64,000 nucleotides of DNA, taken from assembly GCA_963666275.2 (NCBI GenBank), contig CAXXOA010000003.1, forward strand, positions 96,001 through 160,000, read 5' to 3'. The notes beneath the pieces were generated by a model, which ran no database searches, had not been told where the DNA came from, and saw only the letters and a list, made by a program, of their open reading frames with translations. Of this stretch, positions 1 through 64,000 are shown in pieces (positions within the stretch are counted from its first letter, which is position 1; each line of letters starts with the position of its first letter). Position numbers and translations under genes: made by a program. The DNA is from Oceanispirochaeta sp. (GTDB taxonomy: Bacteria > Spirochaetota > Spirochaetia > DSM-2461).

Positions 1-2
1 CC

Positions 3-1133
3 ACTCCTTTCGGTACCCACAGCAACGCCATGGCGGTCAGGAGTGACTGGCCCGAGCTGGTGTCAATTATCAACAAAGGGCTGGAACGTATGACGAAAGA
101 GGAGAAAAATGCCATTTTCGGTCAGTATTATTCTGTGGAATATGACTACGGCATAGGTCCTCAGACTGTATTGAAGTGGCTTCTGATTGCCTTTCCTGGG
201 CTATTTATCATCGCCTATACGGTTATCCATTCCTACAGAAAAATGAATCGGGAGATCCATTCCAGAGGGGTCCTTCATGGAGAGCTTTCCGATTATATCG
301 ATCTGGTGGATCATAATGTGCTCTCTCTGAAGTGCCGCCCCGACTGGATCATTACCAAGGTTTCCGAGGCTTTCTGCACCTTGAGCGGATACAGTGAAAA
401 GGAAATTCTGGGCCGCCGGCTCAAAGACTTTCTCAATCCCGATACCTCCGAAGAGTGGCTTGAAGAGTGCCGGCAGAAGCTGAAGCAGGGGGAGTCTCTC
501 GAGGGGGAGCTCCAGACCAGAAAAAAAGAAGGCCCCTGCTTCTGGGTGAAGTACTCCATGTTTCCCGATCATCCCCGGGAGGGGGAGGACCAGGGATACA
601 CGCTTCTCGGCCAGGATATAAGCGATAAGAAAATCATAGAAGCTCTTTCCATCCGGGATAAACTGACAGGCCTTTTCAACCGTCTGAAGCTGGATGATGT
701 TTTTTCCTATGAAATCCGCCTATCCCGAAGGCATGAAAGAGCTCTTTCCATTATTCTGTCCGATCTGGACGGATTTAAGCAGATCAATGACAGTTACGGG
801 CACAGCACCGGAGACCGCTACCTTTATCAGTACGGACAGATTTTAAATTCCTGCATCCGCTGCTCCGATACCCTGGGGCGCTGGGGAGGCGATGAGTTTC
901 TGATTATATGCCCGGATCTGCCGGAAGAGCAGACTCCCGGTGTTCTCAGGAAGCTCCAGAATGCTCTTGAGAAGAACCATTTTGAGGGCATCGGTCCCAT
1001 CTCCGCCAGTTTCGGTGCGGCTTCCTTCCGGGAGGGGGACGATGAGGTTGAAATGCTCAACCGGGCGGATAAGGAACTTTACAGGAATAAGTCCCGCAGA
1101 TCAGCCGGGCCAGAAAAGGAACAGGAAGGGTAG
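3..1133 (+). CDS. Membrane-anchored PAS-GGDEF diguanylate cyclase, 5' part outside the window (C-terminal end of a probable periplasmic binding domain visible)
   Basis: Frame is open from position 3. One TM segment, PAS-like region, 'DKLTGLFNR', 'DLDGFKQINDSYGH', RxxD I-site (RCSD) and intact GGDEF. Confidence 0.9.
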   Translation, partial: TPFGTHSNAMAVRSDWPELVSIINKGLERMTKEEKNAIFGQYYSVEYDYGIGPQTVLKWLLIAFPGLFIIAYTVIHSYRKMNREIHSRGVLHGELSDYIDLVDHNVLSLKCRPDWIITKVSEAFCTLSGYSEKEILGRRLKDFLNPDTSEEWLEECRQKLKQGESLEGELQTRKKEGPCFWVKYSMFPDHPREGEDQGYTLLGQDISDKKIIEALSIRDKLTGLFNRLKLDDVFSYEIRLSRRHERALSIILSDLDGFKQINDSYGHSTGDRYLYQYGQILNSCIRCSDTLGRWGGDEFLIICPDLPEEQTPGVLRKLQNALEKNHFEGIGPISASFGAASFREGDDEVEMLNRADKELYRNKSRRSAGPEKEQEG

Positions 1134-2033
1134 AAAAAGCAGATAAAACACTGTGGAGACCGCTATGGCATGGGCGGTGATCTCCGAGTCGAGGCTGAAT
1201 ATATCTGTCAGGATCAGTGATGCCACTCCCAGCGGGGCCAGAGCATTTATGATAAGCACCTGCCTCGAATAGGCATCGAACAGAGGAATCCGGATTACTA
1301 ACAGGATAATTGCTATCCAGACTGCCAGGCGGACAATAAGAAACAGGATAAAGGGTTTCACCGATTTGAAGGCTTCTCCCAGGGATATGGAGAGGCCCAT
1401 TCCAAAGAGTATGACGGGAATGCCCATATTGCCGAAGGTTCCTGTTACGGATGTGAGCCATTCGGGAAGAGGCAGCTGTGTGATCCCTATAAACAGCCCG
1501 AGAAGGATCATGCTGAGCATGGCCAGTATATTTCTGGCAATCTCTTTCCTGTCGAAATCTTTTTTCTTATCAAGGCCCATAACCTTTACAGTCAGAAGAC
1601 CGTAAAGGAACGTGGCCGGCCAGTAGAAGGAAGTAAAAAAGAGCCCCCGCTGCATCCCTTCCGGTCCAATGAGGATATTCTGGATCTGCCAGCAGATGTA
1701 TCCCACATTCCCTCCGAAAAAGAGAAAACTCATCTCGGCTTTGTAAGTCTGCAGCCATGTGAGGCGGGGCGTGAAGCGGAGTATCAGAAGAAACAGGCAC
1801 CAGGCCGCCCCCATAACAAAAAATATGCCCAGCGACATGGGCAGGAACTGACCGGCCGTGGTGGCTGTCATTTTTCTCAGGGATTCAAACGCCATAACAG
1901 GCAGGGCTATCCGGATGGCAAATTTCTGGATAACCGGTCGGTCTTCCGCTTTTATATAGCCGGTAGCTCTGCAGATCATCCCCATTATGATTGGTATAAA
2001 TATGCCGCTCAGGGCCTTGATTATCAGGTTCAT
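1101..2033 (-). CDS. AEC (auxin efflux carrier) family transporter
   Basis: 310 aa, about 10 hydrophobic segments, 'IALPVMAF', 'GGNVGY', 'PVILFGMGLSI' typical of AEC/malate permeases. Confidence 0.8.
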   Translation of the reverse strand: MNLIIKALSGIFIPIIMGMICRATGYIKAEDRPVIQKFAIRIALPVMAFESLRKMTATTAGQFLPMSLGIFFVMGAAWCLFLLILRFTPRLTWLQTYKAEMSFLFFGGNVGYICWQIQNILIGPEGMQRGLFFTSFYWPATFLYGLLTVKVMGLDKKKDFDRKEIARNILAMLSMILLGLFIGITQLPLPEWLTSVTGTFGNMGIPVILFGMGLSISLGEAFKSVKPFILFLIVRLAVWIAIILLVIRIPLFDAYSRQVLIINALAPLGVASLILTDIFSLDSEITAHAIAVSTVFYLLFLPFLFLFWPG

Positions 2034-2163
2034 AGGTTTTCATTGAATCTTTTATCCAGATTCGGGTCAAGTAGAGAAGAAAAATAAATTCTTTCTTGTA
2101 TCCTCTCAGATAAAAAACTAGCATTCATTATAAGGGAGCTGAACTTCCTCACAGGATAAAGGA

Positions 2164-4269
2164 ATGAAACTATTAAAAAAGTATCTGATTCTCTGTTTCT
2201 CCGCCGGAACTCTGCCCATTCTATTTATAATTTTCAGTATGCCCGAAATTTCAAGCCCCTACAGAAAATCCTGGGCGATCATTCTGATCCTCTGTTTTGT
2301 GGCCATAACTCTCATTCTGGCAATATCATTTCTGTCGGGGAGAAGTTTTCACAGAAGGTTCAGGAACATCCTCCGGTCCGTGGAAAATCTGACGTCCCTT
2401 GAAAAGCTTGATCCCTTCGTCGATGAAGGAAATGATGAGCTCGCCGAACTTGTATTCAGTCTGAACGAGTCTTTCCGTAAACTTCTGAAACTCCGTCATG
2501 AAAATGAGATCGCCATCCGTTCTCTCAAAAAAAGCAATGACCATCTGAGCGAGAGCAATCAGAGGTATCAGCTGGCAGTAGACGGAGCCAACGATGCGAT
2601 CTGGGACTGGGATATTCAATCGGATCAGCTCTATATCTCCCACCGGTGGCATGAGTTTCTCGGTTTGAAAGATACCGAAAAGATGGACACCATGCAGGCC
2701 TGGCTGGAGGCAATCCTCCCTCAGGACAGGGACGGGGTTCGGCAGGGGCTGCGGGATCATCTGAATGGGGAAACCCCCCTCTTTTCTGCGGAATACCGAA
2801 TCATAAACCGCATTACCGGTCTGAAATGGATTCTTACAAGGGGGCTGGCTTTCCGCAATGAACAGGGAATTGATATCCGGATGGCCGGATCTCACACGGA
2901 TATCACCAACAGCAGACGCCTTCAGGAACGTCTGCAGTACAATGCCTTTCATGATGATCTGACAAATCTTCCCAACCGTATGAAGCTGCGGGAGAGGATT
3001 CAGGATGTCCTTTTGAGAGCCGAGAGGGATCCGAACTTCAGCTTCACCCTGCTTTATCTGGACTTTGACGGTTTCAAGCATATCAATGATTCATTCGGTC
3101 ATAATACGGGAGACATGCTCCTGAAATCCATTGCCGAAAGGCTGACATTCTGTACGAGACCCCTGGATCTGGTATCCCGGATCGGGGGAGATGAATTTGT
3201 CATTCTTCTGGACGGCATCTCCGATCAGGATCATATCACAAAAGTCCTGGACAGGATCAATTCCCAGATCAGCAAACCCTTTCTGATAGACGGAAGGACC
3301 ATTTTCATCTCCGCCAGTATCGGTGTGAACACCCTGGACAGAGAATGCACAAAGCAGCCTGACGAACTGATCCAGAGGGCGGACATTGCCATGTATCATG
3401 CGAAAAACAGAGGCAAAGCCCGGGCTGTCTTTTATGAATCCTCCATGGGGAGCTGTGAAAAACGAAGGTTCCTCCTCGAAAACGATATGCACAAAGCCCT
3501 GGGAAGTCAGGCCATGCATATCCATTATCAGCCTGTCGTGGCTGCGCGGACGGGAGCTCTCTACGGCATGGAAGCTCTTCTCCGCTGGGACCATCAGGAC
3601 CATGGCATGATCTCTCCGGGGGAGTTTATTCCCATAGCCGAGGAAACAGGTTTCATCAACAGGATTACCCAGTGGCTACTGCTGGAGGTCTGCCGGCAGG
3701 CCTGCCTTCTCAACAGAGATGCCCTGCTGCCTATCCGTTGCGCCATTAATGTTTCCTCCAAGGATTTCCACTGCAGCGAGGGGCTGGATATTCTGATCGG
3801 GAAAGCCATGGAGCAGACTGGCTGCTCTCCCGAGTGGATTGCCATTGAGGTTACCGAAGGGGTGCTTATAAAGGATTTTGAGCTGGTGTCTCTTCAGCTG
3901 AAGAGGATTGATGAGATGGGGATCATCATTGAACTGGACGATTTCGGAACCGGCTATTCCTCCCTTTCCTATCTGAATAAATTCCCTCTGAAAATTCTCA
4001 AAGTCGACCGGTCCTTTATCATGACCATGGAGGAGTCCTCCTCCAGTCTGAAACTGGTCCAGACCATTATCCACATGGCAAAAGATCTGGGAATGAAAAC
4101 CATTGCCGAAGGGGTGGAAACCGGGGGACAGCTGGAATCTCTTGTCAATCTGGGCTGCGATTATATACAGGGATTTTATATTTCCAAGCCTCTGAACAGA
4201 GAAACTCTCCCGGGCTTCCTTGCCCGGTTCAACCGCAATGACGCCGGTGCTTATTATTCCTACATGTGA
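2164..4269 (+). CDS. 2TM-HAMP-PAS-GGDEF-EAL c-di-GMP signalling protein
   Basis: 'GNDELAEL' HAMP, 'GANDAIWDWD' PAS_3, RPLD I-site plus GGDEF, 'EALLRW', 'LDDFGTGYSSLSYL', 'AEGVET'. Confidence 0.95.
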   Translation: MKLLKKYLILCFSAGTLPILFIIFSMPEISSPYRKSWAIILILCFVAITLILAISFLSGRSFHRRFRNILRSVENLTSLEKLDPFVDEGNDELAELVFSLNESFRKLLKLRHENEIAIRSLKKSNDHLSESNQRYQLAVDGANDAIWDWDIQSDQLYISHRWHEFLGLKDTEKMDTMQAWLEAILPQDRDGVRQGLRDHLNGETPLFSAEYRIINRITGLKWILTRGLAFRNEQGIDIRMAGSHTDITNSRRLQERLQYNAFHDDLTNLPNRMKLRERIQDVLLRAERDPNFSFTLLYLDFDGFKHINDSFGHNTGDMLLKSIAERLTFCTRPLDLVSRIGGDEFVILLDGISDQDHITKVLDRINSQISKPFLIDGRTIFISASIGVNTLDRECTKQPDELIQRADIAMYHAKNRGKARAVFYESSMGSCEKRRFLLENDMHKALGSQAMHIHYQPVVAARTGALYGMEALLRWDHQDHGMISPGEFIPIAEETGFINRITQWLLLEVCRQACLLNRDALLPIRCAINVSSKDFHCSEGLDILIGKAMEQTGCSPEWIAIEVTEGVLIKDFELVSLQLKRIDEMGIIIELDDFGTGYSSLSYLNKFPLKILKVDRSFIMTMEESSSSLKLVQTIIHMAKDLGMKTIAEGVETGGQLESLVNLGCDYIQGFYISKPLNRETLPGFLARFNRNDAGAYYSYM

Positions 4270-4372
4270 AAGCACTCTGTTATTTTTTTGAAAGTTTCAA
4301 ACAGCTTTTCTTTACTCTTCAGAAGAGACGTTTTTTGTTTTCATAGAGGCGAAAACCTGTATAATATGCTCT

Positions 4373-5887
4373 ATGGAAAGATTAATTCTCGCCCATGATC
4401 TGGGCACATCAGGTAATAAAGCAAGCCTCTTCTCCGAGTCTGGAGAACTGATCGGCAGTTGTACAGAATCCTACGGAACAGAATATATGCCCCAGGCACG
4501 GGCGGAACAGAACCCCGAAGACTGGTGGCGGGCAGTCAGGGACTCCACAGCCAGGCTCCTGGCGGGAATAGACGATAAGAACAGAATCAGTGTCATCTCA
4601 TTCAGCGGCCAGATGCAGGGCTGTCTCTGTGTGGATAAAAAAGGGAATCCTCTGAGGAACTCCCTTATCTACAGTGATCAGAGGAGCGGAGAACAGGCTG
4701 CCACCCTGGTGGAGAAACTGGGAGCCTATCCCTTCTTCCAGATGACAGGGCACAAGGCCAGTTCCTCCTACTCTCTGAGCAAGCTCATGTGGATCCGGGA
4801 CAATGAACCGGAGATTTTCCGCCATACCCATAAAATGCTTCAGGCAAAGGATTATATCACCCTTAAAATGACAGGCAACTTCATTGCGGAATACAACGAC
4901 GCTTCAGGAACCAATGCAATGGACCTGAAATCGCTGAACTGGTCTGATACCATCCTGGACGCCGCCGGAATAGACAGGGCCCTTCTGCCTGATCTTCTGC
5001 CTTCCGACGGAATCGCCGGAACTCTGCTGCCCGACGTTGCCCGGGAGCTGGGCCTTCCCGAAGGAATTCCAGTGGTTGCCGGAGCCGGAGACGGCGGCTG
5101 TGCCACCATCGGAATCGGATGCGTGGCTCCGGGGATTTCCTACAACTGTCTGGGGTCCTCCTCCTGGATCTCTACAGCCAGTACTGAACCTCTGAAAGAT
5201 CCGGAAATGAAGACCTTTACCTGGGCCCATCCTGTCACAGGACTCTATCAGCCCTGCGGAACCATGCAGACTGCCGGTTCGGCTCTGGCCTGGTTGAAAA
5301 GGGAGCTGGGAGGAGATCTGAAGGGAGAAGCCGAAAAAACCGGTCAGTCTTTCTATGCTCTCCTTGACCGGGCGATAGAGGGTGCAGAACCCGGAGCGGG
5401 CGGGCTGCTCTTTCTGCCCTATCTTCTGGGAGAACGGTCTCCCTGGTGGAACAGTCAGGCCAAGGGAGTTTTCCTGGGATTGAGTCTGCATACAAGCTAT
5501 GCCCAGATTGCCAGGGCTGTGATGGAGGGAATCTCCATGAATCTGGGGCTCATCAAAGATATCATGAGCCGGGAAATGCCCATGAACTCTCTCAGACTGA
5601 TGGGGGGAGGAGCCGCCAGCGGGGTGTGGAATTCCATCCTGGCTGATGTGTTCGGAGTTCCCGTGGAAATCCCCAATCACCTGGAGGAAGCCACATCCAT
5701 GGGAGCGGCCATCATCGGAGGTGTCGGGGCTGAAATCTTTAAAGATTTTTCCGCTGCCGAAAGGTTTGTAAAGATTACCGACGTGATAGAGCCTGATAAA
5801 AACAGGGCTGACTACTACAGGGAGAGAATCAAAGTTTTCGCCAGGGCCTTTGAAACCATAGAACCCCTCTTTCCGGATCTGTCCTGA
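4373..5887 (+). CDS. xylB: Xylulokinase / FGGY-family carbohydrate kinase
   Basis: 'HDLGTSGNKA', 'SGQMQG', 'DASGT', 'FLPYLLGERSPWW', 'GGGAAS'. Exact sugar is not provable from sequence. Confidence 0.8.
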   Translation: MERLILAHDLGTSGNKASLFSESGELIGSCTESYGTEYMPQARAEQNPEDWWRAVRDSTARLLAGIDDKNRISVISFSGQMQGCLCVDKKGNPLRNSLIYSDQRSGEQAATLVEKLGAYPFFQMTGHKASSSYSLSKLMWIRDNEPEIFRHTHKMLQAKDYITLKMTGNFIAEYNDASGTNAMDLKSLNWSDTILDAAGIDRALLPDLLPSDGIAGTLLPDVARELGLPEGIPVVAGAGDGGCATIGIGCVAPGISYNCLGSSSWISTASTEPLKDPEMKTFTWAHPVTGLYQPCGTMQTAGSALAWLKRELGGDLKGEAEKTGQSFYALLDRAIEGAEPGAGGLLFLPYLLGERSPWWNSQAKGVFLGLSLHTSYAQIARAVMEGISMNLGLIKDIMSREMPMNSLRLMGGGAASGVWNSILADVFGVPVEIPNHLEEATSMGAAIIGGVGAEIFKDFSAAERFVKITDVIEPDKNRADYYRERIKVFARAFETIEPLFPDLS

Positions 5888-5901
5888 TAAACGGGGGGAT
5901 C

Positions 5902-6258
5902 CTACCAGAGTTCCGGATCTCCGGCCATGCTCCGGAGGATCCCTCCCCATTTCTGGGAAACCGGATCTTCCTGTCTGAGCCAGAGATGGGAAAAAGCGGC
6001 GAATATTTCCCTTTTATCATTTCTGTGGGATCCTTTCAGGATCCCTGTTTTTTCTTCCGTATGCATAACCCAGACAGGTCCGCCGTCTTTTTCATATACA
6101 AGGGCATTATACAGAGCCACATAGGGGGCTCCCAGCCAGACAAGCCGGAGGGAGCCGTTGGTGTAGATTCTCTCTCCTGTCAGGTAATTGAGTACTTTGG
6201 AAAACTGTTCATCCGCCCAGACTTCTCCGGGGGGGACATTTTCATTCTGTGTCAGCAT
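5902..6258 (-). CDS. Hypothetical protein (~118 aa)
   Basis: ORF fills the gap between xylB and the next gene. GGAGG RBS lies 7 nt before the ATG at 6258. Confidence 0.6.
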   Translation of the reverse strand: MLTQNENVPPGEVWADEQFSKVLNYLTGERIYTNGSLRLVWLGAPYVALYNALVYEKDGGPVWVMHTEEKTGILKGSHRNDKREIFAAFSHLWLRQEDPVSQKWGGILRSMAGDPELW

Positions 6259-6525
6259 TTTCTGACCTCCTGTCATTTTAAATGCAAGAGTAATGCCAGC
6301 CATCTCCAGGGGAGACTCGGGGGAAAAGGGAGAGTGAATCTGACAGGATTGTAGGAAAAATCTCTGTTTTTACCATTTGGTTTCTGATTCACTGCAAAAA
6401 ATCAGCTGAAACTTTTCTCTGAGAGTCTTTCCTGTGATAGTATGAGAAAGATGCCCCGGTTCAGTTTTCAGACCGGTAAACGGGTTTGACAGCAGTTTAA
6501 GACTTTGTACTACAGGAGAGGAAAT

Positions 6526-6936
6526 ATGGGATATGAGTATTTATGGCGCATCCATGCCGTGTTAATGGCTTCATCTTTTCTGGCCATGGTAACCGGGATT
6601 GTGGTCTCCCTTTTGTTCAAAAAGAAAAAATGGCGTTTTAAAGTGCATAAAAGGCTGGGGATTTATGCCGGGTCTTCCGGGATTGCCGCACTGGTAATTG
6701 CCGGGACCATGGTGCAGATTTACAATGGTGTCCATTTTACCTCGCTCCATGCCCTATTGGGAGGAATCTCCGCTGTGCTTCTTATCGTGACTCCCCAGCT
6801 CGGGCTTGCCATTATGAGAGTCAAAAAGAAAAAGCCTGTCAGGTTAATTCATAAAACCCTGGGGTACGTCACTGCCCTTATGATGGGCCTTACAATTTTT
6901 TCAGGCTTGCTGTTTATGGGGATTCTCGGAGTTTAA
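6526..6936 (+). CDS. Small 4-TM cytochrome b561-like (DUF4079-like) membrane protein
   Basis: Four hydrophobic helices each carrying a His (IHAVLM, VHKRLG, LHALLG, IHKTLG). AGGAGAGG RBS before ATG 6526. Confidence 0.65.
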   Translation: MGYEYLWRIHAVLMASSFLAMVTGIVVSLLFKKKKWRFKVHKRLGIYAGSSGIAALVIAGTMVQIYNGVHFTSLHALLGGISAVLLIVTPQLGLAIMRVKKKKPVRLIHKTLGYVTALMMGLTIFSGLLFMGILGV

Positions 6937-6968
6937 AAATGGCAGCCCTGAATACAGAACTGCCTTTT
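6935..6968. terminator. Probable bidirectional intrinsic terminator
   Basis: AAAAA-t-GGCAG...CTGCC-TTTT hairpin between convergent genes. Confidence 0.55.
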
Positions 6969-6973
6969 CCTGT

Positions 6974-7618
6974 TTATAGCTCTTTATGACAGAACCACCA
7001 GTCGTATCCGTCGTATTTTTTCAGTCGATCCGCTGCGTCTTTCTGGCTGCCGGGGGGAGGTATGATGACTCTCTTTCCAATCAGTTCATTCTCCGGCCAG
7101 TTGGCAGGTATGGCGACGCCGTTTCGGTCTGATGTGATCATGGCTTTAACAGCTCTTACCACTTCATCAATATTTCTTCCAATCTCCTGAGGATAATATA
7201 GGACCAGTCGGGTTTTGCCTTCCGGATCTATCACAAAAACAGCCCGTACTGTATTGGTTCCCTTGCCGGGATGGAGCATGCCGAGTTGATTGGCGATGCT
7301 ATCGTTTGCGGCAATGACAGGATATGTTATTTCCACATCCAGATTTTCTTTAATCCATTCAATCCATTTGATATGGCTGAAAACCTGATCAACAGACATT
7401 CCTATCAGCTGAACACCCAGCTCATCAAAATCTTTCACTCTGTTCTGAAAGCCTACAAACTCGGTTGTACATACCGGAGTAAAGTCCGCAGGATGGCTGA
7501 ACAGGACAAACCACCTTCCTTTCAAATCACCGGGAAGGTTCATCGGTCCATGGGTCGTATTCACCTGAATCTCAGGGAACGGATCCCCCAGCAGGGGCAT
7601 GTTGAATTCTTTTTCCAT
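6974..7618 (-). CDS. Peroxiredoxin (Prx6-type, with C-terminal WWFC cysteine)
   Basis: '[14 protein letters not shown]' peroxidatic motif, 'YYPQEIGRN', C-terminal 'DWWFCHKEL'. Confidence 0.95.
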
Positions 7619-7654
7619 TGTTTTCTCTCCCATAAAATATTTCTTCTATTCGGG

Positions 7655-8083
7655 TTACTTCACAGATGAGCTGATAAACCAGATCTCTTTCCGGAGAAAT
7701 CCGATAGTTTCGGCAAAAAAGGCTTCTGTAACAGCATCATCTGCAGCGGCAGCTTCTTTCCTTGTTATTTCAAACTCTTTAACAAGATATTCAAAACTCT
7801 CTTTGACTTTTGAAAGCACTTCCGCGGTAGTAAACTCTGTTTCTGTCTCTTCTTTGACTTCTGCCAGCTTCATGTACTGGGAAACTGTGACAGGTGGTTT
7901 TTCTCCTTTCATAAGAAGCCCCTCTGCCAGATCATCAAAAAGGACGGCCAGTTTTTCATAGTAGGCTTCAGTCATCTCATGTATGGATTTGAACTGGAGC
8001 CCTTTGACATTCCAGTGGTAGTTGTGAAAATTCACATACATTACGTGAACATCCGCAATGTGCTTATTTATTCTTTCATTCAT
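7655..8083 (-). CDS. dps: Dps / DNA starvation-stationary phase protection ferritin-like protein
   Basis: 'HNYHWNVKGLQFKSIHEMTE', 'DDLAE', 'KEIWF'. GGAGG RBS before ATG 8083. Confidence 0.93.
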   Translation of the reverse strand: MNERINKHIADVHVMYVNFHNYHWNVKGLQFKSIHEMTEAYYEKLAVLFDDLAEGLLMKGEKPPVTVSQYMKLAEVKEETETEFTTAEVLSKVKESFEYLVKEFEITRKEAAAADDAVTEAFFAETIGFLRKEIWFISSSVK

Positions 8084-8105
8084 AGTTAGCCTCCATTTAC
8101 AATAT

Positions 8106-8121
8106 TGCAATTGGTATGCCA
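8106..8121 (-). promoter_or_regulatory. Sigma-54 (-24/-12) promoter for dps-peroxiredoxin
   Basis: Minus strand reads TGGCAT-ACCAA-TTGCA (GG-N10-GC), 22 nt upstream of the dps ATG and divergent from a sigma-54 activator. Confidence 0.85.
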
Positions 8122-8272
8122 TATTTTTCAAACTGAGCCCAAATATATTCCTTTCGATTTCGATTTGTTTTAAAGACATATAATATAAACAAATAGAACT
8201 TTTGTGGTTTCTTGTAGAACTGGATGGCGTGGGAGATGGTTTTTAATGAAATAAAGGAGTAAATTGTGATAT

Positions 8273-8325
8273 ACTGAAATATCGGTTAATGGAAAACGAA
8301 ATATCGGTGTTTGCGATATTTCGGT
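8273..8325. promoter_or_regulatory. Three candidate enhancer (UAS) sites for the adjacent activator
   Basis: ACTGAAATATCGGT (8273-8286), AACGAAATATCGGT (8295-8308), TGCGATATTTCGGT (8312-8325). Shared near-palindrome CGA-wATw-TCG. Confidence 0.7.
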
Positions 8326-8348
8326 ATCTATCCCGAGGAGGTGCCTTT

Positions 8349-9827
8349 ATGCCGTCCCATTTACTGCTGGAAAGTCCTGCGGAAGAATTCCTGCAGATCA
8401 TTCTCAATGCCCTGAAAGACCTAGTGGATTATGAACTGGCAGTGATTCTCAAGTTCCGGGATGCTACCACCCTGGATGTTCAGAAAGCTGACGGCCCTCT
8501 TCTGAATGAAAAAATCGCCCGATTCAGTATTGATCTGGAAAACCGGAAGGATCTGGCTGAACTGATAAACAGGAAACAGCCCTATGTCTTTCCCGAGGAT
8601 CAGGACCATGTGGATACCTATGAGGAAATTCTGGATCTGCCGGAAGGTCACTCCTGTATGATTGCTCCTCTCCATCTGGAGGACTCTCCTGTGGGGCTGC
8701 TCACTCTGGATCATCGGGTCTGCCGCAAATATACACCAGATGTTGTGCGGTTTATCGGCTCTATCTCCCGTCTGATCTCTATTATTCTCTCTCAGAATGA
8801 TACCTCTCGCTATCTGCTGGAACAGAGCCGGAAACTCACTGAAGAGAGGAATCTCCTTCTTCAGATGGATGATGAAAGGTTTCGGAGAGTTATAGGCCGT
8901 TCCGCTCCCTGGCAGGCTGTTCTGGATTCTGTAAAGATTGTTGCCGGATCGGATCTGTCTGTTCTGATACAGGGCGAGACCGGTACGGGAAAAGAGGAGA
9001 TTGCCCGGCTGGTTCATCGGCTCAGTTCCCGGAAAGACGGCCCTTTTATTGCCCTGAACTGCTCGGCTCTTTCTCCCTCTCTGGCGGAAAGTGAACTTTT
9101 CGGCCATGAAAAAGGGGCTTTTACAGGGGCCTACAGCCGGAAGAAAGGACGATTTGAACTGGCTCATGGGGGCACCCTCTTTCTGGATGAGATCGGAGAC
9201 CTTCCCGCTGAGCTGCAGCCCAAAATCCTCCGGGCTTTGCAGGAGGGGGTATATGAGCGTGTCGGAGGGGAGGAGTCGGTATTCAGCAATGTCCGGGTTA
9301 TAGCTGCCAGTCATGTGGACCTAGCCGGGGCCGTGGAGAACAGGAGTTTTCGGGAAGACCTCTTTTACAGGCTCAGTGAGTACCCCGTCTATCTTCCTTC
9401 ACTGCGGGAAAGAGGGGATGATGTCATCCTTCTGGCGGAATATTTTGTGAACAACCTGAGAAAAGAGGGAGACTATCCTTTTCTTCAGATAGACAGAGGT
9501 GCTCTGGATGCTCTGGCTTCTTATAAATGGCCCGGTAATGTGAGGGAGCTGTACAATTATATCCGGAGAGGCGCGGTCCTCTCCGGGGGAACCAAGATCA
9601 GGAGAGAACACCTTTTTAGCGGGAATCACCTGCCTGAAACATCCAGTCCTCCTCCTGCCTCCATGATGACTCTCGATGACGCGATCGCCTCCCATATCAG
9701 AGCCGCTCTGCAGGAGTGCGGAGGGAAAATCTATGGACCGGGGGGGGCGGCAGAAAGGCTGGATGTCAAACCGTCCACATTGCAGAGCAAAATGAAAAAA
9801 CTCGGAATACACGCGAAAGAACCGTAA
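8349..9827 (+). CDS. NorR-like GAF / sigma-54 AAA+ / Fis-HTH transcriptional activator
   Basis: GAF with 'DTYEE...HSCMIAPL...GLLTLD', 'GETGTGKE', '[15 protein letters not shown]', 'WPGNVREL', C-terminal HTH. GAGGAGG RBS before ATG 8349. Confidence 0.92.
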
Positions 9828-9831
9828 AATC

Positions 9832-10746
9832 TCAATTCTCCAGCCCCAGGATATCTCCCGGGATAAAGCTCATGGCATTCCTTTCCGCATACTCTTCTGC
9901 CTTCTTTACCGCTTCGGCAAGACTCCTGCCATGGAAGATCTCCTCCGCAAGGCCGGCCGTATAGGCATCGCCGCAGCCGATGGGATTCCGCCAGTCCTTC
10001 AGTTCTCCCGGTGTACTGCGGGAGATGTTTCCCTTGTCGCAGATCAGGGTTGTACCGTCTCCGTTGGTGAGGATTACAGAACAGTGGTAGTGATCGTAAA
10101 TTTCCCCCATGGCTTTTTCAAGCTTCTCTTCGGAAACCATTTGGTAGTTCTCTCCCTTCAGGAATGTTTCGCAGAACTCCTCCCGATTGGGCTTTATGAT
10201 ATCCGGAGCGAATTTCAGGCATTCCTGCAGCTCTTTTCCCCTGATATCCAGGATAAGCAGCTTTCCTGCGTTTTTTGCCCGCCGGCTCATTTCCGGATAG
10301 ATCTTTTCAGAGAATCCGTCTGCATGGGATCCGGATATTATGACTATGGAAGAGTCATGGAGCAGCCGGGAGAAGGAGGATAACATTTCCTCTTCCGCAC
10401 CGGGAGGGACGGGACGGCCATGTTCCACAATTTCAGTGGTTTCACCGGAAGCCCGGTCCAGGAGGGTATAACAGCCTCTGACTTCCGAGGGGATGGGGAT
10501 GAACTCTATTGGAAGTTTCTGCTTTACTATGGATTTATAAAAGCTGCCTTCCGGAGCATCGCCATAAGTCAGATGCCTTACAGGGACTCCTGCCTGGTGC
10601 AGGACTCTTGTGACATTGAAGCCCTTTCCGGCACAGCTGGAGGTGTAGATGCGGCTCCTGTTCACCTCTCCCGTCCTAAGCTCGGGAAACTCAAGGGTTG
10701 TCTGCCATACGGGGTTCAATCCGATGGTCAGGATGTATGGGTTCAT
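9832..10746 (-). CDS. 1-phosphofructokinase-like PfkB family hexose kinase
   Basis: 'LNPVWQ', 'AGKGFNV', 'IKPNREE', 'NPIGCGDAYTAG'. Confidence 0.88.
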   Translation of the reverse strand: MNPYILTIGLNPVWQTTLEFPELRTGEVNRSRIYTSSCAGKGFNVTRVLHQAGVPVRHLTYGDAPEGSFYKSIVKQKLPIEFIPIPSEVRGCYTLLDRASGETTEIVEHGRPVPPGAEEEMLSSFSRLLHDSSIVIISGSHADGFSEKIYPEMSRRAKNAGKLLILDIRGKELQECLKFAPDIIKPNREEFCETFLKGENYQMVSEEKLEKAMGEIYDHYHCSVILTNGDGTTLICDKGNISRSTPGELKDWRNPIGCGDAYTAGLAEEIFHGRSLAEAVKKAEEYAERNAMSFIPGDILGLEN

Positions 10747-11020
10747 AAGGGATCATCCTATTTCATTGAGGAATCTTTGCTTTTATTGTAAATCATGAGT
10801 CTCCGGATTGCGAGCATTTCCAGTGTGTCAGCCCCGGGTGAAGTCATCATGGGATTAGTGTAGACCTATTGATCATTGAATAGGGTTTTTCCTCCGGTTT
10901 GTGGAGATTCGGTAGAATATCTGTGTAATCGCATTTTATTTGCCTTTCTGACTTTTTCAATAATGTAATATTCACATTATAACTTAATTCCCATCCGGAA
11001 TTGACACAAGGAGACACATA

Positions 11021-12925
11021 ATGAAAAAAAGGCATTCAATACAATTTAAATTAATGCTTTTTACATCACTGCTGACCGCTGCGGGAATGATCCTTATCAC
11101 AGTGTTTATTCTTCTGGAAAGTATTGCTGTATACAAAGACCAGACTGTGGAGAGAGTTCGTCAGGAAACTCTGGCCCAGGGAACCATTTTTCAGGATAAG
11201 CTGAATCCCGTGGCAATTAAAGCAAACTCCATGGCCAAACTTGTCATTCCGGCCATTGAAAATCCTGTCAGGGATAACAGAGAAAACCTGGACAGATATC
11301 TTCATGCTTTTTTTCTGGACAATGGAGATCTGCTGGCTTTTAATCAGTGGTTTTTTCTGATTCCCGGTTATATCGATGAGTACGAATATCTGGGCGAGAA
11401 CGATGCCTATGAGAGGTGGTTCCGCCACGGTTACAGATCCTGGGAGGGGGCGGAGATCTCCATGGATACCCGGGGGCTCGATTATGATCCCTTTGAATAC
11501 GACAGCTGGTTCAACGATCCCTTCGATTCCCGGAAAATGGTCATTACCGAACCCTACCACTGGGATTACGGCGGGACAATCGGAAACCGATTTGTTTCCA
11601 GCATCTGCGCCCCCATCCTCTACAACGGCAACAGCCTGGGAGTTGTGGGATACGAAGTGGAATTGGGGATCTATCAGCAGGAAGTCTCACAGATACAGCC
11701 TTTTCCCGGGAGTTTCGCCTATCTGAATACCGGAGTCGGTACTGTCATTGCCTACAAAGATGAGTTTATCGGCGGATCTCTGGTCGAAGCCATCCCGGCT
11801 TTTGCAGAAAAAGAGCAGTCCTTCAGCGAAATCGTTGAAATTGACGGCTACTGGCATATTGCTTCTCCTATGAAGATAAAGTTTATTGATGATCCCTGGA
11901 TTCTCACCATTGCCATTCCCGAAAAAGTGGTAATGGCACCCTTTTACAGGATGGTCTATCTGGTGGTGGGAATTGTTGTTTTTGTCCTTCTTGTGACGGG
12001 CTTCCTTATTTTCTATCTTTCCCGTTCTCTGGCAAAACCCATCGGGGAGATTGCCCAGCAGGCCGATCTTCTTGCAAAAGGAAATCTGACAGGAACGATT
12101 TCCTTTGCCCAGCGCAAGGATGAGATCGGACTGACCGGTTCCTCTCTGAGAGATATGATTGACAAGCTTGTGGAAATCATTAATGCCATTCAGAAGACAA
12201 CAGGCCTTGTTCACTCCAGCAGCAGGGAAATTGCCAATTTTGCGGGTCAGCTCAGTTCAGGTTCCTCAGAACAGGCGGCGGCTTCCGAAGAAGTGTCCGC
12301 TTCGATGGAGCAGATGGCTGCGAGTATTCAGAATAACTCGGACAATGCCACACAGACTCTGGTGATGGCCGAGAAAAACTATTCTGATGTTGATGAGGGC
12401 GGCCAGGCTGTCAAACAGACCGTGGAGGCAATGGATCAGATCGCATCCAAGATATCCATCATTGATGAAATCAGCAGACAGACCAATCTGCTGGCTCTGA
12501 ATGCCGCCATCGAAGCGGCCCGGGCCGGAGAATCGGGGAAAGGATTTGCCGTCGTTGCCAATGAAGTGAGAAAGCTGGCGGAAAGGAGTCAGGAGGCGGC
12601 ATCGGAAATATCGGAACTGAGCCGCAGCAGTATGGATGTGGCGGCCAAAGCCGGCAATATGCTGGATAAGGTTGTGCCGGATATCAGGCAGACCACCGAG
12701 CTTATACAGGAAATTGCTTCCAGCAGCCGGGAACAGAATGAGGGAACCCAGCAGATCAACCAGGCCCTTCTGCAGCTGGACCAGACCATCCAGGCCAATA
12801 CGGCTTCCGCAGAGGAGCTGGACGGTGTTTCCCGGGAACTGGAGAAACTGGCGGATGAACTGCTGGATCAGGTCAGCTTTTTCAACACCCATCGCGGCAA
12901 TGAACTACTCCTTGAGGATCGCTAG
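11021..12925 (+). CDS. Methyl-accepting chemotaxis protein (dCache sensor)
   Basis: TM-dCache-TM-HAMP architecture and '[37 protein letters not shown]'. Confidence 0.95.
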
Positions 12926-14146
12926 GGAGGCGTTCTGCCCCCCGAAACCGAAGCTGTTGGTCAGAGCGGCCTGAACTTTCAGCTCTCTGGCCCTGTTGGG
13001 AATCGTATCGACAGGACAGTCCGGATCAGGGGTCTCCTGGTTTATTGTGGGAGGTAGAACACCTTGGGACAGGCTCATAATGGTGGCGATCGTTTCGATT
13101 GCTCCTGCAGCTCCCAGGGTGTGCCCTATCATGGATTTGTTGGAACTCACCGGAATTCGGGCGCCTCTGGCGCCGAACACCGCATGGATGGCTCTGGACT
13201 CGGTTCTGTCATTTGCCTTTGTGGAAGTTCCATGGGCATTGATATAACCAAAATCTTCAGGTGTGAGTCCTGACTGGGCCATGGCTATTTCCATGGCTTT
13301 GGCCGCCCATGTACCGTTTTCATCGGGAGCCGCAATGCTGGCCGCATCGGATGTCATTCCGATCCCTCCCAGAACAGCATGGATATGAGCCCCTCTTTTT
13401 TCCGCATGGGACCGTTTTTCAAGGACAAGGACTCCCGCTCCCTCGCCCATGACAAAGCCGTCTCTGCTGCTGTCAAAGGGGCGGCTGGCTTCAAGGGGGG
13501 CCTCATTTCTGGTGGAGAGAACCTTCATACAGTTGTAGGCATCTACAACAAGAGGGGTGATGGTGGCTTCCGACCCTCCGGCCAGCATCACATCCGCCTG
13601 GTTCAGCTGAAGAATCTGCATGGCTGTTCCGATCGAATGGAGTCCCGTAGCACAGGCGGAAAGGGCCGCCATACTGGGTCCGTGTATCCCCAGTTCTATG
13701 GACACATTCCCTGCGGCCATATTGGGTATGATCTTGGGAACTGCCAGAGGATTTCCTCTTCCGGGACCCCGGGTCGAAAGTATTTCAAACTGCTTTTCCA
13801 GGTTTTCGTAGTCACCCGCCGCTGAGCCTATAATACAGCCGGCTCTTTCCGGTAATATTCTGGAAAGATCGATACCCGCATCTTTGACAGCTTCAATGGC
13901 GGCACAGACCGCAATCTGGGAAAAGCGGCTCATTTTTCTGGCATTCCGTTTGTCCATAAAATCAGAAGCCCGGAAGTCCTTCAATTCACAGGCAATGGTT
14001 GTTTTAAATCCTTCCGTATTAAAAGCAGTGATCTGAGCTGCTCCGGAAACTCCCTGGATAAGACTCTTATAGAAATCCTCTTTGTTTAGTCCTACCGGTG
14101 TGAGAGCTCCCATTCCTGTAACGACAATATCATCTGCTTTTTTCAT
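12905..14146 (-). CDS. fabF: 3-oxoacyl-ACP synthase II
   Basis: 'VVTGMG', catalytic 'ACATG', 'NAHGTST', '[12 protein letters not shown]', 'NSFGFGG'. Start moved to ATG 14146. Confidence 0.92.
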
Positions 14147-14231
14147 TTCTTCCCCCTGAGTATAGGCCTTATTTTTGACACAATAAGAGAAAATGTCAAG
14201 AAAATATAAGAAGAGGAGGAGGAAAGGACAC

Positions 14232-14269
14232 AAAAAAACTGCCCCCGGGTGATCGGCACCAGGGAGCAG
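14232..14269 (-). terminator. Intrinsic terminator downstream of the CoA-disulfide reductase gene
   Basis: 13-bp imperfect stem (CTGCCCCCGGGTG / CACCAGGGAGCAG) followed on the minus strand by T7. Confidence 0.65.
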
Positions 14270-14298
14270 GTTTTATATCCTTAAGATAAACAGCGGAA

Positions 14299-16308
14299 TT
14301 ATCCGGCCATCATCTGCATCAGGCCGCCGCCGTTTTTCACATTGGTAAATCCATTCTGTACCAGAATCCTCTGGGCATAGGCACTCCTGGCGCCGGAAGC
14401 ACAGTAGAGGGTGATATCCCTTTCACTGGATCCCAGTTCTCCCGTCCGGGCCGGCAGCTCGTCCAGGGGTATATTGACCGCCTCTGGGTAGGCTCCCATG
14501 GCATACTCTTCGGGGGTCCTGACGTCAATGACAATGGGGCCGTCCATGGCGATGGAAGATCCTTCTTCCTCCCGGGCCTCCTGTTCCGTCTGATCTCCCT
14601 CAAGGCTCTTCAGCTCAGGAGTTTTTACAGGAACAGAGAGGAATTCAAAACCAACGGCTCTGGCATAGCGCTCCAGACTGGGATAGCCTCCGCTTATGTA
14701 GTGGGCTCCTGTAAAACCGTTCAGGATCAGCTGCCGCACAACCCGGTGTGCTATTTTTCCTGTTTCGTCATAAATAAGGACAGCTGTCTCTTTCGGGATC
14801 TCCATCAGGGCTTCCAGCATCTTCTCCGCCGGGACATTGGGGGCTCCCTGCACTGCGCCCTTCTGATGGGCAAAATAGTCTCTTACATCCACAAGGACAA
14901 TCTGTCTGTTTCTGATAAAATCTTCAACTTCCGCTGCCGTCAGGGAGGGACTGTATCCGCTCATCCGGTTCATACCTGCAAAAGCGGCCATGTTGACAGG
15001 GTCATTGGCGGAACCGAAGGGGGGAGCATAGGAGAGGTCCAGTTCACTCAGATCTTCCAGGGTCATTCCCGCGCTTACGGCTGTGGACAGGACATCCAGT
15101 CTCTTGTCGGCACCGTCGTATCCGGCTGTCTGGCCGCCCAGAACCTTTCCTGTTTCTCTGTCATAGACCAGGTGAATGGTCACCATGCTGGACCCGGGGT
15201 AGTAGGTAACATGGTTGTCTTTGTGGATCACCACCGATTGGGCATCGAAACCGGCATCCCTGGCCTGCTTCAGACTGAGACCCGTGGTTCCGGCCACCGC
15301 TTCAAAGACTCTTACAATGGATGTGCCCTGAGCCCCTCTGTAGCGCATCTTTTTCTCATGCTCCCCGGCCAGAGCATTGGTGGCGGCAATCCTTCCCTGA
15401 CGGTTGGCAGGTCCTGCCAGGGGAATTCTCACCTTTCTGTTCATAACTCTGTGTTCGATCTCTGCCATGTCTCCGGCAGCGAATATATCTTTATCCGAGG
15501 TCTGCAGATATTCATCCACCAGAAGGCCACCGGCCTCACCCAGCTCCAGTCCAGATTCTATGGCCAGGGTCAGGGTGGGGCGGACACCTACAGAAAGGAG
15601 AACCATATCGGCACTCAGCTCTTTTCCGTTATCCAGTACAACAGTTTTTTCTTTTATGGCTGTTACAGACCTTCCCGTATGCACGCCCACCTGGAATGCG
15701 GCCAGCTCCTCCTGCAGAAAACCGGCAATTTCCCCTTCCATCATGGGCATGACATGAGGCGCCAGTTCCACGTTGTGAACATCCAGTCCCCGCTTTTTCA
15801 GGGCTTCCACCATTTCGAGGCCGATAAACCCGCCACCCACAACAACGGCTGTCCGGGGGGCATTCTCCTCGATAAAACTGTTGATCCTGTCCATATCCTC
15901 CAGGGTCCACAGAGAAAAGACATTGGCATTATCCGCTCCCTCCAGTCCGGGGATGAAGGGTTTACCCCCCTGGGAAAGGATCAGTTTATCGTACTCATAG
16001 GTCCTGGTTTCTCCGGTTTCATGGTTGACCGCAGTCACTGTTTTTGCCTTTCTGTCGATGCTTTTCGCTTCGGTCATGGTGTGGACGGTTACATTGTACT
16101 GGTCCCGGAAGCTTTCGGGGCTCTGAAGTATCAGTTTGCTCCGGCTTTTTATATCACCCCCGATATAGTAGGGGAGTCCGCAGTTGGCAAAGGAAACATC
16201 CGGCCCTGCTTCAAGCATTGTTATTTCTATATCTTTATTCAATCTTCTGGCCCTTGCTGCTGCTGTGGCTCCAGCGGCTACCCCGCCGACGATCAGTAAT
16301 TTGTTCAT
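14299..16308 (-). CDS. CoA-disulfide/persulfide reductase-like flavoprotein fused to two rhodanese domains
   Basis: 'GGVAAG', redox 'SFANCGLPY', 'GGGFIG', 'YAPPFG', rhodanese 1 'DVRD...IYDETG', rhodanese 2 'DVRTPEEY...LYCASGARS'. Confidence 0.9.
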   Translation of the reverse strand: MNKLLIVGGVAAGATAAARARRLNKDIEITMLEAGPDVSFANCGLPYYIGGDIKSRSKLILQSPESFRDQYNVTVHTMTEAKSIDRKAKTVTAVNHETGETRTYEYDKLILSQGGKPFIPGLEGADNANVFSLWTLEDMDRINSFIEENAPRTAVVVGGGFIGLEMVEALKKRGLDVHNVELAPHVMPMMEGEIAGFLQEELAAFQVGVHTGRSVTAIKEKTVVLDNGKELSADMVLLSVGVRPTLTLAIESGLELGEAGGLLVDEYLQTSDKDIFAAGDMAEIEHRVMNRKVRIPLAGPANRQGRIAATNALAGEHEKKMRYRGAQGTSIVRVFEAVAGTTGLSLKQARDAGFDAQSVVIHKDNHVTYYPGSSMVTIHLVYDRETGKVLGGQTAGYDGADKRLDVLSTAVSAGMTLEDLSELDLSYAPPFGSANDPVNMAAFAGMNRMSGYSPSLTAAEVEDFIRNRQIVLVDVRDYFAHQKGAVQGAPNVPAEKMLEALMEIPKETAVLIYDETGKIAHRVVRQLILNGFTGAHYISGGYPSLERYARAVGFEFLSVPVKTPELKSLEGDQTEQEAREEEGSSIAMDGPIVIDVRTPEEYAMGAYPEAVNIPLDELPARTGELGSSERDITLYCASGARSAYAQRILVQNGFTNVKNGGGLMQMMAG

Positions 16309-16454
16309 TGTCAACCTCTTTATTTTGTAAGTTGTATATATGAATAATACTATATAAAGTATTTGTCAACATATATAGTTTAAAATTTATATATAATTTT
16401 TTAAAGAATACTCTTTTCAGGGGATGAAAAGGAGGCTATATAATTCTTTAAAGT

Positions 16455-16515
16455 GGACAATAAAGGACAATAAAGGAATATAAGTTATTTTAGTATTGAT
16501 ATGTTGGACAAAAAG
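16455..16515 (+). repeat. 10-bp-period direct repeats upstream of the Xis/BldC-like HTH gene
   Basis: GGACAATAAA x2 (16455-16474), GGAATATAAG (16475-16484), GGACAAAAAG (16506-16515). Confidence 0.7.
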
Positions 16516-16530
16516 GAGTAAGACTAAGGT

Positions 16531-16770
16531 ATGGAAAAAAACATCCTGACATTAGCGGAAACAGCTCAGTATCTGAAAGTTTCTGAAAAAACGATTCAGA
16601 GATTAATAGGAACCCATGATATTCCCTGCGTCCGGGTCGGAGGGCAATGGCGGTTTCTCCAGTCCTCTCTGGACCACTGGCTTGAAGCCAGAATGCAGGG
16701 CCTCGGTACTCTGAATACAGGTTCCCGGGGCAACAGAGAAAAAAACACGGACGATAAGAAAAGTCTTTAA
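16531..16770 (+). CDS. Small excisionase-like (HTH_17) DNA-binding protein
   Basis: 'LTLAETAQYLKVSEKTIQRL...IPCVRVGGQWRF...LDHWL'. Confidence 0.88.
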   Translation: MEKNILTLAETAQYLKVSEKTIQRLIGTHDIPCVRVGGQWRFLQSSLDHWLEARMQGLGTLNTGSRGNREKNTDDKKSL

Positions 16771-16779
16771 GGAGATAGT

Positions 16780-17238
16780 ATGGAATATTGGGATTTTATG
16801 AGCAGAGATTTGACTGTCACACTGAAATCAGAACTGAAAAATGAGGCTATCATTGAGATGGCTGAACTGGCCGGGGCAAAAGGAATCGTTGAAGATGTGG
16901 AAGATCTGACAGAAAAGCTTCTGTACAGGGAGCAGCTGATGAGTACTGGTCTGGGGCTTGGTATCGGTATTCCTCATGTCAGGTATGCGGGACTGAAAAA
17001 GCCGGCAATCCTGGTTGGTATCCAGCCTTCTGGCATTTCTGACTATGAGTCCATCGATAACCAGCTTGTAAAAATCGTCATTATGATCCTTCTGAAGGAA
17101 GGAGATCACAAAAGGCATGTCCGTCTCCTTTCCCAGATTGTTCCGCTTCTGAAAGATCAGCAGGCTCTGGAGAGTCTTGTGAATACCAATGATCCGGACA
17201 AGGTCTATGATTTTTTCCGGCAGTCTGTAAATAAATAA
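16780..17238 (+). CDS. PTS EIIA (Ntr/fructose-mannitol type) domain protein
   Basis: 'REQLMSTGLGLGIGIPH' with the phospho-accepting His, and 'HVRLLSQI'. Confidence 0.9.
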   Translation: MEYWDFMSRDLTVTLKSELKNEAIIEMAELAGAKGIVEDVEDLTEKLLYREQLMSTGLGLGIGIPHVRYAGLKKPAILVGIQPSGISDYESIDNQLVKIVIMILLKEGDHKRHVRLLSQIVPLLKDQQALESLVNTNDPDKVYDFFRQSVNK

Positions 17239-17258
17239 TTTGTAAAGGAATATCCCAA

Positions 17259-18947
17259 ATGTCTGAATTTCTTGCCAGCACATTCACTGGTTTCAATTAT
17301 CATGAACTGAACACTCTTCTTCTCCTGGGTGTTGCCATTTTCGGAGGAACGATCGGAGGCCGGTTGTTCCAGAGAATCCGCATTCCCCAGGTTGTGGGGT
17401 ATATCATTATCGGTATAGCCGTGGGAACCACAGGAATAAAGCTCATAACCCCCGAAGCGCTGGAGAAATTCCAGCCCTTCAACAATTTCGCTCTGGGGCT
17501 GATCGGTTTCCTCATCGGAGGAGAGCTGAAGAAAGAGACGATTATCAAGTACGGAAAACAGTTTACGGCGATCCTCTTTCTGGAGGCCCTGGGAGCCTTT
17601 TTCATCGTGGGCGGACTGGTCTTTCTGGTCTCCCTGCTCATTTTCCACAATGTCGCTCTGGCCCTGGCCCTGGGGCTGCTCCTGGGGGCTATCTCCTCCG
17701 CTACGGCAGCGGCAGGAACAACCGATGTCCTGTGGGAGTATAAAACCAGAGGGCCCCTGACAACCACTCTTCTGGGGATCGTAGCGCTGGATGATATTCT
17801 GGCTCTTTTCCTCTTTGCCATCGTCTCCAGCGTGGCGGGCATACTGACGGGAGGCGAAAGCGGCAATATCGCTGCTGAGATCATCAAACTGGTCTATGAG
17901 ATCGGCGGCGCTGTGGTTCTGGGCCTTCTTGCGGGATACGGTCTGGCCAAGCTGCTGAGAAACTACAGGGACGAGGAGAGGATCCTGACATTCTCCATCG
18001 GGGGGATTCTGCTCGTTCTGGGGCTCTCATCCATTCTGAAACTGGATATGATCCTTTCCGCCATGGTGATGGGGGTTGTGATTTCCAATGTGGCTCCCCG
18101 AAAGAGTAAAGAAGTTTTTAAACTTATGGAGAAGATCGCGCCTCCTGTTTATGTGCTCTTTTTCGTCTTTGTCGGAGCCAAGCTGGACCTGGGATCGATC
18201 CCTCCCACAATCATCATTCTCCTTTTGGCCTATCTGCTGGGACGGAGCGGCGGTAAGATGATCGGAGCCTGGCTGGGCGGACTTGTCTCCCAGGCGGTAC
18301 CCACGGTGAGAAAATACCTCTCATTCTGTCTTTTCAGCCAGTCCGGTGTGGCCATCGGTCTTTCCATTGTGGCAGGAAACAGGTTTTCCGGAGAAATTGG
18401 AAATACAATTATTACGGTGGTGACCGCCTCAACCTTTGTGGTCCAGCTGATCGGTCCCCTGTTTATCAAATATGCGGTTCAGCAGGCGGGAGAAGCGGGA
18501 CTCAATATTACCGAAGAGGATCTTATTATGAAGAGTACCGCCGGGGAGGTTGTCAACAGGTCTGTTCCCAAAATCAGTGAGTCCACACCGATCACCAGAG
18601 TTCTCAATGAGATCAGCGAATCGGATAATCTCTACTTCCCCGTGGTGAATCAGGAAGGTCTTCTCAAGGGAATCCTCTCCATCGAGGGAATTAAAAATGC
18701 TTTTATCGCACAGGATCTTACTGGGATGATCCTGGCCCATGACCTTATGGAGCCTGTCATTGTCTCCTGTCAGGCCGATAAGCCCCTTCCGGATGTTCTG
18801 GAGGCAATGAAGCATAAAAGGGTGGAAACCATACCGGTTCTGGATGAACGGGGGATTCCTCTGGGGATGATCGAAAACCGGGGAGTTCAGAAGCACTTTT
18901 CAAAGAGGATACTGGAACTGCATCAGCAGGCGGAAGCTTTAGGCTGA
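17259..18947 (+). CDS. Cation:proton antiporter (CPA family) with C-terminal CBS pair
   Basis: About 12 TM segments, 'PQVVGYII', 'GGEL', 'ALDD', 'FFVFVGAKLD', then a soluble CBS-like tail ('FPVVNQEGLLKGILS', 'IPVLDERG'). Confidence 0.9.
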   Translation: MSEFLASTFTGFNYHELNTLLLLGVAIFGGTIGGRLFQRIRIPQVVGYIIIGIAVGTTGIKLITPEALEKFQPFNNFALGLIGFLIGGELKKETIIKYGKQFTAILFLEALGAFFIVGGLVFLVSLLIFHNVALALALGLLLGAISSATAAAGTTDVLWEYKTRGPLTTTLLGIVALDDILALFLFAIVSSVAGILTGGESGNIAAEIIKLVYEIGGAVVLGLLAGYGLAKLLRNYRDEERILTFSIGGILLVLGLSSILKLDMILSAMVMGVVISNVAPRKSKEVFKLMEKIAPPVYVLFFVFVGAKLDLGSIPPTIIILLLAYLLGRSGGKMIGAWLGGLVSQAVPTVRKYLSFCLFSQSGVAIGLSIVAGNRFSGEIGNTIITVVTASTFVVQLIGPLFIKYAVQQAGEAGLNITEEDLIMKSTAGEVVNRSVPKISESTPITRVLNEISESDNLYFPVVNQEGLLKGILSIEGIKNAFIAQDLTGMILAHDLMEPVIVSCQADKPLPDVLEAMKHKRVETIPVLDERGIPLGMIENRGVQKHFSKRILELHQQAEALG

Positions 18948-18976
18948 TACCCCTGAAGGGGGGAGTGTCTTCCCCC

Positions 18977-19987
18977 TCAGCAGGAGGATCGCAGGATAAG
19001 TTTTGTGGGGATCCTGTACTCTTTCACTGGATCCTTCCCTTTATTTATACGGTCCAGCAGAACTTTGGCCGCTGTGGTTCCGATCGCTTCGCTGTCCTGA
19101 TCGATGGCTGTGATAGCAGGGGACGTCATAGATAACCAGAAGGCATCATCAAAGGTCACCACCGCAACATCATCGGGAAACCTGTAATTGTTCTGAAGCA
19201 GAAAACTGACAGCTCCCACCGCGGAAAGATCATTTCCGCAGAGAAAGGCGGTCACTTTCTTTTCCTGAACCAGATACCGGGCCAGTCTGTTCCCGTCGCC
19301 GTTTTTCAGATCCCTCAGAAACTGGGATCCTCCGCTTCCTGTTCTAATCAGTTCGGGGTCCGGGTCTATACCACTGCTGCGCAGAGCCTCTTTATACCCA
19401 TCAATACGCTCCCCCATGGTTCCGTCCAGATGGGAACCGATGAATCCGATTTTTCTATGGCCTTTATCGATCAGAAGTTTTGTTCCGTCAAAAGCCCCTT
19501 CAAAATTGGTGGACATTATACAGTCTTTATTAAAGCCTCCGGGAAAGCGGTCAAAAAAAACGCTGGGACATTTGTTCCCGATGAGAGCTTCCATATAGCT
19601 GCAGTCCTGCGCCACCGGAGCAATGATCAGGCCGTCCACGTTCTGCATCATAAGGTTCTGGATATTCTCTTTTTCGATATCCCGTTCCTCATTGGAATTG
19701 ATATAGATAAGGCCGTAACCATGGGCTTTCAGTATTTTGTCTATGCTCAGGGCAATGTCCAGAAAAAAAGCGTTGGAAAGGTTGGAAACAACCACGCCGA
19801 TTGTTTTCGAACTGCCGCTTCTGAGAGTCCTGGCCACAGGATTCACATTGTATTCCAGATCTCTGATTGCCTGCTGAACTTTCTCTTTTGTTTCGGGATT
19901 TACCTTTCGTGTTTTATTAATAACATGGGAGACCGTGGAAATTGAGACCTTGGCCCTTCTGGCCACATCTTTCATAGACGCACTCAT
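18977..19987 (-). CDS. LacI-family transcriptional regulator
   Basis: 'MKDVARRAKVSISTVSHVIN' HTH and sugar-binding domain. Divergent from the sugar ABC operon. Confidence 0.95.
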   Translation of the reverse strand: MSASMKDVARRAKVSISTVSHVINKTRKVNPETKEKVQQAIRDLEYNVNPVARTLRSGSSKTIGVVVSNLSNAFFLDIALSIDKILKAHGYGLIYINSNEERDIEKENIQNLMMQNVDGLIIAPVAQDCSYMEALIGNKCPSVFFDRFPGGFNKDCIMSTNFEGAFDGTKLLIDKGHRKIGFIGSHLDGTMGERIDGYKEALRSSGIDPDPELIRTGSGGSQFLRDLKNGDGNRLARYLVQEKKVTAFLCGNDLSAVGAVSFLLQNNYRFPDDVAVVTFDDAFWLSMTSPAITAIDQDSEAIGTTAAKVLLDRINKGKDPVKEYRIPTKLILRSSC

Positions 19988-20024
19988 TAAATCCAATCCT
20001 CCCGGTACTTTACGAATAACAACC

Positions 20025-20053
20025 ACAATACATCAGTAGAAATTTATGGTCAA
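20025..20053 (-). promoter_or_regulatory. Sigma-70-type promoter for the LacI regulator
   Basis: TTGACC-N17-TATTGT on the minus strand. Confidence 0.55.
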
Positions 20054-20097
20054 GTTTCTGCTCTTTATCAGTCCTTTGCAGTGTCTGAAAATTTTAG

Positions 20098-20126
20098 TTG
20101 ACAGATTCCAAAAGCAGTAATAGCAT
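20098..20126 (+). promoter_or_regulatory. Sigma-70-type promoter of the sugar ABC operon
   Basis: TTGACA-N17-TAGCAT. Confidence 0.7.
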
Positions 20127-20127
20127 T

Positions 20128-20155
20128 AGAAAATCGTTTGCGCAAACGATTTTCT
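20128..20155. promoter_or_regulatory. LacI-family operator (perfect 28-bp palindrome)
   Basis: AGAAAATCGTTTGCGCAAACGATTTTCT directly after the -10 box. Each half resembles a CG-centred LacI operator. Confidence 0.85.
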
Positions 20156-20252
20156 GCGGAAAATCTAATATCGGTGTAAGGAAAATCTTTACGGGACTTC
20201 ATCCCCCCCGGCAGATTTCCACCGATTCATCGAACACAAAAAAGAGGTATTT

Positions 20253-21206
20253 ATGAAAAGGATTCTAGTATTAGCGGTAATGATTGCTGTAACTGTTGCA
20301 GGACTGACCGCAAACGGTCAGGGCGATAAAGCCGGAGCCGGCGACTCATCAAAAGGAATGAAAGTTGGTTTGACAGTTCAGGATCTGAGCAATCAGGTTT
20401 GGGCGTCCAGAGCAAAAGCCCTTGATAAAGTCATAAAGGAAAACGGCGGAGAATTCACCTACCTGGGGTGTGATTCCAATGCTTCCAAACAGATCGGTCA
20501 GATTGAAAACCTGATAGCCAGCGGCATTGATATTCTGATGGTACACCCGGCAGATGACAATGCCATTGATGCGGCTCTGGCAAATGTTCCTGAGAATATC
20601 AAAGTGTTTGTCTATGATAGTGATCTGAAGAATGGGGATGTGCGCTTTCTCCTGGACAACTATGATGCAGGCTACATGATCGGAACCACCGCTGCCGAGT
20701 GGATCAATGAAAAACTTGATGGATCAGCAGAAGTTGCCGTCATCAACTGGCCCCAGCTCGAAATCCTCCTTGAACGGGAAAACGGGATCAAAGATGCTCT
20801 GGCAGAACTGTCTCCCAATGCCAGAATTGTCGCTTCGGCTCCTGCTCTCACCCCTTCAGAAGGTATGACAGTCACCGAGACAATGCTCCAGGCTCATCCT
20901 GAGGTTCAGGTCATCTGTTCCATTGGCGGCGGGGGAGCGGCCGGTGCGAACGAGGCGTTTAAAGCAGCCGGTATGCTGGATGATAAAATTGGTGTTTTTG
21001 CTTCTGATGCTACTGATCCTGAATTTGCCGCCATGGCTAACAATGAAGCCTGCCGCTCTTCTATCATGTACACGGGAACTCCCGAGCAGACAGCTGTTAT
21101 CATCTACGGATGGCTTGAGAAAATGTACAAAGGGGAACCTATCGATCCCAGAGTCTATCACACATTCATTCCTGTAAATCAGGGTAATTACAAAGAATAT
21201 ATGTAA
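20253..21206 (+). CDS. Sugar ABC transporter substrate-binding protein (RbsB-like)
   Basis: Signal peptide, 'QDLSNQVW', 'QIENLIASGID', 'DNYDAG', 'ERENG'. Confidence 0.9.
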   Translation: MKRILVLAVMIAVTVAGLTANGQGDKAGAGDSSKGMKVGLTVQDLSNQVWASRAKALDKVIKENGGEFTYLGCDSNASKQIGQIENLIASGIDILMVHPADDNAIDAALANVPENIKVFVYDSDLKNGDVRFLLDNYDAGYMIGTTAAEWINEKLDGSAEVAVINWPQLEILLERENGIKDALAELSPNARIVASAPALTPSEGMTVTETMLQAHPEVQVICSIGGGGAAGANEAFKAAGMLDDKIGVFASDATDPEFAAMANNEACRSSIMYTGTPEQTAVIIYGWLEKMYKGEPIDPRVYHTFIPVNQGNYKEYM

Positions 21207-21395
21207 TTAAAAATTATTATCTGAGGGATAATCACAGAAGAGATCCTGTTCGCTTTACCTTCGTTGATTTGCTGAACCGGCTGTTCAAGTCCTGGTGTAC
21301 AATCCGAGGCCGCTTCCGGGTGGTCCCGGTAAATCATCAGGTATTCTCTTCTGGATTATTCCCTTTTTTCTTTGATACTGAGGAGATCAGGAATC

Positions 21396-22922
21396 ATGTC
21401 AGAAACGATCACACCCTGCCTGCAGTTAAAGGATATTACAAAAATATATCCCGGGGTTATTGCCCTGGACAGGGTTTCATTTGAAGTTATGCCCGGAGAG
21501 ATTCATGCTCTGGTGGGTGAAAACGGAGCAGGGAAGTCAACTCTAATCAAGACCTGCTCCGGCGCGGAAATCCCCCATCAGGGGGAAATTATCGTCAATG
21601 GGAAAGAGTTTTCCTCCATGACTCCGAAACTGTCCGAGGAGAACGGTATTGCAGTCATCTATCAGGAGTTCAACCTGGTTGGTGAATTAAGCGTAGCAGA
21701 GAATATCTTCCTGGGAAGAGCCATCCGGAAGGGGATGGTTATAAATATGCCTGCTATGGTTTCAGAAGCGGAAAAAATATTCAAACAGCTTGAGATTAGT
21801 ATAGATCCCACGGGTCTTGTAAAAGACCTGACCGTGGGGTATCAGCAGATTGTGGAAATTGCCAAGGCAATCTCTTTAAAGGCGAAAATCCTGATTATGG
21901 ACGAGCCGACAGCTCCTCTGACAAAAGGAGAAACAGAACACCTTTTTGAAATGGTGGGGAAGCTGAAAAAAAACGGTGTGACAATCATCTATATTTCACA
22001 TCGTATGGATGAAATCTTTCGTCTTTCCGACAGGATAACGGTCCTCCGGGACGGAAAGAAAATATCCACTGTCAATGCGAAAAATACGAACCTTGATGAA
22101 CTTGTCAAACTGATGGTCGGGAGGGATCTTACGGAAACATTTCCGGTAAGGAAATCCTGTATTTCCGAAGAAGTCCTTCTGGAAGTGCAGGGGTTGAGCG
22201 GAAATGGGGTGAAAGACATCAGTTTTAAGGCCAGAAAAGGGGAAATCCTTGGATTTGCCGGTCTGGTAGGGGCTGGAAGAACAGAAACAGCAGAACTGCT
22301 CTTTGGAGCAAAACCAATAGAAAAAGGGAAAATCCTGTTTAAAGGAAAGGAATTCGTTCCCCTTTCTCCCAGGAATGCCATTGATAACGGGATAGCCCTG
22401 CTTCCGGAGGACAGGAAAAAACTGGGAGCCCTCCTGGATTTTGACATCAAGGAGAATATAAGCCTTTCCATTCTGCCGCGGATATCGAAACTCCTTGTGA
22501 TCAACCGTAAGAACGAAGCAGAAAAAGCGGAATACTATCGAAAGAGTATCAGGATCAAAACTCCTGATTTGTATGAAAAAGTCAAAAACCTCAGCGGGGG
22601 GAATCAGCAGAAGGTTATCATTGCCAAATGGCTGGCATCCGAACCGGATCTGGTCATCTTTGATGAACCTACCCGCGGCATCGATGTGGGGGCCAAGTAC
22701 GAAATCTACAAACTGATGAACGCCCTTGTCGAACAGGGGCAGACCATACTGATGATCTCCTCGGAAATGGAAGAGGTTATCGGTATGTCCGACAGAATCA
22801 TTGTTCTTTCTGAGGGTGTAAAAACCGGAGAACTGGATAAGTCGGAATTCAGCCAGGAAAAGATACTGAGCCTGGCCTCAATTGTTGCAGACGCTAGTCG
22901 GGAAGGAGAGACAGATCAATGA
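21396..22922 (+). CDS. Sugar ABC transporter ATP-binding protein (tandem NBD, RbsA/MglA type)
   Basis: 'GENGAGKST', 'MDEPT', 'LSGGNQQKV', 'DEPTRGIDVGAK'. Confidence 0.95.
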   Translation: MSETITPCLQLKDITKIYPGVIALDRVSFEVMPGEIHALVGENGAGKSTLIKTCSGAEIPHQGEIIVNGKEFSSMTPKLSEENGIAVIYQEFNLVGELSVAENIFLGRAIRKGMVINMPAMVSEAEKIFKQLEISIDPTGLVKDLTVGYQQIVEIAKAISLKAKILIMDEPTAPLTKGETEHLFEMVGKLKKNGVTIIYISHRMDEIFRLSDRITVLRDGKKISTVNAKNTNLDELVKLMVGRDLTETFPVRKSCISEEVLLEVQGLSGNGVKDISFKARKGEILGFAGLVGAGRTETAELLFGAKPIEKGKILFKGKEFVPLSPRNAIDNGIALLPEDRKKLGALLDFDIKENISLSILPRISKLLVINRKNEAEKAEYYRKSIRIKTPDLYEKVKNLSGGNQQKVIIAKWLASEPDLVIFDEPTRGIDVGAKYEIYKLMNALVEQGQTILMISSEMEEVIGMSDRIIVLSEGVKTGELDKSEFSQEKILSLASIVADASREGETDQ

Positions 22923-23878
22923 AGGATCTAACAAATCAATTGAAGAAATATGGAATCTATATGGTGTTTCTGGTGCTGGTTGTATTTTTTTCTATCGCAT
23001 CACCTACATTTTTAAAAACAGCCAACCTTCTGAATGTGGCCAGGCAGATTTCCATGATGGGAATTGCCGCTGTGGGGTTTGCTTTTACTTTGCTTCTGGG
23101 GGGAATTGACCTCTCCATCGGTTCCATGGTGACTCTGGTGAACATCGTTACCGCATGGCTGATGGTCAATGCCGGAGTGAATCCCGCCCTGGCCTGTCTG
23201 ATTGCAATCATGATGAGTTCCGGGATCGGGTTTTTCAACGGATGGGTCATTGCCAATATCAAAATCCCGCCCATTATAGTTACTCTGAGTATGATGATCA
23301 TCATCGAGGGGGTGGCATCCATGATCTGCGGAGGTCTTCCCATCTTCGGATTTCCCCAGTCTTTTACAGTTATAGGACAGGGCTATGTCGGTCCGATTCC
23401 AATTCCTGTGATCATCATGATTGTCATTCTGGCGCTGGGGGCATTCATCCTGAATAAAACCTATATCGGCCGGTATTTCTATGCGGTGGGGGGAAATGAG
23501 GAAGCATCCAATCTGTCGGGGATTAACGTTCTTCATGTGAAGTATCTTGTGTATTCCCTTTCTGGTTTTTTCGCCGGTATTGCCGGTATTGTCATGCTCT
23601 CACGGACCAACTCCGGACAGGTCCTTTCCGGAAAGGGATTTGAGTTTGAAGTCCTTACAGCCTGTGTGCTGGGAGGCGTCAGCGTGGTCGGAGGAGTGGG
23701 AAGGATCTCCAATATTGTGGCCGGCCTTCTGATCCTGGGGGTTCTCAGTAACGGCCTGATCCTGCTGAATGTAAGCCAGTTTGCCCAGATGGTTGTAAAG
23801 GGAAGTGTTCTTCTCCTGGCTGTGGCTTTCGACAGTATCCAGAGAAACAGAACTGTAGTCACAATCAAAGAAGCCTGA
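22919..23878 (+). CDS. Sugar ABC transporter permease (RbsC type)
   Basis: 'GGIDLSIGS', 'GRYFYAVGGNEEASNLSGI', 'ACVLGGVS'. Confidence 0.95.
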   Translation: MKDLTNQLKKYGIYMVFLVLVVFFSIASPTFLKTANLLNVARQISMMGIAAVGFAFTLLLGGIDLSIGSMVTLVNIVTAWLMVNAGVNPALACLIAIMMSSGIGFFNGWVIANIKIPPIIVTLSMMIIIEGVASMICGGLPIFGFPQSFTVIGQGYVGPIPIPVIIMIVILALGAFILNKTYIGRYFYAVGGNEEASNLSGINVLHVKYLVYSLSGFFAGIAGIVMLSRTNSGQVLSGKGFEFEVLTACVLGGVSVVGGVGRISNIVAGLLILGVLSNGLILLNVSQFAQMVVKGSVLLLAVAFDSIQRNRTVVTIKEA

Positions 23879-23895
23879 GACGTTAAGGAGTACGA

Positions 23896-25365
23896 ATGAA
23901 TTCACTTAAACCGGCGGTCCCGAACCTGGGGAAGATCGACGGGAGGGTAGAAGTCCCCTCCTATTCCCTGGCCTCACCGGACCGCTCCATACTGCATCTG
24001 GGAGTGGGGAATTTCCACCGATCCCACCAGGCCTATTATCTTCACAGGCTTCTGCAGCTCCAGGACAGTTCCTGGAGGATCTGCGGCGCCGGGCTTATGC
24101 CCCAGGACCTGGTGATGAAAGAGGCCCTGGAGGACCAGGATTACCTCTACACCCTTGTCACCCAGGAGTCGGGCAGGGAAGACGCCTGCCTCATCGGTTC
24201 ACTGAGAGATTACATCCACATTCCCACGGAATTCGAACGGTTTCTCCAGACCTGCAGCGACGGGGATCTGAAGATCCTTTCGCTGACCATTACGGAAAAA
24301 GGGTACTGTTTTGACAATGACATGAATCTGGACAGGGAGAACCCCGGGATCAGGCATGATCTGACCAGGGCAGAGACCCCCCCCGTCACAGCAGTCGGAG
24401 TTCTGGCCTATGCCCTGAAGAAGAGGTTGGCTGCAGGAGGGGCTCCGCTGACTCTGCTTTCCTGTGACAACATTCCCGAAAACGGATCTGTACTGAAACG
24501 GATCCTTTTTCAGTATGCGGAACTTCTGGAAGATTCCGACCTTCTGGGGTACCTGAAAAACTCCGTTACCTTTCCCTGTACCATGGTGGACAGGATTACT
24601 CCGAATACCTCTGAGGAGAAGATCACCTATCTTCAGGAGCAGTACGGGATACTGGACCGGGTTCCCGTATTTGCAGAGCAGTTTATCCAGTGGGTTATTG
24701 AGGACCGCTTCATTGCGGGCCGCCCGGAATGGGAAAAAGTGGATGCCGCCTTTGTCGAGGATGTGAAACCCTATGAACTTATGAAAATCCGGCTTCTCAA
24801 CGGGGGCCACTCCGCCATGTCCTATCTGTCTCTGCTCTCTGGGTACAACTTTGTTGATGAAGCCATGGATGACAGGAGGATAAAGCTGTTCCTCAGAGGG
24901 TATATGGGAGAGCTCAAACAGACTCTGACCCGGATCCCCGGTATGGATTTCGAAACGTATATTGAAACTCTGCTTGAGAGGTTCGCCAACCCGGCGGTCA
25001 GGGACAGGCTGCTGAGACTGGCAGAGGACGGATCAACAAAGATTCTGAACAGTATGATGACTCCTCTGGAAATTCTTCTTGAAAGGGGAGAGGGGGCCCG
25101 GTATATCACAGCCGCTCTGGCGGGATGGATCTGCTATCTGCATCTCTCTCTGGAAAACAGGGAGTCCGTGGTCAATGATCCTATCAGGGACAAACTCAGG
25201 GAGGCTGCGGCAGATCCGGTCAATAATATTCAGGATTTCCTGGCAATCCGGGAAGTCTTTCCTGCTAAGATCGCGGAAAACAGAGAGTTTGCCGAAGGGC
25301 TGCAATTCACAGTTGAACGGATCCTGAAGGAAGGGGTCCGGGAGGTTCTGAAAGACTACAACTGA
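23896..25365 (+). CDS. Mannitol dehydrogenase family protein (polyol dehydrogenase / uronate reductase)
   Basis: 'LHLGVGNFHRSHQA', 'SLTITEKGY', 'SCDN', 'FPCTMVDRITP', 'KIRLLNGGH'. Confidence 0.93.
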   Translation: MNSLKPAVPNLGKIDGRVEVPSYSLASPDRSILHLGVGNFHRSHQAYYLHRLLQLQDSSWRICGAGLMPQDLVMKEALEDQDYLYTLVTQESGREDACLIGSLRDYIHIPTEFERFLQTCSDGDLKILSLTITEKGYCFDNDMNLDRENPGIRHDLTRAETPPVTAVGVLAYALKKRLAAGGAPLTLLSCDNIPENGSVLKRILFQYAELLEDSDLLGYLKNSVTFPCTMVDRITPNTSEEKITYLQEQYGILDRVPVFAEQFIQWVIEDRFIAGRPEWEKVDAAFVEDVKPYELMKIRLLNGGHSAMSYLSLLSGYNFVDEAMDDRRIKLFLRGYMGELKQTLTRIPGMDFETYIETLLERFANPAVRDRLLRLAEDGSTKILNSMMTPLEILLERGEGARYITAALAGWICYLHLSLENRESVVNDPIRDKLREAAADPVNNIQDFLAIREVFPAKIAENREFAEGLQFTVERILKEGVREVLKDYN

Positions 25366-25386
25366 GAGAGCAGACCGGCGGAGCCT

Positions 25387-25704
25387 CTAGAGCCCCAGGT
25401 TTTTCCGGCGGTTGGAGAGGACTGTTCCCTCCGCACAGGCTGCCAGTTCCAGAACACAGGGGGCCGTCAGGGTGTATTCCACCCGGGTCCCCTCTTTTTT
25501 GTCACTCACAAGACCCGCTTCCTTCAGCTGGCTCAGATGCTTGGAGGCGGCAGATTTGGGGATTCCCGCTTCCGCTGCCAGTTCACATACACACCAGGGC
25601 TGGGTTTTCAGCTTCTCCAGAAAGTAAATTCTGATAGGGTGGGACAGGGCTTTGAACATATGGGCCCTTCTTTCGCATCTTGTCTGGTCTTCCTGATTTA
25701 TCAT
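25387..25704 (-). CDS. ArsR/SmtB family transcriptional regulator
   Basis: 'FKALSHPIRI', 'CVCELA', 'SKHLSQLKEAGLV'. Confidence 0.92.
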   Translation of the reverse strand: MINQEDQTRCERRAHMFKALSHPIRIYFLEKLKTQPWCVCELAAEAGIPKSAASKHLSQLKEAGLVSDKKEGTRVEYTLTAPCVLELAACAEGTVLSNRRKNLGL

Positions 25705-25715
25705 GATCCTTTATT

Positions 25716-25786
25716 AGTTTCATTTTTGGGAAACTTTGTCAATCTGATGAGTTGACCCTGTATTCAAAGTTTCGTAAAATCGAAAC
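25716..25786. promoter_or_regulatory. Two GTTTC-N8-GAAAC operators plus promoter between arsR and the thioredoxin-like gene
   Basis: AGTTTC-ATTTTTGG-GAAACT (25716-25735) and GTTTCG-TAAAAT-CGAAAC (25769-25786). The latter encloses the -10 of TTGACC-N17-TAAAAT. Confidence 0.7.
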
Positions 25787-25813
25787 AAAGAAACATTGTA
25801 AAGGACTTTTAAA

Positions 25814-26053
25814 ATGAATGTACAGATATTGGGTATGGGATGCCCTAAATGCAACTCTCTGGAATCCAATGCAGCCCAGGCTGTATCCGAGCTGGGACTG
25901 GATGCTGAAATTGTTAAGATAGCTGATATGCAGGAGATTATGAAAATGGGTGTTATGATGACTCCAGCTCTTGCCGTTGATGATGTTGTAAAGGCCAAAG
26001 GGAAACTCCTGACAGTGGAAGAGATTAAAACAATCCTGAAGGATGTCGGCTGA
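25814..26053 (+). CDS. Small redox-active thioredoxin-like protein (MTH895 / Thioredoxin_3 type)
   Basis: 'ILGMGCPKC', 'GVMMTPALAVD'. Confidence 0.9.
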   Translation: MNVQILGMGCPKCNSLESNAAQAVSELGLDAEIVKIADMQEIMKMGVMMTPALAVDDVVKAKGKLLTVEEIKTILKDVG

Positions 26054-26238
26054 TCCGGCCGGGGGGTTCCCTATAGACCTTTAAGCCGGCCCTTCCCGGC
26101 CGGCCTGTTCCTTTCCTCTCGTTTAATTCCTTTACTCAGGGTACCAAAATGTACTTAAACTCTTCTGTTTCTACTGAAATGTAGTCGTTTTGTTCTTTTA
26201 CGGCAATAAAAAGAGGGTAAAAGCCCCTTTTTCCTATC

Positions 26239-26254
26239 TGGCACAGTCCTTGCC
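26239..26254 (+). promoter_or_regulatory. Sigma-54 promoter for the EAL-domain gene
   Basis: TGGCAC-AGTCC-TTGCC (GG-N10-GC). Confidence 0.75.
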
Positions 26255-26270
26255 ATAATAGTTCTTTCCT

Positions 26271-27503
26271 ATGATTAAAGAATTGTCCCTATTACAAAAA
26301 GAAAATTTAAAAATGTCTCAGGTTCCCATGATTACAACCTATTTCCAGCCCATTGTGTCTATTAAAGATCAGAGGATCGTCGCTTTTGAGGCGTTAAGCC
26401 GTTTCAGGAAGGAAGCCTCAGCCCCCCTGAAATCCGTCCAGTCCCTGATTGATCAGTGTTCCAGTGATCAGGAACTGCTCTCCCTTGACTGGAGGATGAT
26501 CTCCAGTGCTGTTGAAGGGTTCAGCAGCCTGTCTGTGGAGTCCCATACCCTTCTGTTTATCAATGTGAGTGCTCCGGTTGTGAACGGCGGGGGCGAATCG
26601 GTTGCAGCTCTGCTGGAAAAACTGAACCGGAAGGGGATCTCTCCCAAACGGGTGGTCCTTGAGATTCTGGAAAACGGCCTGAAGATGGATGAAAAGGACT
26701 GGGAATTTTTTCTCAGCTGCCGGAATGCGGGTATCCTGCTGGCTCTTGATGATATCGGGGTGGGATTTTCCAATCTGGAGCGGATTGCACTTATCAAACC
26801 CGACATTATAAAACTCGACCGTTCCCTGGTTCAGCAGGTTCATCAGAATTTCCACAAAAAGAAGGTCTTTGAATCCCTTGTAAAACTGGCCGGTGTTATC
26901 GGTGCCATCCCCCTGGCAGAGGGCGTGGAAAACCTGGAAGACTCCCTGGCGGCTCTGGAATCGGGCGCCACCCTTCTGCAGGGATACTATTTCTGCCGGC
27001 CCCAGGCTGATCTGGACACCATAGAAATGATCTGCTCCGATAAGATCCTGAACTGCCGGGACTCTCTGAAAAATGAACTGACTCAGAAAAAACAGCATTT
27101 CCGCAGGCGGCTGCAGGTCTTTGAAAAAGCTGTGGAGATGATATGCAATGAGCTGATCTGTCATGACAGAGATCAGTTCGAGGGGGTAATGGAAGAGTTT
27201 ATCCATGCCTGTGAGGGCATAGAATGCCTCTATATTCTGAACCGCGACGGGATTCAGGTGACCGATACAGTGACTGTTTTTCAGGACTATCTTGAAAAGC
27301 ACTATCTGTTCCAGCCTGCCATCAAAGGGGCGGATCACTCACTGAAAATGTACTTTTTTGATCCCCGGGGGCATCAGCAGCTTCAGGTCTCAGAACCCTA
27401 TATCTCCCAGGCATCCGGATCATCCTGTTTTACTATTTCCAAAGCCTTCAAAAAGAACGGGTTTGACTATCTTCTCTGCGCCGACTTTCCGGCTCAAAGC
27501 TGA
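26271..27503 (+). CDS. EAL phosphodiesterase with C-terminal YkuI-like sensor domain (start may be 26313)
   Basis: 'YFQPIV', 'FEALSR', 'ALDDIGVGFSNL', 'IKLDRSL', 'AEGVE', 'QGYYF', C-terminal 'GADHSLKMYF...SEPYIS'. Confidence 0.88.
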   Translation: MIKELSLLQKENLKMSQVPMITTYFQPIVSIKDQRIVAFEALSRFRKEASAPLKSVQSLIDQCSSDQELLSLDWRMISSAVEGFSSLSVESHTLLFINVSAPVVNGGGESVAALLEKLNRKGISPKRVVLEILENGLKMDEKDWEFFLSCRNAGILLALDDIGVGFSNLERIALIKPDIIKLDRSLVQQVHQNFHKKKVFESLVKLAGVIGAIPLAEGVENLEDSLAALESGATLLQGYYFCRPQADLDTIEMICSDKILNCRDSLKNELTQKKQHFRRRLQVFEKAVEMICNELICHDRDQFEGVMEEFIHACEGIECLYILNRDGIQVTDTVTVFQDYLEKHYLFQPAIKGADHSLKMYFFDPRGHQQLQVSEPYISQASGSSCFTISKAFKKNGFDYLLCADFPAQS

Positions 27504-28864
27504 TCCGGGCCTTCGGGATTCTTCTTAACATAGGTTTCGGAAATCTCTCTGAAGAGAGGGGCAATTCTGGTAAAGGCTCTGACAATCTCAGGATCGAATT
27601 TTTTCCCATCCCCCTCCTGGATGATTTCCTCTGCTTTCTGGCAGGAGAAAGCTTCTTTATAGGGCCTTGCGGTTCTCAGGGCATCGTAGACATCGGCAAG
27701 AGCCATAATCCTGGCTGACAGGGGAATCTGCTCCCCCGACAGCCCATGGGGATATCCCGAGCCGTCCCAGTTCTCATGATGATTCAGAGCAATTTCGTAT
27801 CCCAGATTCAGATAGGACTGAAAATCCAGGGCATCCATGGCCTCCTTGAGGACATGAGCTCCGAACACAGGGTGCTTTTTAATCGTTTCAAACTCCTCCG
27901 GACTCAGTTTGCCGGGTTTGAGCAGAATCCTGTCAGGGATGCCCACTTTACCAATATCATGCAGGGGGGCCGACTGAACCAGGTCCTCAATATACCGGGG
28001 GGTCAGGTATTTCCTGTATCTCCGTTTTTTCCGGAGTTCTTCCGCAAGCAGGCGGCAGTACTCGCTGGTTCTTTCTATGTGATCTCCCGTCTCGTTATCC
28101 CGCAGTTCCGAAAGAAGAGACATGGCACGGATTGTGACAGACTGGCTTTTTTTCAGATGGCTGAGAGTTCTGTTCTGGGTCTGATAGGACCGGAAGAAGA
28201 GGAAAAAGAGCAGGGTATAGAGGGCGAATCCCCCTGTACTTATAATCCGGATAATCCGGAGGATATTCTGACGGATATCCGAATAAAGGTCATTATCCTC
28301 TACAGATATTTCAAAAATAAGCTGAATTTCCTTTTCTGAAGTGAAAGGAATGAAATAGTCAAAAAACTCCTCCTGAGACCAGGTCTGTCCTCTACTTCCG
28401 GCTCCCTCCCTGATAATACTCTGAATGATTGCCATCCTGTTCTGTTCCAGTTCTTCCCTGTGGCCTGAATCCTTCAGGGCTAGTCCTGTCAGGAACTCCC
28501 CGCTGCCGGAATAGACATTAATCCTTTGTATATGGGGGAGAAGAAAAAGGTCTGTTGTGAAATGAGCCCAGTCATGATCTGCTTCCACTTCGTGATCCCC
28601 CTCATTTTCGCTATGCATTTCTGCAGGAGTATCAGGATGGGGATCATCCAGAATATTCTCAATCATATGGGGATAATTCTCTGGAATGGAATTGATCATG
28701 GATCTGTATATGGAAGCATTGGTTTCCACAGAGCTGTTCATGGAATCCCGGGTTAAGCGGTTTATGAGGATCAGGCTGACCGAAAGGGTCGCAATCAATG
28801 AAATGACTGTGTACTGGATAATTAAATTATTAAAAAATCCTCTGATTTTCAACGTTGTACTCAA
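27494..28864 (-). CDS. Membrane-anchored HD-GYP c-di-GMP phosphodiesterase
   Basis: Two TM segments, 'RDNETGDHIER', 'LHDIGK', 'HHENWDGSGYP', 'LADVYDAL', 'RPYK'. Confidence 0.92.
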   Translation of the reverse strand: MSTTLKIRGFFNNLIIQYTVISLIATLSVSLILINRLTRDSMNSSVETNASIYRSMINSIPENYPHMIENILDDPHPDTPAEMHSENEGDHEVEADHDWAHFTTDLFLLPHIQRINVYSGSGEFLTGLALKDSGHREELEQNRMAIIQSIIREGAGSRGQTWSQEEFFDYFIPFTSEKEIQLIFEISVEDNDLYSDIRQNILRIIRIISTGGFALYTLLFFLFFRSYQTQNRTLSHLKKSQSVTIRAMSLLSELRDNETGDHIERTSEYCRLLAEELRKKRRYRKYLTPRYIEDLVQSAPLHDIGKVGIPDRILLKPGKLSPEEFETIKKHPVFGAHVLKEAMDALDFQSYLNLGYEIALNHHENWDGSGYPHGLSGEQIPLSARIMALADVYDALRTARPYKEAFSCQKAEEIIQEGDGKKFDPEIVRAFTRIAPLFREISETYVKKNPEGPDQL

Positions 28865-28917
28865 AGTGCCTTTCCTGCTACAAATTTAAGACATTCTGAA
28901 TAAAAAACCAGCCCTTA

Positions 28918-29916
28918 TCAAGATCCAGTGGCAAGAACCAGGTTCTCACAGCTGCCTGTCTTTTCAATATCCATCAGGTTTCTGAAGGTAGTCTCCCTGA
29001 TATTGGCCAGGGCTTCCCGTGTAAAAAAGGCCTGGTGAGCAGTTATCAGAACATTGGGAAAGGTCTGAAGCCTCACAAAGGTATCGTCATGAATGACTTT
29101 ATCCGAGTGATCTTCAAAGAAGAGCTCCTCTTCCTCCTCGTAGACATCTAGCCCTACATATCCGATTTTACCGGTTTTCAAACCTTTGATAATGGCTGCC
29201 GTTTCTATCAGGGGCCCTCTGCTTGTGTTTATAATCATAACTCCGTCTTTCATACTTTTCAGAGCATAGCTGTTGATCAGATGGTAGGTTTCCTGAGTGA
29301 GAGGGCAGTGGAGGGATATGATATCGCTTTGGCGGTACAGATCTTCCAGTTCCACATATTCCACTCCCCGGGATTTTAAATCATCGGAGGGGTATTTATC
29401 ATAGGCCAGAATTTTCATACCTAAACCTGAAATGGTCTCAATAAAAATCTGACCGATTCTTCCCGTTCCGATGACTCCGATGGTTTTTCCTCTCATGTCA
29501 AATCCCATGAGACCGTCCAGAGCAAAATTGCCGTCTCTCACACGGCTGTGGGCTCTATGGTATTTTCTGTTCAGACTCAGGATCAGTCCCAGGGCATGTT
29601 CGGCCACCGCATAGGGGGAATAGGCGGGAACCCGGCAGACAGTTATTTCCTTTTCGGCCGCCGCATGAAGGTCTACGTTGTTGTATCCCGCGCAGCGGAG
29701 AGCTATGGCCTTTACTCCCATCATAGACAGGGCTCCGATGACCTGACTGTTCACCGAGTCGTTGACAAAAACACATACCGCATCGTATCCGTCTGCAAGC
29801 TTTACCGTATTCTCATTGAGTGTGGATTCAAAAAAAGTCAGTTGCAAGGAAGAGGGAATTTTTTCGGAAAAACTGTCTCTCACCCATTTCTTCGTACTGA
29901 AAACAGCTACTTTCAC
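28918..29916 (-). CDS. ldhA: D-lactate dehydrogenase (D-2-hydroxyacid dehydrogenase)
   Basis: 'CVFVND', 'LRCAGYNNVD', 'VPAYSPYAVAEH', 'GTGRIG', 'NTSRG', 'TAHQAFFT'. GTG start with GAGGAG RBS. Confidence 0.9.
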   Translation of the reverse strand: MKVAVFSTKKWVRDSFSEKIPSSLQLTFFESTLNENTVKLADGYDAVCVFVNDSVNSQVIGALSMMGVKAIALRCAGYNNVDLHAAAEKEITVCRVPAYSPYAVAEHALGLILSLNRKYHRAHSRVRDGNFALDGLMGFDMRGKTIGVIGTGRIGQIFIETISGLGMKILAYDKYPSDDLKSRGVEYVELEDLYRQSDIISLHCPLTQETYHLINSYALKSMKDGVMIINTSRGPLIETAAIIKGLKTGKIGYVGLDVYEEEEELFFEDHSDKVIHDDTFVRLQTFPNVLITAHQAFFTREALANIRETTFRNLMDIEKTGSCENLVLATGS

Positions 29917-29952
29917 CTGACAACTCCTCAAAAATACTAGTAATATTGTAGT

Positions 29953-29981
29953 ATTCTAGTTTCCCCGTCAGGTCCGGTCAA
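29953..29981 (-). promoter_or_regulatory. Sigma-70-type promoter of ldhA
   Basis: TTGACC-N17-TAGAAT on the minus strand. An AATACTA-N9-TAGTATT inverted repeat (29933-29955) lies over the expected start site. Confidence 0.65.
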
Positions 29982-30059
29982 TAGAACCTTCCGGATATTT
30001 TCCGGTAGTTCGGTTTTCGCTGCCGTGAGGGCCGGGAGGGAATCCCGGCGGATCTCTTT

Positions 30060-30491
30060 CTATTTCAATGCGCCTTTGAGGGCTTCAATCTTCTCAGGAT
30101 ACTCCGAATCTTTCAGGTAGACTTTTTCTTCAGGCATCATATCGAAGATATCACCCCATTTTGTTTTATCCCTGTATTTGGGAACAATATGGAAGTGGAT
30201 ATGGGGGCCTTTGTCACCAAAGGAGGCATAATTCAGTTTATCCGGCTGAAAGACCTCCTGAACAGCTCCTGAGGCCCTGGCAAGGTCGCCCATCAGGGCT
30301 GTCTGTTCTTCCGGTGTCAGCTGGAAAATCTCTCCTTTATGGCTCTTGTTGAACGCCAGGATGCAGCGTCCGGGATGGGTCTGTTCTCTGAAAAAATAGA
30401 GAGTGGAAACCTGAAGGTCCGCCACTTTGATCATAAGGTTATCTACCCTTTCATCCAGGGCGCAGTACATGCAGTTGGGATCTTTGCTCAT
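30060..30491 (-). CDS. HIT family nucleotide hydrolase
   Basis: 'CMYC' and histidine triad 'HIHFHIVP'. Confidence 0.9.
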   Translation of the reverse strand: MSKDPNCMYCALDERVDNLMIKVADLQVSTLYFFREQTHPGRCILAFNKSHKGEIFQLTPEEQTALMGDLARASGAVQEVFQPDKLNYASFGDKGPHIHFHIVPKYRDKTKWGDIFDMMPEEKVYLKDSEYPEKIEALKGALK

Positions 30492-30568
30492 AAGTCATCT
30501 TCTCCTTGTAATAATATCAGAATATCATACAAAACAGGAGAAGCAAACTTATTTTTACACTCTTTCCC

Positions 30569-31582
30569 TCAGGTGGATTCCCGTAAAATCATTCCCGTGG
30601 GGATTCGGATCTCCCTGTAGCTTCCTGTCTCTCCGTTGATCCGCTTGAGAAGAGTCGTGGCCACAGCCTCTCCTATACCGTATTTATCCTGACTTATGGA
30701 GGTGATGGATGTCCGGGGGGTGGTCAGCCAGAAGGTTTCATCAAAAGTGATAAAGGCCAGCTCTTCGGGAACCTGGATATCTTTCTGTTTTACATAGTTT
30801 TCCGCTCCCACCGCGGAGATAGAGTTGCCGCAGAACAGGGCTGTTACCTTTTTCTCTTCCACCAGATACCGGGCGGATTTATAGCCGTCGCCCGTCTTCT
30901 GATCGTACATGGACAAAGGAGCTCCCGATCCGAAACGGACAAGGGTGGGATCAAAGGCTATCCCATTATTTTCCAGAGCCGATTTGTAGCCCTGCAGTCT
31001 CTCTTCAATAGTCAGGTCCATGCGGGATCCGATGAAACCGATCCTCCGGTGGCCCTTGGTTATAAGAAGCTCCGTTCCCTTCATGGCCCCCTCGTGATTT
31101 TCCGACAGGATATAATCCTTTTCGAATCCCACCGGCTGCCTGTCAAAGAATACGGTCGGGCATTTATCGCCTATAAGATCGTTCATATAGGAGCAGTCAT
31201 TATTGACCGGAGCGATAATCAGGCCGTCCACATTCTGAATCAGGAGTTCGCTTATATTTTCCCTTTCCAGGTCCTGATCCTCGTCGGAGTTAATGTAAAT
31301 GAGGTGATAGCCGTTTTTACGTAGAATTTTATCAATGATAATGACCGAAATATCAAGAAAAAAGTAGTCTGACAAATTGGATACCACATAACCGATCGTT
31401 CTGGATGAACCGGTTCTGAGGGTTCTTGCAGCGCTGTGTACGTTGTAGTTCAGTCTCTCGATTGCCTGAAGAACTTTTTCTTTTGTCTCGGGTTTCACAT
31501 TTCTTGTCCCGTTAATCACATGGGACACAGTCGCTGTGGAAACTTCAGCCAACCGGGCGACATCTTTCATGGATGCACCCAT
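30569..31582 (-). CDS. LacI-family transcriptional regulator (close paralog of 18977-19987)
   Basis: 'MKDVARLAEVSTATVSHVIN'. Shares long blocks with the other LacI. Confidence 0.95.
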   Translation of the reverse strand: MGASMKDVARLAEVSTATVSHVINGTRNVKPETKEKVLQAIERLNYNVHSAARTLRTGSSRTIGYVVSNLSDYFFLDISVIIIDKILRKNGYHLIYINSDEDQDLERENISELLIQNVDGLIIAPVNNDCSYMNDLIGDKCPTVFFDRQPVGFEKDYILSENHEGAMKGTELLITKGHRRIGFIGSRMDLTIEERLQGYKSALENNGIAFDPTLVRFGSGAPLSMYDQKTGDGYKSARYLVEEKKVTALFCGNSISAVGAENYVKQKDIQVPEELAFITFDETFWLTTPRTSITSISQDKYGIGEAVATTLLKRINGETGSYREIRIPTGMILREST

Positions 31583-31703
31583 TTTTTTAAATTACTCCTG
31601 AATCAGGTTTTAAAGATGAGATTATTTTAGACCTATCTCCCGTGTTTAGCAATGGTACAGTTTTCCTGAGGTTGAAGGATGCCCCCCTTCCGGGGGGAGG
31701 ATG

Positions 31704-33791
31704 TTAAACTTTGAATTCTCCTATTACCTGTTCCATATTTCCTATATTCCGGCTTGTTTCCTCTGCCAGGGACGAAACAGTCTGGGCCGATGCATTTATC
31801 TGGCCCGCACCGGACGCCATTTCATCCATACTGCTCCTGAGGAGTTCGGTGATTCCGTTAAGATCATTCATGGCCAGGGCGGTTTTTCTGGTCTCTTCCT
31901 TCATCCTTTCGGAATTTTCCCTGACGCTGGAGCCGGATTCATTCATTAGCCTGATAGCTTCCAGGATCTGCCGGGAACCCTCTTTCTGTTCATTCATTGC
32001 CTGTTCCACCTGCTTTACCAGAGAATCGGTTTCAACTATTTCTGAAATTATGGTGTTGTAGGCCGCATCGGATTCCCTGGAAACATCGACGACTCTGCTG
32101 ATGGATTTTTCAATAGCAGACAGCTGGGCTCCAATTGTCCTGGACTGCTCGGTGGAGGTTTCAGACAGTTTTCTGATCTCATCTGCCACAACGGAAAATC
32201 CTTTGCCCGCCTCACCGGCATGGGCCGCTTCAATGGCAGCATTCATAGCCAGAAGATTTGTCTGAGAGGCAATCCCGGCGATCACCTGGTTGGCTTCCAT
32301 AAGCAGAGCCGACTGGGAAGATATTCCCTGTATATGACTGGCCGCCTCTTTTTGGGTTGTTCGCCCTTTTTCGGCTGACTGTATCAGTTGGGAAAAGCTC
32401 TGGGACATGGTCATCACATTCTGATTGACCATGTTGATGTTTCCCACCATTTCCTCAATGGAACTGGTCGCCTGAGCACTGCTGCTGACCTGGTTTTCCA
32501 CAGCCTTTTCCAGAGCCGAAACACTGCTGTTTATCATCTCTATAACAGATGCGACTGCTCCGGCGCTTTCACTCTGTTTTACCGTCTGGTTTCTGACTCC
32601 TTCGATGTTAGCCATTATCTGGCTGATAGCGCTGGCGGATTCCTGGGAATTGGTAGACAGCTCCATACCGATAGAGCTGAGGGAGTCCTGGGAATTTTTC
32701 AGTGAAGTGATAATGGTGTGCAGTTTTTCTATGAAATTATTGAAACCATTCACCAGCTGACCGATTTCATCATTCCGCTGCTTGAATGCAATCCTTTTGG
32801 TCAGGTCCGCATCCCCGGATGCTATGGTATTTATATTCCGGGAAATCAGCCTGATCGGGTTGGCAAGAGTCCGGCCGAGAAGTACGGCAGATACCAGTCC
32901 CAGAAGGATGCTTATAAGGCCGGTCAGTATCATCCTGCTGAAAAGTTTCTCCAGCGAAGCCAGAGCTGTGGATACAGGGATGCTTATAGCCAGAGTCCAG
33001 TCCAGATCTCCCACAGGGGTGTAGGCCAGGTATTTGGCCCTTCCGTCGAAGGTGTAGGCTCCGATGCCTTCCTCTCTGTTAATCATTTTTCTTATAATAG
33101 CTGCCAGATCTTCAAAGTCCGGATCTTTTTCGGCAGCAGCAAAGAGATCGAATTTTTTCTCAACCTCTGCAGGATCGGTATGAGCAATAGGATAGGGGTA
33201 ACGGGAAATCAGAAAGTTGGAGGAACCGGGTCCGTTATCAACACTTCTGAGCACTCCATTCAGAACCGAGGCCTGTTTCTGTCCGATCAGTGCCCCTTTC
33301 AGGTCACCATCCCGGAAGATCGGTACCGCCAGCAGGATCGTAAGCATACCTTCCTCTCCCTCTACCGCGCTGTAGACAGGGTCGGAAACGGCCGGTACCT
33401 TTTCTGTCAGTACTTTCTGAAGGTACTCTCTTTTTGAAAGATCCGCAGTTTTTCCCCCTTCCAGGTGAAGAATCCCGTTCAGATCTGCAGGAGACATGGA
33501 GTTGAATCCCAGTCTTTCAGACTCTTCTGCCAGAATCCTATAGGATTCGGGGGAGTAGTCCATATCAATAAACCGGGTTATGGCGCTCAGCTCCAGAAGC
33601 TGTTTGTTTATCCATGTCTCATATTCGAAAGAGAGTCTTCTGGCTTCGGAAAGGAGGCGCTTTTCCACTTCCTGCCTTGTGGTGTTTCTGGATTCGATAT
33701 AGGACAGGGAAATCAGGGTCAAACTGGTCACGAGGGACAGAAGCATAAACGCTCCGATCTGTTTCAGTTTAACTGAGAAATGAATTGTCAT
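31704..33791 (-). CDS. Methyl-accepting chemotaxis protein (dCache sensor)
   Basis: TM-dCache-TM-HAMP and '[35 protein letters not shown]'. Confidence 0.95.
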
Positions 33792-33946
33792 TGTCTATTC
33801 CTTGGTCGTTTTGATATATTTTATGATTGCCAAAGAATAGATAAAAAATGATTCATTATCCAGAGTTGAAATCGCTAAAATGAACGAAAAAATAGAAAAA
33901 TACTTAAAACGTAATAGTTAAGGAATAAATCTACGGTTTTCGCTTT

Positions 33947-34522
33947 TCATGTGGTTCTGATTTTACCCGCTTTCAGCATCCTCTCTGTCATGGTACTGAC
34001 CGGGCAGACTGTACACCAGGTCCGGGGTTTGTAGAATACGGCGAAAAGGGTTCCCAGAATTGTGGAACTGAGCATCACCGAATACATTCTGAAAGAGAGG
34101 TGGAGCAGCCAGTCGGGTACAGAGGAGAAGGCTATGAGCTGGGGCAGGGCCACAGGAAGTTCAAAAAGGATAAACAGCCGGATCCTGTCGATAGGGGGGA
34201 TCTGCCCCTGATGGACCATCGTGGTGGAGAGACCGATAAACATGAGGTTCAGACAGAAATAGCTAAGGATCAGATTCTTGAGATTCGCCTTTTTCATCCA
34301 TTCGGGCATTTTCCTTTTACGGCTGATCCTTCCGAAAAGAGTCAGGAAGTCCGCCCGGGGGCAGTAGCCAGTACACCAGGCTTTCTTTCCGGTTTTTCCC
34401 GCCAGGACAAAGGGGGTCACCATGCAGGCCAGGGCAGACATGGCCAGGGTAATATTGATAAATCCCAGGGCAAAATAGAGCAGGGTTATCCAGTACAGCT
34501 GCCTGGAAAGGGAATGTTTCAT
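33947..34522 (-). CDS. Membrane 4Fe-4S-binding protein (NapH/MauN-like CxxxCP type)
   Basis: Hydrophobic segments with 'AWCTGYCP' and 'RTWCTVCP'. AGGAGG RBS before ATG 34522. Confidence 0.8.
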   Translation of the reverse strand: MKHSLSRQLYWITLLYFALGFINITLAMSALACMVTPFVLAGKTGKKAWCTGYCPRADFLTLFGRISRKRKMPEWMKKANLKNLILSYFCLNLMFIGLSTTMVHQGQIPPIDRIRLFILFELPVALPQLIAFSSVPDWLLHLSFRMYSVMLSSTILGTLFAVFYKPRTWCTVCPVSTMTERMLKAGKIRTT

Positions 34523-34541
34523 AGAGCCTCCTGGCAAATAA

Positions 34542-34578
34542 AATATATTATAAATAATATATTGTCAAATAACAATAT
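34542..34578. promoter_or_regulatory. AT-rich inverted repeats (candidate operator) upstream of the Fe-S membrane gene
   Basis: AATATATTAT-AA-ATAATATATT (34542-34563) overlapping ATATTGT-N6-ACAATAT (34559-34578). TTGACA on the minus strand at 34563-34568. Confidence 0.55.
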
Positions 34579-34590
34579 TTGAGGGGAGAT

Positions 34591-35307
34591 TTATGACTGG
34601 GATTCCTGATAGATCGAGACATCTCCGCTGATGGTTTTCTGCAGGGAAGACTGAAAGGTCCAGAGGGCTTCCTTTGTATTGCGTTTTTCAAAGCATTTAA
34701 AAAGTCTCAGGGTATTCTGATAGAGGGCCTGATTCCCATGACGGGCAAAATAGCGCTCCCAGAGACGCAGGGAGAGTTCCTTGAAGGAGAAAAAAATGAC
34801 TGGGAGAAAGGTATTTCCCGATATAATGCATATTTCGTGATGAAAAAGGAAAATCAGCCTGGCCGACTCGGATGCTGTATCGGACTCTCCGAACTGGACA
34901 AGCAGCTTTTTCAGGGCCTCCAGGCTCTCTTTGGTCATACGGGGCGTGGCCAGCTGAATAGCCAGTGTTTCAAAAGCCAGCCGGACTTCCAGAAGGGATT
35001 TCATTTCTGTATTTTTCATAACCCCTCCGTTGTAACGGAGTATGGCCAGGAGAGTTTCCACGGTTCCCTTCCGTTTGAAATCCGCCACAAAAGCGCCGAT
35101 CCGGGGTTTCATTTCAATAAAACCTTTGGCCGCCAGGTCGGATAAACCGGAATTGACCACACTGCGGCTGACACCCATTTTTTCGGCCAGTTCCCGCTCT
35201 GTGGGAAGCTGGTCTCCGATCGAGAGATTTCCGGAAAGTATCCGGTTTTCTATCTCTTTCACAAAGAGCTCCCTCAGCGAGGGGGATGATAATCGGGAGA
35301 AATCCAT
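34591..35307 (-). CDS. GntR/FadR family transcriptional regulator
   Basis: 'LPTERELAEKMGVSRSVV' wHTH and FCD domain ('LEVRLAFE', 'FHHEI'). Confidence 0.93.
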   Translation of the reverse strand: MDFSRLSSPSLRELFVKEIENRILSGNLSIGDQLPTERELAEKMGVSRSVVNSGLSDLAAKGFIEMKPRIGAFVADFKRKGTVETLLAILRYNGGVMKNTEMKSLLEVRLAFETLAIQLATPRMTKESLEALKKLLVQFGESDTASESARLIFLFHHEICIISGNTFLPVIFFSFKELSLRLWERYFARHGNQALYQNTLRLFKCFEKRNTKEALWTFQSSLQKTISGDVSIYQESQS

Positions 35308-35327
35308 TTTATTATTACCTCATTCGT

Positions 35328-35347
35328 ATTGGTACAGCCAGATACCA
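35328..35347. promoter_or_regulatory. Candidate FadR-type operator
   Basis: ATTGGTACAGCCAGATACCA contains TGGTA-N8-TACCA and a TGGT-N3-(G)CCA FadR-like core, just upstream of the gntR start. Confidence 0.5.
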
Positions 35348-35423
35348 GGATAAATCATTGAGAGAAGAATACTTCCTAATTTGAGGAATAACAAGAGAAT
35401 ATAGATCAATCGATAAAAAATTA

Positions 35424-35451
35424 TTGACAGTTCCATCGGGTGTGGTATTTT
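35424..35451 (+). promoter_or_regulatory. Sigma-70-type promoter of the Ni transporter-hypB operon
   Basis: TTGACA-N16-TATTTT with an extended TGn element. Confidence 0.55.
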
Positions 35452-35474
35452 TGAATCCTTGAGAAGGAGACGGG

Positions 35475-36140
35475 ATGGATCAATCTGTTTTTTTATTGCT
35501 GTCAGCCACTTTTTCGGTGGGTTTTATTCACACCCTGGCAGGGCCGGATCACTATCTGCCCTTTATTGCCCTTTCCGGGGCCCGGGGCTGGGCCGTGAAA
35601 AAGACCATGGGGGTTACTCTGTTATGCGGTCTGGGCCATATCGGGTCTGCTGTGCTGATCGCTCTGCTGGCCATGTCCATGGGGTTTGTTTTTGACAACC
35701 TTTCTGTGATTGAGTCATTCCGGGGGCAGCTGGCCTCGTGGTTTCTCATCAGCTTCGGTCTTGTGTATGCCCTGTGGGGATTGAAAAGGGCTGTGAGAAA
35801 GCAGGTTCACAGCCACGGTCATGGTTTATGTCCTCATGAGGGGCACGATCAGAGACGGGCAGTTTCGTGGGTTCTTTTCCTTATATTCATTTTCGGACCC
35901 TGTGAGCCGCTGATCCCGCTGATCCTCTATCCGGAGATTCTGGGAAACGGCCCGCATGTGCTGGCAGTTGTCCTGACCTTCGGACTTGCCAGCATCATCA
36001 CCATGCTCCTGATTGTGGGAGCTTCCCTCTACGGGGTGAAGCGGTTCTTCCGGATCCCTCTGCTGGAGCGGTTCGGCAATGCCCTGGCAGGGGGAGTCCT
36101 CTGTTCCTGCGGGCTGGCCATGGCTTTTCTGGGGCTCTAG
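35475..36140 (+). CDS. UreH/NiCoT-like nickel (or cobalt) transporter
   Basis: About 6 TM segments, 'HTLAGPDH', 'GLGH', His-rich loop 'HSHGHGLCPHEGH', 'GPCEP'. Lies directly before hypB. Confidence 0.75.
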   Translation: MDQSVFLLLSATFSVGFIHTLAGPDHYLPFIALSGARGWAVKKTMGVTLLCGLGHIGSAVLIALLAMSMGFVFDNLSVIESFRGQLASWFLISFGLVYALWGLKRAVRKQVHSHGHGLCPHEGHDQRRAVSWVLFLIFIFGPCEPLIPLILYPEILGNGPHVLAVVLTFGLASIITMLLIVGASLYGVKRFFRIPLLERFGNALAGGVLCSCGLAMAFLGL

Positions 36141-36170
36141 ATAAAAAAAAGGAAAAAACAGGAGTTATAT

Positions 36171-36839
36171 ATGGAGAAATACAGGGTCATTGAGATCAGA
36201 AAAAATGTTTTTGACAGTAATGACAGGGAAGCGGAAAAACTGAGACAGGAACTGAAAAAAGAGAAAGTTTTTCTTCTCAACCTCATGTCCTCGCCGGGAT
36301 CGGGGAAGACCTCAACGGTGCTGCAGACCATTGCCTCATTAAAGGACGACCTTTCCCTGGGCGTGCTTGAGGCGGATCTGGATTCAGACGTGGATGCCCG
36401 GAGTGTTTCTGAAACAGGGGTAAAGGTCCTTCAGCTCCATTCGGGGGGAATGTGCCATCTCAATGCGGATATGACAAGGCAGGGGCTGGAGGCCATGGGA
36501 GCCGATGATCTGGACCTTGTGATACTGGAGAATATCGGGAATCTGATCTGCACCGCCGAGTTTGACACGGGGGCCTCCAGAAATGCCATGATCCTGAGTG
36601 TTCCCGAAGGAGATGACAAGCCTTTGAAATATCCCGTGATGTTTTCCATGGCGGATGTCCTTCTTGTCAACAAGATTGATGCCATGGACTTCTTTAATTT
36701 CAGTCTGGAAAGGCTGACAGAATATGTGCGCAAACTGAATCCCGATATAAAGATTTTACCCGTTTCGGCTAAAACCGGAGAGGGAATGGATCAGTGGATC
36801 AGCTGGCTGAAAGAGGAGGTTACAGCATGGCAGAAATAA
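36171..36839 (+). CDS. hypB: Nickel-insertion GTPase HypB
   Basis: 'SSPGSGKT', metal 'CHL', 'ENIGNLIC', 'SVPEGDDKPLKYP', 'NKID', 'VSAKTGEG'. Confidence 0.95.
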   Translation: MEKYRVIEIRKNVFDSNDREAEKLRQELKKEKVFLLNLMSSPGSGKTSTVLQTIASLKDDLSLGVLEADLDSDVDARSVSETGVKVLQLHSGGMCHLNADMTRQGLEAMGADDLDLVILENIGNLICTAEFDTGASRNAMILSVPEGDDKPLKYPVMFSMADVLLVNKIDAMDFFNFSLERLTEYVRKLNPDIKILPVSAKTGEGMDQWISWLKEEVTAWQK

Positions 36840-39532
36840 CAGGATCAAGAGAGATCATCCTGGATCTTTCCAATCATATCAACAGAACTAAGAAAGGGGC
36901 CAAAAGGGCCATACAGTTCGGGGATCCTGAATACAGGATTCTGGAACCGGTTGTCACAGACGAAATGGCCAGGGTCGGTCTTTATCTGGAGCTTCGGAAT
37001 CCCAAAAGCGCGGCAGATGTGGCTCCCCTGTGCGGTCTGTCAGAAGACACCGTGGAAAAACTGCTCTGGGATCTGGCCATGGCGGGAGTCTGTTTTGTCA
37101 ATGAAATAGACGGTACTGACAAGTACTGGCTGGAAACCTGGATTCCCGGGGTTATGGAGATGATGGTCAACAACAAAGAGAATGTGGCCAGGTATCCCCA
37201 GATTGCCGAGGCCTTTGAAGCCTACGGCAGGGTCCGGGGTCCTATGTCCGCCGGGAACTTCCCTGTGGGAACCGGGCTTATGAGAGTGATCCCCATAGAA
37301 AAATCCATCCAGGGGGAAACCCGGAAAGCCTCGTATGAGGAGGTTTCCCGCTATCTGAATGAAAACTCCATTTTCTCCGTCTCCGACTGCGCCTGCCGGA
37401 CAGCCAGGGAGTCCATGGGCGAGGGATGCGGCCATCTGAAAGAGGATATGTGTATCCAGATGGGCCACGCGGCTGAGTACTATATCCGGACAGGACGGGG
37501 ACGGGAAGTCTCAAGGGAAGAGGCCTTTGAGATCATCCGCAGGGCCGAAGAGAACGGTCTGATGCACCAGATTCCCAACACTGACGGTTCGGGAAAAACC
37601 CATGCCATCTGCAACTGCTGCGGCTGTTCCTGCCTCTCTCTGAGAACCGCCGAAATGTTCATCAACTCCGATATGGTCCGGTCCAATTATGTTTCCACTG
37701 TGGATAAAGACAAGTGCGTTGCCTGCGGGGAGTGCGTGGAAGTCTGCCCTGTGAATGCCCTGAAACTGGGTGAGAAGATCTGTTCGGGGAATCCCCGGGA
37801 TATCCAGAGAAAGGAGACTCCCAATAATACAGAATGGGGAGAGGACAAATGGAATCCCGACTACAGGATCAACCGTCAGGTTGTGACCGAGACCGGTACC
37901 AGCCCCTGTAAGGCCGAGTGTCCCGCCCATATCGGGATTCAGGGCTACGTGAAGCTTGCCTCCCAGGGAAAATATACCGAAGCTCTGGAACTTATCAAAA
38001 CGGAAAACCCCTTTCCCGCTGTCTGCGGCAGGGTCTGTCCCCGGAAGTGTGAGTCCGCCTGTACAAGAGGAGACCTGGACGATCCCGTAGCCATTGACGA
38101 GATCAAGAAATTCATCGCCGAGAAGGATCTTCACAGTGAATCCCGCTATGTGCCCCGGATAAAAAACAGCTACGAAAAGAAGATCGCCGTGGTGGGAGCC
38201 GGACCTGCGGGTCTCTCCTGCGCCTATTACCTGGCCGTGGAAGGCTATAAAGTGACTGTTTTTGAAAAAGAGAAGGAGCCGGGGGGCATGCTGACAATGG
38301 GAATCCCCTCGTTCCGGCTCTCCCGGGATGTGATCCGGGCGGAGATTGATGTGATGAAGTCTCTGGGGATCGAAATCCGGACCTCTGTGGAAGTGGGAAA
38401 GGATATGACCCTGGATGAACTGAGATCTCAGGGATATGAGGCCTTCTACCTGGCCCCCGGCGCCCAGGCGGGAAGAACTCTGGGAATCCCCGGAGAGGAA
38501 GGGGAGGATGTTGAATCGGCTGTGGATTTTCTCAAGCGGATCAATCTTTCCTCCGGTGAAACCCTGACGGGGAATGTCCTTGTCATCGGCGGGGGAAATG
38601 TGGCCATTGATGTGGCCAGAACCGCTGCCCGCTGCGGCGGAGAGTCGGTGACCATGGTCTGTCTGGAGTGCCGCTCTGAGATGCCGGCTCTGGAAGAGGA
38701 GATCGAAGAGGCCCTGGCCGAAGGCATTGAAATCCGGAACTCCCTGGGGCCTGTCAGGATTATCCGCAAATTGGGAAAGGTCACGGGTGTGGAAATGAAG
38801 AAATGCCTTTCCGTTTTTGATGAAAACGGGCGCTTTTCTCCTCGTTTTGATGAAGAGGATACAGTTGTTATTGCGGTCGATCAGGTCATTGTGTCTGTAG
38901 GGCAGGGGATTGACTGGGGAACCATGCTGGAAGGTTCGGCTGTTGAGCTGAACGGGAATAACACTGTGAAAGTGGATCCCCGTACCTGTCAGACGGCTCA
39001 GCCGGATATATTTGCCGGCGGGGATGCCCTGACAGGGCCGCAGTTTGCCATAGACGCCATTGCTCTGGGCAAGGAGGGCGCCCAGTCCATTCACAGGTTT
39101 GTCCATCCCGGACAGAGCCTTGTGTACGGCAGGACCCTGCGGGACTACAAAGCCCTGGACAAGGAGAACCTGCAGCTCTCCGGCTATGACCGCATGCCCC
39201 GGGAAAAGGCGGCAAATCCAGTGGGAAAAGACTCTGTCTCCTCCTTTCAGGATCTGAGGGGGATCTTTTCGGAGGAGCAGATTAAAAAAGAGACCGAACG
39301 CTGCCTGGGATGCGGGGCTACCGTGACGGATCCCTACCTCTGTGTGGGCTGCGGCGCCTGTACTCTGAAGTGCCGTTTTGATGCGATCTCACTGAAGAAG
39401 CAGTACGATGCGGAAGGACTGGTTCTGATGGATATCCGGCCTGCGGTTATGAAGCACGCGGTAAAGAGGAAGCTCCGTATCACTGTGAACAAGCCCGTGA
39501 AGGCTGTGAAAAGTCTTCTGGATCGTCCCTGA
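36827..39532 (+). CDS. Large FAD/NAD(P)H-dependent Fe-S oxidoreductase (Cys-rich N-terminal domain + ferredoxin + GltD-like module)
   Basis: 'DCACR', 'ICNCCGCSC', 'CVACGECVEVCP', 'PCKAECP...CGRVCPRKCESAC', 'VGAGPAG', 'GGGNVAID', 'RCLGC...CVGCGACTLKC'. GAGGAGG RBS overlaps the end of hypB. Confidence 0.88.
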   Translation: MAEITGSREIILDLSNHINRTKKGAKRAIQFGDPEYRILEPVVTDEMARVGLYLELRNPKSAADVAPLCGLSEDTVEKLLWDLAMAGVCFVNEIDGTDKYWLETWIPGVMEMMVNNKENVARYPQIAEAFEAYGRVRGPMSAGNFPVGTGLMRVIPIEKSIQGETRKASYEEVSRYLNENSIFSVSDCACRTARESMGEGCGHLKEDMCIQMGHAAEYYIRTGRGREVSREEAFEIIRRAEENGLMHQIPNTDGSGKTHAICNCCGCSCLSLRTAEMFINSDMVRSNYVSTVDKDKCVACGECVEVCPVNALKLGEKICSGNPRDIQRKETPNNTEWGEDKWNPDYRINRQVVTETGTSPCKAECPAHIGIQGYVKLASQGKYTEALELIKTENPFPAVCGRVCPRKCESACTRGDLDDPVAIDEIKKFIAEKDLHSESRYVPRIKNSYEKKIAVVGAGPAGLSCAYYLAVEGYKVTVFEKEKEPGGMLTMGIPSFRLSRDVIRAEIDVMKSLGIEIRTSVEVGKDMTLDELRSQGYEAFYLAPGAQAGRTLGIPGEEGEDVESAVDFLKRINLSSGETLTGNVLVIGGGNVAIDVARTAARCGGESVTMVCLECRSEMPALEEEIEEALAEGIEIRNSLGPVRIIRKLGKVTGVEMKKCLSVFDENGRFSPRFDEEDTVVIAVDQVIVSVGQGIDWGTMLEGSAVELNGNNTVKVDPRTCQTAQPDIFAGGDALTGPQFAIDAIALGKEGAQSIHRFVHPGQSLVYGRTLRDYKALDKENLQLSGYDRMPREKAANPVGKDSVSSFQDLRGIFSEEQIKKETERCLGCGATVTDPYLCVGCGACTLKCRFDAISLKKQYDAEGLVLMDIRPAVMKHAVKRKLRITVNKPVKAVKSLLDRP

Positions 39533-39542
39533 GTGCCCGGTT

Positions 39543-39884
39543 ATGCATGAACTGGGGGTTATTGCGGAGGTTGTCAAAACCGTTGAGGACATTGTCCGGG
39601 AACAGGGCCTGACAGAGGTGGAAGCGCTGGTTCTCCAGATAGGAGAGCTTTCTTCCATCATTCCCCGGTATGTGGAGGACTGCTATCCTGCGGTGGTGGA
39701 CGGCACCCTGCTGGAAAAGACCCGTCTGGAGATTGAGATCCTCCCGGCCAACGGGCGCTGCCGGTGCTGCGGAAAGGTTTTTCATATAAAGTCAGCCGGC
39801 GGGTTGTGTCCGGACTGTCATATAGAGGACTGGGAGCTCCTGGGTGGCCGGGAGTTCCTGATAAAAGAGATTCTGGCCTGCTGA
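39543..39884 (+). CDS. hypA: Nickel metallochaperone HypA
   Basis: N-terminal 'MHE' Ni motif, Zn CxxC pairs 'CRCC' and 'CPDC', 'GREF'. Confidence 0.95.
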   Translation: MHELGVIAEVVKTVEDIVREQGLTEVEALVLQIGELSSIIPRYVEDCYPAVVDGTLLEKTRLEIEILPANGRCRCCGKVFHIKSAGGLCPDCHIEDWELLGGREFLIKEILAC

Positions 39885-39963
39885 CAGGGATCCTGCCGCC
39901 GGCTCTGGTTTTGTGAAAATACGGCTGGATCAGCCGAAGGAATTGGTTTTAAGGAGTTTTATT

Positions 39964-40965
39964 ATGTTTACTTTCAATACAGCCGCAGGAGCCACTCTGT
40001 GGTCTTCCTGGGGGATGTGGCTTGTTGTTCTGGCGGCTCTGTTTCTGCTGAATGAAGTATCCCGCCGGTCTAAACTGGCAGGATTCCTTTCTTTTGTTGT
40101 TCTGCCGCTTGTGTTAACGGTTCTCTGGTTTACCCTGCTCAGGGACACAACCTATACGGACTGGTTTCATCTGGCAAAAGTATACTCTGCCACCGCCGGG
40201 TGTATCGGTTTCTGGCTGATCCGGCATCTCCGGGGAAAGGATAAGGCCACCGGCAGAGAGTGGCGCCTGTCCGAGAAGAAATGGGCGCTCTGTTTTCCTC
40301 CTCTGATCCTGGCCATCAATATCCTGGAAGCCTGTGTCAGGGATTTTCAGATCGGTTTCCTCTATTCCGGCGGGGGAATTACCGCTGATGAGGGCGTGTA
40401 TGTTCTGGGTGGAATCTGGAACTATATGAACGGTGCGGCGGGGATCCTCAATATCATAGCCATCACGGGCTGGTTCGGCATCGTGATCCGCCGGGAGACG
40501 GCAAAAGACAAGAGCCGGGATATGCTCTGGCCCGATATGCTCTGGTTCTGGATCATTGCCTACGACCTGTGGAACTTTGTCTATACCTACAACTGCCTGC
40601 CCCACCACGCCTGGTACTGCGGTTTCGCCCTTCTTCTGGCTCCCACTCTCTGTGCCTTTACCCTGGGCAAGGGCGCCTGGCTTCAGCACAGGGCCCATAC
40701 CCTGGCCCTCTGGTGCATGTTTGCCCAGACATTCCCCTCCTTTCAGGACGAAGGGATGTTTGCCGTCACCTCCACCTACAATCCGACGATCTATATGGTT
40801 TTCGGTGTGGCTTCCCTTGCGGTCAATGTTGCCGTGGTCGGGTATATGCTCAAGAAAATCAAAGAGACAGGACGCAATCCCTACAAAGAGGAACTCTATA
40901 CGGATCATCCCGGTTATCAGGAGGTGAATTCTCTCAGTGAACCTGCTGTGAAACTGGGGGCCTGA
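39964..40965 (+). CDS. Multi-pass membrane protein (DUF5692-like), possible transporter
   Basis: About 9-10 TM segments, 'WFHLAKVYS', 'INILEA', 'WPDMLWFWIIAYDLWNF', 'WLQHRAHTL'. AAGGAG RBS before ATG 39964. Family recalled, not searched. Confidence 0.7.
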   Translation: MFTFNTAAGATLWSSWGMWLVVLAALFLLNEVSRRSKLAGFLSFVVLPLVLTVLWFTLLRDTTYTDWFHLAKVYSATAGCIGFWLIRHLRGKDKATGREWRLSEKKWALCFPPLILAINILEACVRDFQIGFLYSGGGITADEGVYVLGGIWNYMNGAAGILNIIAITGWFGIVIRRETAKDKSRDMLWPDMLWFWIIAYDLWNFVYTYNCLPHHAWYCGFALLLAPTLCAFTLGKGAWLQHRAHTLALWCMFAQTFPSFQDEGMFAVTSTYNPTIYMVFGVASLAVNVAVVGYMLKKIKETGRNPYKEELYTDHPGYQEVNSLSEPAVKLGA

Positions 40966-41230
40966 TCCTATGTGCCTGTCTGTCCCGGTGCCTGCCGGTC
41001 CGGGGCAGAGTGTCTCTTTCATTGTTTAAAATATCCGGGGGACCTGGATCTCTTTCTCCTCTAATCTATTTAAGCCCCTGTTTTTCCAGGTTTCCCCTTT
41101 TCTGCCTTCTCTTCCCCTTTCCGGTACTTCTGGAAATTAAATATTATTAAAATAGTAATAATAATGGAAACCCTGCCATAAATCCCTACAATTAATAGAA
41201 TGAAGACTTCAAATAATCAGGGAGAATGGT

Positions 41231-42007
41231 ATGACAGTTACAAAGAAACAGTCTCTTACCCTTCTGCTCATAGCCTCTCTAACTATACAGTTTGCAGCAC
41301 AGACAGCAGGGAATGTCATGACTGAAGTGGTGAAGTACAAAGCCGACGGTGTGGAGATGCAGGGCTATCTGGCCTACGACAGCAGCCTTAAGGGGAAAAG
41401 GCCCGGTGTTATCGTTGTCCATGAATGGACAGGTTTGAACGATTATGCCAGATTCAGGGCGGAAGAGCTGGCCCGGCAGGGGTATGTGGCCTTCGCCGCG
41501 GATATGTACGGGGGAGGGAAGGTTGTTTCCTTTGAGGAAGCCCGGTCCCTTTCCGGGCAGGTGGGGTCGGACTTTCCCCTTATTGAAAAACGCTTCAATG
41601 CGGCTTTGAAGGTTCTGCAGAACCAGCCCGGAGTGGACAGGAGTCAGATCGGAGCCATCGGCTACTGTTTCGGGGGCGGAATTGTGCTGAACATGGCCCG
41701 GATGGGAGCGGAGCTGCAGGGGATTGTCAGCTTTCACGCCAGCATCAATACGGGACTGGATGCAGGGCCCGGAGATGTAAAGACCCCGCTTCTTGTTATC
41801 CAGGGAGCCGGAGACCCGGCCGCACCTGTAGAAAGACAGGAAGCTTTCAAGGCGGAGATGAACGGGGCGGGAGCCGATTACAGATATATTATCTACCCCG
41901 ATGTGGATGCCCATAATTTCACAAATCCCGAAGGACGCAGCTATTACCCCGAAGAGGCAGAAGCCGCCTGGAAGGAGATGCTGGACTTCTTTGATAAGAG
42001 GTTTTAG
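41231..42007 (+). CDS. Dienelactone hydrolase family protein (exported)
   Basis: Signal peptide, 'VVHEWTG', nucleophile elbow 'GYCFGG', 'HNFT'. Confidence 0.9.
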   Translation: MTVTKKQSLTLLLIASLTIQFAAQTAGNVMTEVVKYKADGVEMQGYLAYDSSLKGKRPGVIVVHEWTGLNDYARFRAEELARQGYVAFAADMYGGGKVVSFEEARSLSGQVGSDFPLIEKRFNAALKVLQNQPGVDRSQIGAIGYCFGGGIVLNMARMGAELQGIVSFHASINTGLDAGPGDVKTPLLVIQGAGDPAAPVERQEAFKAEMNGAGADYRYIIYPDVDAHNFTNPEGRSYYPEEAEAAWKEMLDFFDKRF

Positions 42008-42104
42008 TTTTTTTCAAACAGGAAGCACTGAGAGACTTACTTTTCTCCCTTTTCATGAGGTTCGGGATAGGAAAAAAGTCTCTGACAGTTTCAGGACGGG
42101 ATTC

Positions 42105-42983
42105 TTATCTTTTCGGGTTTTTTTCTGAGCGTCCTTTTCGATAGATATGAAATCCCGCAGAAAAGATCAGTATATATCCCGCAAGGCTGAACAGGTCAGG
42201 CAATTCGGAAAACAGGGCTATTCCCAGAATACTGGCAAATACAATTTGGGCGTACTGGTAAATTGAAACCTCCCCGGCAGGGGCGTATTTATAGGCAGCG
42301 GTCAGCATAAACTGTCCTCCCGCTGCGGCTGCACCGGTTGCAAGCAGATATGTCAGTTGAACCGGGGTTGGTATGACCGGTTGTATAAAAAAGAAGGGAA
42401 GGCAGGCAATGGTGGATATCAGGGAAAAGCAGAACACAATCGTAAAACTGCTCTCTTTGTTTCCCAGATAGCTAACCATTGTATAGGTCATCCCAGCCAG
42501 GACCGCACCGGTTATTCCGACAATAGCCGGAAAGGTCGAAGAGAAATGAAATCCCGGTTTAATGATCAAAGCCGATCCCGCCAGGGCCAGTATCAGTGAT
42601 GAGATCTGAAAGGGTTTTATGGGATTTTTTAAAAAGATCCTGGCAAATATTATCACAAAAAACGGACTCATTTTATTCAGCATTGAAGAATCGGCCAGGA
42701 TGAGGTGATCTATGCTGTAAAAAAATAACAGAATACCGATGGCTCCGGTTACGGCTCTCAGCAGCAGAAACGGGCGGTTTTCCCGTTTCCCCCATAGACT
42801 CTGCTTTTTGGATTTCAGGATAGTGAATGAAATGACAAGGCTGACGGCATTTCTGAAAAGGGCCTTTTCCATCGAGGGGATGTCTCCCGCCAGTTTGACA
42901 AAGGCGGTCATAATGGCAAAAAAGAGTGCTGATCCCAGCATCAGAAGTATGGCTTTGGTTTTATGGGATTCCTGGTAATTCAT
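42105..42983 (-). CDS. DMT/EamA family transporter
   Basis: About 10 TM segments, 'LFRNAVS', 'LNKMSPFF', 'GQFMLTAAYKYAPA'. Confidence 0.9.
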   Translation of the reverse strand: MNYQESHKTKAILLMLGSALFFAIMTAFVKLAGDIPSMEKALFRNAVSLVISFTILKSKKQSLWGKRENRPFLLLRAVTGAIGILLFFYSIDHLILADSSMLNKMSPFFVIIFARIFLKNPIKPFQISSLILALAGSALIIKPGFHFSSTFPAIVGITGAVLAGMTYTMVSYLGNKESSFTIVFCFSLISTIACLPFFFIQPVIPTPVQLTYLLATGAAAAGGQFMLTAAYKYAPAGEVSIYQYAQIVFASILGIALFSELPDLFSLAGYILIFSAGFHIYRKGRSEKNPKR

Positions 42984-43285
42984 AATTCTCCTTGCACTGG
43001 CCTGTTATTCTCTTCTTTCTCCCCTAATCATGCAAGATCCTGAAGGAATTATAGGGTGCAAAATAAAAAGGTTTATGTTGTGGATACTGCAATGATGGAT
43101 GGGTTCAGTAAGCCTCATCAGAGGGACTGGGAAAGCGTAATCAGAGCCGGGTTTTTATCGGAGATAAAATTACTCATTTCTCTCCCTTTGCCGTAAATGT
43201 CTCTTTCTGAGTTTTACTTTAAATGGTTAGTAATTTTGTAATAATAGCTTGTGAATCTGACACTTCTGATGCTATTCTTCAGGGG

Positions 43286-43615
43286 ATGAAACGGGCTCTC
43301 TTTCTTCTCCTATTAATACTCTCCTGGCAGGTATCTGCTTCAGGTCTCTCCGGTTCTGATTGTTCCGGCACCTTGACGATACAGGTCCGCAGGGCACACG
43401 GGGATGATCACTGTTCTTCCTGCTCCGTTTCATCCGCAATGGAGTCCTCGGATTTCCGCTATTTCAGCTATGAGAAACCTCTGACTCCACTGACCTTCGG
43501 CTCCCATTCCTATAAGAATACTTTCGGACCTGTACTACCGCTGGATTGGCGGCTCCTGAAGGATGGATTCCTCAGGGAAGCGCTCTATCTCCACCATTGT
43601 TCCCTTCTGATTTGA
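43286..43615 (+). CDS. Small exported His/Cys protein upstream of the heavy-metal gene (possible regulatory leader)
   Basis: Signal peptide 'MKRALFLLLLILSWQVSA', 'HGDDHCSSC', C-terminal 'LYLHHCSLLI'. Confidence 0.6.
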   Translation: MKRALFLLLLILSWQVSASGLSGSDCSGTLTIQVRRAHGDDHCSSCSVSSAMESSDFRYFSYEKPLTPLTFGSHSYKNTFGPVLPLDWRLLKDGFLREALYLHHCSLLI

Positions 43616-43664
43616 GTTTCAGGTTCTCTACAGCCCATAAGAACTCAATACCGGAAAGGAATCT

Positions 43665-45434
43665 ATGAAACAGAAAACAGAACAAACAAGCTATATAAAG
43701 ACCCTGGGCATGACCTGCGGGAACTGTGAAAAAAAAGTATCGGAGAATCTGAAAGAGCTGGCGGGAGTGATCTCTATCCAGGCCGATTTTGTCGGGGGCC
43801 ATGTCCGGATCCGCCATAATGGAGAGTTCTCTCCGGATGAGGCTCTCCGGAGGCTATCCCGGCTGGGATACGAAGGCCGTCAGGTCTCCCGGAAAAGGCT
43901 GGTCTTCGAAAAACTCCGCTTTTATATAATTTCCTCCGTCATTATTGGTTTAATGCTCTACATTAATCAGAAAACCGGCCTTCTGAACCGGATACCCCGA
44001 ATCCCTGAAGAGGCAACTTATATGCTCCTGCTGGTTCTGGGAATCATGACTTCGGTTCACTGCATAGGCATGTGCGGGGGAATCAACCTTTCCCAGACAG
44101 GATCCGCCCGGCTGGACGAACCGGGGAAAGCGGTTTTCCGCAGAGGATTGGCCTACAATGCGGGGAGGATCATTTCGTATACTCTTGTCGGGGCCCTGGC
44201 AGGAGCTTTGGGGTCTGTGTTCTCTCTGGCCCTATCTCTCCAGGCGGCGGTTATTTCAGTTGCGGGAGTCTTCATGGTGGCGGCGGGGTTCCATATGCTC
44301 GGGTTTCTGGGGGGGCTTCGCCGGATCTTTCCCGGAGGGGTCAGTTTGCCATTTTCCCGGTTTTTCAGGGGGAGAACCTTCAGGCATCCCCTGGCTGTTG
44401 GGATAGCCAACGGCCTGATGCCCTGCGGTCCCCTCCAGTCCATGCAGCTCTATGCCCTGTCTACGGGAAGCTTTTGGCAGGGTGCCCTTTCCATGTTTTT
44501 TTTCAGCGTCGGGACTGTTCCACTGATGCTGCTTTTCGGAAGTATCAGCGCTTTCTTTTCCCTGAAATCCCGCCGGATCGTCCATCGGACAAGCGGTCTT
44601 CTGGTTCTTCTGCTGGGAGCCGGTATGATTCTGAGAGGACTCTCCCTTCAGGGGGTGGGGCTGCCTGTGGACAGTGCCGGATCGGACGAAGTCAAAAGAG
44701 CCCTGGCTGTACTAGAAGGCTCTTCCCAGGTTGTGGAGTCCGCAGTGACTCCCTACGGATATGAACCCATAGTTGTTCAGAAAGGGATTCCTGTGGAGTG
44801 GCGCCTTTCTGCCGGTCCGGGGGATATCACCGGATGCAATAATGCCATTATTGTCAGGGAGTACGGGATTGAGCAGCCTCTTGATGATGGAATTACCACT
44901 GTAGAATTCCTCCCTGTGGAGGCGGGGACTTACCTTTTTTCCTGCTGGATGGGGATGATCTCTTCTCATATTGTGGTTGTGGACGATCTGTCTGCCTATG
45001 ATCCGGCAGCCCCGGTGGATCCTCCCGGAGCGTCTTCTACCCGGGAGGTCCGAGTGAAAATACCCGAATTTCAGGCAGAAGATATCGCCTATTCCCGGCA
45101 GGGGGAAGAGACCTATGAAGCAGAGCTTCTGATAGAGAACGGTGGCCTCTCTCCGGCTGTGATTGTCATGAAAAGGGGAGCGGAAACCAGATGGCATCTC
45201 AGCGCCTCAGATGTGGATTCCGAATCCCGCAGGATTGTCTTTCCTTCCTATAATGCGGTGGTGGATGTTCCTGAGGGGGAATCAACAGTATTAACTCTGG
45301 TGCCCGAAGAGGATTTTTATTTCTACAGCTCCGACGGAGAGTTTCTGGGATTTGTTGTTGCCGCTGATGATCCCGGGAGTTATTCAGAAAGGAAAGTGCT
45401 CAGAATCGTGAACTCCTACCTCACGTCTCCATAG
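43665..45434 (+). CDS. HMA + DsbD_2-type membrane domain + cupredoxin-like domain(s); copper/heavy-metal handling protein
   Basis: 'GMTCGNC' HMA, 'HCIGMCGG', 'YNAGRIISY', 'LMPCGPL', 'GTVP', 'TGCNN...FSCWMGMI'. Confidence 0.85.
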   Translation: MKQKTEQTSYIKTLGMTCGNCEKKVSENLKELAGVISIQADFVGGHVRIRHNGEFSPDEALRRLSRLGYEGRQVSRKRLVFEKLRFYIISSVIIGLMLYINQKTGLLNRIPRIPEEATYMLLLVLGIMTSVHCIGMCGGINLSQTGSARLDEPGKAVFRRGLAYNAGRIISYTLVGALAGALGSVFSLALSLQAAVISVAGVFMVAAGFHMLGFLGGLRRIFPGGVSLPFSRFFRGRTFRHPLAVGIANGLMPCGPLQSMQLYALSTGSFWQGALSMFFFSVGTVPLMLLFGSISAFFSLKSRRIVHRTSGLLVLLLGAGMILRGLSLQGVGLPVDSAGSDEVKRALAVLEGSSQVVESAVTPYGYEPIVVQKGIPVEWRLSAGPGDITGCNNAIIVREYGIEQPLDDGITTVEFLPVEAGTYLFSCWMGMISSHIVVVDDLSAYDPAAPVDPPGASSTREVRVKIPEFQAEDIAYSRQGEETYEAELLIENGGLSPAVIVMKRGAETRWHLSASDVDSESRRIVFPSYNAVVDVPEGESTVLTLVPEEDFYFYSSDGEFLGFVVAADDPGSYSERKVLRIVNSYLTSP

Positions 45435-45527
45435 GAAAAGAGTCCGGGAGGGATAGAAAACCCCTCCGCCGGATTCATGAGGCAATTCTCACTTTTTCAG
45501 AATCTGCTGTGCCTTTCCGGGCTGGGT

Positions 45528-46304
45528 CTATTTTTTTTTCCTGCTGGCCCTGTTTCTGAAGACTCCCTGGAGTTTCTGAAAGTTCTGGCGGGTGCCTGTG
45601 GCAAGGGAGGTCGCTTTGTATTTGCTTATGATATTGACCGATTCCATTTCCCATATGCAGAAGTGAAGAGTGCCGTTTCTGGCAAAAATCGGGGTGCATG
45701 ATATCCCTGTTCCTTCGGGGCCGTTCCAGGGCAGTCTCTGTTTTTCCATATGACTGAGAACTTCCGCCAGGGGGATATCCTCTCTTATGTCGCTGATGGT
45801 CATAAGAGAGAGCTCCTCCTGCTCTTTTCCTATTTTTTCAACAAGCCTTTCACTGTAGGTGAAGACCCCTCCGGTCACATCCGTGACAACCACGGGAGAG
45901 TCCACATCTTCACAGAGCATCTTAATCAGGGTATTCAGGGCTGTTATCCTCTCCGATCTGAGATTGACGATCTCATTCTGCTCTGCCATGATCTTTTTCA
46001 GGGCTTCTCCCAGGCTTCCCATCTCTTTCAGTATCCTGACGGCCTGTATATTTGATAAATCCCCGATTCTGCCGATCCTTTCCAGATCTCCTATGAGTTT
46101 TCTCTGTCTGAAAAAGAGGGCTGCCATGATCCACCCCTGAAAAATGAGAATCACAATCCCCCAGAACAGAAGGTTCTCTCTGTCCATGCGGATAGGGGAG
46201 GCTTCTCCGGGGCTGAGCCTGTAGCCGGCAAATATGAGAAGTCCTGTGGAAACAAGTACAAGGAGGAGAGACAGGGCAAGCCTTTTCCGGGTAATCAGTA
46301 TCAT
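45528..46304 (-). CDS. Hypothetical 2-TM protein with a PAS-like cytoplasmic region, coupled to the K+ uptake operon
   Basis: ATGA overlap with the trkA/ktrA stop, two TM helices, 'DSPVVVTDVTGGV'. Confidence 0.65.
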   Translation of the reverse strand: MILITRKRLALSLLLVLVSTGLLIFAGYRLSPGEASPIRMDRENLLFWGIVILIFQGWIMAALFFRQRKLIGDLERIGRIGDLSNIQAVRILKEMGSLGEALKKIMAEQNEIVNLRSERITALNTLIKMLCEDVDSPVVVTDVTGGVFTYSERLVEKIGKEQEELSLMTISDIREDIPLAEVLSHMEKQRLPWNGPEGTGISCTPIFARNGTLHFCIWEMESVNIISKYKATSLATGTRQNFQKLQGVFRNRASRKKK

Positions 46305-47002
46305 AGGGGCACCTCTCCGCTCTTCTGAAACTCTTCCAGAGCCTTCTCTTCTCCCACCAGGATAAGAACGTCTCCTGTGATCAGTACTTCTCCGGGAACC
46401 GGAAAGAGGAGTTCTTCGTCTCTTTTTGTATTTCCGTCCGCATCCAGAGCCGTACGGATCCTTCTCAGGGCTACCAGGCGGATCTTGAATTTTTCCTCCA
46501 GGTCCAGAGAGGCCACCGTTGATTTCTCATAGGCTCCGGGCAGATACATTTCCGAGAGGATGACCTTCCGGGAGAGGGGGATTTTCTCCATCACAGAGGG
46601 GGCAATGAGGTTCTGGGCGATCCGGCTTCCCTCTTCCTCCTCAATATTGATGACCTCGTTGGCGCCGATCTGTTTCAGCACCTGGTAGTGGGTTTTATTG
46701 ACAGCCCGGGCTATGATGTAGGGCACTCCCGTCTGTTTCAGAAGGGTGGTTGTGAGGATGCTGGCCTCTATATTGTCTCCGATGGCCACAATGGCCGCAT
46801 CCACCTGATCAAAGGGGGCTTCCGCTATGGAGTCCTCATCGGTCGAGTCCATAAGGATCGCCTGGGAGACATAGTCCTTCACCTTGTTGACCAGAGCCGG
46901 AGTATTGTCCAGGGCAATCACCTCACCCCCTTTTTCTGTCAGTACTTCGCAGACCTTCCTTCCGAAAAGTCCCAGTCCTATGACTGCAAATGTCTTGGCC
47001 AT
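46301..47002 (-). CDS. ktrA: Potassium uptake regulatory subunit (TrkA/KtrA RCK protein)
   Basis: 'FAVIGLGLFG', 'IVAIG', 'IIARA', 'IGANEVI'. True start at 47002 with AGGAG RBS. Confidence 0.9.
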   Translation of the reverse strand: MAKTFAVIGLGLFGRKVCEVLTEKGGEVIALDNTPALVNKVKDYVSQAILMDSTDEDSIAEAPFDQVDAAIVAIGDNIEASILTTTLLKQTGVPYIIARAVNKTHYQVLKQIGANEVINIEEEEGSRIAQNLIAPSVMEKIPLSRKVILSEMYLPGAYEKSTVASLDLEEKFKIRLVALRRIRTALDADGNTKRDEELLFPVPGEVLITGDVLILVGEEKALEEFQKSGEVPL

Positions 47003-47052
47003 TGTAAAACTCCTGTATGCATTTGTTCGATTCTCCTGTTTCTCCTGATCAA

Positions 47053-48789
47053 TTATCCTATTAAAAGAGTGGCTTCCGGATAGGAGATCGCCGAGCTTTT
47101 CTCCTTCCCCGACGAGGCTGTGAGCAGTGTCAGGGGGCCTATCCTTCCTATGAACATCAGGGCGGAAATCGCCAGTTTTCCGAACAGGGTCAGCTCTCCA
47201 GTTATGCCGGTGGAAAGGCCCACTGTGGCAAAGGCCGAAACCGCTTCGAAGAAGATCTGTACCGGTTCGGCCGCTTCGGTCAGAAAGAGCAGAAAGGTCA
47301 CTGTGAAAATGGACAGGACTCCGAAGAGGATGACTGTAAAGGCCTGGAGAACCTGTTCTTTCGGAACCTGATGGCGGTAGAGCAGGATCTCCTGGTCTCC
47401 TCTGCGGAATGAGCGGATATAGGCCCATGCGGCCCCCAGGGTATTGACCTTGATGCCCCCGGCGGTACTGCCCGAGGCGCCGCCAATAAACATGACGCCG
47501 ATCATCAGCATCAGGGTTCCGGCTCCGAGGGTTTCAAAGGGGATGGTATTGAATCCTGCGGTTCTGAGGGTCACCGACTGGAAGAAGGCCGAAAGGTACT
47601 GGTCCGGCAGGGTCAGGGAAAAGAGGTACCGTCCATGTTCCAGTTTGTAGATCAGAAGCATGGGGACGAGGAGTAGAATCCCTGTGACCTGGAGAACAAC
47701 CCGGGAATTGATGGTGAGTCTGGACCGTTTCTTTCTTAAAAGGTCGGCAATCACCCGGGAGATATCCGTGAGAACCGTAAAACTGATGCCCCCCGCGATG
47801 ATCAGCCCCGCAATGACCAGATTCAGGGGAAGGTTGCCCTGAAAGGAGACCAGGCTGTCTGAATAGAGAGCGAAGCCGGCATTGCAGAAGGCGGAAACCC
47901 CATGGAACAGAGAAAAGAAGGCCGCCTGGCCTATGCTCATGGAGGAGCCCAGGAAAACAGGGAACATCAGGACAGCCCCTGTGAGCTCTATGGAGAATGT
48001 CAGGAAAATGATCCTTTTGACGCTGCTCACAATGCTCTTCATATCCGAAGCATTGAGCATATAACTCAGGAGCTGTCTGTCCTTGAGGCTGACCGAGCGG
48101 CGAAAGGCGAACATCATGAAATACGAGAGCAGCATGATTCCCAGACCGCCGATCTGAATCATCACCATGATGGTTATCTGTCCCGCCAGGGTGAACCGGG
48201 AGGCCGTATCCACAACGATCAGCCCTGTAACACAGACCGCCGATGTAATGGTAAAGAAGGCATCCACAGGTTTAAGGGGAGCCCCCCGGCTCATCATGGG
48301 CATCATCAGCAGGAGGGTTCCCACCATGATGACAATGATAAAGCTCAGCACCACCGTCTGGGCGGGATGGGAGAAAATGGAATTCAGGTATCCCGTCAGC
48401 TTTCTTATCCGGCCGTATACTTTCAGAACCAAAAGGATATTCCTTACAATCATCAGAAAGAAATAGCCCTTGATTGTATTGTTCTCCGGAAAGATTCCGG
48501 GAAGCCTGTTGATCATGAACAGGGTCAGATAGACAAGTAAGAACACAAGGGCGGGGATGTGGTTCTTCAGATAGACCCGTTTACGGGGAGCCCTGAGAAA
48601 ACCGGAGAGTCCTTCTCCCAGAAGAACAAGGACCAGAGTGTAGTCGATGACTTGTATTATCCACCGGTAATTTCCCAGTCTGACCGACTGCTGTTCCAGG
48701 TAGAGTCCTAGGATTCCCAGGAACAGGAGGAACAGTAACGCTGCTTTTTTCACACAAGGGAGTATCTTACGGGAACGGGAAAAAATCAA
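47053..48789 (-). CDS. ktrB: Potassium uptake membrane subunit (TrkH/KtrB) with N-terminal membrane extension
   Basis: Pore loops 'SAVCVTGL', 'SAFCNAGF', 'TLRTAGF', 'SAFATVGLS', plus 'GSTAGGIK' and 'MFIGRIGP'. Confidence 0.92.
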   Translation of the reverse strand: MIFSRSRKILPCVKKAALLFLLFLGILGLYLEQQSVRLGNYRWIIQVIDYTLVLVLLGEGLSGFLRAPRKRVYLKNHIPALVFLLVYLTLFMINRLPGIFPENNTIKGYFFLMIVRNILLVLKVYGRIRKLTGYLNSIFSHPAQTVVLSFIIVIMVGTLLLMMPMMSRGAPLKPVDAFFTITSAVCVTGLIVVDTASRFTLAGQITIMVMIQIGGLGIMLLSYFMMFAFRRSVSLKDRQLLSYMLNASDMKSIVSSVKRIIFLTFSIELTGAVLMFPVFLGSSMSIGQAAFFSLFHGVSAFCNAGFALYSDSLVSFQGNLPLNLVIAGLIIAGGISFTVLTDISRVIADLLRKKRSRLTINSRVVLQVTGILLLVPMLLIYKLEHGRYLFSLTLPDQYLSAFFQSVTLRTAGFNTIPFETLGAGTLMLMIGVMFIGGASGSTAGGIKVNTLGAAWAYIRSFRRGDQEILLYRHQVPKEQVLQAFTVILFGVLSIFTVTFLLFLTEAAEPVQIFFEAVSAFATVGLSTGITGELTLFGKLAISALMFIGRIGPLTLLTASSGKEKSSAISYPEATLLIG

Positions 48790-48859
48790 ATCAAATATTG
48801 AAAGCCCTTTGTTGCGGATCCGTCAACATATGATGTTAATAAAGGCTAACTAAATTCTG

Positions 48860-48888
48860 TTGACCAAATATGACTAAATAAGTAATGT
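48860..48888 (+). promoter_or_regulatory. Candidate pflB promoter overlapped by tandem direct repeats
   Basis: TTGACC-N17-TAATGT, with TGACCAAATA-TGACTAAATA (48861-48880). Confidence 0.5.
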
Positions 48889-48937
48889 ATGGGAGCAGAA
48901 AAACGGATGATCCATCCGTAAGGCAAAGGTGGTTTTT

Positions 48938-51163
48938 ATGAAACAATGGGACAATTTTATCAGTGGGTCATGGATGTTCAAAATCGATGTCCGCGACTTT
49001 ATACAGAGAAACTATACACCCTATGAAGGAGACGATTCCTTCCTGACGGGACCGACAGACAGAACCCTGATGCTCTGGGATAAAGTGAAAGATCTTATGG
49101 AGCAGGAGAGGGCCAGAGGGATCCTCGATGCGGAAACGGAAAAGCCCTCTACGGTGATCTCTCACGGGGCGGGCTACATAGACCGGGAGCTGGAGCAGAT
49201 TGTAGGGCTTCAGACCGACAAACCTCTCAAAAGGGGTATCATGCCCAAAGGGGGGCTGCGGGTGGTGGAATCCGCCCTGGAGTCCTATGGCTACAACCTT
49301 TCTGAGGAGGTGAAAGAGGTTTTCGGAAAGCACAGGAAAACCCATAACGACGGCGTTTTCAGCGCCTATACGGAAGATATGCGGAAGGCCCGGAAGTCGG
49401 GAATCCTCACAGGCCTGCCCGATGCCTACGGACGGGGGCGGATCATAGGAGATTACCGCCGGGTGGCCCTTTACGGGGTAGACCGTCTTATTGAAGACAA
49501 GAAATCCCAGAAGGAGCTTTTTGATACACCCTGTATCACCGAAGAGAGTATCCGCGGACGGGAGGAGATCTCCGAGCAGATTAAAAGTCTGGGAGAACTC
49601 AAAGAGATGGCCTCCTTTTACGGTCTGGATATTTCAGGCCCCGCCGGTACGGCGAGAGAAGCGGTTCAGTGGACCTATCTGGCCTATCTGGCGGCAATCA
49701 AGGAGCAGGACGGGGCGGCCATGTCACTGGGACGGGTGTCTTCTTTTCTGGATATCTATATTCAGAGGGATCTGGAAGAGGGGACTCTGACGGAACAGGA
49801 GGCCCAGGAATTGACCGATCACTTTGTTATGAAACTGAGGATGGTCCGTTTTCTGAGAACCCCCGGCTATAACGAACTCTTTTCGGGAGATCCCACCTGG
49901 GTTACCGAGGTCCTCGGGGGAATGGGAGTAGACGGCCGGACTCTGGTAACAAAGAACACCTTCCGCTTTCTCCATACCCTGGAAAATCTGGGGCCTGCTC
50001 CCGAGCCGAACCTGACAGTCCTGTGGACACCCCGGCTTCCCGAGGGATTCAAGGACTACTGCTGCCGGCTTTCCATTGAAACTTCGGCGATCCAGTACGA
50101 AAACGACTGCCTCATGCGGACCTGGTTCGGTGATGACTATGCCATAGCCTGCTGTGTCTCCGCCATGAAGGTGGGCAAGCAGATGCAGTTTTTCGGTGCC
50201 CGGGCCAATCTTGCCAAAGCACTTCTGTATGCCATCAACGGGGGCCGGGATGAAAAGTCGGGTCTTCAGGTGACACCGGCCTTCAAGCCCGTGGAAGGGG
50301 ACTATCTGGATTATGATGAGGTGAAAGAGCGGTTTGATGTGATCCAGGACTGGCTGGCCGCCCTCTATATCAAGACCCTCAATGTTATCCACTTTATGCA
50401 TGACAAATACAATTACGAGTCCCTCCAGATGGCTCTTCATGACAGGGATATCCACAGGACCATGGCCTGCGGGATTGCGGGACTTTCTGTAGCGGCAGAC
50501 TCTCTCTCGGCCATAAAGTACAGCCGGGTGAAGGTCATACGGAACGAAGAGGGCCTGGCGGTAGACTATGAAGTGGAAGGGGAGTACCCGGCCTTCGGCA
50601 ATAACGATGACAGGGTGGATCAGATTGCCGTAGATCTGGTGGAAGGCTTTATGGGACGTCTGAAAAAACAGAACACCTACAGAAATGCCGAACCCACCCA
50701 GTCTATCCTGACCATCACAAGCAACGTGGTCTATGGAAAGAAAACAGGATCCACTCCGGACGGAAGGAAGGCGGGGCTGCCCTTCGGTCCCGGAGCCAAT
50801 CCCATTCACGGACGGGACACCCACGGGGCTCTGGCCTCTTTCGCCTCTGTAGCGAAGCTTCCCTACGAACACGCCATCGACGGGATCTCCTATACCTTTT
50901 CCATCGTGCCCAAGGCCCTGGGCCGGAGCGGAGAGGAACAGAGGAAGAATCTCTGCTCCCTCATGGACGGCTATTTCCTGGAGGGGGGCCACCATGTGAA
51001 CATCAATGTTCTCAACAGGGAAACCCTTCTGGATGCGATGGATCATCCGGAAAAGTATCCCCAGCTGACCATCCGGGTTTCCGGCTATGCGGTGAATTTC
51101 ATCAAGCTGACCCGGGAGCAGCAGGAGGATGTTATCAACAGGACATTCCATTCGATTATCTAG
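48938..51163 (+). CDS. pflB: Pyruvate formate-lyase
   Basis: '[17 protein letters not shown]', active-site 'IACCVS', glycyl-radical '[10 protein letters not shown]'. Confidence 0.98.
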
Positions 51164-51174
51164 GGGGGACACTC

Positions 51175-51906
51175 ATGGCTGAACCGGTAAAAGGGCGTAT
51201 TCACTCCTACGAGACCTGCGGCATGGTGGACGGGCCGGGACTGAGGTTTGTCCTCTTTCTCCAGGGATGCCCCCTGCGCTGCCTGTACTGTCACAATCCC
51301 GACAGCTGGTCCGCCCGGGGAGGCCGGGAGATGAACTCTCAGGAGGTGGTGAATGAAGTCCTGAAGTACAGATCCTGGATGGAGGCTTCCGGAGGAGGGC
51401 TGACCCTGAGCGGAGGGGAAGCCCTTTTTCAGCCCGACTTTGCCCGGGATATCCTGATCCGCTGCGCCCGGAAAGGGATCCACACGGTTCTGGATACGGC
51501 GGGATACGGCAAACTGGAGAGGATCGCTCCCGTGCTGGATGCGGCGGATCTGGTGATTCTGGATATCAAGTCTGTAAACGAAGAGGTCCATAAAAAAGTC
51601 ACCGGCGTGTCCGGCGCAGTGCCTCTGGAAACCCTGAATTACCTTCAGGAGACTGGTAAACCTTTATGGATACGGCATGTGGTGGTTCCGGGACTGACCG
51701 ATGACAGACGGGATCTTGCCGCCCTGAAAGGGATGCTTCTGGGGTTGAAAAATCTGGAAAGGGTGGAACTTCTGCCCTTCCATAAGATGGGGGAGGAGAA
51801 GTGGCTCCCCGGCCGGTATACCCTGGAGAACACGCCCATACCCGAAGCGGATTTTATGAAGGCCCTCTGCAGCGAGTTCCGGGAAGCAGGGCTCCCGGCG
51901 GCCTGA
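51175..51906 (+). CDS. pflA: Pyruvate formate-lyase activating enzyme (radical SAM)
   Basis: 'VDGPGLR', 'GCPLRCLYCHNPD', 'SGGE', 'LLPFHKMG'. Confidence 0.96.
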   Translation: MAEPVKGRIHSYETCGMVDGPGLRFVLFLQGCPLRCLYCHNPDSWSARGGREMNSQEVVNEVLKYRSWMEASGGGLTLSGGEALFQPDFARDILIRCARKGIHTVLDTAGYGKLERIAPVLDAADLVILDIKSVNEEVHKKVTGVSGAVPLETLNYLQETGKPLWIRHVVVPGLTDDRRDLAALKGMLLGLKNLERVELLPFHKMGEEKWLPGRYTLENTPIPEADFMKALCSEFREAGLPAA

Positions 51907-51967
51907 TTTGACAGGCATCCTCCTTTATGGCCTATAATCAGTCCCTATACCTAACAAGGAGGCAGCC

Positions 51968-52477
51968 ATGCCTGTTATTGAAAAACCTGTAGACTTCAGA
52001 GACATAGAAATCCTCAAAGAAGCAGCCGCGGAAGGCCGGAAAGCCAGAGAGAAGGGGAACCACCCTTTCGGAGCGGTTCTGACAGACAGAGAGGGAACCA
52101 TTATTCTCCGGGCGCAGAATACGGTGACTACCGAACACAACGACTGCGGTCATGCCGAAACGAATCTGATGATGGCCGCTTCAAAGGCCTACTCCCGGGA
52201 GTTCCTTTCAAGTTGCACCCTCTATACCTCAGTGGAACCCTGCGCCATGTGTGCCGGGGCGGCCTACTGGGCCAATGTGGGGCGGATTGTCTATGCCCTG
52301 TCGGAGCATCAGCTTCTGGAAATGACAGGTGACGATCCTGAGAATCTGACCTTCGATCTTCCCTGCCGGGACGTTATTGCCAGAGGCCAGAAAAACATTG
52401 CCGTCTCCGGTCCCTGCGACGATCCTGATCTGATTTCCCTGATTGCGGGAGACCACAGGGGATTCTGGAATTCCTGA
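51968..52477 (+). CDS. Zn-dependent nucleoside/nucleobase deaminase (cytidine/dCMP deaminase fold, guanine deaminase-like)
   Basis: 'PFGAVL', 'HAE', 'EPCAMC'. Confidence 0.9.
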   Translation: MPVIEKPVDFRDIEILKEAAAEGRKAREKGNHPFGAVLTDREGTIILRAQNTVTTEHNDCGHAETNLMMAASKAYSREFLSSCTLYTSVEPCAMCAGAAYWANVGRIVYALSEHQLLEMTGDDPENLTFDLPCRDVIARGQKNIAVSGPCDDPDLISLIAGDHRGFWNS

Positions 52478-52678
52478 ATTAATGGATAAATAATTTCTGA
52501 CTAAAAAACTACAAATTTGTTGGTTTGCAAAAAAAACAGGCTCTGAAACACTTATTTTCAGGGGTTTCAGAATTTCATGTCTTTATGTATATAGACTTTA
52601 TTGTTTGACTGATCAGATAATCAAAGAAAATTAACAACAAAAAATTGTTGGAAAAAAACTCTTGAAAGGACGTAAAGA

Positions 52679-53692
52679 ATGAAAAAAGCCCTATTTCTTA
52701 CCGTTATTTTTCTGATTGGTTCTCTGCAGGTTTTCGCAGCCGGCGGACAGGAATCAACAGGCAGTGAGCAGGTTAAAGTTGCTCTGATCCTTCCCAGTTC
52801 AGCCGATGACAAAGGCTGGAGCCAGGGAATGTATGATGCGGCAATGAATGTCGCCGGCGCCAGCGACGGCGTCATGGTTGTGGAATACAGTGAAAACATG
52901 AAACCTGTTGATGCCGGTTCTGCGGCCAGACAGTATGTTGCTCAGGGATTTACCTACCTTGTTTTTCATGGTTCCCAGTTTAATAACACTGTAGTGGAAA
53001 TGGCCGAAGAGTTTCCTGATGTTACATTTGTATTCGGAACTTCCTCCCAGCTCCTGGGTGACAATATTATCAGCTATCAGCCTGCAACCGAACAGCCCGG
53101 ATACCTTTCCGGAATTATCGCCGGTATGACAACAAAAACCGGTAAAATCGGTATTGTCGGTCCTGTAGATGGGGGAGATGCGGCTCAGTACAACAGAGGT
53201 TTTTGGCTCGGTATCAAATCTGTAAACGAAGATGCGGAAATCGGTGTGGCCCATACAGGCAGCTACGGTGACTATGTAAAAGCCGGTGAGCTGGCTCAGA
53301 CCTATATCGGCGACGGTTTTGACATTATGGCCGGTTCCGCTCAGCAGGGACTGGGAGCTCTTCAGGCAATTGCCCAGCATCCCGATGAAGATGTGTACTG
53401 GATGGGAACTTCCGAGATCCTTTTTGACAGCCCCGAAGGCTACAAACTGATGGCAGCCTGTTCCTATCATTACGATCCTATTTTTGCCACCATCCTGGAC
53501 GCTTTCAAAGCCGGTGAATCCAGCATTCCCGGTCAGGTTTTCTGGCTGACAATTCCCAATGGCGGTTTCTCTTTCAGCATGTCTGATGAAAATCCCCTGC
53601 TGACTGCAGAAGTCAGAGCTGCTGTTGAAGAAGCCTCTGCCAAGCTGATGGCTGATGATCTTGAAATTGACTGGCAGAGTGTTAAATACTAA
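52679..53692 (+). CDS. BMP-family nucleoside ABC transporter substrate-binding protein
   Basis: Signal peptide, 'DDKGWSQG', 'GYLSGIIAG..TKTGKIG', 'GSYGD'. Confidence 0.88.
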   Translation: MKKALFLTVIFLIGSLQVFAAGGQESTGSEQVKVALILPSSADDKGWSQGMYDAAMNVAGASDGVMVVEYSENMKPVDAGSAARQYVAQGFTYLVFHGSQFNNTVVEMAEEFPDVTFVFGTSSQLLGDNIISYQPATEQPGYLSGIIAGMTTKTGKIGIVGPVDGGDAAQYNRGFWLGIKSVNEDAEIGVAHTGSYGDYVKAGELAQTYIGDGFDIMAGSAQQGLGALQAIAQHPDEDVYWMGTSEILFDSPEGYKLMAACSYHYDPIFATILDAFKAGESSIPGQVFWLTIPNGGFSFSMSDENPLLTAEVRAAVEEASAKLMADDLEIDWQSVKY

Positions 53693-53859
53693 AAAAGTCT
53701 TTATGTAATAAAGTTGTAAGTTTACCTTTCTTCCCTCTCCTCCGCCCTTAACGGGGCAGGGAGGGTTTCCTGATTCATAAGGAAATTCCTGCCTTCTGCT
53801 GAAGGGGCGGAGACCGGGGAGGGAGTACAGGAAGGGAGTCTCTGGAGTAGAGAAATATT

Positions 53860-55377
53860 ATGGAAAAAATTCGTTCATTGAGGATCGAGGGAATTACAAA
53901 ACGCTTTCCCGGTGTCCTTGCTTGTGATGATATCAATCTGTCGGTGGGAGAAAATGAGGTCCTTGCCATTGTGGGAGAGAACGGCGCCGGCAAGACAACC
54001 CTTATGAATATACTGATGGGACTGTATCAGGCAGATCAGGGAACCATCTATATCAACGACCAACCTGTCAATTTCAAATCTCCCAGAGATGCTTTTGATG
54101 CGGGAATCGGCATGGTTCATCAGAAGTATATGCTTGTTCCCAATCTGACGGTACTTGAAAATATAGCCCTGGGAATGGAAGCCGCCCATGTGAAGGGCCG
54201 ACTCAAACTCGATGTGGTCCGCCGGAAAATTGAAGAGATCGCCAGCCTTTACAATCTGCACTGCGATCCCGATGCCTATGTCTGGCAGCTTTCTGTAGGG
54301 GAGCAGCAGCGGGTGGAGCTTATCAAAACTCTCTGCTATGGCGCCCGTTTCCTGATTCTGGATGAACCCAGTTCCGCCCTGACTCCCCAGGAGACGGATG
54401 AGCTGATTGCTCTTCTGGCGGAAATGGCAAAAAGCCTTTCGATCATATTCATCAGTCATAAACTGCACGAGGTTAAAGCCCTCTCTCATAAAGTTCTGAT
54501 TCTCAGGCACGGGCGGGTCACTTTTGCGGGTGATACCCAGGATTATACTCCCCACGAACTGGCCTCGTTTATGACAGGGGCCGAGGTGGAACTTCCCAAG
54601 AACACCTGCGGCGAGAGCAGCGAGGATGTGCTGCTGGATATTCAGGACCTGACGGTTCAGAGCGACCGGGGATACAAAGCCCTTGATGAGCTTTCCCTGT
54701 GCATCCACAAGGGCGAGATCGTCGGACTGGCCGGTGTTTCCGGAAACGGTCAGAAAGAGCTGGCCGAGGCTATCAACGGACTGAGAAAAGTCCAGTCCGG
54801 AGAGATCCTCTTTCTGGAAGAGAACATTGCCAACCTGTCTCCCGGAGAGGTGATTCACCGGGGTATGGGATACATTCCCGAAGATAGGAATAATGAAGGG
54901 ATCGTCCCCTCCTTCTCCATCAGGGAAAACCTGATCCTCAAGGATCATGATTCTCCCCGGTTCAGTCAGCGGAAGGTGCTGAAACAGAAAGATATCTCCC
55001 TTTCGGCAGAAAAACTGAGAGAGCAGTTTGATATCAGATCTCCTCACACGGAAGTAGCCGCCGGTTCTCTGTCGGGGGGGAATATACAGAAAGTCATTCT
55101 GGCCAGGGAAATTGACAGGAAACCCCGTTTTCTCGTGGCTGTCTATCCCACCAGAGGTCTGGACATGGGGGCTGCCGAGTTCATTCACCAGCAGCTGCTT
55201 GACCTGAAAGACCAGGGTGTGGGAATCCTGCTGATTTCCGAAGAACTGGAGGAGATTATCAACCTCTCCGACAGGGTGGCTGTTATTTACAAAGGAAAAA
55301 TCATGAAAGTTTTGAAAGGCCGGGAAGCGGAACAGAAGAAGCTCGGACTTCTGATGGCGGGGGTTTCGGGTGACTAA
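53860..55377 (+). CDS. Nucleoside ABC transporter ATP-binding protein
   Basis: 'GENGAGKTT', 'LSVGEQQRVE', 'GVSGNGQ', 'LSGGNIQK', 'PTRGLD'. Confidence 0.95.
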   Translation: MEKIRSLRIEGITKRFPGVLACDDINLSVGENEVLAIVGENGAGKTTLMNILMGLYQADQGTIYINDQPVNFKSPRDAFDAGIGMVHQKYMLVPNLTVLENIALGMEAAHVKGRLKLDVVRRKIEEIASLYNLHCDPDAYVWQLSVGEQQRVELIKTLCYGARFLILDEPSSALTPQETDELIALLAEMAKSLSIIFISHKLHEVKALSHKVLILRHGRVTFAGDTQDYTPHELASFMTGAEVELPKNTCGESSEDVLLDIQDLTVQSDRGYKALDELSLCIHKGEIVGLAGVSGNGQKELAEAINGLRKVQSGEILFLEENIANLSPGEVIHRGMGYIPEDRNNEGIVPSFSIRENLILKDHDSPRFSQRKVLKQKDISLSAEKLREQFDIRSPHTEVAAGSLSGGNIQKVILAREIDRKPRFLVAVYPTRGLDMGAAEFIHQQLLDLKDQGVGILLISEELEEIINLSDRVAVIYKGKIMKVLKGREAEQKKLGLLMAGVSGD

Positions 55378-56509
55378 AAAACAGTTTCAACTTACCTTTA
55401 AGATCGCTGTGTTTCTGCTGGCGGTTGTTGTCTGTGCTCTCATGGCCTCCATCATTCTCTGGACCATCGGAGCGGAAGTTCTCAAATCCTTTTCGGTTAT
55501 CTTTTTTGAGCCTCTGAAGAATTTTTATATCATATCGGAAGTCCTTATCCGTATGATTCCCCTCCTGCTGGTCGCCCTGGGTATTACAGTGGCTTTCCGA
55601 AGCGGTATTCTGAATATCGGGGGAGAGGGACAGATCATCATGGGGATCCTGGGGACCACCATCGTGGCGGTCTGTTTTCCCACTCTACCCCGGTTTATCA
55701 TGATTCCCGCGGCACTGCTGGCAGGGGCCCTGTTCGGCGGCCTTTATGCGGCCATCCCCGGAATCCTGAAAGCGAAACTGCAGGTCAGTGAGCTCCTCTC
55801 CACGGTGATGCTCAACTATATTGCCGCACAGATCTATGTTCTGTGTCTCAGAGGTCCGCTGATCGATCCCAATGAACTTGTGACAGGCTCGGGGACTCCC
55901 CAGAGTATCCGATTTCCCGAAGCGGCCTGGCTGACCAGGTATGTGAAGGGAACCAGAGTGCATTCAGGCCTTTTGATTGCCCTGGCTCTGGCTCTGATTG
56001 TGTATCTCCTTTTATGGAAAACAACCTTCGGCTATAAACTGAGGGCCGCAGGAGCCCAGCAGAAGGCGGCCCGCTACGGCGGTATCAATGTGGGACGTTC
56101 TCTTGTGACCGCCATGGTTCTCTCGGGCGCCCTGGCCGGTATTGCCGGCGGTTCGGAAGTGATGGGACTCCACAGACGGGCCATCGAAGATATCTCTTCG
56201 GGATACGGTTTTACAGGAATCGTAGTTGCCCTTTTCGGAGGTCTTCATCCGGCGGGGATCATCCCGGCCTCATTCTTTTTCGGTCTGATCCTTGTGGGGG
56301 GCGATATGACCCAGCGGATGGTCGGCGTGCCTGCCAATATGGTTCAGGTGCTCCAGGGGATCATTATCCTGACCATCATCTCCGTGAAAATGGTGATCAA
56401 CAACCCCTATCTCCTGGACAGGGTGACCAGGCGCTTCTCCCATCTGATTTCTGACATGGGGAACGAAAAGAGCGATACCCCCGCAACTGAAGAGGAGGTG
56501 AAAGCCTGA
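55370..56509 (+). CDS. Nucleoside ABC transporter permease 1
   Basis: 'NIGGEGQ', 'TVMLNY', 'GYGFTGIVVAL'. Confidence 0.92.
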   Translation: MTKKQFQLTFKIAVFLLAVVVCALMASIILWTIGAEVLKSFSVIFFEPLKNFYIISEVLIRMIPLLLVALGITVAFRSGILNIGGEGQIIMGILGTTIVAVCFPTLPRFIMIPAALLAGALFGGLYAAIPGILKAKLQVSELLSTVMLNYIAAQIYVLCLRGPLIDPNELVTGSGTPQSIRFPEAAWLTRYVKGTRVHSGLLIALALALIVYLLLWKTTFGYKLRAAGAQQKAARYGGINVGRSLVTAMVLSGALAGIAGGSEVMGLHRRAIEDISSGYGFTGIVVALFGGLHPAGIIPASFFFGLILVGGDMTQRMVGVPANMVQVLQGIIILTIISVKMVINNPYLLDRVTRRFSHLISDMGNEKSDTPATEEEVKA

Positions 56510-57453
56510 TGGATTTTTTAATGAGTGTCCTTGTTCTGGGAATTCCTTTTTCCATCTCACTGCTCCTGGCTTCTTTAGGGGAGATGTACAACCAGAGAGC
56601 CGGTGTGTTCAATCTGGGCTGTGAAGGTATCATGGCCATGGGAGCTTTTGCGGGCTTTCTCATTCCCTATATGGTCGGAGGGGGAGGAGAGTACTCCTGG
56701 ACCCTGAACCTTCTGGGAATCCTGGCAGCTCTTGTTGTGGGAGCTCTGATGGGACTGTTCTTCGGCCTGGTGGTGGTGACCTTCAAAGCGCCCCAGGGAA
56801 TCGCCGGTATCGGGCTTCAGATGTTCGGTGTGGGTGTATCGGGAACCCTGTTCCGCCATTTTATCGGCGGTATCGCCAGTGTCTCCGGAATCAGGGCCCT
56901 GCCGATTCCTCTGCTGTCAAAGATACCCTTTCTGGGCAATATCTTTTTCAACCATAACCTGATTGTGTACATCGCCATGGCCCTGGTCCCTCTGTCGGTA
57001 TTTATTCTGAATAAAACCTCCTGGGGGCTGAAGGTCCGTGCCAGCGGTACCACTCCCGAAGCGGCGGACAGCGTGGGGATCAATGTGAACCGCATCCGCT
57101 ATCAGGCCCTGATCGTGGGGGGAGCCCTGGCCGGACTGGCAGGCGCCTATCTCTCGCTGGGACAGGTGAAAATGTTTGCGGACTCGCTCATAGCGGGACG
57201 CGGTTTTATCGCCGTGGCTCTTGTCTACTTCGGCCGCTGGACCCCCTGGGGCGTTCTCTGGGGAGCCCTGCTCTTCAGCCTGACCCAGGTGTTTCAGCTG
57301 AAAGTCCAGACCATGGGAATCCCTATTCCCTATGAGTTTGCGGTTATGCTTCCCTATGTTCTTGTTATCATTGTTCTGGCCCTTTCGCGGAAGAGTCAGC
57401 ACCTGAGTCCCCTGGCCCTGGGAAAACCCTTCGACAGGGAAAACAGGGTATAG
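56509..57453 (+). CDS. Nucleoside ABC transporter permease 2
   Basis: 'RAGVFNLGCEG', 'AADSVGINV', 'GRGFIAVA', 'MLPYV'. Confidence 0.92.
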   Translation: MDFLMSVLVLGIPFSISLLLASLGEMYNQRAGVFNLGCEGIMAMGAFAGFLIPYMVGGGGEYSWTLNLLGILAALVVGALMGLFFGLVVVTFKAPQGIAGIGLQMFGVGVSGTLFRHFIGGIASVSGIRALPIPLLSKIPFLGNIFFNHNLIVYIAMALVPLSVFILNKTSWGLKVRASGTTPEAADSVGINVNRIRYQALIVGGALAGLAGAYLSLGQVKMFADSLIAGRGFIAVALVYFGRWTPWGVLWGALLFSLTQVFQLKVQTMGIPIPYEFAVMLPYVLVIIVLALSRKSQHLSPLALGKPFDRENRV

Positions 57454-57633
57454 GTTCCTCTCCGGCCGGCATATGGCATTGCTTGTTTTTGCCTTCTGCC
57501 GGCTTGAGTACGGATCTTAATTTACACTATTTTACATTTGCTTTACTTTCCTTTCACCAGGCTCTCTGGGCTTTCCTTTATCCTGTTCATAGAAGTTAAC
57601 GTATTTATAACTCCATGATTCAAGGATAAAAGA

Positions 57634-58206
57634 ATGATTAAAATCATGAATATTCTACTTGCAGTGGTTTTTACGATTCTGGTTTTTCTCTCCTGCCAGA
57701 CACAGAAAAAAAATTTAGAACAGGAATTATCTGCTGCAATGAAGCCTTCTCCCTTGGCAATGGCGGATCCGGATTCCATGGATCTTCTGTTGAAGCTGGA
57801 ATTATTACTGGACAGCAGCGAAGCATCTCTGGTTTTAACTGATGAACAGATTTCCCGTATCCTTCCCGTTCTGGAATCCTGGAGGGAAGCACTGGATGCT
57901 AATCAGTCCACAGAAAACAGGACTTATGCAGGATTGATCAGTCTGGAATTGACTGAGGAGCAATTAGCATTCAACCCGGTCCGGGAACAGCAGCCCCCCC
58001 GGCACGATCCATCCGAGGATATGGAGGCTCTTTCAGGTGATCCCGGACCAGGGAGAGGCGGCCCCGGAGGTGCAGGACCCGGTGGGCCGGGGGCTCCGGG
58101 AATGGATAGGCCCGGGAAGGGTGAGGCCGGACCTTCTGACCCCGATCAGTTCAATTTCAGGATGCTAATTGATCGTGTCATTGAAAAAATGTCGGAACTC
58201 AAGTAG
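57634..58206 (+). CDS. Hypothetical lipoprotein with LTxxQ motifs and a Gly/Pro-rich segment
   Basis: Lipobox 'FLSC', 'LTDEQ', 'LTEEQ', 'GPGRGGPGGAGPGGPG'. Confidence 0.65.
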   Translation: MIKIMNILLAVVFTILVFLSCQTQKKNLEQELSAAMKPSPLAMADPDSMDLLLKLELLLDSSEASLVLTDEQISRILPVLESWREALDANQSTENRTYAGLISLELTEEQLAFNPVREQQPPRHDPSEDMEALSGDPGPGRGGPGGAGPGGPGAPGMDRPGKGEAGPSDPDQFNFRMLIDRVIEKMSELK

Positions 58207-58342
58207 CCGATCCTTCTTTATCTGATACTGTGGGGGGGGGGATTTCCCCCCCGGTTCGGATGATCATCCCAATGATGAAGTCTTCAGAGTTTTTCTAACA
58301 GGAATAAGACTCGGGTCCTTCCTGTCTAAAGGGGTTAGCTAT

Positions 58343-60439
58343 ATGAAAAAAGGGTCGAGAAGAAACAGTATTTCTTTAAAAATCATACTGACCATTGTTC
58401 TGTTCCTTATTCTGGCTATGACTGTTATGGAACAGTTCCTTGCCTTCGCCCTGAAGAGGGAGGTCAGGGAAAACATGTCTGAACTGATGCTGGAACAGAC
58501 ACATTCAATCAGTGAACTGATCCAAATGCAGCTGGATATGGTTAATCTGCAAAACAAACTGGAAAGCCGGAATCCAGAAGTGGTCAAGTTCCTTCAGGGG
58601 GAGGACTCTACTGTCTCCAACGCCTATTTCAAAGCCTGTATGGAAAATATCGGATACATCGAAAACATCCTTTTGGTTGATCGGGATGGTATCGTCCAAT
58701 CCGCCGGTCTGGAAGAATCTGTTGGACAGTCTTTAGACAGCTCTCCTATTTATGATTCTCTGATTAATAAGGGAAATATCTCTTTTACAGCTGATCCCTC
58801 CGTGTCTCCCTCTACAGGGCATCCTGTTATTACCCTCTCTCATGTTGTGAAGGATCAGGGAGGACAGGCCATCGGATTCATTCTGACCGGCCTGGATCTC
58901 CAGATGTTTTCTGAAGATTTTGTAAGAACGAAAAATTTCAGTGAAACTGGATATACCTTTCTGATGACTTCGCAGGGAATCATCATTTCCCATCCGGATA
59001 GTTCCGTGATTATGGAAGATCTTAAGGAGGAAGAGTTCTTCCTCAAGGGAAAAGAACTGGTACAGTCTCCGGCGGGAGAAGGTTTCATTGAATATGTTTT
59101 TAATGGTGCAGAAAGAGTCGGGGTTGTGACGCAACTGAAAGATCAGTCCTGGATGGTCATTATGACAATTGAGAAGAGGGATTTCTATAGCGTAGCCGGT
59201 ATCATACGATTGTATCTCAAAATCATCAGCGTGATTATTATAATTGTGTTATGGGGGGCTATTTCCCTTCTCATAAACAGAATATTGAGGAAGAGACTGC
59301 AGCAGCTTCAGGCCCTTATATCTACTGCTTCTACGGGGAATCTTACTATCCGGACGGATTTACAGGGTAATGACGAGCTTACAGGAATGCAGGAGGAAAT
59401 GAACTGTTTTCTGGGAAGCCTTTCCATTCTGATTTCAGGAATTACAGATAAAGTGGAGTCTCTGGGAAATACAGGGTCATTATTGGATTCTGTTTCCGAT
59501 AAAACGGTTCGTTCTGTCAAGCAGATTAACAATACGCTTGATTCAACGAACATAACCATTCAAAACCAGGCCGCTAATGTCTCTGAAACTTCTGCTGCGG
59601 TGGAACAGATGACCAAGAATATAAGTGCTCTGAACATTTCTATTCAGCAGCAGTCTTCCAGTATTGAAGTCTCTTCTGCATCAATCGAGGAAATTATTGC
59701 CAATATCGACTCTATTTCCCACCAGACCGATACTGCTCAGGAAAATCTGAATTGTCTGCAGGATGTTTCTGACACGGGAAAGAAAAAAATTGAGACGGTA
59801 CTTTCCACTGTAAATAAAATCATCAGTAGTTCCTCTGAACTGCAGGAAGCCAATACCATCATCGACAATATTGCCTCTCAGACAAATCTTCTAGCCATTA
59901 ATGCAGCCATCGAAGCGGCTCACGCGGGAGAAGCAGGGAAAGGTTTTGCTGTTGTTGCCGATGAGATACGGAAACTGGCGGAAGAATCCTCGTCAAATTC
60001 AAAGAAAATCAGTGTAAACCTGAAAGAAATATCCCAGACCATTGATGAAATGGCGGCTTCTACCAAAGAGGCGGATTTATCCTTTCAGGAAGTACTGGGT
60101 CAGTTAAAGAGCGTCGATACTGCTTTTATGGGCATCAGTATGGCTATGAAGGAACAAAAATCCGGTTCAAAGGAAATACTGCAGGCTCTGCAGGCTATGA
60201 AGGATATCACCCTGTCTGTTCAAACAGGATCCTTCGAAATGACTGCGGGAAACAACCAGATTCTGGAGGCTATCGGTACTTTAAACTGCCTGACATCGGA
60301 AGTGCTCAATTCCATACATAGGATTAATCAGGAAACCGGAAACATTACAGGAGGGATGGATGAAATCAGGGAACTGTCCGGTACGAACAAAGGGAATATA
60401 GAGGAAATCAGCGAGGCGGCTGAAAAATTTACTATTTAG
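58343..60439 (+). CDS. Methyl-accepting chemotaxis protein (dCache sensor)
   Basis: TM-dCache-TM-HAMP and '[35 protein letters not shown]'. Confidence 0.95.
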
Positions 60440-60519
60440 GGCCCAGGAGGATTTGCATTCCAGGAGATTTTCCCGGCTATGGCCGGCTGATTATACCTTT
60501 TCCTCTTCCTGAGTCCAGT

Positions 60520-62367
60520 TTAAATCCGGCTGTTTTCTAATGTGTTGATCGGGAGTAATATGGTAACCAGACATCCCCCATCAGGGTTGTTGGATAAAGT
60601 AATATTTCCCTTGTATTTGGAAATTATGGAGTGACAAATCGAGAGACCAAGACCGGATATTTCATTATTCTGCTTGGTTGAATAGAATGGTACGAACAAA
60701 TCTTTATCCTTGGGAATGCCAATGCCTGTATCTTTAAAATAGATGCAGAAATTCTTACGTTCACCTGCAAAAAAAATCGCTGTTTCTATAATGATCTTCC
60801 CTCCTTCAGGCATTGCTTCCAGACTGTTTTTAAATAGATTGAGCAAGACCTGTTTCATTTCATTTTTATTGATGGAAATTTCAATGTCAGAACATTTTTT
60901 TTCAAAAATAACTTTTACATTATTTATTTTTGCATTGTAGTTTATTAAATCAATTACTTCCTGAATATGATAATTAATATTAATCTCTTCCCAGGCGTGC
61001 CGCTCTGTTCCGAGTTCCTGCAAATCGCTGACAATGTGAGTAATATAATCCAGTTCTTTCTGAATTTTATCAGTAATGTTCTGCATTTCCTTAGAGCTGT
61101 ACTTAAATCGTAAATTGGTTAAATAGCTATAAATTATTTCCAACGGGTTATTTATTTCGTGTGCAACGCTGGCCGCAACCAGACCGAGCGAGGCAAGCTT
61201 ATCTGAGATGATATCCTGTCTCTGAAGATTGCTGTATTCAGTAATATCTTCCAGAAGTACAATACTGCCCAGGAGGAATCCTTCATCTTTCACAGGGAAA
61301 ATCCGGATATTGAAAATCCCGGTTCTTCCATTTATTTCCATCTCGAAGTGAAAAAACTGTTCTTCCTGAAAGGTATTGATACTACGGATAATCGTATCAA
61401 TCTGAGTCTCATTCGTTCCCTGAAAAAAATCTGCTATCTGCCTGCCGATATATTCCGTCTGATCAAGATCGAAATTTCCTACACAGAACTGATTTATCAT
61501 CCGGATCGTTTTGAGGGTATCAATAATCACTAGATTGACAGGAAGATTGACAAGTATGGCCTCGTTGTATTTTATGAGTTCGTAAAATGCAGTGAAGTGA
61601 TTCTGGGATTCATCAAGATTGGCAATCTGGGTATAGGCCATTTTTATCAATTGAATTTTATCCACCTGCCCGATGGTATCGGAGAAAATATTCTGCCCGT
61701 CTCTTATGATTGTAATTCTATCTGCCAGTTCATGAAGACCATCCACTTTATGGGTTATGATAAGAATGGTACAACCTCTCCTCTTTAAATCAAAAATGAT
61801 ATCCAGGATCTTTGGCAGGGCAATTGAAGAGATATTTTCCAGGCTTTCATCCAGAATCAGAATGGTCGGAGTTTCCCTGATATTGACAAGGATTTCCAGA
61901 ACAGTTCTGTCTGATCTGTTTAAAGAGCCTGTCATTTGCCGGGGATCCAGATTAAACCCATATCCATCTAGGTACTCCTGAGCTTTTTCTATAAGCAATG
62001 CTTTATGTTTCCAGGAAAAAAAAGGCAGTTTTTTGTCAGTATAAAAGAGATTTTCAGCTATTGTGAAATAGGGATTCAGAGCTGAACTCTGATAGACCAT
62101 ATGCACCTTCTGCATCCTAGCTACCTGAAGCGATATGTAGTCGTAATTCTTTTTTAAGAGCCGTATATTTCCTGATTGAGGGCTGATATAACCGCTGATC
62201 AATTGTGCCAGACTTGATTTCCCTGCTCCATGTTCACCAAGTATGGCATGTATTTCTCCGGCATTCAGTTCCAGGTTGATATCATTCAGGACTTTCAGAG
62301 ATCCGAAGGATAAATTGACACTTGTCAGTATCAGAGTCGGTTCGTTATAAACAGCTGCTTCATTCAT
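60520..62367 (-). CDS. Fusion protein: sugar-ABC-type ATPase domain + PAS + histidine kinase (HisKA-HATPase)
   Basis: Walker A 'GEHGAGKS', Q-loop 'MVYQ', Walker B 'ILILDE', H-loop 'ITHK'. PAS 'LPVNLVIID...EDIT'. H-box 'VAHEINNPL', N-box 'QVLLNLFKNS', 'DTGIGI', 'PFYSTK', 'GLGLSI'. No TM segment. Confidence 0.9.
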   Translation of the reverse strand: MNEAAVYNEPTLILTSVNLSFGSLKVLNDINLELNAGEIHAILGEHGAGKSSLAQLISGYISPQSGNIRLLKKNYDYISLQVARMQKVHMVYQSSALNPYFTIAENLFYTDKKLPFFSWKHKALLIEKAQEYLDGYGFNLDPRQMTGSLNRSDRTVLEILVNIRETPTILILDESLENISSIALPKILDIIFDLKRRGCTILIITHKVDGLHELADRITIIRDGQNIFSDTIGQVDKIQLIKMAYTQIANLDESQNHFTAFYELIKYNEAILVNLPVNLVIIDTLKTIRMINQFCVGNFDLDQTEYIGRQIADFFQGTNETQIDTIIRSINTFQEEQFFHFEMEINGRTGIFNIRIFPVKDEGFLLGSIVLLEDITEYSNLQRQDIISDKLASLGLVAASVAHEINNPLEIIYSYLTNLRFKYSSKEMQNITDKIQKELDYITHIVSDLQELGTERHAWEEININYHIQEVIDLINYNAKINNVKVIFEKKCSDIEISINKNEMKQVLLNLFKNSLEAMPEGGKIIIETAIFFAGERKNFCIYFKDTGIGIPKDKDLFVPFYSTKQNNEISGLGLSICHSIISKYKGNITLSNNPDGGCLVTILLPINTLENSRI

Positions 62368-63698
62368 ATGGAGATCCCGTACTTTTTAATCTTCAGATAG
62401 AGTGTGTTACGGCTCATATTAAGAATCCTTGCTGATTCAGATTTGTTTTGTCCTGTGATGGTTAATGTTTTTTTTATCAGCTCCACTTCCTGCTGTTCAA
62501 CTAGACTGTAATTGTAATCACCAAACCCGTTGGATTCATAAAATCGTAAAGAAGGCGGCAGGTCAATCATTGTAATTGCATCTGATGTGCTTATAGTCGC
62601 ACCATAATTAATAACATTCTTTAATTCCCTGATGTTTCCGGGCCATGAATACTGTCGAAATAATGTATTCACTTCTGGAGAAATGGTTTTTTTCTTCTGG
62701 TTATTTTTTTGGGAGCAGTCCGTTAGAAAGTAATCCACCAGTGCAGGAAGATCCATTAAGCGCTCTCTCAAAGGCGGGATCCTCAGAACCGCAGTGTTTA
62801 ACCTGTAATAAAGATCCTGTCTGAAACGGCCTTTCATAATAAGCTCTTTCAGATCTTTATTGGTTGCTCCAATGAATCTGACATCTATTTTATAGGTTTT
62901 ATCTCCGCCAATTCTTCTCACTTCCTGATTCTGAAGAACCCGCAGTATTTTAACCTGGATTGTTTCAGGCATATCTCCCAGTTCATCCAGAAAGAGCGTT
63001 CCTTTGTCTGTCTGCTCGAAAATACCTTTAAAACAACTCGCCGCTCCAGTATAGGCCCCTTTTTCATGGCCAAACAACTCATTGTCTAAAAGAGATTCAG
63101 TAAAGGCTGCGCAATTTATCTTATTCAGTTTTTCCGCTATCCGGTTGGAATGACGGTAGATAAAATCCACCAGCAGCTCCTTGCCTGTACCATTCTCGCC
63201 CTGGATGAGTATGGGAAAATCCGTGGATGCCAGCTTCTTTGCTCTTATCAATGTTTCTGAAAATGCAGGATTCAGGGAAGAGATAGGAGGAAGTTCCTCT
63301 TTCAGTCTTTCTTTGAGTGATATGTTTTCCTTTTTCATCCTGGAGCTCTCGAAAGCTTTTTCCACCAGTTGAGAAAGGTAATCGAAGTTTAAGGGCTTTT
63401 TCAGGTAGTCATATGCCCCGATTTTCATCGCTGCCACGGCAGTTTCCACAGTGGCATAACCGGTAATCATTATGACAGGAATTTCTGAAAATTCATTCCG
63501 GATGTCTTTTAAAGTCTCTATCCCGTTATCTTTTCCCAGCATTATGTCCAGCAGTACAACATCGATTTCTGATGATCGGAGGGTTTCCAGGCATCTTTTT
63601 CTGGATTCCGAATAGACAAGATTATGTCCCATAAAGGCAAAATTCTCTTTCATTACAGAGAATAGGCCCTCTTTATCATCAACCAGTAGAATTACCAT
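62364..63698 (-). CDS. NtrC-family sigma-54-dependent response regulator (REC-AAA+-Fis HTH)
   Basis: 'LLVDD', 'LLDIML', 'ITGY', 'GENGTGKE', '[14 protein letters not shown]', 'WPGNIREL', C-terminal HTH. ATGA overlap with the kinase. Confidence 0.95.
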   Translation of the reverse strand: MVILLVDDKEGLFSVMKENFAFMGHNLVYSESRKRCLETLRSSEIDVVLLDIMLGKDNGIETLKDIRNEFSEIPVIMITGYATVETAVAAMKIGAYDYLKKPLNFDYLSQLVEKAFESSRMKKENISLKERLKEELPPISSLNPAFSETLIRAKKLASTDFPILIQGENGTGKELLVDFIYRHSNRIAEKLNKINCAAFTESLLDNELFGHEKGAYTGAASCFKGIFEQTDKGTLFLDELGDMPETIQVKILRVLQNQEVRRIGGDKTYKIDVRFIGATNKDLKELIMKGRFRQDLYYRLNTAVLRIPPLRERLMDLPALVDYFLTDCSQKNNQKKKTISPEVNTLFRQYSWPGNIRELKNVINYGATISTSDAITMIDLPPSLRFYESNGFGDYNYSLVEQQEVELIKKTLTITGQNKSESARILNMSRNTLYLKIKKYGISI

Positions 63699-63724
63699 AT
63701 AAGGTCCTTTGGAGGGGAATATTC

Positions 63725-63771
63725 TGTCCTAAATCAGGACAGTTTGGTGACACCTGTCCTGATTTAGGACA
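63725..63771. promoter_or_regulatory. Pair of palindromic enhancer (UAS) sites
   Basis: TGTCCTAAATCAGGACA (63725-63741) and its exact reverse complement TGTCCTGATTTAGGACA (63755-63771). TGT-N11-ACA form, 30-bp spacing. Confidence 0.85.
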
Positions 63772-63890
63772 ATTCATATGATAACATGAAACTTTTGAAT
63801 GGAAGAAAAAATTGCGATTAAATTTTCTTTGTCTTCTAAATATCTTCCATGTAAAGAATTAAGAATATTTCTCAATATGCGGGGTAAAAT

Positions 63891-63906
63891 TGGCACTTCC
63901 TTTGCA
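63891..63906 (+). promoter_or_regulatory. Sigma-54 (-24/-12) promoter
   Basis: TGGCAC-TTCCT-TTGCA, near-perfect consensus, 26 nt before the next ATG. Confidence 0.9.
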
Positions 63907-63932
63907 ATAATACCTGGCAAAGAGGATGATAT

Positions 63933-64000
63933 ATGAGTGTATTACTTGAAGCAAAGAATATAGGTAAATCCTTTCCTGGAGTCCGTGCTCTGAATGACGT
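63933..64000 (+). CDS. Start of a sugar ABC transporter ATP-binding protein (truncated by window end)
   Basis: GAGGA RBS then MSVLLEAKNIGKSFPGVRALND, a typical RbsA/MglA N-terminus. Confidence 0.8.
   Translation, partial: MSVLLEAKNIGKSFPGVRALND

What the first reader, a model, noticed from the sequence alone, without database searches (positions are those of the whole stretch)
35475..40965. Ni transporter-hypB-[flavin/Fe-S oxidoreductase]-hypA operon with no hydrogenase: candidate new Ni enzyme
Seen: a tightly packed operon in which HypB (CH motif, GTPase motifs) and HypA (MHE plus two CxxC) directly bracket a ~900-aa oxidoreductase. hypB overlaps its start and hypA begins 10 nt after its stop. 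A His-rich UreH/NiCoT-like transporter precedes them. No hydrogenase subunits, hypCDEF, urease, CODH or lar genes are in the window. Known: HypA/HypB deliver Ni to [NiFe]-hydrogenases (and urease in Helicobacter), and HypCDEF are needed for the Fe(CN)2CO moiety. Inference: the sandwiched oxidoreductase is itself the Ni client, i.e. an NAD(P)H-linked metalloenzyme with a Ni site outside the established Ni enzyme classes.
Basis: partly seen in the sequence, partly recalled or inferred. Interest (0 to 1): 0.87.

Follow-up and report, generated by a model that had tools for sequence, protein, structure and literature searches.

The report
IsrA-type nickel reductase operon
Two nickel-delivery genes really do flank a large iron-sulfur flavoenzyme in a genome with no nickel hydrogenase, but this suspected new nickel enzyme family was published in 2023; what is added here is that relatives repeatedly sit beside a fatty-acid isomerase, pointing to hydrogenation of conjugated fatty acids.

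Summary
The operon is real: transporter-hypB-901-aa Fe-S flavoprotein-hypA-DUF5692, with a divergent FadR-type regulator. The genome (97% complete) has no [NiFe]-hydrogenase, HypD, urease or CODH, and one hypA and one hypB. The idea is not new: Kronen et al. 2023 (PMC10134865) described this family (IsrA, putative isoprene reductase, 'clade 9'), its hypA/hypB/DUF5692 linkage and a Cys6 nickel-site hypothesis. This scan also found the family before on other DNA. The window protein fits clade 9 but is not IsrA itself. Added here: (1) among 61 related genomes hypA occurs in 15 of 15 with the enzyme and 0 of 38 lacking both enzyme and HypD; (2) His247 is invariant in the family but Gln in 6 of 6 short homologues not linked to hypA; (3) a homologue of the P. 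acnes linoleate isomerase sits beside the operon in 10 of 80 loci, in two same-genus relatives, and in 3 of 3 cases in an even sample of 149 Clostridia. Best reading: a HypAB-matured, probably NADH-linked Ni/Fe-S reductase of conjugated dienes, likely conjugated fatty acids. Nickel and substrate remain unproven, and this genome lacks the isomerase.

The parts
34591..35307 (-). GntR/FadR-subfamily regulator, divergent; probable repressor of the operon (inferred)
   Evidence: PF00392 + FCD PF07729 + FadR_C; homologue in 31 of 80 related loci; TetR regulators take its place in others
35424..35451 (+). sigma-70-like promoter candidate (TTGACA-16-TG-TATTTT) 24 nt before the first gene
   Evidence: consensus match 10 of 12, joint best of 15 sites found in 7.5 kb; not evidence of function
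35475..36140 (+). His-containing membrane protein, UreH/DsbD_2-like; probable Ni importer (inferred); accessory
   Evidence: no Pfam hit; Atlas neighbours DsbD_2/UreH; 50-53% identical homologues in G057/G059 hit PF13386; in 2 of 80 loci; CbiM-type Ni/Co transporters follow the operon in L016, L017, L121
36171..36839 (+). HypB GTPase Ni chaperone; only copy over cut-off in the genome
36827..39532 (+). 901-aa IsrA-family (clade 9) Fe-S flavoprotein: N-terminal domain with Cys188/190/209/262/264/269 and His247; 16 further conserved Cys for four [4Fe-4S]; GltD/NfnB-like FAD/NAD(P)H core
39543..39884 (+). HypA Ni chaperone; only copy in the genome
39964..40965 (+). DUF5692 polytopic membrane protein with invariant polar residues (K72, N119, E122, N153, N156, Y200, N204, R243); role unknown, possibly substrate handling or membrane isomerase (speculative)
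   Evidence: PF18948; 45-sequence alignment; model pLDDT 88.7; in 48 of 80 loci

Best explanation
The operon makes a soluble, nickel-loaded Fe-S flavoenzyme of the IsrA family that hydrogenates one C=C of a conjugated diene. Shown: gene order, domain content, conserved ligands, dedicated co-occurrence with hypAB. Inferred: the importer supplies Ni2+, HypB (GTP) and HypA hand it to the N-terminal domain; NAD(P)H (probably NADH: Cys-Leu-Glu where NADPH-using relatives have Tyr-Arg-Arg, a recalled rule) reduces FAD; electrons pass along four [4Fe-4S] clusters to a Cys6+His247 Ni/Fe-S site, where the diene is reduced, as proposed for isoprene to methylbutene. For this branch the likeliest natural substrates are conjugated polyunsaturated fatty acids (biohydrogenation: detoxification and electron sink), made by a PAI-type isomerase where one is encoded and otherwise by DUF5692 or by other organisms.
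For: No other HypAB client in the genome: no [NiFe] large subunit (only a NuoD), no HypD (13), no urease alpha, three prismane hits are all hybrid cluster proteins. 21 of 50 genomes behind related loci lack both large subunit and HypD and all 21 keep hypA (41-43). In 61 relatives hypA is in 15 of 15 enzyme-bearing genomes (13 adjacent, 14 without HypD), in 6 others that all have HypD, and in 0 of 38 with neither. Where the enzyme gene lacks flanking hypAB, three Peptostreptococcaceae genomes keep a 59-65% identical hypB-hypA pair elsewhere, two of them with no hydrogenase. Cys6 and His247 invariant in 120 of 120 close and 12 of 12 full-length divergent sequences; Gln in 6 of 6 short homologues. 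IsrA is isoprene-induced and strain Y reduces conjugated dienes but not monoenes (PMC10134865 sections; PMC9765523 passages). PAI-like gene (PDB 2b9w family, E 2e-54, full length) in 10 of 80 loci; 4 of 4 further, divergent PAI-like hits adjoin the operon, two in same-genus genomes with the window's exact gene order; 3 of 3 in an even Clostridia sample where only 8 of 149 have the enzyme (133, 135, 136, 141; hypergeometric 1e-4, kinship ignored). Kronen notes oleate hydratase beside two Acetobacterium homologues. A review states C. sporogenes and C. bifermentans make vaccenic acid via CLA (PMC13365329, passages); C. sporogenes and a Paraclostridium carry the enzyme.
Against: No metal or activity data exist in what I found. 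The Cys6 set is kept in short homologues that have no hypA nearby (three of their genomes have no hypA at all), so Cys6 alone does not mark nickel. The window's genome has no PAI-like gene and no oleate hydratase; 52 of 61 enzyme-bearing genomes scored have no PAI-like hit. 7 of 17 metagenome PAI-like loci show no operon gene (3 end inside the gene, 3 have 6 kb clear). In three loci of hydrogenase-bearing genomes (L030, L035, L088) no dedicated hypAB pair was found in the stretches I fetched. The PAI profile was built from operon-linked genes. Kronen reports that Acetobacterium species with 47-49% identical homologues do not reduce isoprene, so substrates differ across the family.
Confidence: 0.5

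Rival explanations
1. The enzyme is the HypAB client and holds Ni, but its chemistry is not diene hydrogenation (for example it is an electron-transfer module for DUF5692 or reduces another substrate), and the isomerase is a lineage-specific neighbour.
For: Most loci have no isomerase (70 of 80; 52 of 61 genomes); other flanking genes are heterogeneous; the isoprene assignment of IsrA rests on proteomics only (PMC10134865).
Against: PAI-like genes of several divergent subgroups (profile E 1e-245 to 1e-47) lie beside the operon in Bacillota and in the window's own family; PAI-linked enzymes need 3 changes on the tree; two independent lines (isoprene, PAI product) both give a conjugated diene.
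Confidence: 0.22
2. HypAB are dedicated to this enzyme but it is not a nickel enzyme: the Cys6 site is a plain or unusual Fe-S cluster, or the chaperones deliver another metal (Co, Zn).
For: Cys6 is conserved in short homologues without hypA; the transporter has no diagnostic NicO hit; Kronen also compares the site with P-cluster and double-cubane sites.
Against: HypA keeps the invariant MHE Ni-binding start in 38 of 38 aligned and HypB its CH..C motif; all established HypAB clients are Ni enzymes (recalled); Ni/Co-type transporters recur beside the operon.
Confidence: 0.18
3. These hypAB serve a known Ni enzyme elsewhere in the genome (hydrogenase, urease, CODH, or the LarA-family proteins) and the adjacency is incidental.
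For: Three LarA-family genes are present without larC or a larE over cut-off, so their Ni source is unexplained; the genome is 97% complete, not closed.
Against: No hydrogenase, HypD, urease or CODH found; 13 of 23 LarA-positive relatives have no hypA and one enzyme-plus-hypA genome has no LarA hit; genomes with hydrogenase often keep a separate hypA at the hydrogenase locus.
Confidence: 0.05
4. The Ni client is DUF5692, not the oxidoreductase.
For: DUF5692 is in 48 of 80 loci and one genome has hypA-hypB beside DUF5692 away from the enzyme (L112).
Against: hypB (72) and hypA (67) follow the enzyme more often than DUF5692 does; DUF5692 has no invariant Cys or His in 45 sequences; IsrA's operon has none.
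Confidence: 0.05

Closest known systems
IsrA (VUZ27132.1 / LNN31_08025), putative isoprene reductase of Acetobacterium wieringae, and its 'clade 9' homologues (Kronen 2023, PMC10134865; Jin 2022, PMC9765523)
   Same: 901 aa; PF07992 + PF14691 + two ferredoxin motifs; about 270 N-terminal residues without a Pfam domain; two CxC motifs at 188/190 and 262/264 against IsrA's 180/182 and 254/256, first ferredoxin Cys 297 against 289 (constant offset 8); hypA, hypB and DUF5692 neighbours; host lacks [NiFe]-hydrogenase and hypD.
   Different: Lacks the 26-residue IsrA-subclade insertion; 47% identical to P0124, an unnamed protein with IsrA's Cys spacing and a 26-residue insertion; one hypA, no 350-aa ferredoxin; has DUF5692, a transporter and a FadR-type regulator. 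IsrA's own sequence was not retrieved, so identity to it was not measured.
GltD/NfnB/StnC/NfnA(ABC)/dihydropyrimidine dehydrogenase FAD-2x[4Fe-4S] module
   Same: Core residues about 350-855 match StnC 8oh5_C (Z 47.5, rmsd 2.0, 473 aligned), T. sibiricus NfnABC 9n5v_A (Z 47.0), NfnB 4ylf_B (Z 38.0) (Foldseek).
   Different: Extra 290-residue N-terminal metal domain with no sequence match in PDB beyond a weak winged-helix hit; the ERCLxC segment is C-terminal, whereas it precedes the core in the genome's GltD-like proteins; no gltB, nfn or dsr partner adjacent; all NCBIfam scores below cut-off.
HypA/HypB of [NiFe]-hydrogenase maturation (and H. pylori urease)
   Same: Family scores and Ni/Zn/GTP motifs intact.
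   Different: No hypD or large subunit in the genome; hypA tracks the oxidoreductase instead.
P. acnes polyunsaturated fatty acid isomerase PAI (PDB 2b9w family) and bacterial biohydrogenation of linoleic acid
   Same: PAI homologues are encoded beside this operon in relatives; PAI makes trans-10,cis-12 CLA (PMC13365329, passages). The identification of 2b9w (listed as 'putative aminooxidase') with PAI is recalled.
   Different: The window's genome has no PAI-like gene; the homologues are distant (E 2e-54 to 9e-13) and their activity is untested.

Membership tests
IsrA clade 9 homologues (Kronen 2023) | About 900 aa with FAD/NAD(P) domain PF07992, DPD domain II PF14691 and two extra ferredoxin motifs | tested here: met
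IsrA clade 9 homologues (Kronen 2023) | N-terminal ~270 aa with no Pfam domain and six clustered Cys including two CxC | tested here: met
IsrA clade 9 homologues (Kronen 2023) | hypA, hypB, DUF5692 within a few genes | tested here: met
IsrA clade 9 homologues (Kronen 2023) | Full-length alignment to, and tree placement with, VUZ27132.1 | tested here: inconclusive
   IsrA sequence not retrieved; proxy P0124 aligns over 883 columns at 47%; its insertion sits near residue 713-738, the paper gives 756-782
IsrA proper (cluster I, isr operon) | 26-residue insertion | tested here: not met
IsrA proper (cluster I, isr operon) | Second hypA and 350-aa ferredoxin in the operon | tested here: not met
   single hypA and single N-domain protein in the genome
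IsrA proper (cluster I, isr operon) | Induction by, or reduction of, isoprene | not testable with these tools
   needs culture or enzyme
Nickel enzyme | Stoichiometric, catalytically required Ni | not testable with these tools
   genomic inference only
[NiFe]-hydrogenase maturation cluster | Large subunit and HypD in the genome | tested here: not met
   (genome 97% complete; controls rang); HypC, E, F not searched genome-wide
GltD / NfnB / DsrL subunits | Score over the family cut-off and cognate partner gene adjacent | tested here: not met
   core fold shared
NiCoT / UreH nickel transporter (first gene) | NicO (PF03824) or UreH-type family match | tested here: inconclusive
   no Pfam hit at E 0.01; Atlas look-alikes and DsbD_2 hits in homologues

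The most novel reading that the evidence does not exclude
This family is a nickel-dependent reductase of conjugated fatty acids, with a new Cys6-His Ni/Fe-S active site matured by HypAB alone, and is a principal reductive enzyme of linoleic/linolenic acid biohydrogenation in gut, rumen and sediment anaerobes; DUF5692 is its membrane partner, possibly the membrane-bound linoleate isomerase whose gene has been elusive; isoprene reduction is a side branch.
Probability: 0.33. Interest if true: 0.85.

Novelty: new member of a known kind. Interest (0 to 1): 0.5.

Why it matters
Only a handful of nickel enzyme classes are known (recalled: about nine). A HypAB-only client with a Cys6-His site that hydrogenates unactivated conjugated C=C bonds would be a new class and a useful biocatalyst. 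The hypothesis is already in print, which lowers the surprise, but it is untested and the family's natural substrate is unknown. The repeated linkage to a CLA-forming isomerase gives a specific substrate to assay and would connect the family to microbial biohydrogenation of dietary fat, which sets CLA and vaccenic acid levels in meat, milk and the gut. His247 gives a specific residue to mutate.

Tried and rejected
HypA-enzyme complex prediction: no result; the job was lost and the tool then became unavailable, so binding is untested. DUF5692 fold: no Foldseek match at E <= 0.001 and best VIA Z 8.1 to generic 7-helix membrane proteins, Atlas returns only DUF5692 clusters; no function assignable. 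IsrA's sequence could not be retrieved by name; P0124 served as proxy. Search for shorter homologues returned mainly fragments. Expression: no RNA holder listed; no reads laid. IQ-TREE did not finish; FastTree used, 2 of 94 rows with masked residues dropped. Literature searches with no hit: hypA+hypB+pyridine nucleotide-disulfide oxidoreductase+Clostridium; CLA+reductase+vaccenic acid+nickel+gene cluster; biohydrogenation+linoleic acid+reductase+hydrogenase maturation+Clostridium; PAI residue terms; one search gave two listings not read. The PAI structure paper was not held, so PAI residues Arg88/Phe193, which align as Arg/Phe in L029 but are less well kept in the divergent copies, are recalled. 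Only 2 of Kronen's supplements were held; Tables S8/S12 (neighbourhood lists) were not visible and might already list the isomerase. The library omits most subscription journals, so a biochemical study could have been missed. Rejected: CODH in the genome (hybrid cluster proteins); hydrogenase large subunit (NuoD); LarA as the client.
Full report
Observation. HypB scores twice its NCBIfam cut-off; HypA passes Pfam but not TIGR00100. The first gene has no family hit; its look-alikes are DsbD_2/UreH-type proteins, so 'Ni importer' is an inference.

No other client in the genome. The assembly (5.27 Mb, 3 contigs, 97% complete) has no [NiFe]-hydrogenase large subunit over cut-off (the one weak hit is NuoD), no HypD, no urease alpha subunit, and its three prismane-family hits are hybrid cluster proteins, not CODH. 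There is one hypA and one hypB. It does encode three LarA-family proteins but no LarC and no LarE over cut-off. HypC, E and F were not searched genome-wide.

Conservation. Of the 80 best loci among at least 536 relatives in GTDB genomes (Bacillota, Spirochaetota, Chloroflexota, Desulfobacterota-type, Bdellovibrionota), 72 carry hypB, 67 hypA, 48 DUF5692, 31 the regulator and 2 the transporter. I searched the genomes behind 50 of these 80 loci (my choice, favouring long contigs and including the hypAB-less ones): 21 have neither large subunit nor HypD, and all 21 have hypA (41-43; two genomes not scored for HypD). An unselected set of 61 relatives gives the cleaner test (68, 70, 71, tallied in 141). 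Fifteen have the full-type enzyme (N-domain E below 1e-100, my cut); all 15 have hypA, 13 next to it, and 14 lack HypD. Six have hypA without the enzyme and all six have HypD. None of the 38 with neither has hypA. Only 44 of the 61 are at least 90% complete, and kin are not independent. LarA does not explain hypA: 13 of 23 LarA-positive relatives have none. Where the enzyme gene stands without hypAB, three genomes keep a close hypB-hypA pair elsewhere; for three hydrogenase-bearing genomes I found no such dedicated pair in the stretches fetched.

The enzyme. Residues about 350-855 are a GltD/NfnB/StnC-type FAD and Fe-S module; the AlphaFold model is confident throughout (pLDDT 92, pTM 0.91). 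Sixteen conserved Cys fit four [4Fe-4S] clusters; the ERCLGC segment lies at the C-terminus, a permutation relative to the genome's GltD-like proteins. The N-terminal 290 residues have no Pfam domain or PDB relative beyond a weak winged-helix hit. Across sequences down to 38% identity six Cys (188, 190, 209, 262, 264, 269), Arg191 and His247 are invariant. Short homologues of about 430 aa keep the six Cys but have Gln for His247 in 6 of 6 and no hypAB in the flanks fetched; they come from one family, so this is one contrast, not six. It suggests that Cys6 binds an Fe-S core and His247 may be the Ni-specific ligand (inference; geometry not measured).

What is known. A search for DUF5692 gave one paper: Kronen et al. 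2023 (PMC10134865; I read the abstract, sections 8 and 9, two of three parts of section 10, and passages). It describes IsrA, a 901-aa isoprene-induced oxidoreductase in an operon with hypA and hypB, in a genome without [NiFe]-hydrogenase or hypCDEF. It reports that of 988 homologues 73% lie near hypA, 56% near hypB and 40% near DUF5692, and proposes a Cys6 'cluster V' as the Ni site. Jin et al. 2022 (PMC9765523, passages) show the strain reduces conjugated dienes but not monoenes. Two 2026 preprints (10.64898/2026.02.25.708027 and 2026.02.19.706888, passages) report hypA/hypB induction by isoprene in Pelotomaculum enrichments and still call for biochemistry. The window protein matches the published Cys spacing at a constant offset of 8, lacks the 26-residue IsrA insertion, and is 47% identical to a proxy that has one (114): a clade 9 member, not IsrA. 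Eight earlier scan notes describe the family in other genomes, one suggesting lipid hydrogenation; I had entered the isomerase lead before reading them.

A substrate lead. The only recurring enzyme neighbour besides the core is a 420-aa flavoprotein in 10 of 80 loci, full-length homologous to PDB 2b9w (E 2e-54), which I recall as the P. acnes isomerase PAI; a review confirms PAI converts linoleic acid to a conjugated diene (PMC13365329, passages). With a profile of these ten, 70 genomes gave 10 hits: six were the training genes and the four new, divergent ones all adjoin the operon. Two are in genomes of the window's own genus with the order regulator-PAI-transporter-hypB-enzyme-hypA-DUF5692, the window's cassette plus the isomerase. 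In an even sample of 149 Clostridia besides the centre, 8 have the enzyme and 3 a PAI-like gene, and all 3 lie beside enzyme, hypA and hypB (counts are floors). Ten of 17 metagenome PAI-like loci have an operon gene downstream, 7 of them hypB or the enzyme. PAI-linked enzymes fall in more than one part of the tree (3 changes). Against this: the window's genome has neither PAI nor oleate hydratase, and 52 of 61 enzyme-bearing genomes have no PAI-like hit. DUF5692 could fill that role, and a B. fibrisolvens genome paper found no linoleate isomerase gene (PMC6249431, passages), but DUF5692 co-occurs with PAI in most PAI loci and its fold gave no clue.

Verdict. The feature is real and the HypAB-client inference is strong (about 0.9 that HypAB serve this enzyme, about 0.75 that it holds Ni). 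A conjugated-diene reductase is the most likely function (0.5 overall) and conjugated fatty acids the most likely natural substrates for this branch (about 0.33). It is a new member of a published but untested kind. I found no paper linking the family to fatty-acid biohydrogenation or to His247, but Kronen's neighbourhood tables were not visible. Interest 0.5.

Noticed in passing
L001 (G000:C1:501028-502209) and G000:C1:502082-504064: NuoB/C/D-like genes followed by a 661-codon GltD-like Fe-S flavoprotein frame: a complex I-like membrane-bound oxidoreductase without a Ni site.
   Followed up: partly
L006, L007, L008 (G000 C1, C2): Three LarA-superfamily genes (one over the cut-off for nickel-dependent hexonate epimerase) in a genome with no larC and no larE over cut-off; source of the Ni-pincer cofactor unexplained.
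   Followed up: partly
L003, L004, L005 (G000 C2): Three hybrid cluster protein genes, two nearly identical; L003 has a transposase-like ORF beside it.
   Followed up: no
L010:260-3215 (G000 C2): A distant HypB/CobW-like P-loop protein between two uncharacterised ~340-410 aa proteins; and two further CobW-like GTPases in L011.
   Followed up: no
L042:2556-3623, L119:3842-4855, L120:9864-10844, L121:8279-9283: A ~330-360 aa protein with an IS-like N-terminal HTH precedes the PAI-like gene in all 10 first loci and in these relatives; probably a dedicated regulator or domesticated transposase.
   Followed up: partly
L117:4171-5472, L118:3971-5251, L133-L136: Standalone ~430-aa proteins with the same Cys6 N-terminal domain plus ferredoxin, no FAD core, Gln for His247; an uncharacterised sister family.
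   Followed up: partly
L013:6001-14649; L015:6001-11964; L116; L123: Tandem or multiple copies of the enzyme in one genome (three hypA within 7 kb in L013's genome; two enzyme genes in tandem in L015), suggesting paralogues with different substrates.
   Followed up: no
L124, L125, L127, L130; L023, L031, L047, L087: A ~200-aa class I methyltransferase follows hypA in several relatives; Kronen also saw a methyltransferase induced by isoprene.
   Followed up: no
window 33947-34519 (-): Small membrane Fe-S protein (Fer4_5) downstream of the regulator with its own promoter-like site; no homologue in the 80 related loci.
   Followed up: partly
window 43665-45434 (+): HMA-DsbD_2-cupredoxin fusion, a probable copper/heavy-metal handling protein 2.7 kb downstream of the operon.
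   Followed up: no
window 48929-51906 (+); 28918-29931 (-): Pyruvate formate-lyase-family glycyl radical enzyme with its radical SAM activase, and a D-2-hydroxyacid (lactate) dehydrogenase: ordinary fermentative genes.
   Followed up: no

Follow-up and report, generated by a model that had tools for sequence, protein, structure and literature searches.

A gene near the end of the stretch of Oceanispirochaeta sp. DNA analysed here (64,000 nt, hereafter the window) raises the question of what a histidine kinase may sense when its input domain resembles the ATPase domain (NBD) of a sugar ABC transporter, and which genes such a kinase may control. The features of the locus are compiled in Table 1.

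Table 1. Features of the kinase locus, with positions in the window
Feature	Position	Strand	Basis
NBD-PAS-HisKA-HATPase_c sensor kinase, 615 aa, soluble	60520..62367	-	ORF, Pfam, AlphaFold, Kyte-Doolittle
HATPase_c catalytic domain; N, G1, F and G2 boxes intact	60547..60864	-	Pfam, family alignment
HisKA/DHp domain; phospho-acceptor His403 (codon 61159-61161)	61009..61185	-	Pfam, family alignment
PAS domain, residues 270-377; conserved helix 257-274 before it	61237..61560	-	Pfam, AlphaFold, family alignment
ABC NBD input domain, approximately residues 9-248, related to NBD1 of tandem CUT2 ATPases	61624..62343	-	Pfam, alignment, tree
Glu105 in the AEN motif of the NBD helical subdomain; suggestive co-variation with Gly199-Arg200 of the neighbouring permease	62053..62055	-	
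NtrC-type sigma54 response regulator, REC-AAA-Fis HTH, 444 aa, GAYTGA loop	62364..63698	-	Pfam, NCBIfam
Putative enhancer site 1, palindrome TGTCCT-N5-AGGACA; function inferred	63725..63741	.	
Putative enhancer site 2, 17-nt palindrome, 30 nt from site 1; function inferred	63755..63771	.	
Sigma54 -24/-12 promoter match facing the ABC operon	63891..63906	+	motif scan
Start of the divergent operon, which continues past the window (L001:4934-11560)	63933..64000	+	

Architecture, family and ancestry of the kinase

The kinase gene is a single unbroken frame. The four Pfam domains of its product, ABC_tran (27-175, E 6e-21), PAS_4 (274-377), HisKA (395-453) and HATPase_c (502-607), all score above the curated cut-offs, and no transmembrane segment was detected, the highest Kyte-Doolittle mean over 19 residues (1.59) being located in the PAS N-cap. 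The Pfam and hydropathy analyses thus confirmed the first-pass annotation of this DNA, which had described one uninterrupted frame with these domains and without a transmembrane helix. An assembly chimera, which it had named as an objection together with a stop between the domains, and likewise a frameshift were rejected on the basis of homologues of equal length and with the same Pfam domains in independent assemblies, sharing 92, 88 and 80% identity over residues 1-390.

The AlphaFold model represents a soluble NBD-PAS-DHp-CA chain of four folds (mean pLDDT 79), with low confidence in the arrangement of the domains (pTM 0.45); residues 245-256, which join the NBD to the PAS helix, are below pLDDT 50. 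In a Foldseek search with this model one half matched PAS/LOV kinases and the other ABC NBDs such as LptB; none of the matches listed spans both.

A search with residues 1-390 yielded 444 proteins among 7258 candidates. ABC_tran was found in all of the best 120 of these proteins and HisKA also in 119, and a profile search of 50% cluster representatives gave at least 150 matches, which were mostly full length. Pooling and filtering left 338 full-length NBD kinases, which form 228 clusters at 70% identity and represent a real family. The source genome encodes three copies, each beside a different CUT2 operon. A query with the linker region matched 20 of the 38 genomes of the source order, 14 of the 401 of a phylum sample, 7/9 genomes in the phylum of genome G442 and 26/258 in the family of G440, with up to six matches per genome; searches in the families of G048 and G230 and in the order of G281 yielded no further genomes. 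Record titles and source names assign the NBD kinases, as far as they indicate, to Spirochaetota and KSB3, with a few other labels.

The ESM Atlas contains a cluster of the same architecture that appears unstudied. It also lists ABC_tran+GAF+HisKA+HATPase clusters (approximately 830-850 aa, mostly Actinomycetota, scores under 0.9, to be taken as leads only) and a 515-aa ABC_tran+HisKA cluster in Spirochaetota, which perhaps represent other NBD-input kinases. A variant of 851 aa (P0222) combines ABC_tran with two HisKA stretches. Fused forms longer than 1077 aa were absent among 169 candidates, an absence that counts for little. In searches of the accessible literature on the architecture or on transporter co-sensing we found no published description of this kinase, which a domain census elsewhere may list; the architecture is apparently undescribed.

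By sequence the protein belongs to the class I histidine kinases (HisKA and HATPase_c) and is predicted to autophosphorylate: H403, N510, N514, D546, G548, G550, G572 and G574 are present in 100% of the 228 kinases. The spacing between D374 of the PAS domain and His403 is 29 aa in 225 of the 228, and that between Y245 and Y267 is 22 aa in 183/225. For residues 211-612 the best NCBIfam model was AtoS (200.6 bits against a cut-off of 646).

The N-terminal part is most similar to the CUT2 sugar ATPases YtfR, AraG, LsrA and RbsA (best NCBIfam models for residues 9-250, E 1e-39 to 1e-31, far below the family cut-offs). As suggested by the first-pass annotation, whose quoted motif pairs are correct, it resembles the first NBD (NBD1) of the tandem sugar ATPase encoded at 21372-22922 of the window (residues 10-227, 28% identity, E 2e-29), whereas the alignment with the second NBD (NBD2) is weak (24%, E 7e-8). 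With its single ABC_tran stretch the kinase is not itself a tandem ATPase of the RbsA, AraG, MglA and YtfR type: it has no NBD2, has lost the D-loop and carries a fused PAS domain and kinase.

Walker A (44-51), Q93, D173-E174 and H206 are retained in the source kinase, whereas the signature and the D-loop are degenerate. Across the family K50 is kept in 222 of the 228 kinases and the full set of K50, Q93, D173, E174 and H206 in 153; H206 is retained in 76%, compared with 100% of NBD1 domains. An SGG signature occurs in none of the 228, and Pro175 at the junction of Walker B and D-loop in one. The AEN motif is largely kept (E or D at 105 in 195/228, N106 in 190/228). The domain therefore has the Walker A, Q-loop, Walker B and H-loop of an ABC NBD and lacks the LSGGQ signature and the D-loop for a hydrolytic homodimer. 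The first-pass annotation had reported this pattern for Walker A, the Walker B Glu, the H-loop, the signature and the D-loop. Loss of the signature, however, is not specific to the kinase: in the NBD1 of 66 neighbouring tandem ATPases Walker A, Walker B and the histidine are intact and the signature is already degenerate (consensus L-S-x-A-Q-x-Q), whereas NBD2 carries LSGGNQQ in nearly all of them and a degenerate Walker A. Specific to the kinase is the loss of the Walker B proline and the D-loop (DEPTSAL to DExLEKL). Since NBD1 already combines intact Walker A and B motifs with a degenerate signature, the kinase NBD presumably inherited the ability to bind ATP in cis without trans elements.

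All 67 kinase NBDs among the 226 domains of a FastTree phylogeny group together in a single clade (support 0.98), which is sister to the NBD1 of tandem CUT2 ATPases (0.74). The kinase NBDs are no closer to the ATPase of their own locus than to others (median rank 0.51). A recent fusion with the neighbouring ATPase was thus rejected, and the fusion is old and occurred once among the sequences sampled. It seems highly improbable that the NBD is a mere relic of this fusion without a role in signalling. It does diverge faster than NBD1 (mean pairwise identity 37% vs. 42%), but full-length copies persist in 228 sequences that share less than 70% identity, Walker A and B are retained, and its conservation is close to that of the kinase core (mean majority fraction 0.46 vs. 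0.50).

Linkage to CUT2 importers and sigma54 activators

The kinase gene lies downstream of the activator gene, which overlaps its start by 4 nt. Beyond the activator gene follow the two palindromes and the only exact sigma54 promoter match of the window, and rpoN is present in the source genome. A REC-AAA-HTH activator, a sigma54 gene, a -24/-12 promoter and upstream putative enhancer sites together predict an NtrC-type sigma54 system. The divergent operon is predicted to encode a tandem CUT2 ATPase, a permease, a binding protein, a dehydrogenase of the GolD/DthD family, an RpiB/DerI-like isomerase, DhaK and DhaL; a permease beyond position 64000 had been expected by the first-pass annotation. 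The dehydrogenase scores above the cut-off of the GolD/DthD-family model, and the match of the RpiB isomerase to DerI remains below it. The best solved relative of the binding protein is 4RSM, which we take to bind D-threitol, and DthD, an erythrulose kinase and DerI presumably constitute a threitol route, on which a literature search gave nothing usable. Going by NCBIfam names and this route, a small polyol, for instance D-threitol, is the probable substrate.

Downstream of the polyol operon (L001:12021-14209) a lysine 2,3-aminomutase gene was found beside that of a GNAT acetyltransferase, a pair which resembles the beta-lysine osmolyte pair. Further, near-consensus sigma54 sites of the window are located at 6283-6298, 8106-8121 (-) and 26239-26254 (+), the second a short distance upstream of a divergently oriented GAF-sigma54 activator gene (8289-9827). 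The window furthermore contains (51968-57453, +) a deaminase gene ahead of the genes for a BMP-type nucleoside ABC importer, which comprises a binding protein, a tandem ATPase and two permeases. This importer has no NBD kinase of its own, and its ATPase gene begins some 5 kb away from where the MCP gene neighbouring the kinase gene ends. A 190-aa lipoprotein-like ORF with a Gly/Pro-rich segment and without a Pfam match is located at 57634-58206 (+).

The predicted linkage to RbsABC-type (CUT2) operons was followed in loci with 7 kb of sequence on both sides of the kinase gene (well flanked). The discovery set comprised 142 kinase ORFs in 105 clusters at 80%, of which 57 were dropped for short flanks. 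Among the remaining 48 loci a CUT2 ATPase and permease were found in 46 (45 by profile, and the BMP-type locus L124 read by hand), and a sigma54 activator adjoins the kinase in 47. In a later set of 54 ORFs, which added 28 new clusters with 22 of them well flanked, ATPase and permease were detected in 20 loci, 16 by profile and four of the BMP type, and not in the other two; the activator adjoins in 22/22. Taken together, 66 of 70 well-flanked loci, including five of the BMP type, have a CUT2 ATPase and permease within 7 kb, and the activator abuts the kinase in 69, counts which include related loci and do not represent independent events. No CUT2 transporter was detected within 7 kb at three loci (L111, L259, L260), and L126 has a permease and a binding protein only.

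By comparison, 1 of 33 well-flanked ordinary kinases (74 in total) from other genomes lies near a CUT2 transporter, a loose control from different taxa. These kinases originate from a contig scan which was dominated by the generic H-box pattern and yielded six full-length loci among 80. In the source genome three of the 66 kinases are located near any of the 39 CUT2 ATPases; all three are of the NBD type, against 0 of the 63 others. The linkage foreseen by the first-pass annotation is thus borne out against both controls.

In 34 of 61 loci a strict sigma54 motif points towards the transporter, and in none away from it, with 0.18 expected from mononucleotide shuffles; the 61 are part of 67 paired loci, six having been left out for the lack of an adjacent activator or another layout. 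Across the 67 loci the activator loop reads GAYTGA in 34, GAFTGA in 17, GAFTDA in 6 and GSYTGA in 6, the Tyr variant being unusually common.

Several loci deviate from the common layout. At L126:8935-13541 (G408:C2) the NBD kinase is accompanied by a 219-aa regulator without an AAA domain and faces the permease and binding protein genes; the 20 kb fetched contain no ATPase gene, and no strict sigma54 motif occurs between the regulator and the permease side. The locus may be in decay or, alternatively, constitute a minimal sensing module. In three loci (L112:6003-6800, L118:5708-6553, L196:6203-7000) the kinase is paired with a single-domain CUT2 ATPase with intact signature. A single lineage (L124, L264, L266, L269, L274, L276), found next to BMP-type (nucleoside) transporters, carries Ala or Ile at position 161. 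Two kinase/activator pairs only a few kb apart occur in L010, L211 and L245 (G448:C8); in the first two of these loci each pair has a transporter close by.

The linkage might also reflect shared regulation, with the kinase sensing in the cytoplasm without contact to the transporter: the ligand of the PAS domain would be the sugar taken up or a catabolite, and the NBD would gate the kinase by ATP/ADP state or only aid dimerisation. PAS domains are established small-molecule sensors, which together with the retained Walker A lysine, the catabolic genes accompanying many loci and the locus L111, which has sugar catabolic genes as neighbours and lacks a transporter within 9 kb, agrees with such a role. 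We nevertheless consider it rather unlikely, since it leaves unexplained why all three NBD kinases of the source genome, and none of its other kinases, lie near CUT2 ATPases, why the membrane-facing AEN motif is retained and why residue 105 varies with the permease (see below). A reading of the nucleotide state would likewise not account for the pairing of one kinase with one transporter.

Possible contact between kinase and permease

We assign a probability of roughly 60% to the reading that the kinase NBD docks on the cognate permease and relays the state of the transporter to His403 and from there to the sigma54 promoter of the uptake operon. The kinase dimer would grip the cytoplasmic coupling loop of the permease with its NBD groove, as a transport ATPase does. 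Its NBDs would bind ATP; without signature and D-loop two of them should be unable to form a normal hydrolytic sandwich, so that they would gauge conformation instead of serving as a motor. Docking of the loaded binding protein, or cycling of the transporter, would alter the spacing of the coupling helices, and this change would travel along a helix that hardly varies in length and via the PAS dimer to His403. Once phosphorylated, the activator would bind the palindromes and open the promoter of the uptake and catabolism operon. The first-pass annotation had proposed that the NBD passes transport signals from a sugar permease, or the nucleotide state, directly to the kinase; the CUT2 linkage supports this in part, but the sigma54 activator, the promoter and the enhancer sites which would supply the output had been missed.

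Docking may take two forms. Either the kinase dimer would replace the whole ATPase on some permease dimers, forming a complex for signalling only, or one kinase NBD would take the place of NBD1 and pair with the signature-bearing NBD of the ATPase. We can only tentatively suggest that the kinase dimer stands in for the ATPase as a subunit devoted to signalling and occupies both coupling loops of the permease dimer. In that case the same binding protein and permease would form a transporter with the tandem ATPase and a receptor with the kinase, and the ratio of the two complexes would provide a built-in feedback during induction of the operon.

A suggestive hint of permease contact at the level of single residues is the co-variation of Glu105 with Arg200 of the permease. 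In a column scan of the kinase NBD against the cognate NBD1, positions 105, 73, 104, 89 and 161 came out on top. Among 16 loci without a G[RK] permease, 13 lack an acidic residue at position 105, compared with 1 of the 61 that have such a permease (77 loci, any permease within 7 kb; table 13/1/3/60); this rule was picked after seeing the data, the co-variation itself having been found post hoc, and the nearest permease only gives 14/0/9/54. In the co-variation position 105 ranks first of 182 kinase columns and position 200 first of 197 permease columns, and the column equivalent to 105 ranks first of 91 in true NBD1 and 43rd of 75 in NBD2. A prediction fixed beforehand for 17 new loci had one informative case (table 1/1/0/15, Fisher p 0.12); the pooled table of 94 loci is 14/2/3/75. 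The tree-aware test identified five supported independent pairs, about 3.7 of them changing in the same way and none in the opposite way (sign test, p 0.125). The six BMP-type loci form a counter-lineage, keeping E105 with permeases without GR. The docking proposed by the first-pass annotation thus gains a residue-level pattern, which is, however, not significant once relatedness is allowed for.

The permease model has the type II importer fold (HmuU, Z 16.8, rmsd 4.4, 263 residues aligned), and no solved CUT2 permease was found by sequence or by Foldseek at E 0.001. R200 is located in the first helix of a short pair (197-207, 209-214) between long helices, which we take to be the NBD-coupling loop, as in BtuC. 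Groove residues F90, R91, L93 and R150 of LptB are described as contacting coupling helices (PMC5082905). The LptB residues presumably map to about 98-101 and to 161 of the kinase. Position 161 is Val in the source kinase and Arg or Lys in 183 of 228 relatives, a deviation that speaks against docking.

Docking is also weakened by the three loci without a CUT2 transporter within 7 kb, by kinase NBDs being no closer to their own ATPase than to others and by the low model confidence at residues 245-256. A test on interface positions fixed in advance was weak, with z of 0.8-1.8 against cognate NBD1, and showed no excess of cognate pairs with NBD2. In an unguided mutual information analysis of NBD and permease columns (effective n approximately 25) the pair 105-200 was not among the top pairs, and the positive control failed as well, no clear interface emerging for true NBD1.

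The result for NBD2 bears on a further possibility, namely that the kinase NBD binds the transport ATPase, its Walker A face pairing with the signature-bearing NBD2 or a single-domain ATPase. The kinase would then read the ATPase cycle or be sequestered by the resting ATPase, for which MalT and MalK are the model. Kept cis residues and lost trans elements would suit a heterodimer, and partners with an intact signature are at hand in the LSGGNQQ motif of nearly all neighbouring NBD2 and in the three single-domain ATPases. NBD2 is, however, covalently joined to its own NBD1, the interface set offers no support, L126 combines kinase, permease and binding protein without an ATPase gene (although this locus may be decaying), and H206 is less strictly kept than in NBD1, which indicates that hydrolysis is not universally needed. 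Binding to the ATPase therefore appears unlikely to us.

Relation to known systems and implications

Kinases informed by ABC transporters are known from the Bce modules of Firmicutes (BceAB-BceS-BceR), described as flux sensing, in which a kinase without a ligand sensor of its own depends on the transporter and induces the transporter genes (PMC10314905, PMC6978683). BceS is described there as a separate membrane protein contacting BceB via transmembrane helices (PMC10314905). The NBD kinases share with this account the transporter as presumed informant, a dependence suggested by linkage and co-variation, and transporter genes as output. They differ in being soluble, in carrying their own NBD, in neighbouring binding-protein-dependent CUT2 importers and their permeases, and in the sigma54 activator; the lack of a transmembrane segment sets them apart from Bce-type membrane kinases.

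PstSCAB-PhoU-PhoR/PhoB is described as a system in which an ABC importer controls a kinase without a periplasmic sensor (PMC6978683). PhoR is likewise a PAS-type kinase, and its model TIGR02966 matches residues 270-599 below the cut-off. In Pst the coupling runs via the adaptor PhoU to the ATPase PstB, whereas the NBD kinase carries the NBD itself. No recurrent adaptor gene was found in the NBD-kinase loci examined, and no PhoU or Pst gene occurs among the annotated neighbours of the source locus, which is thus not a PstSCAB-PhoU-PhoR system.

Likewise fusions, as far as they are described, are the SLC5/STAC kinases (CbrA, CrbS, RpuS), in which a transporter module is fused to PAS and histidine kinase domains and which control nutrient uptake genes (PMC9100948). 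There the fused part is a membrane symporter, whereas in the NBD kinase it is a soluble ABC ATPase domain and the membrane part is encoded by a separate gene; Pfam detected no SLC5 or STAC domain in the kinase. AtoS/AtoC, ZraS/ZraR and NtrB/NtrC likewise combine a PAS-HisKA-HATPase kinase with a sigma54 activator, but the input of the NBD kinase is an ABC NBD and not a transmembrane, periplasmic or PAS-only one.

For Bce and Pst, where contact is made via membrane helices or an adaptor, there is continuing debate on how an ABC transporter conveys its conformational state to a kinase. A kinase with its own NBD offers a soluble, genetically separable handle, open to separate mutation of groove, Walker A and linker. 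If the kinase docks as an alternative ATPase, one permease would serve as transporter and receptor, and if the related ABC_tran+HisKA clusters in Actinomycetota behave alike, a general class of ABC-derived receptors would emerge. NBD kinases could furthermore yield modular sugar biosensors. In spirochaetes and KSB3 bacteria the family marks the regulators of many uncharacterised sugar, polyol and nucleoside importers.
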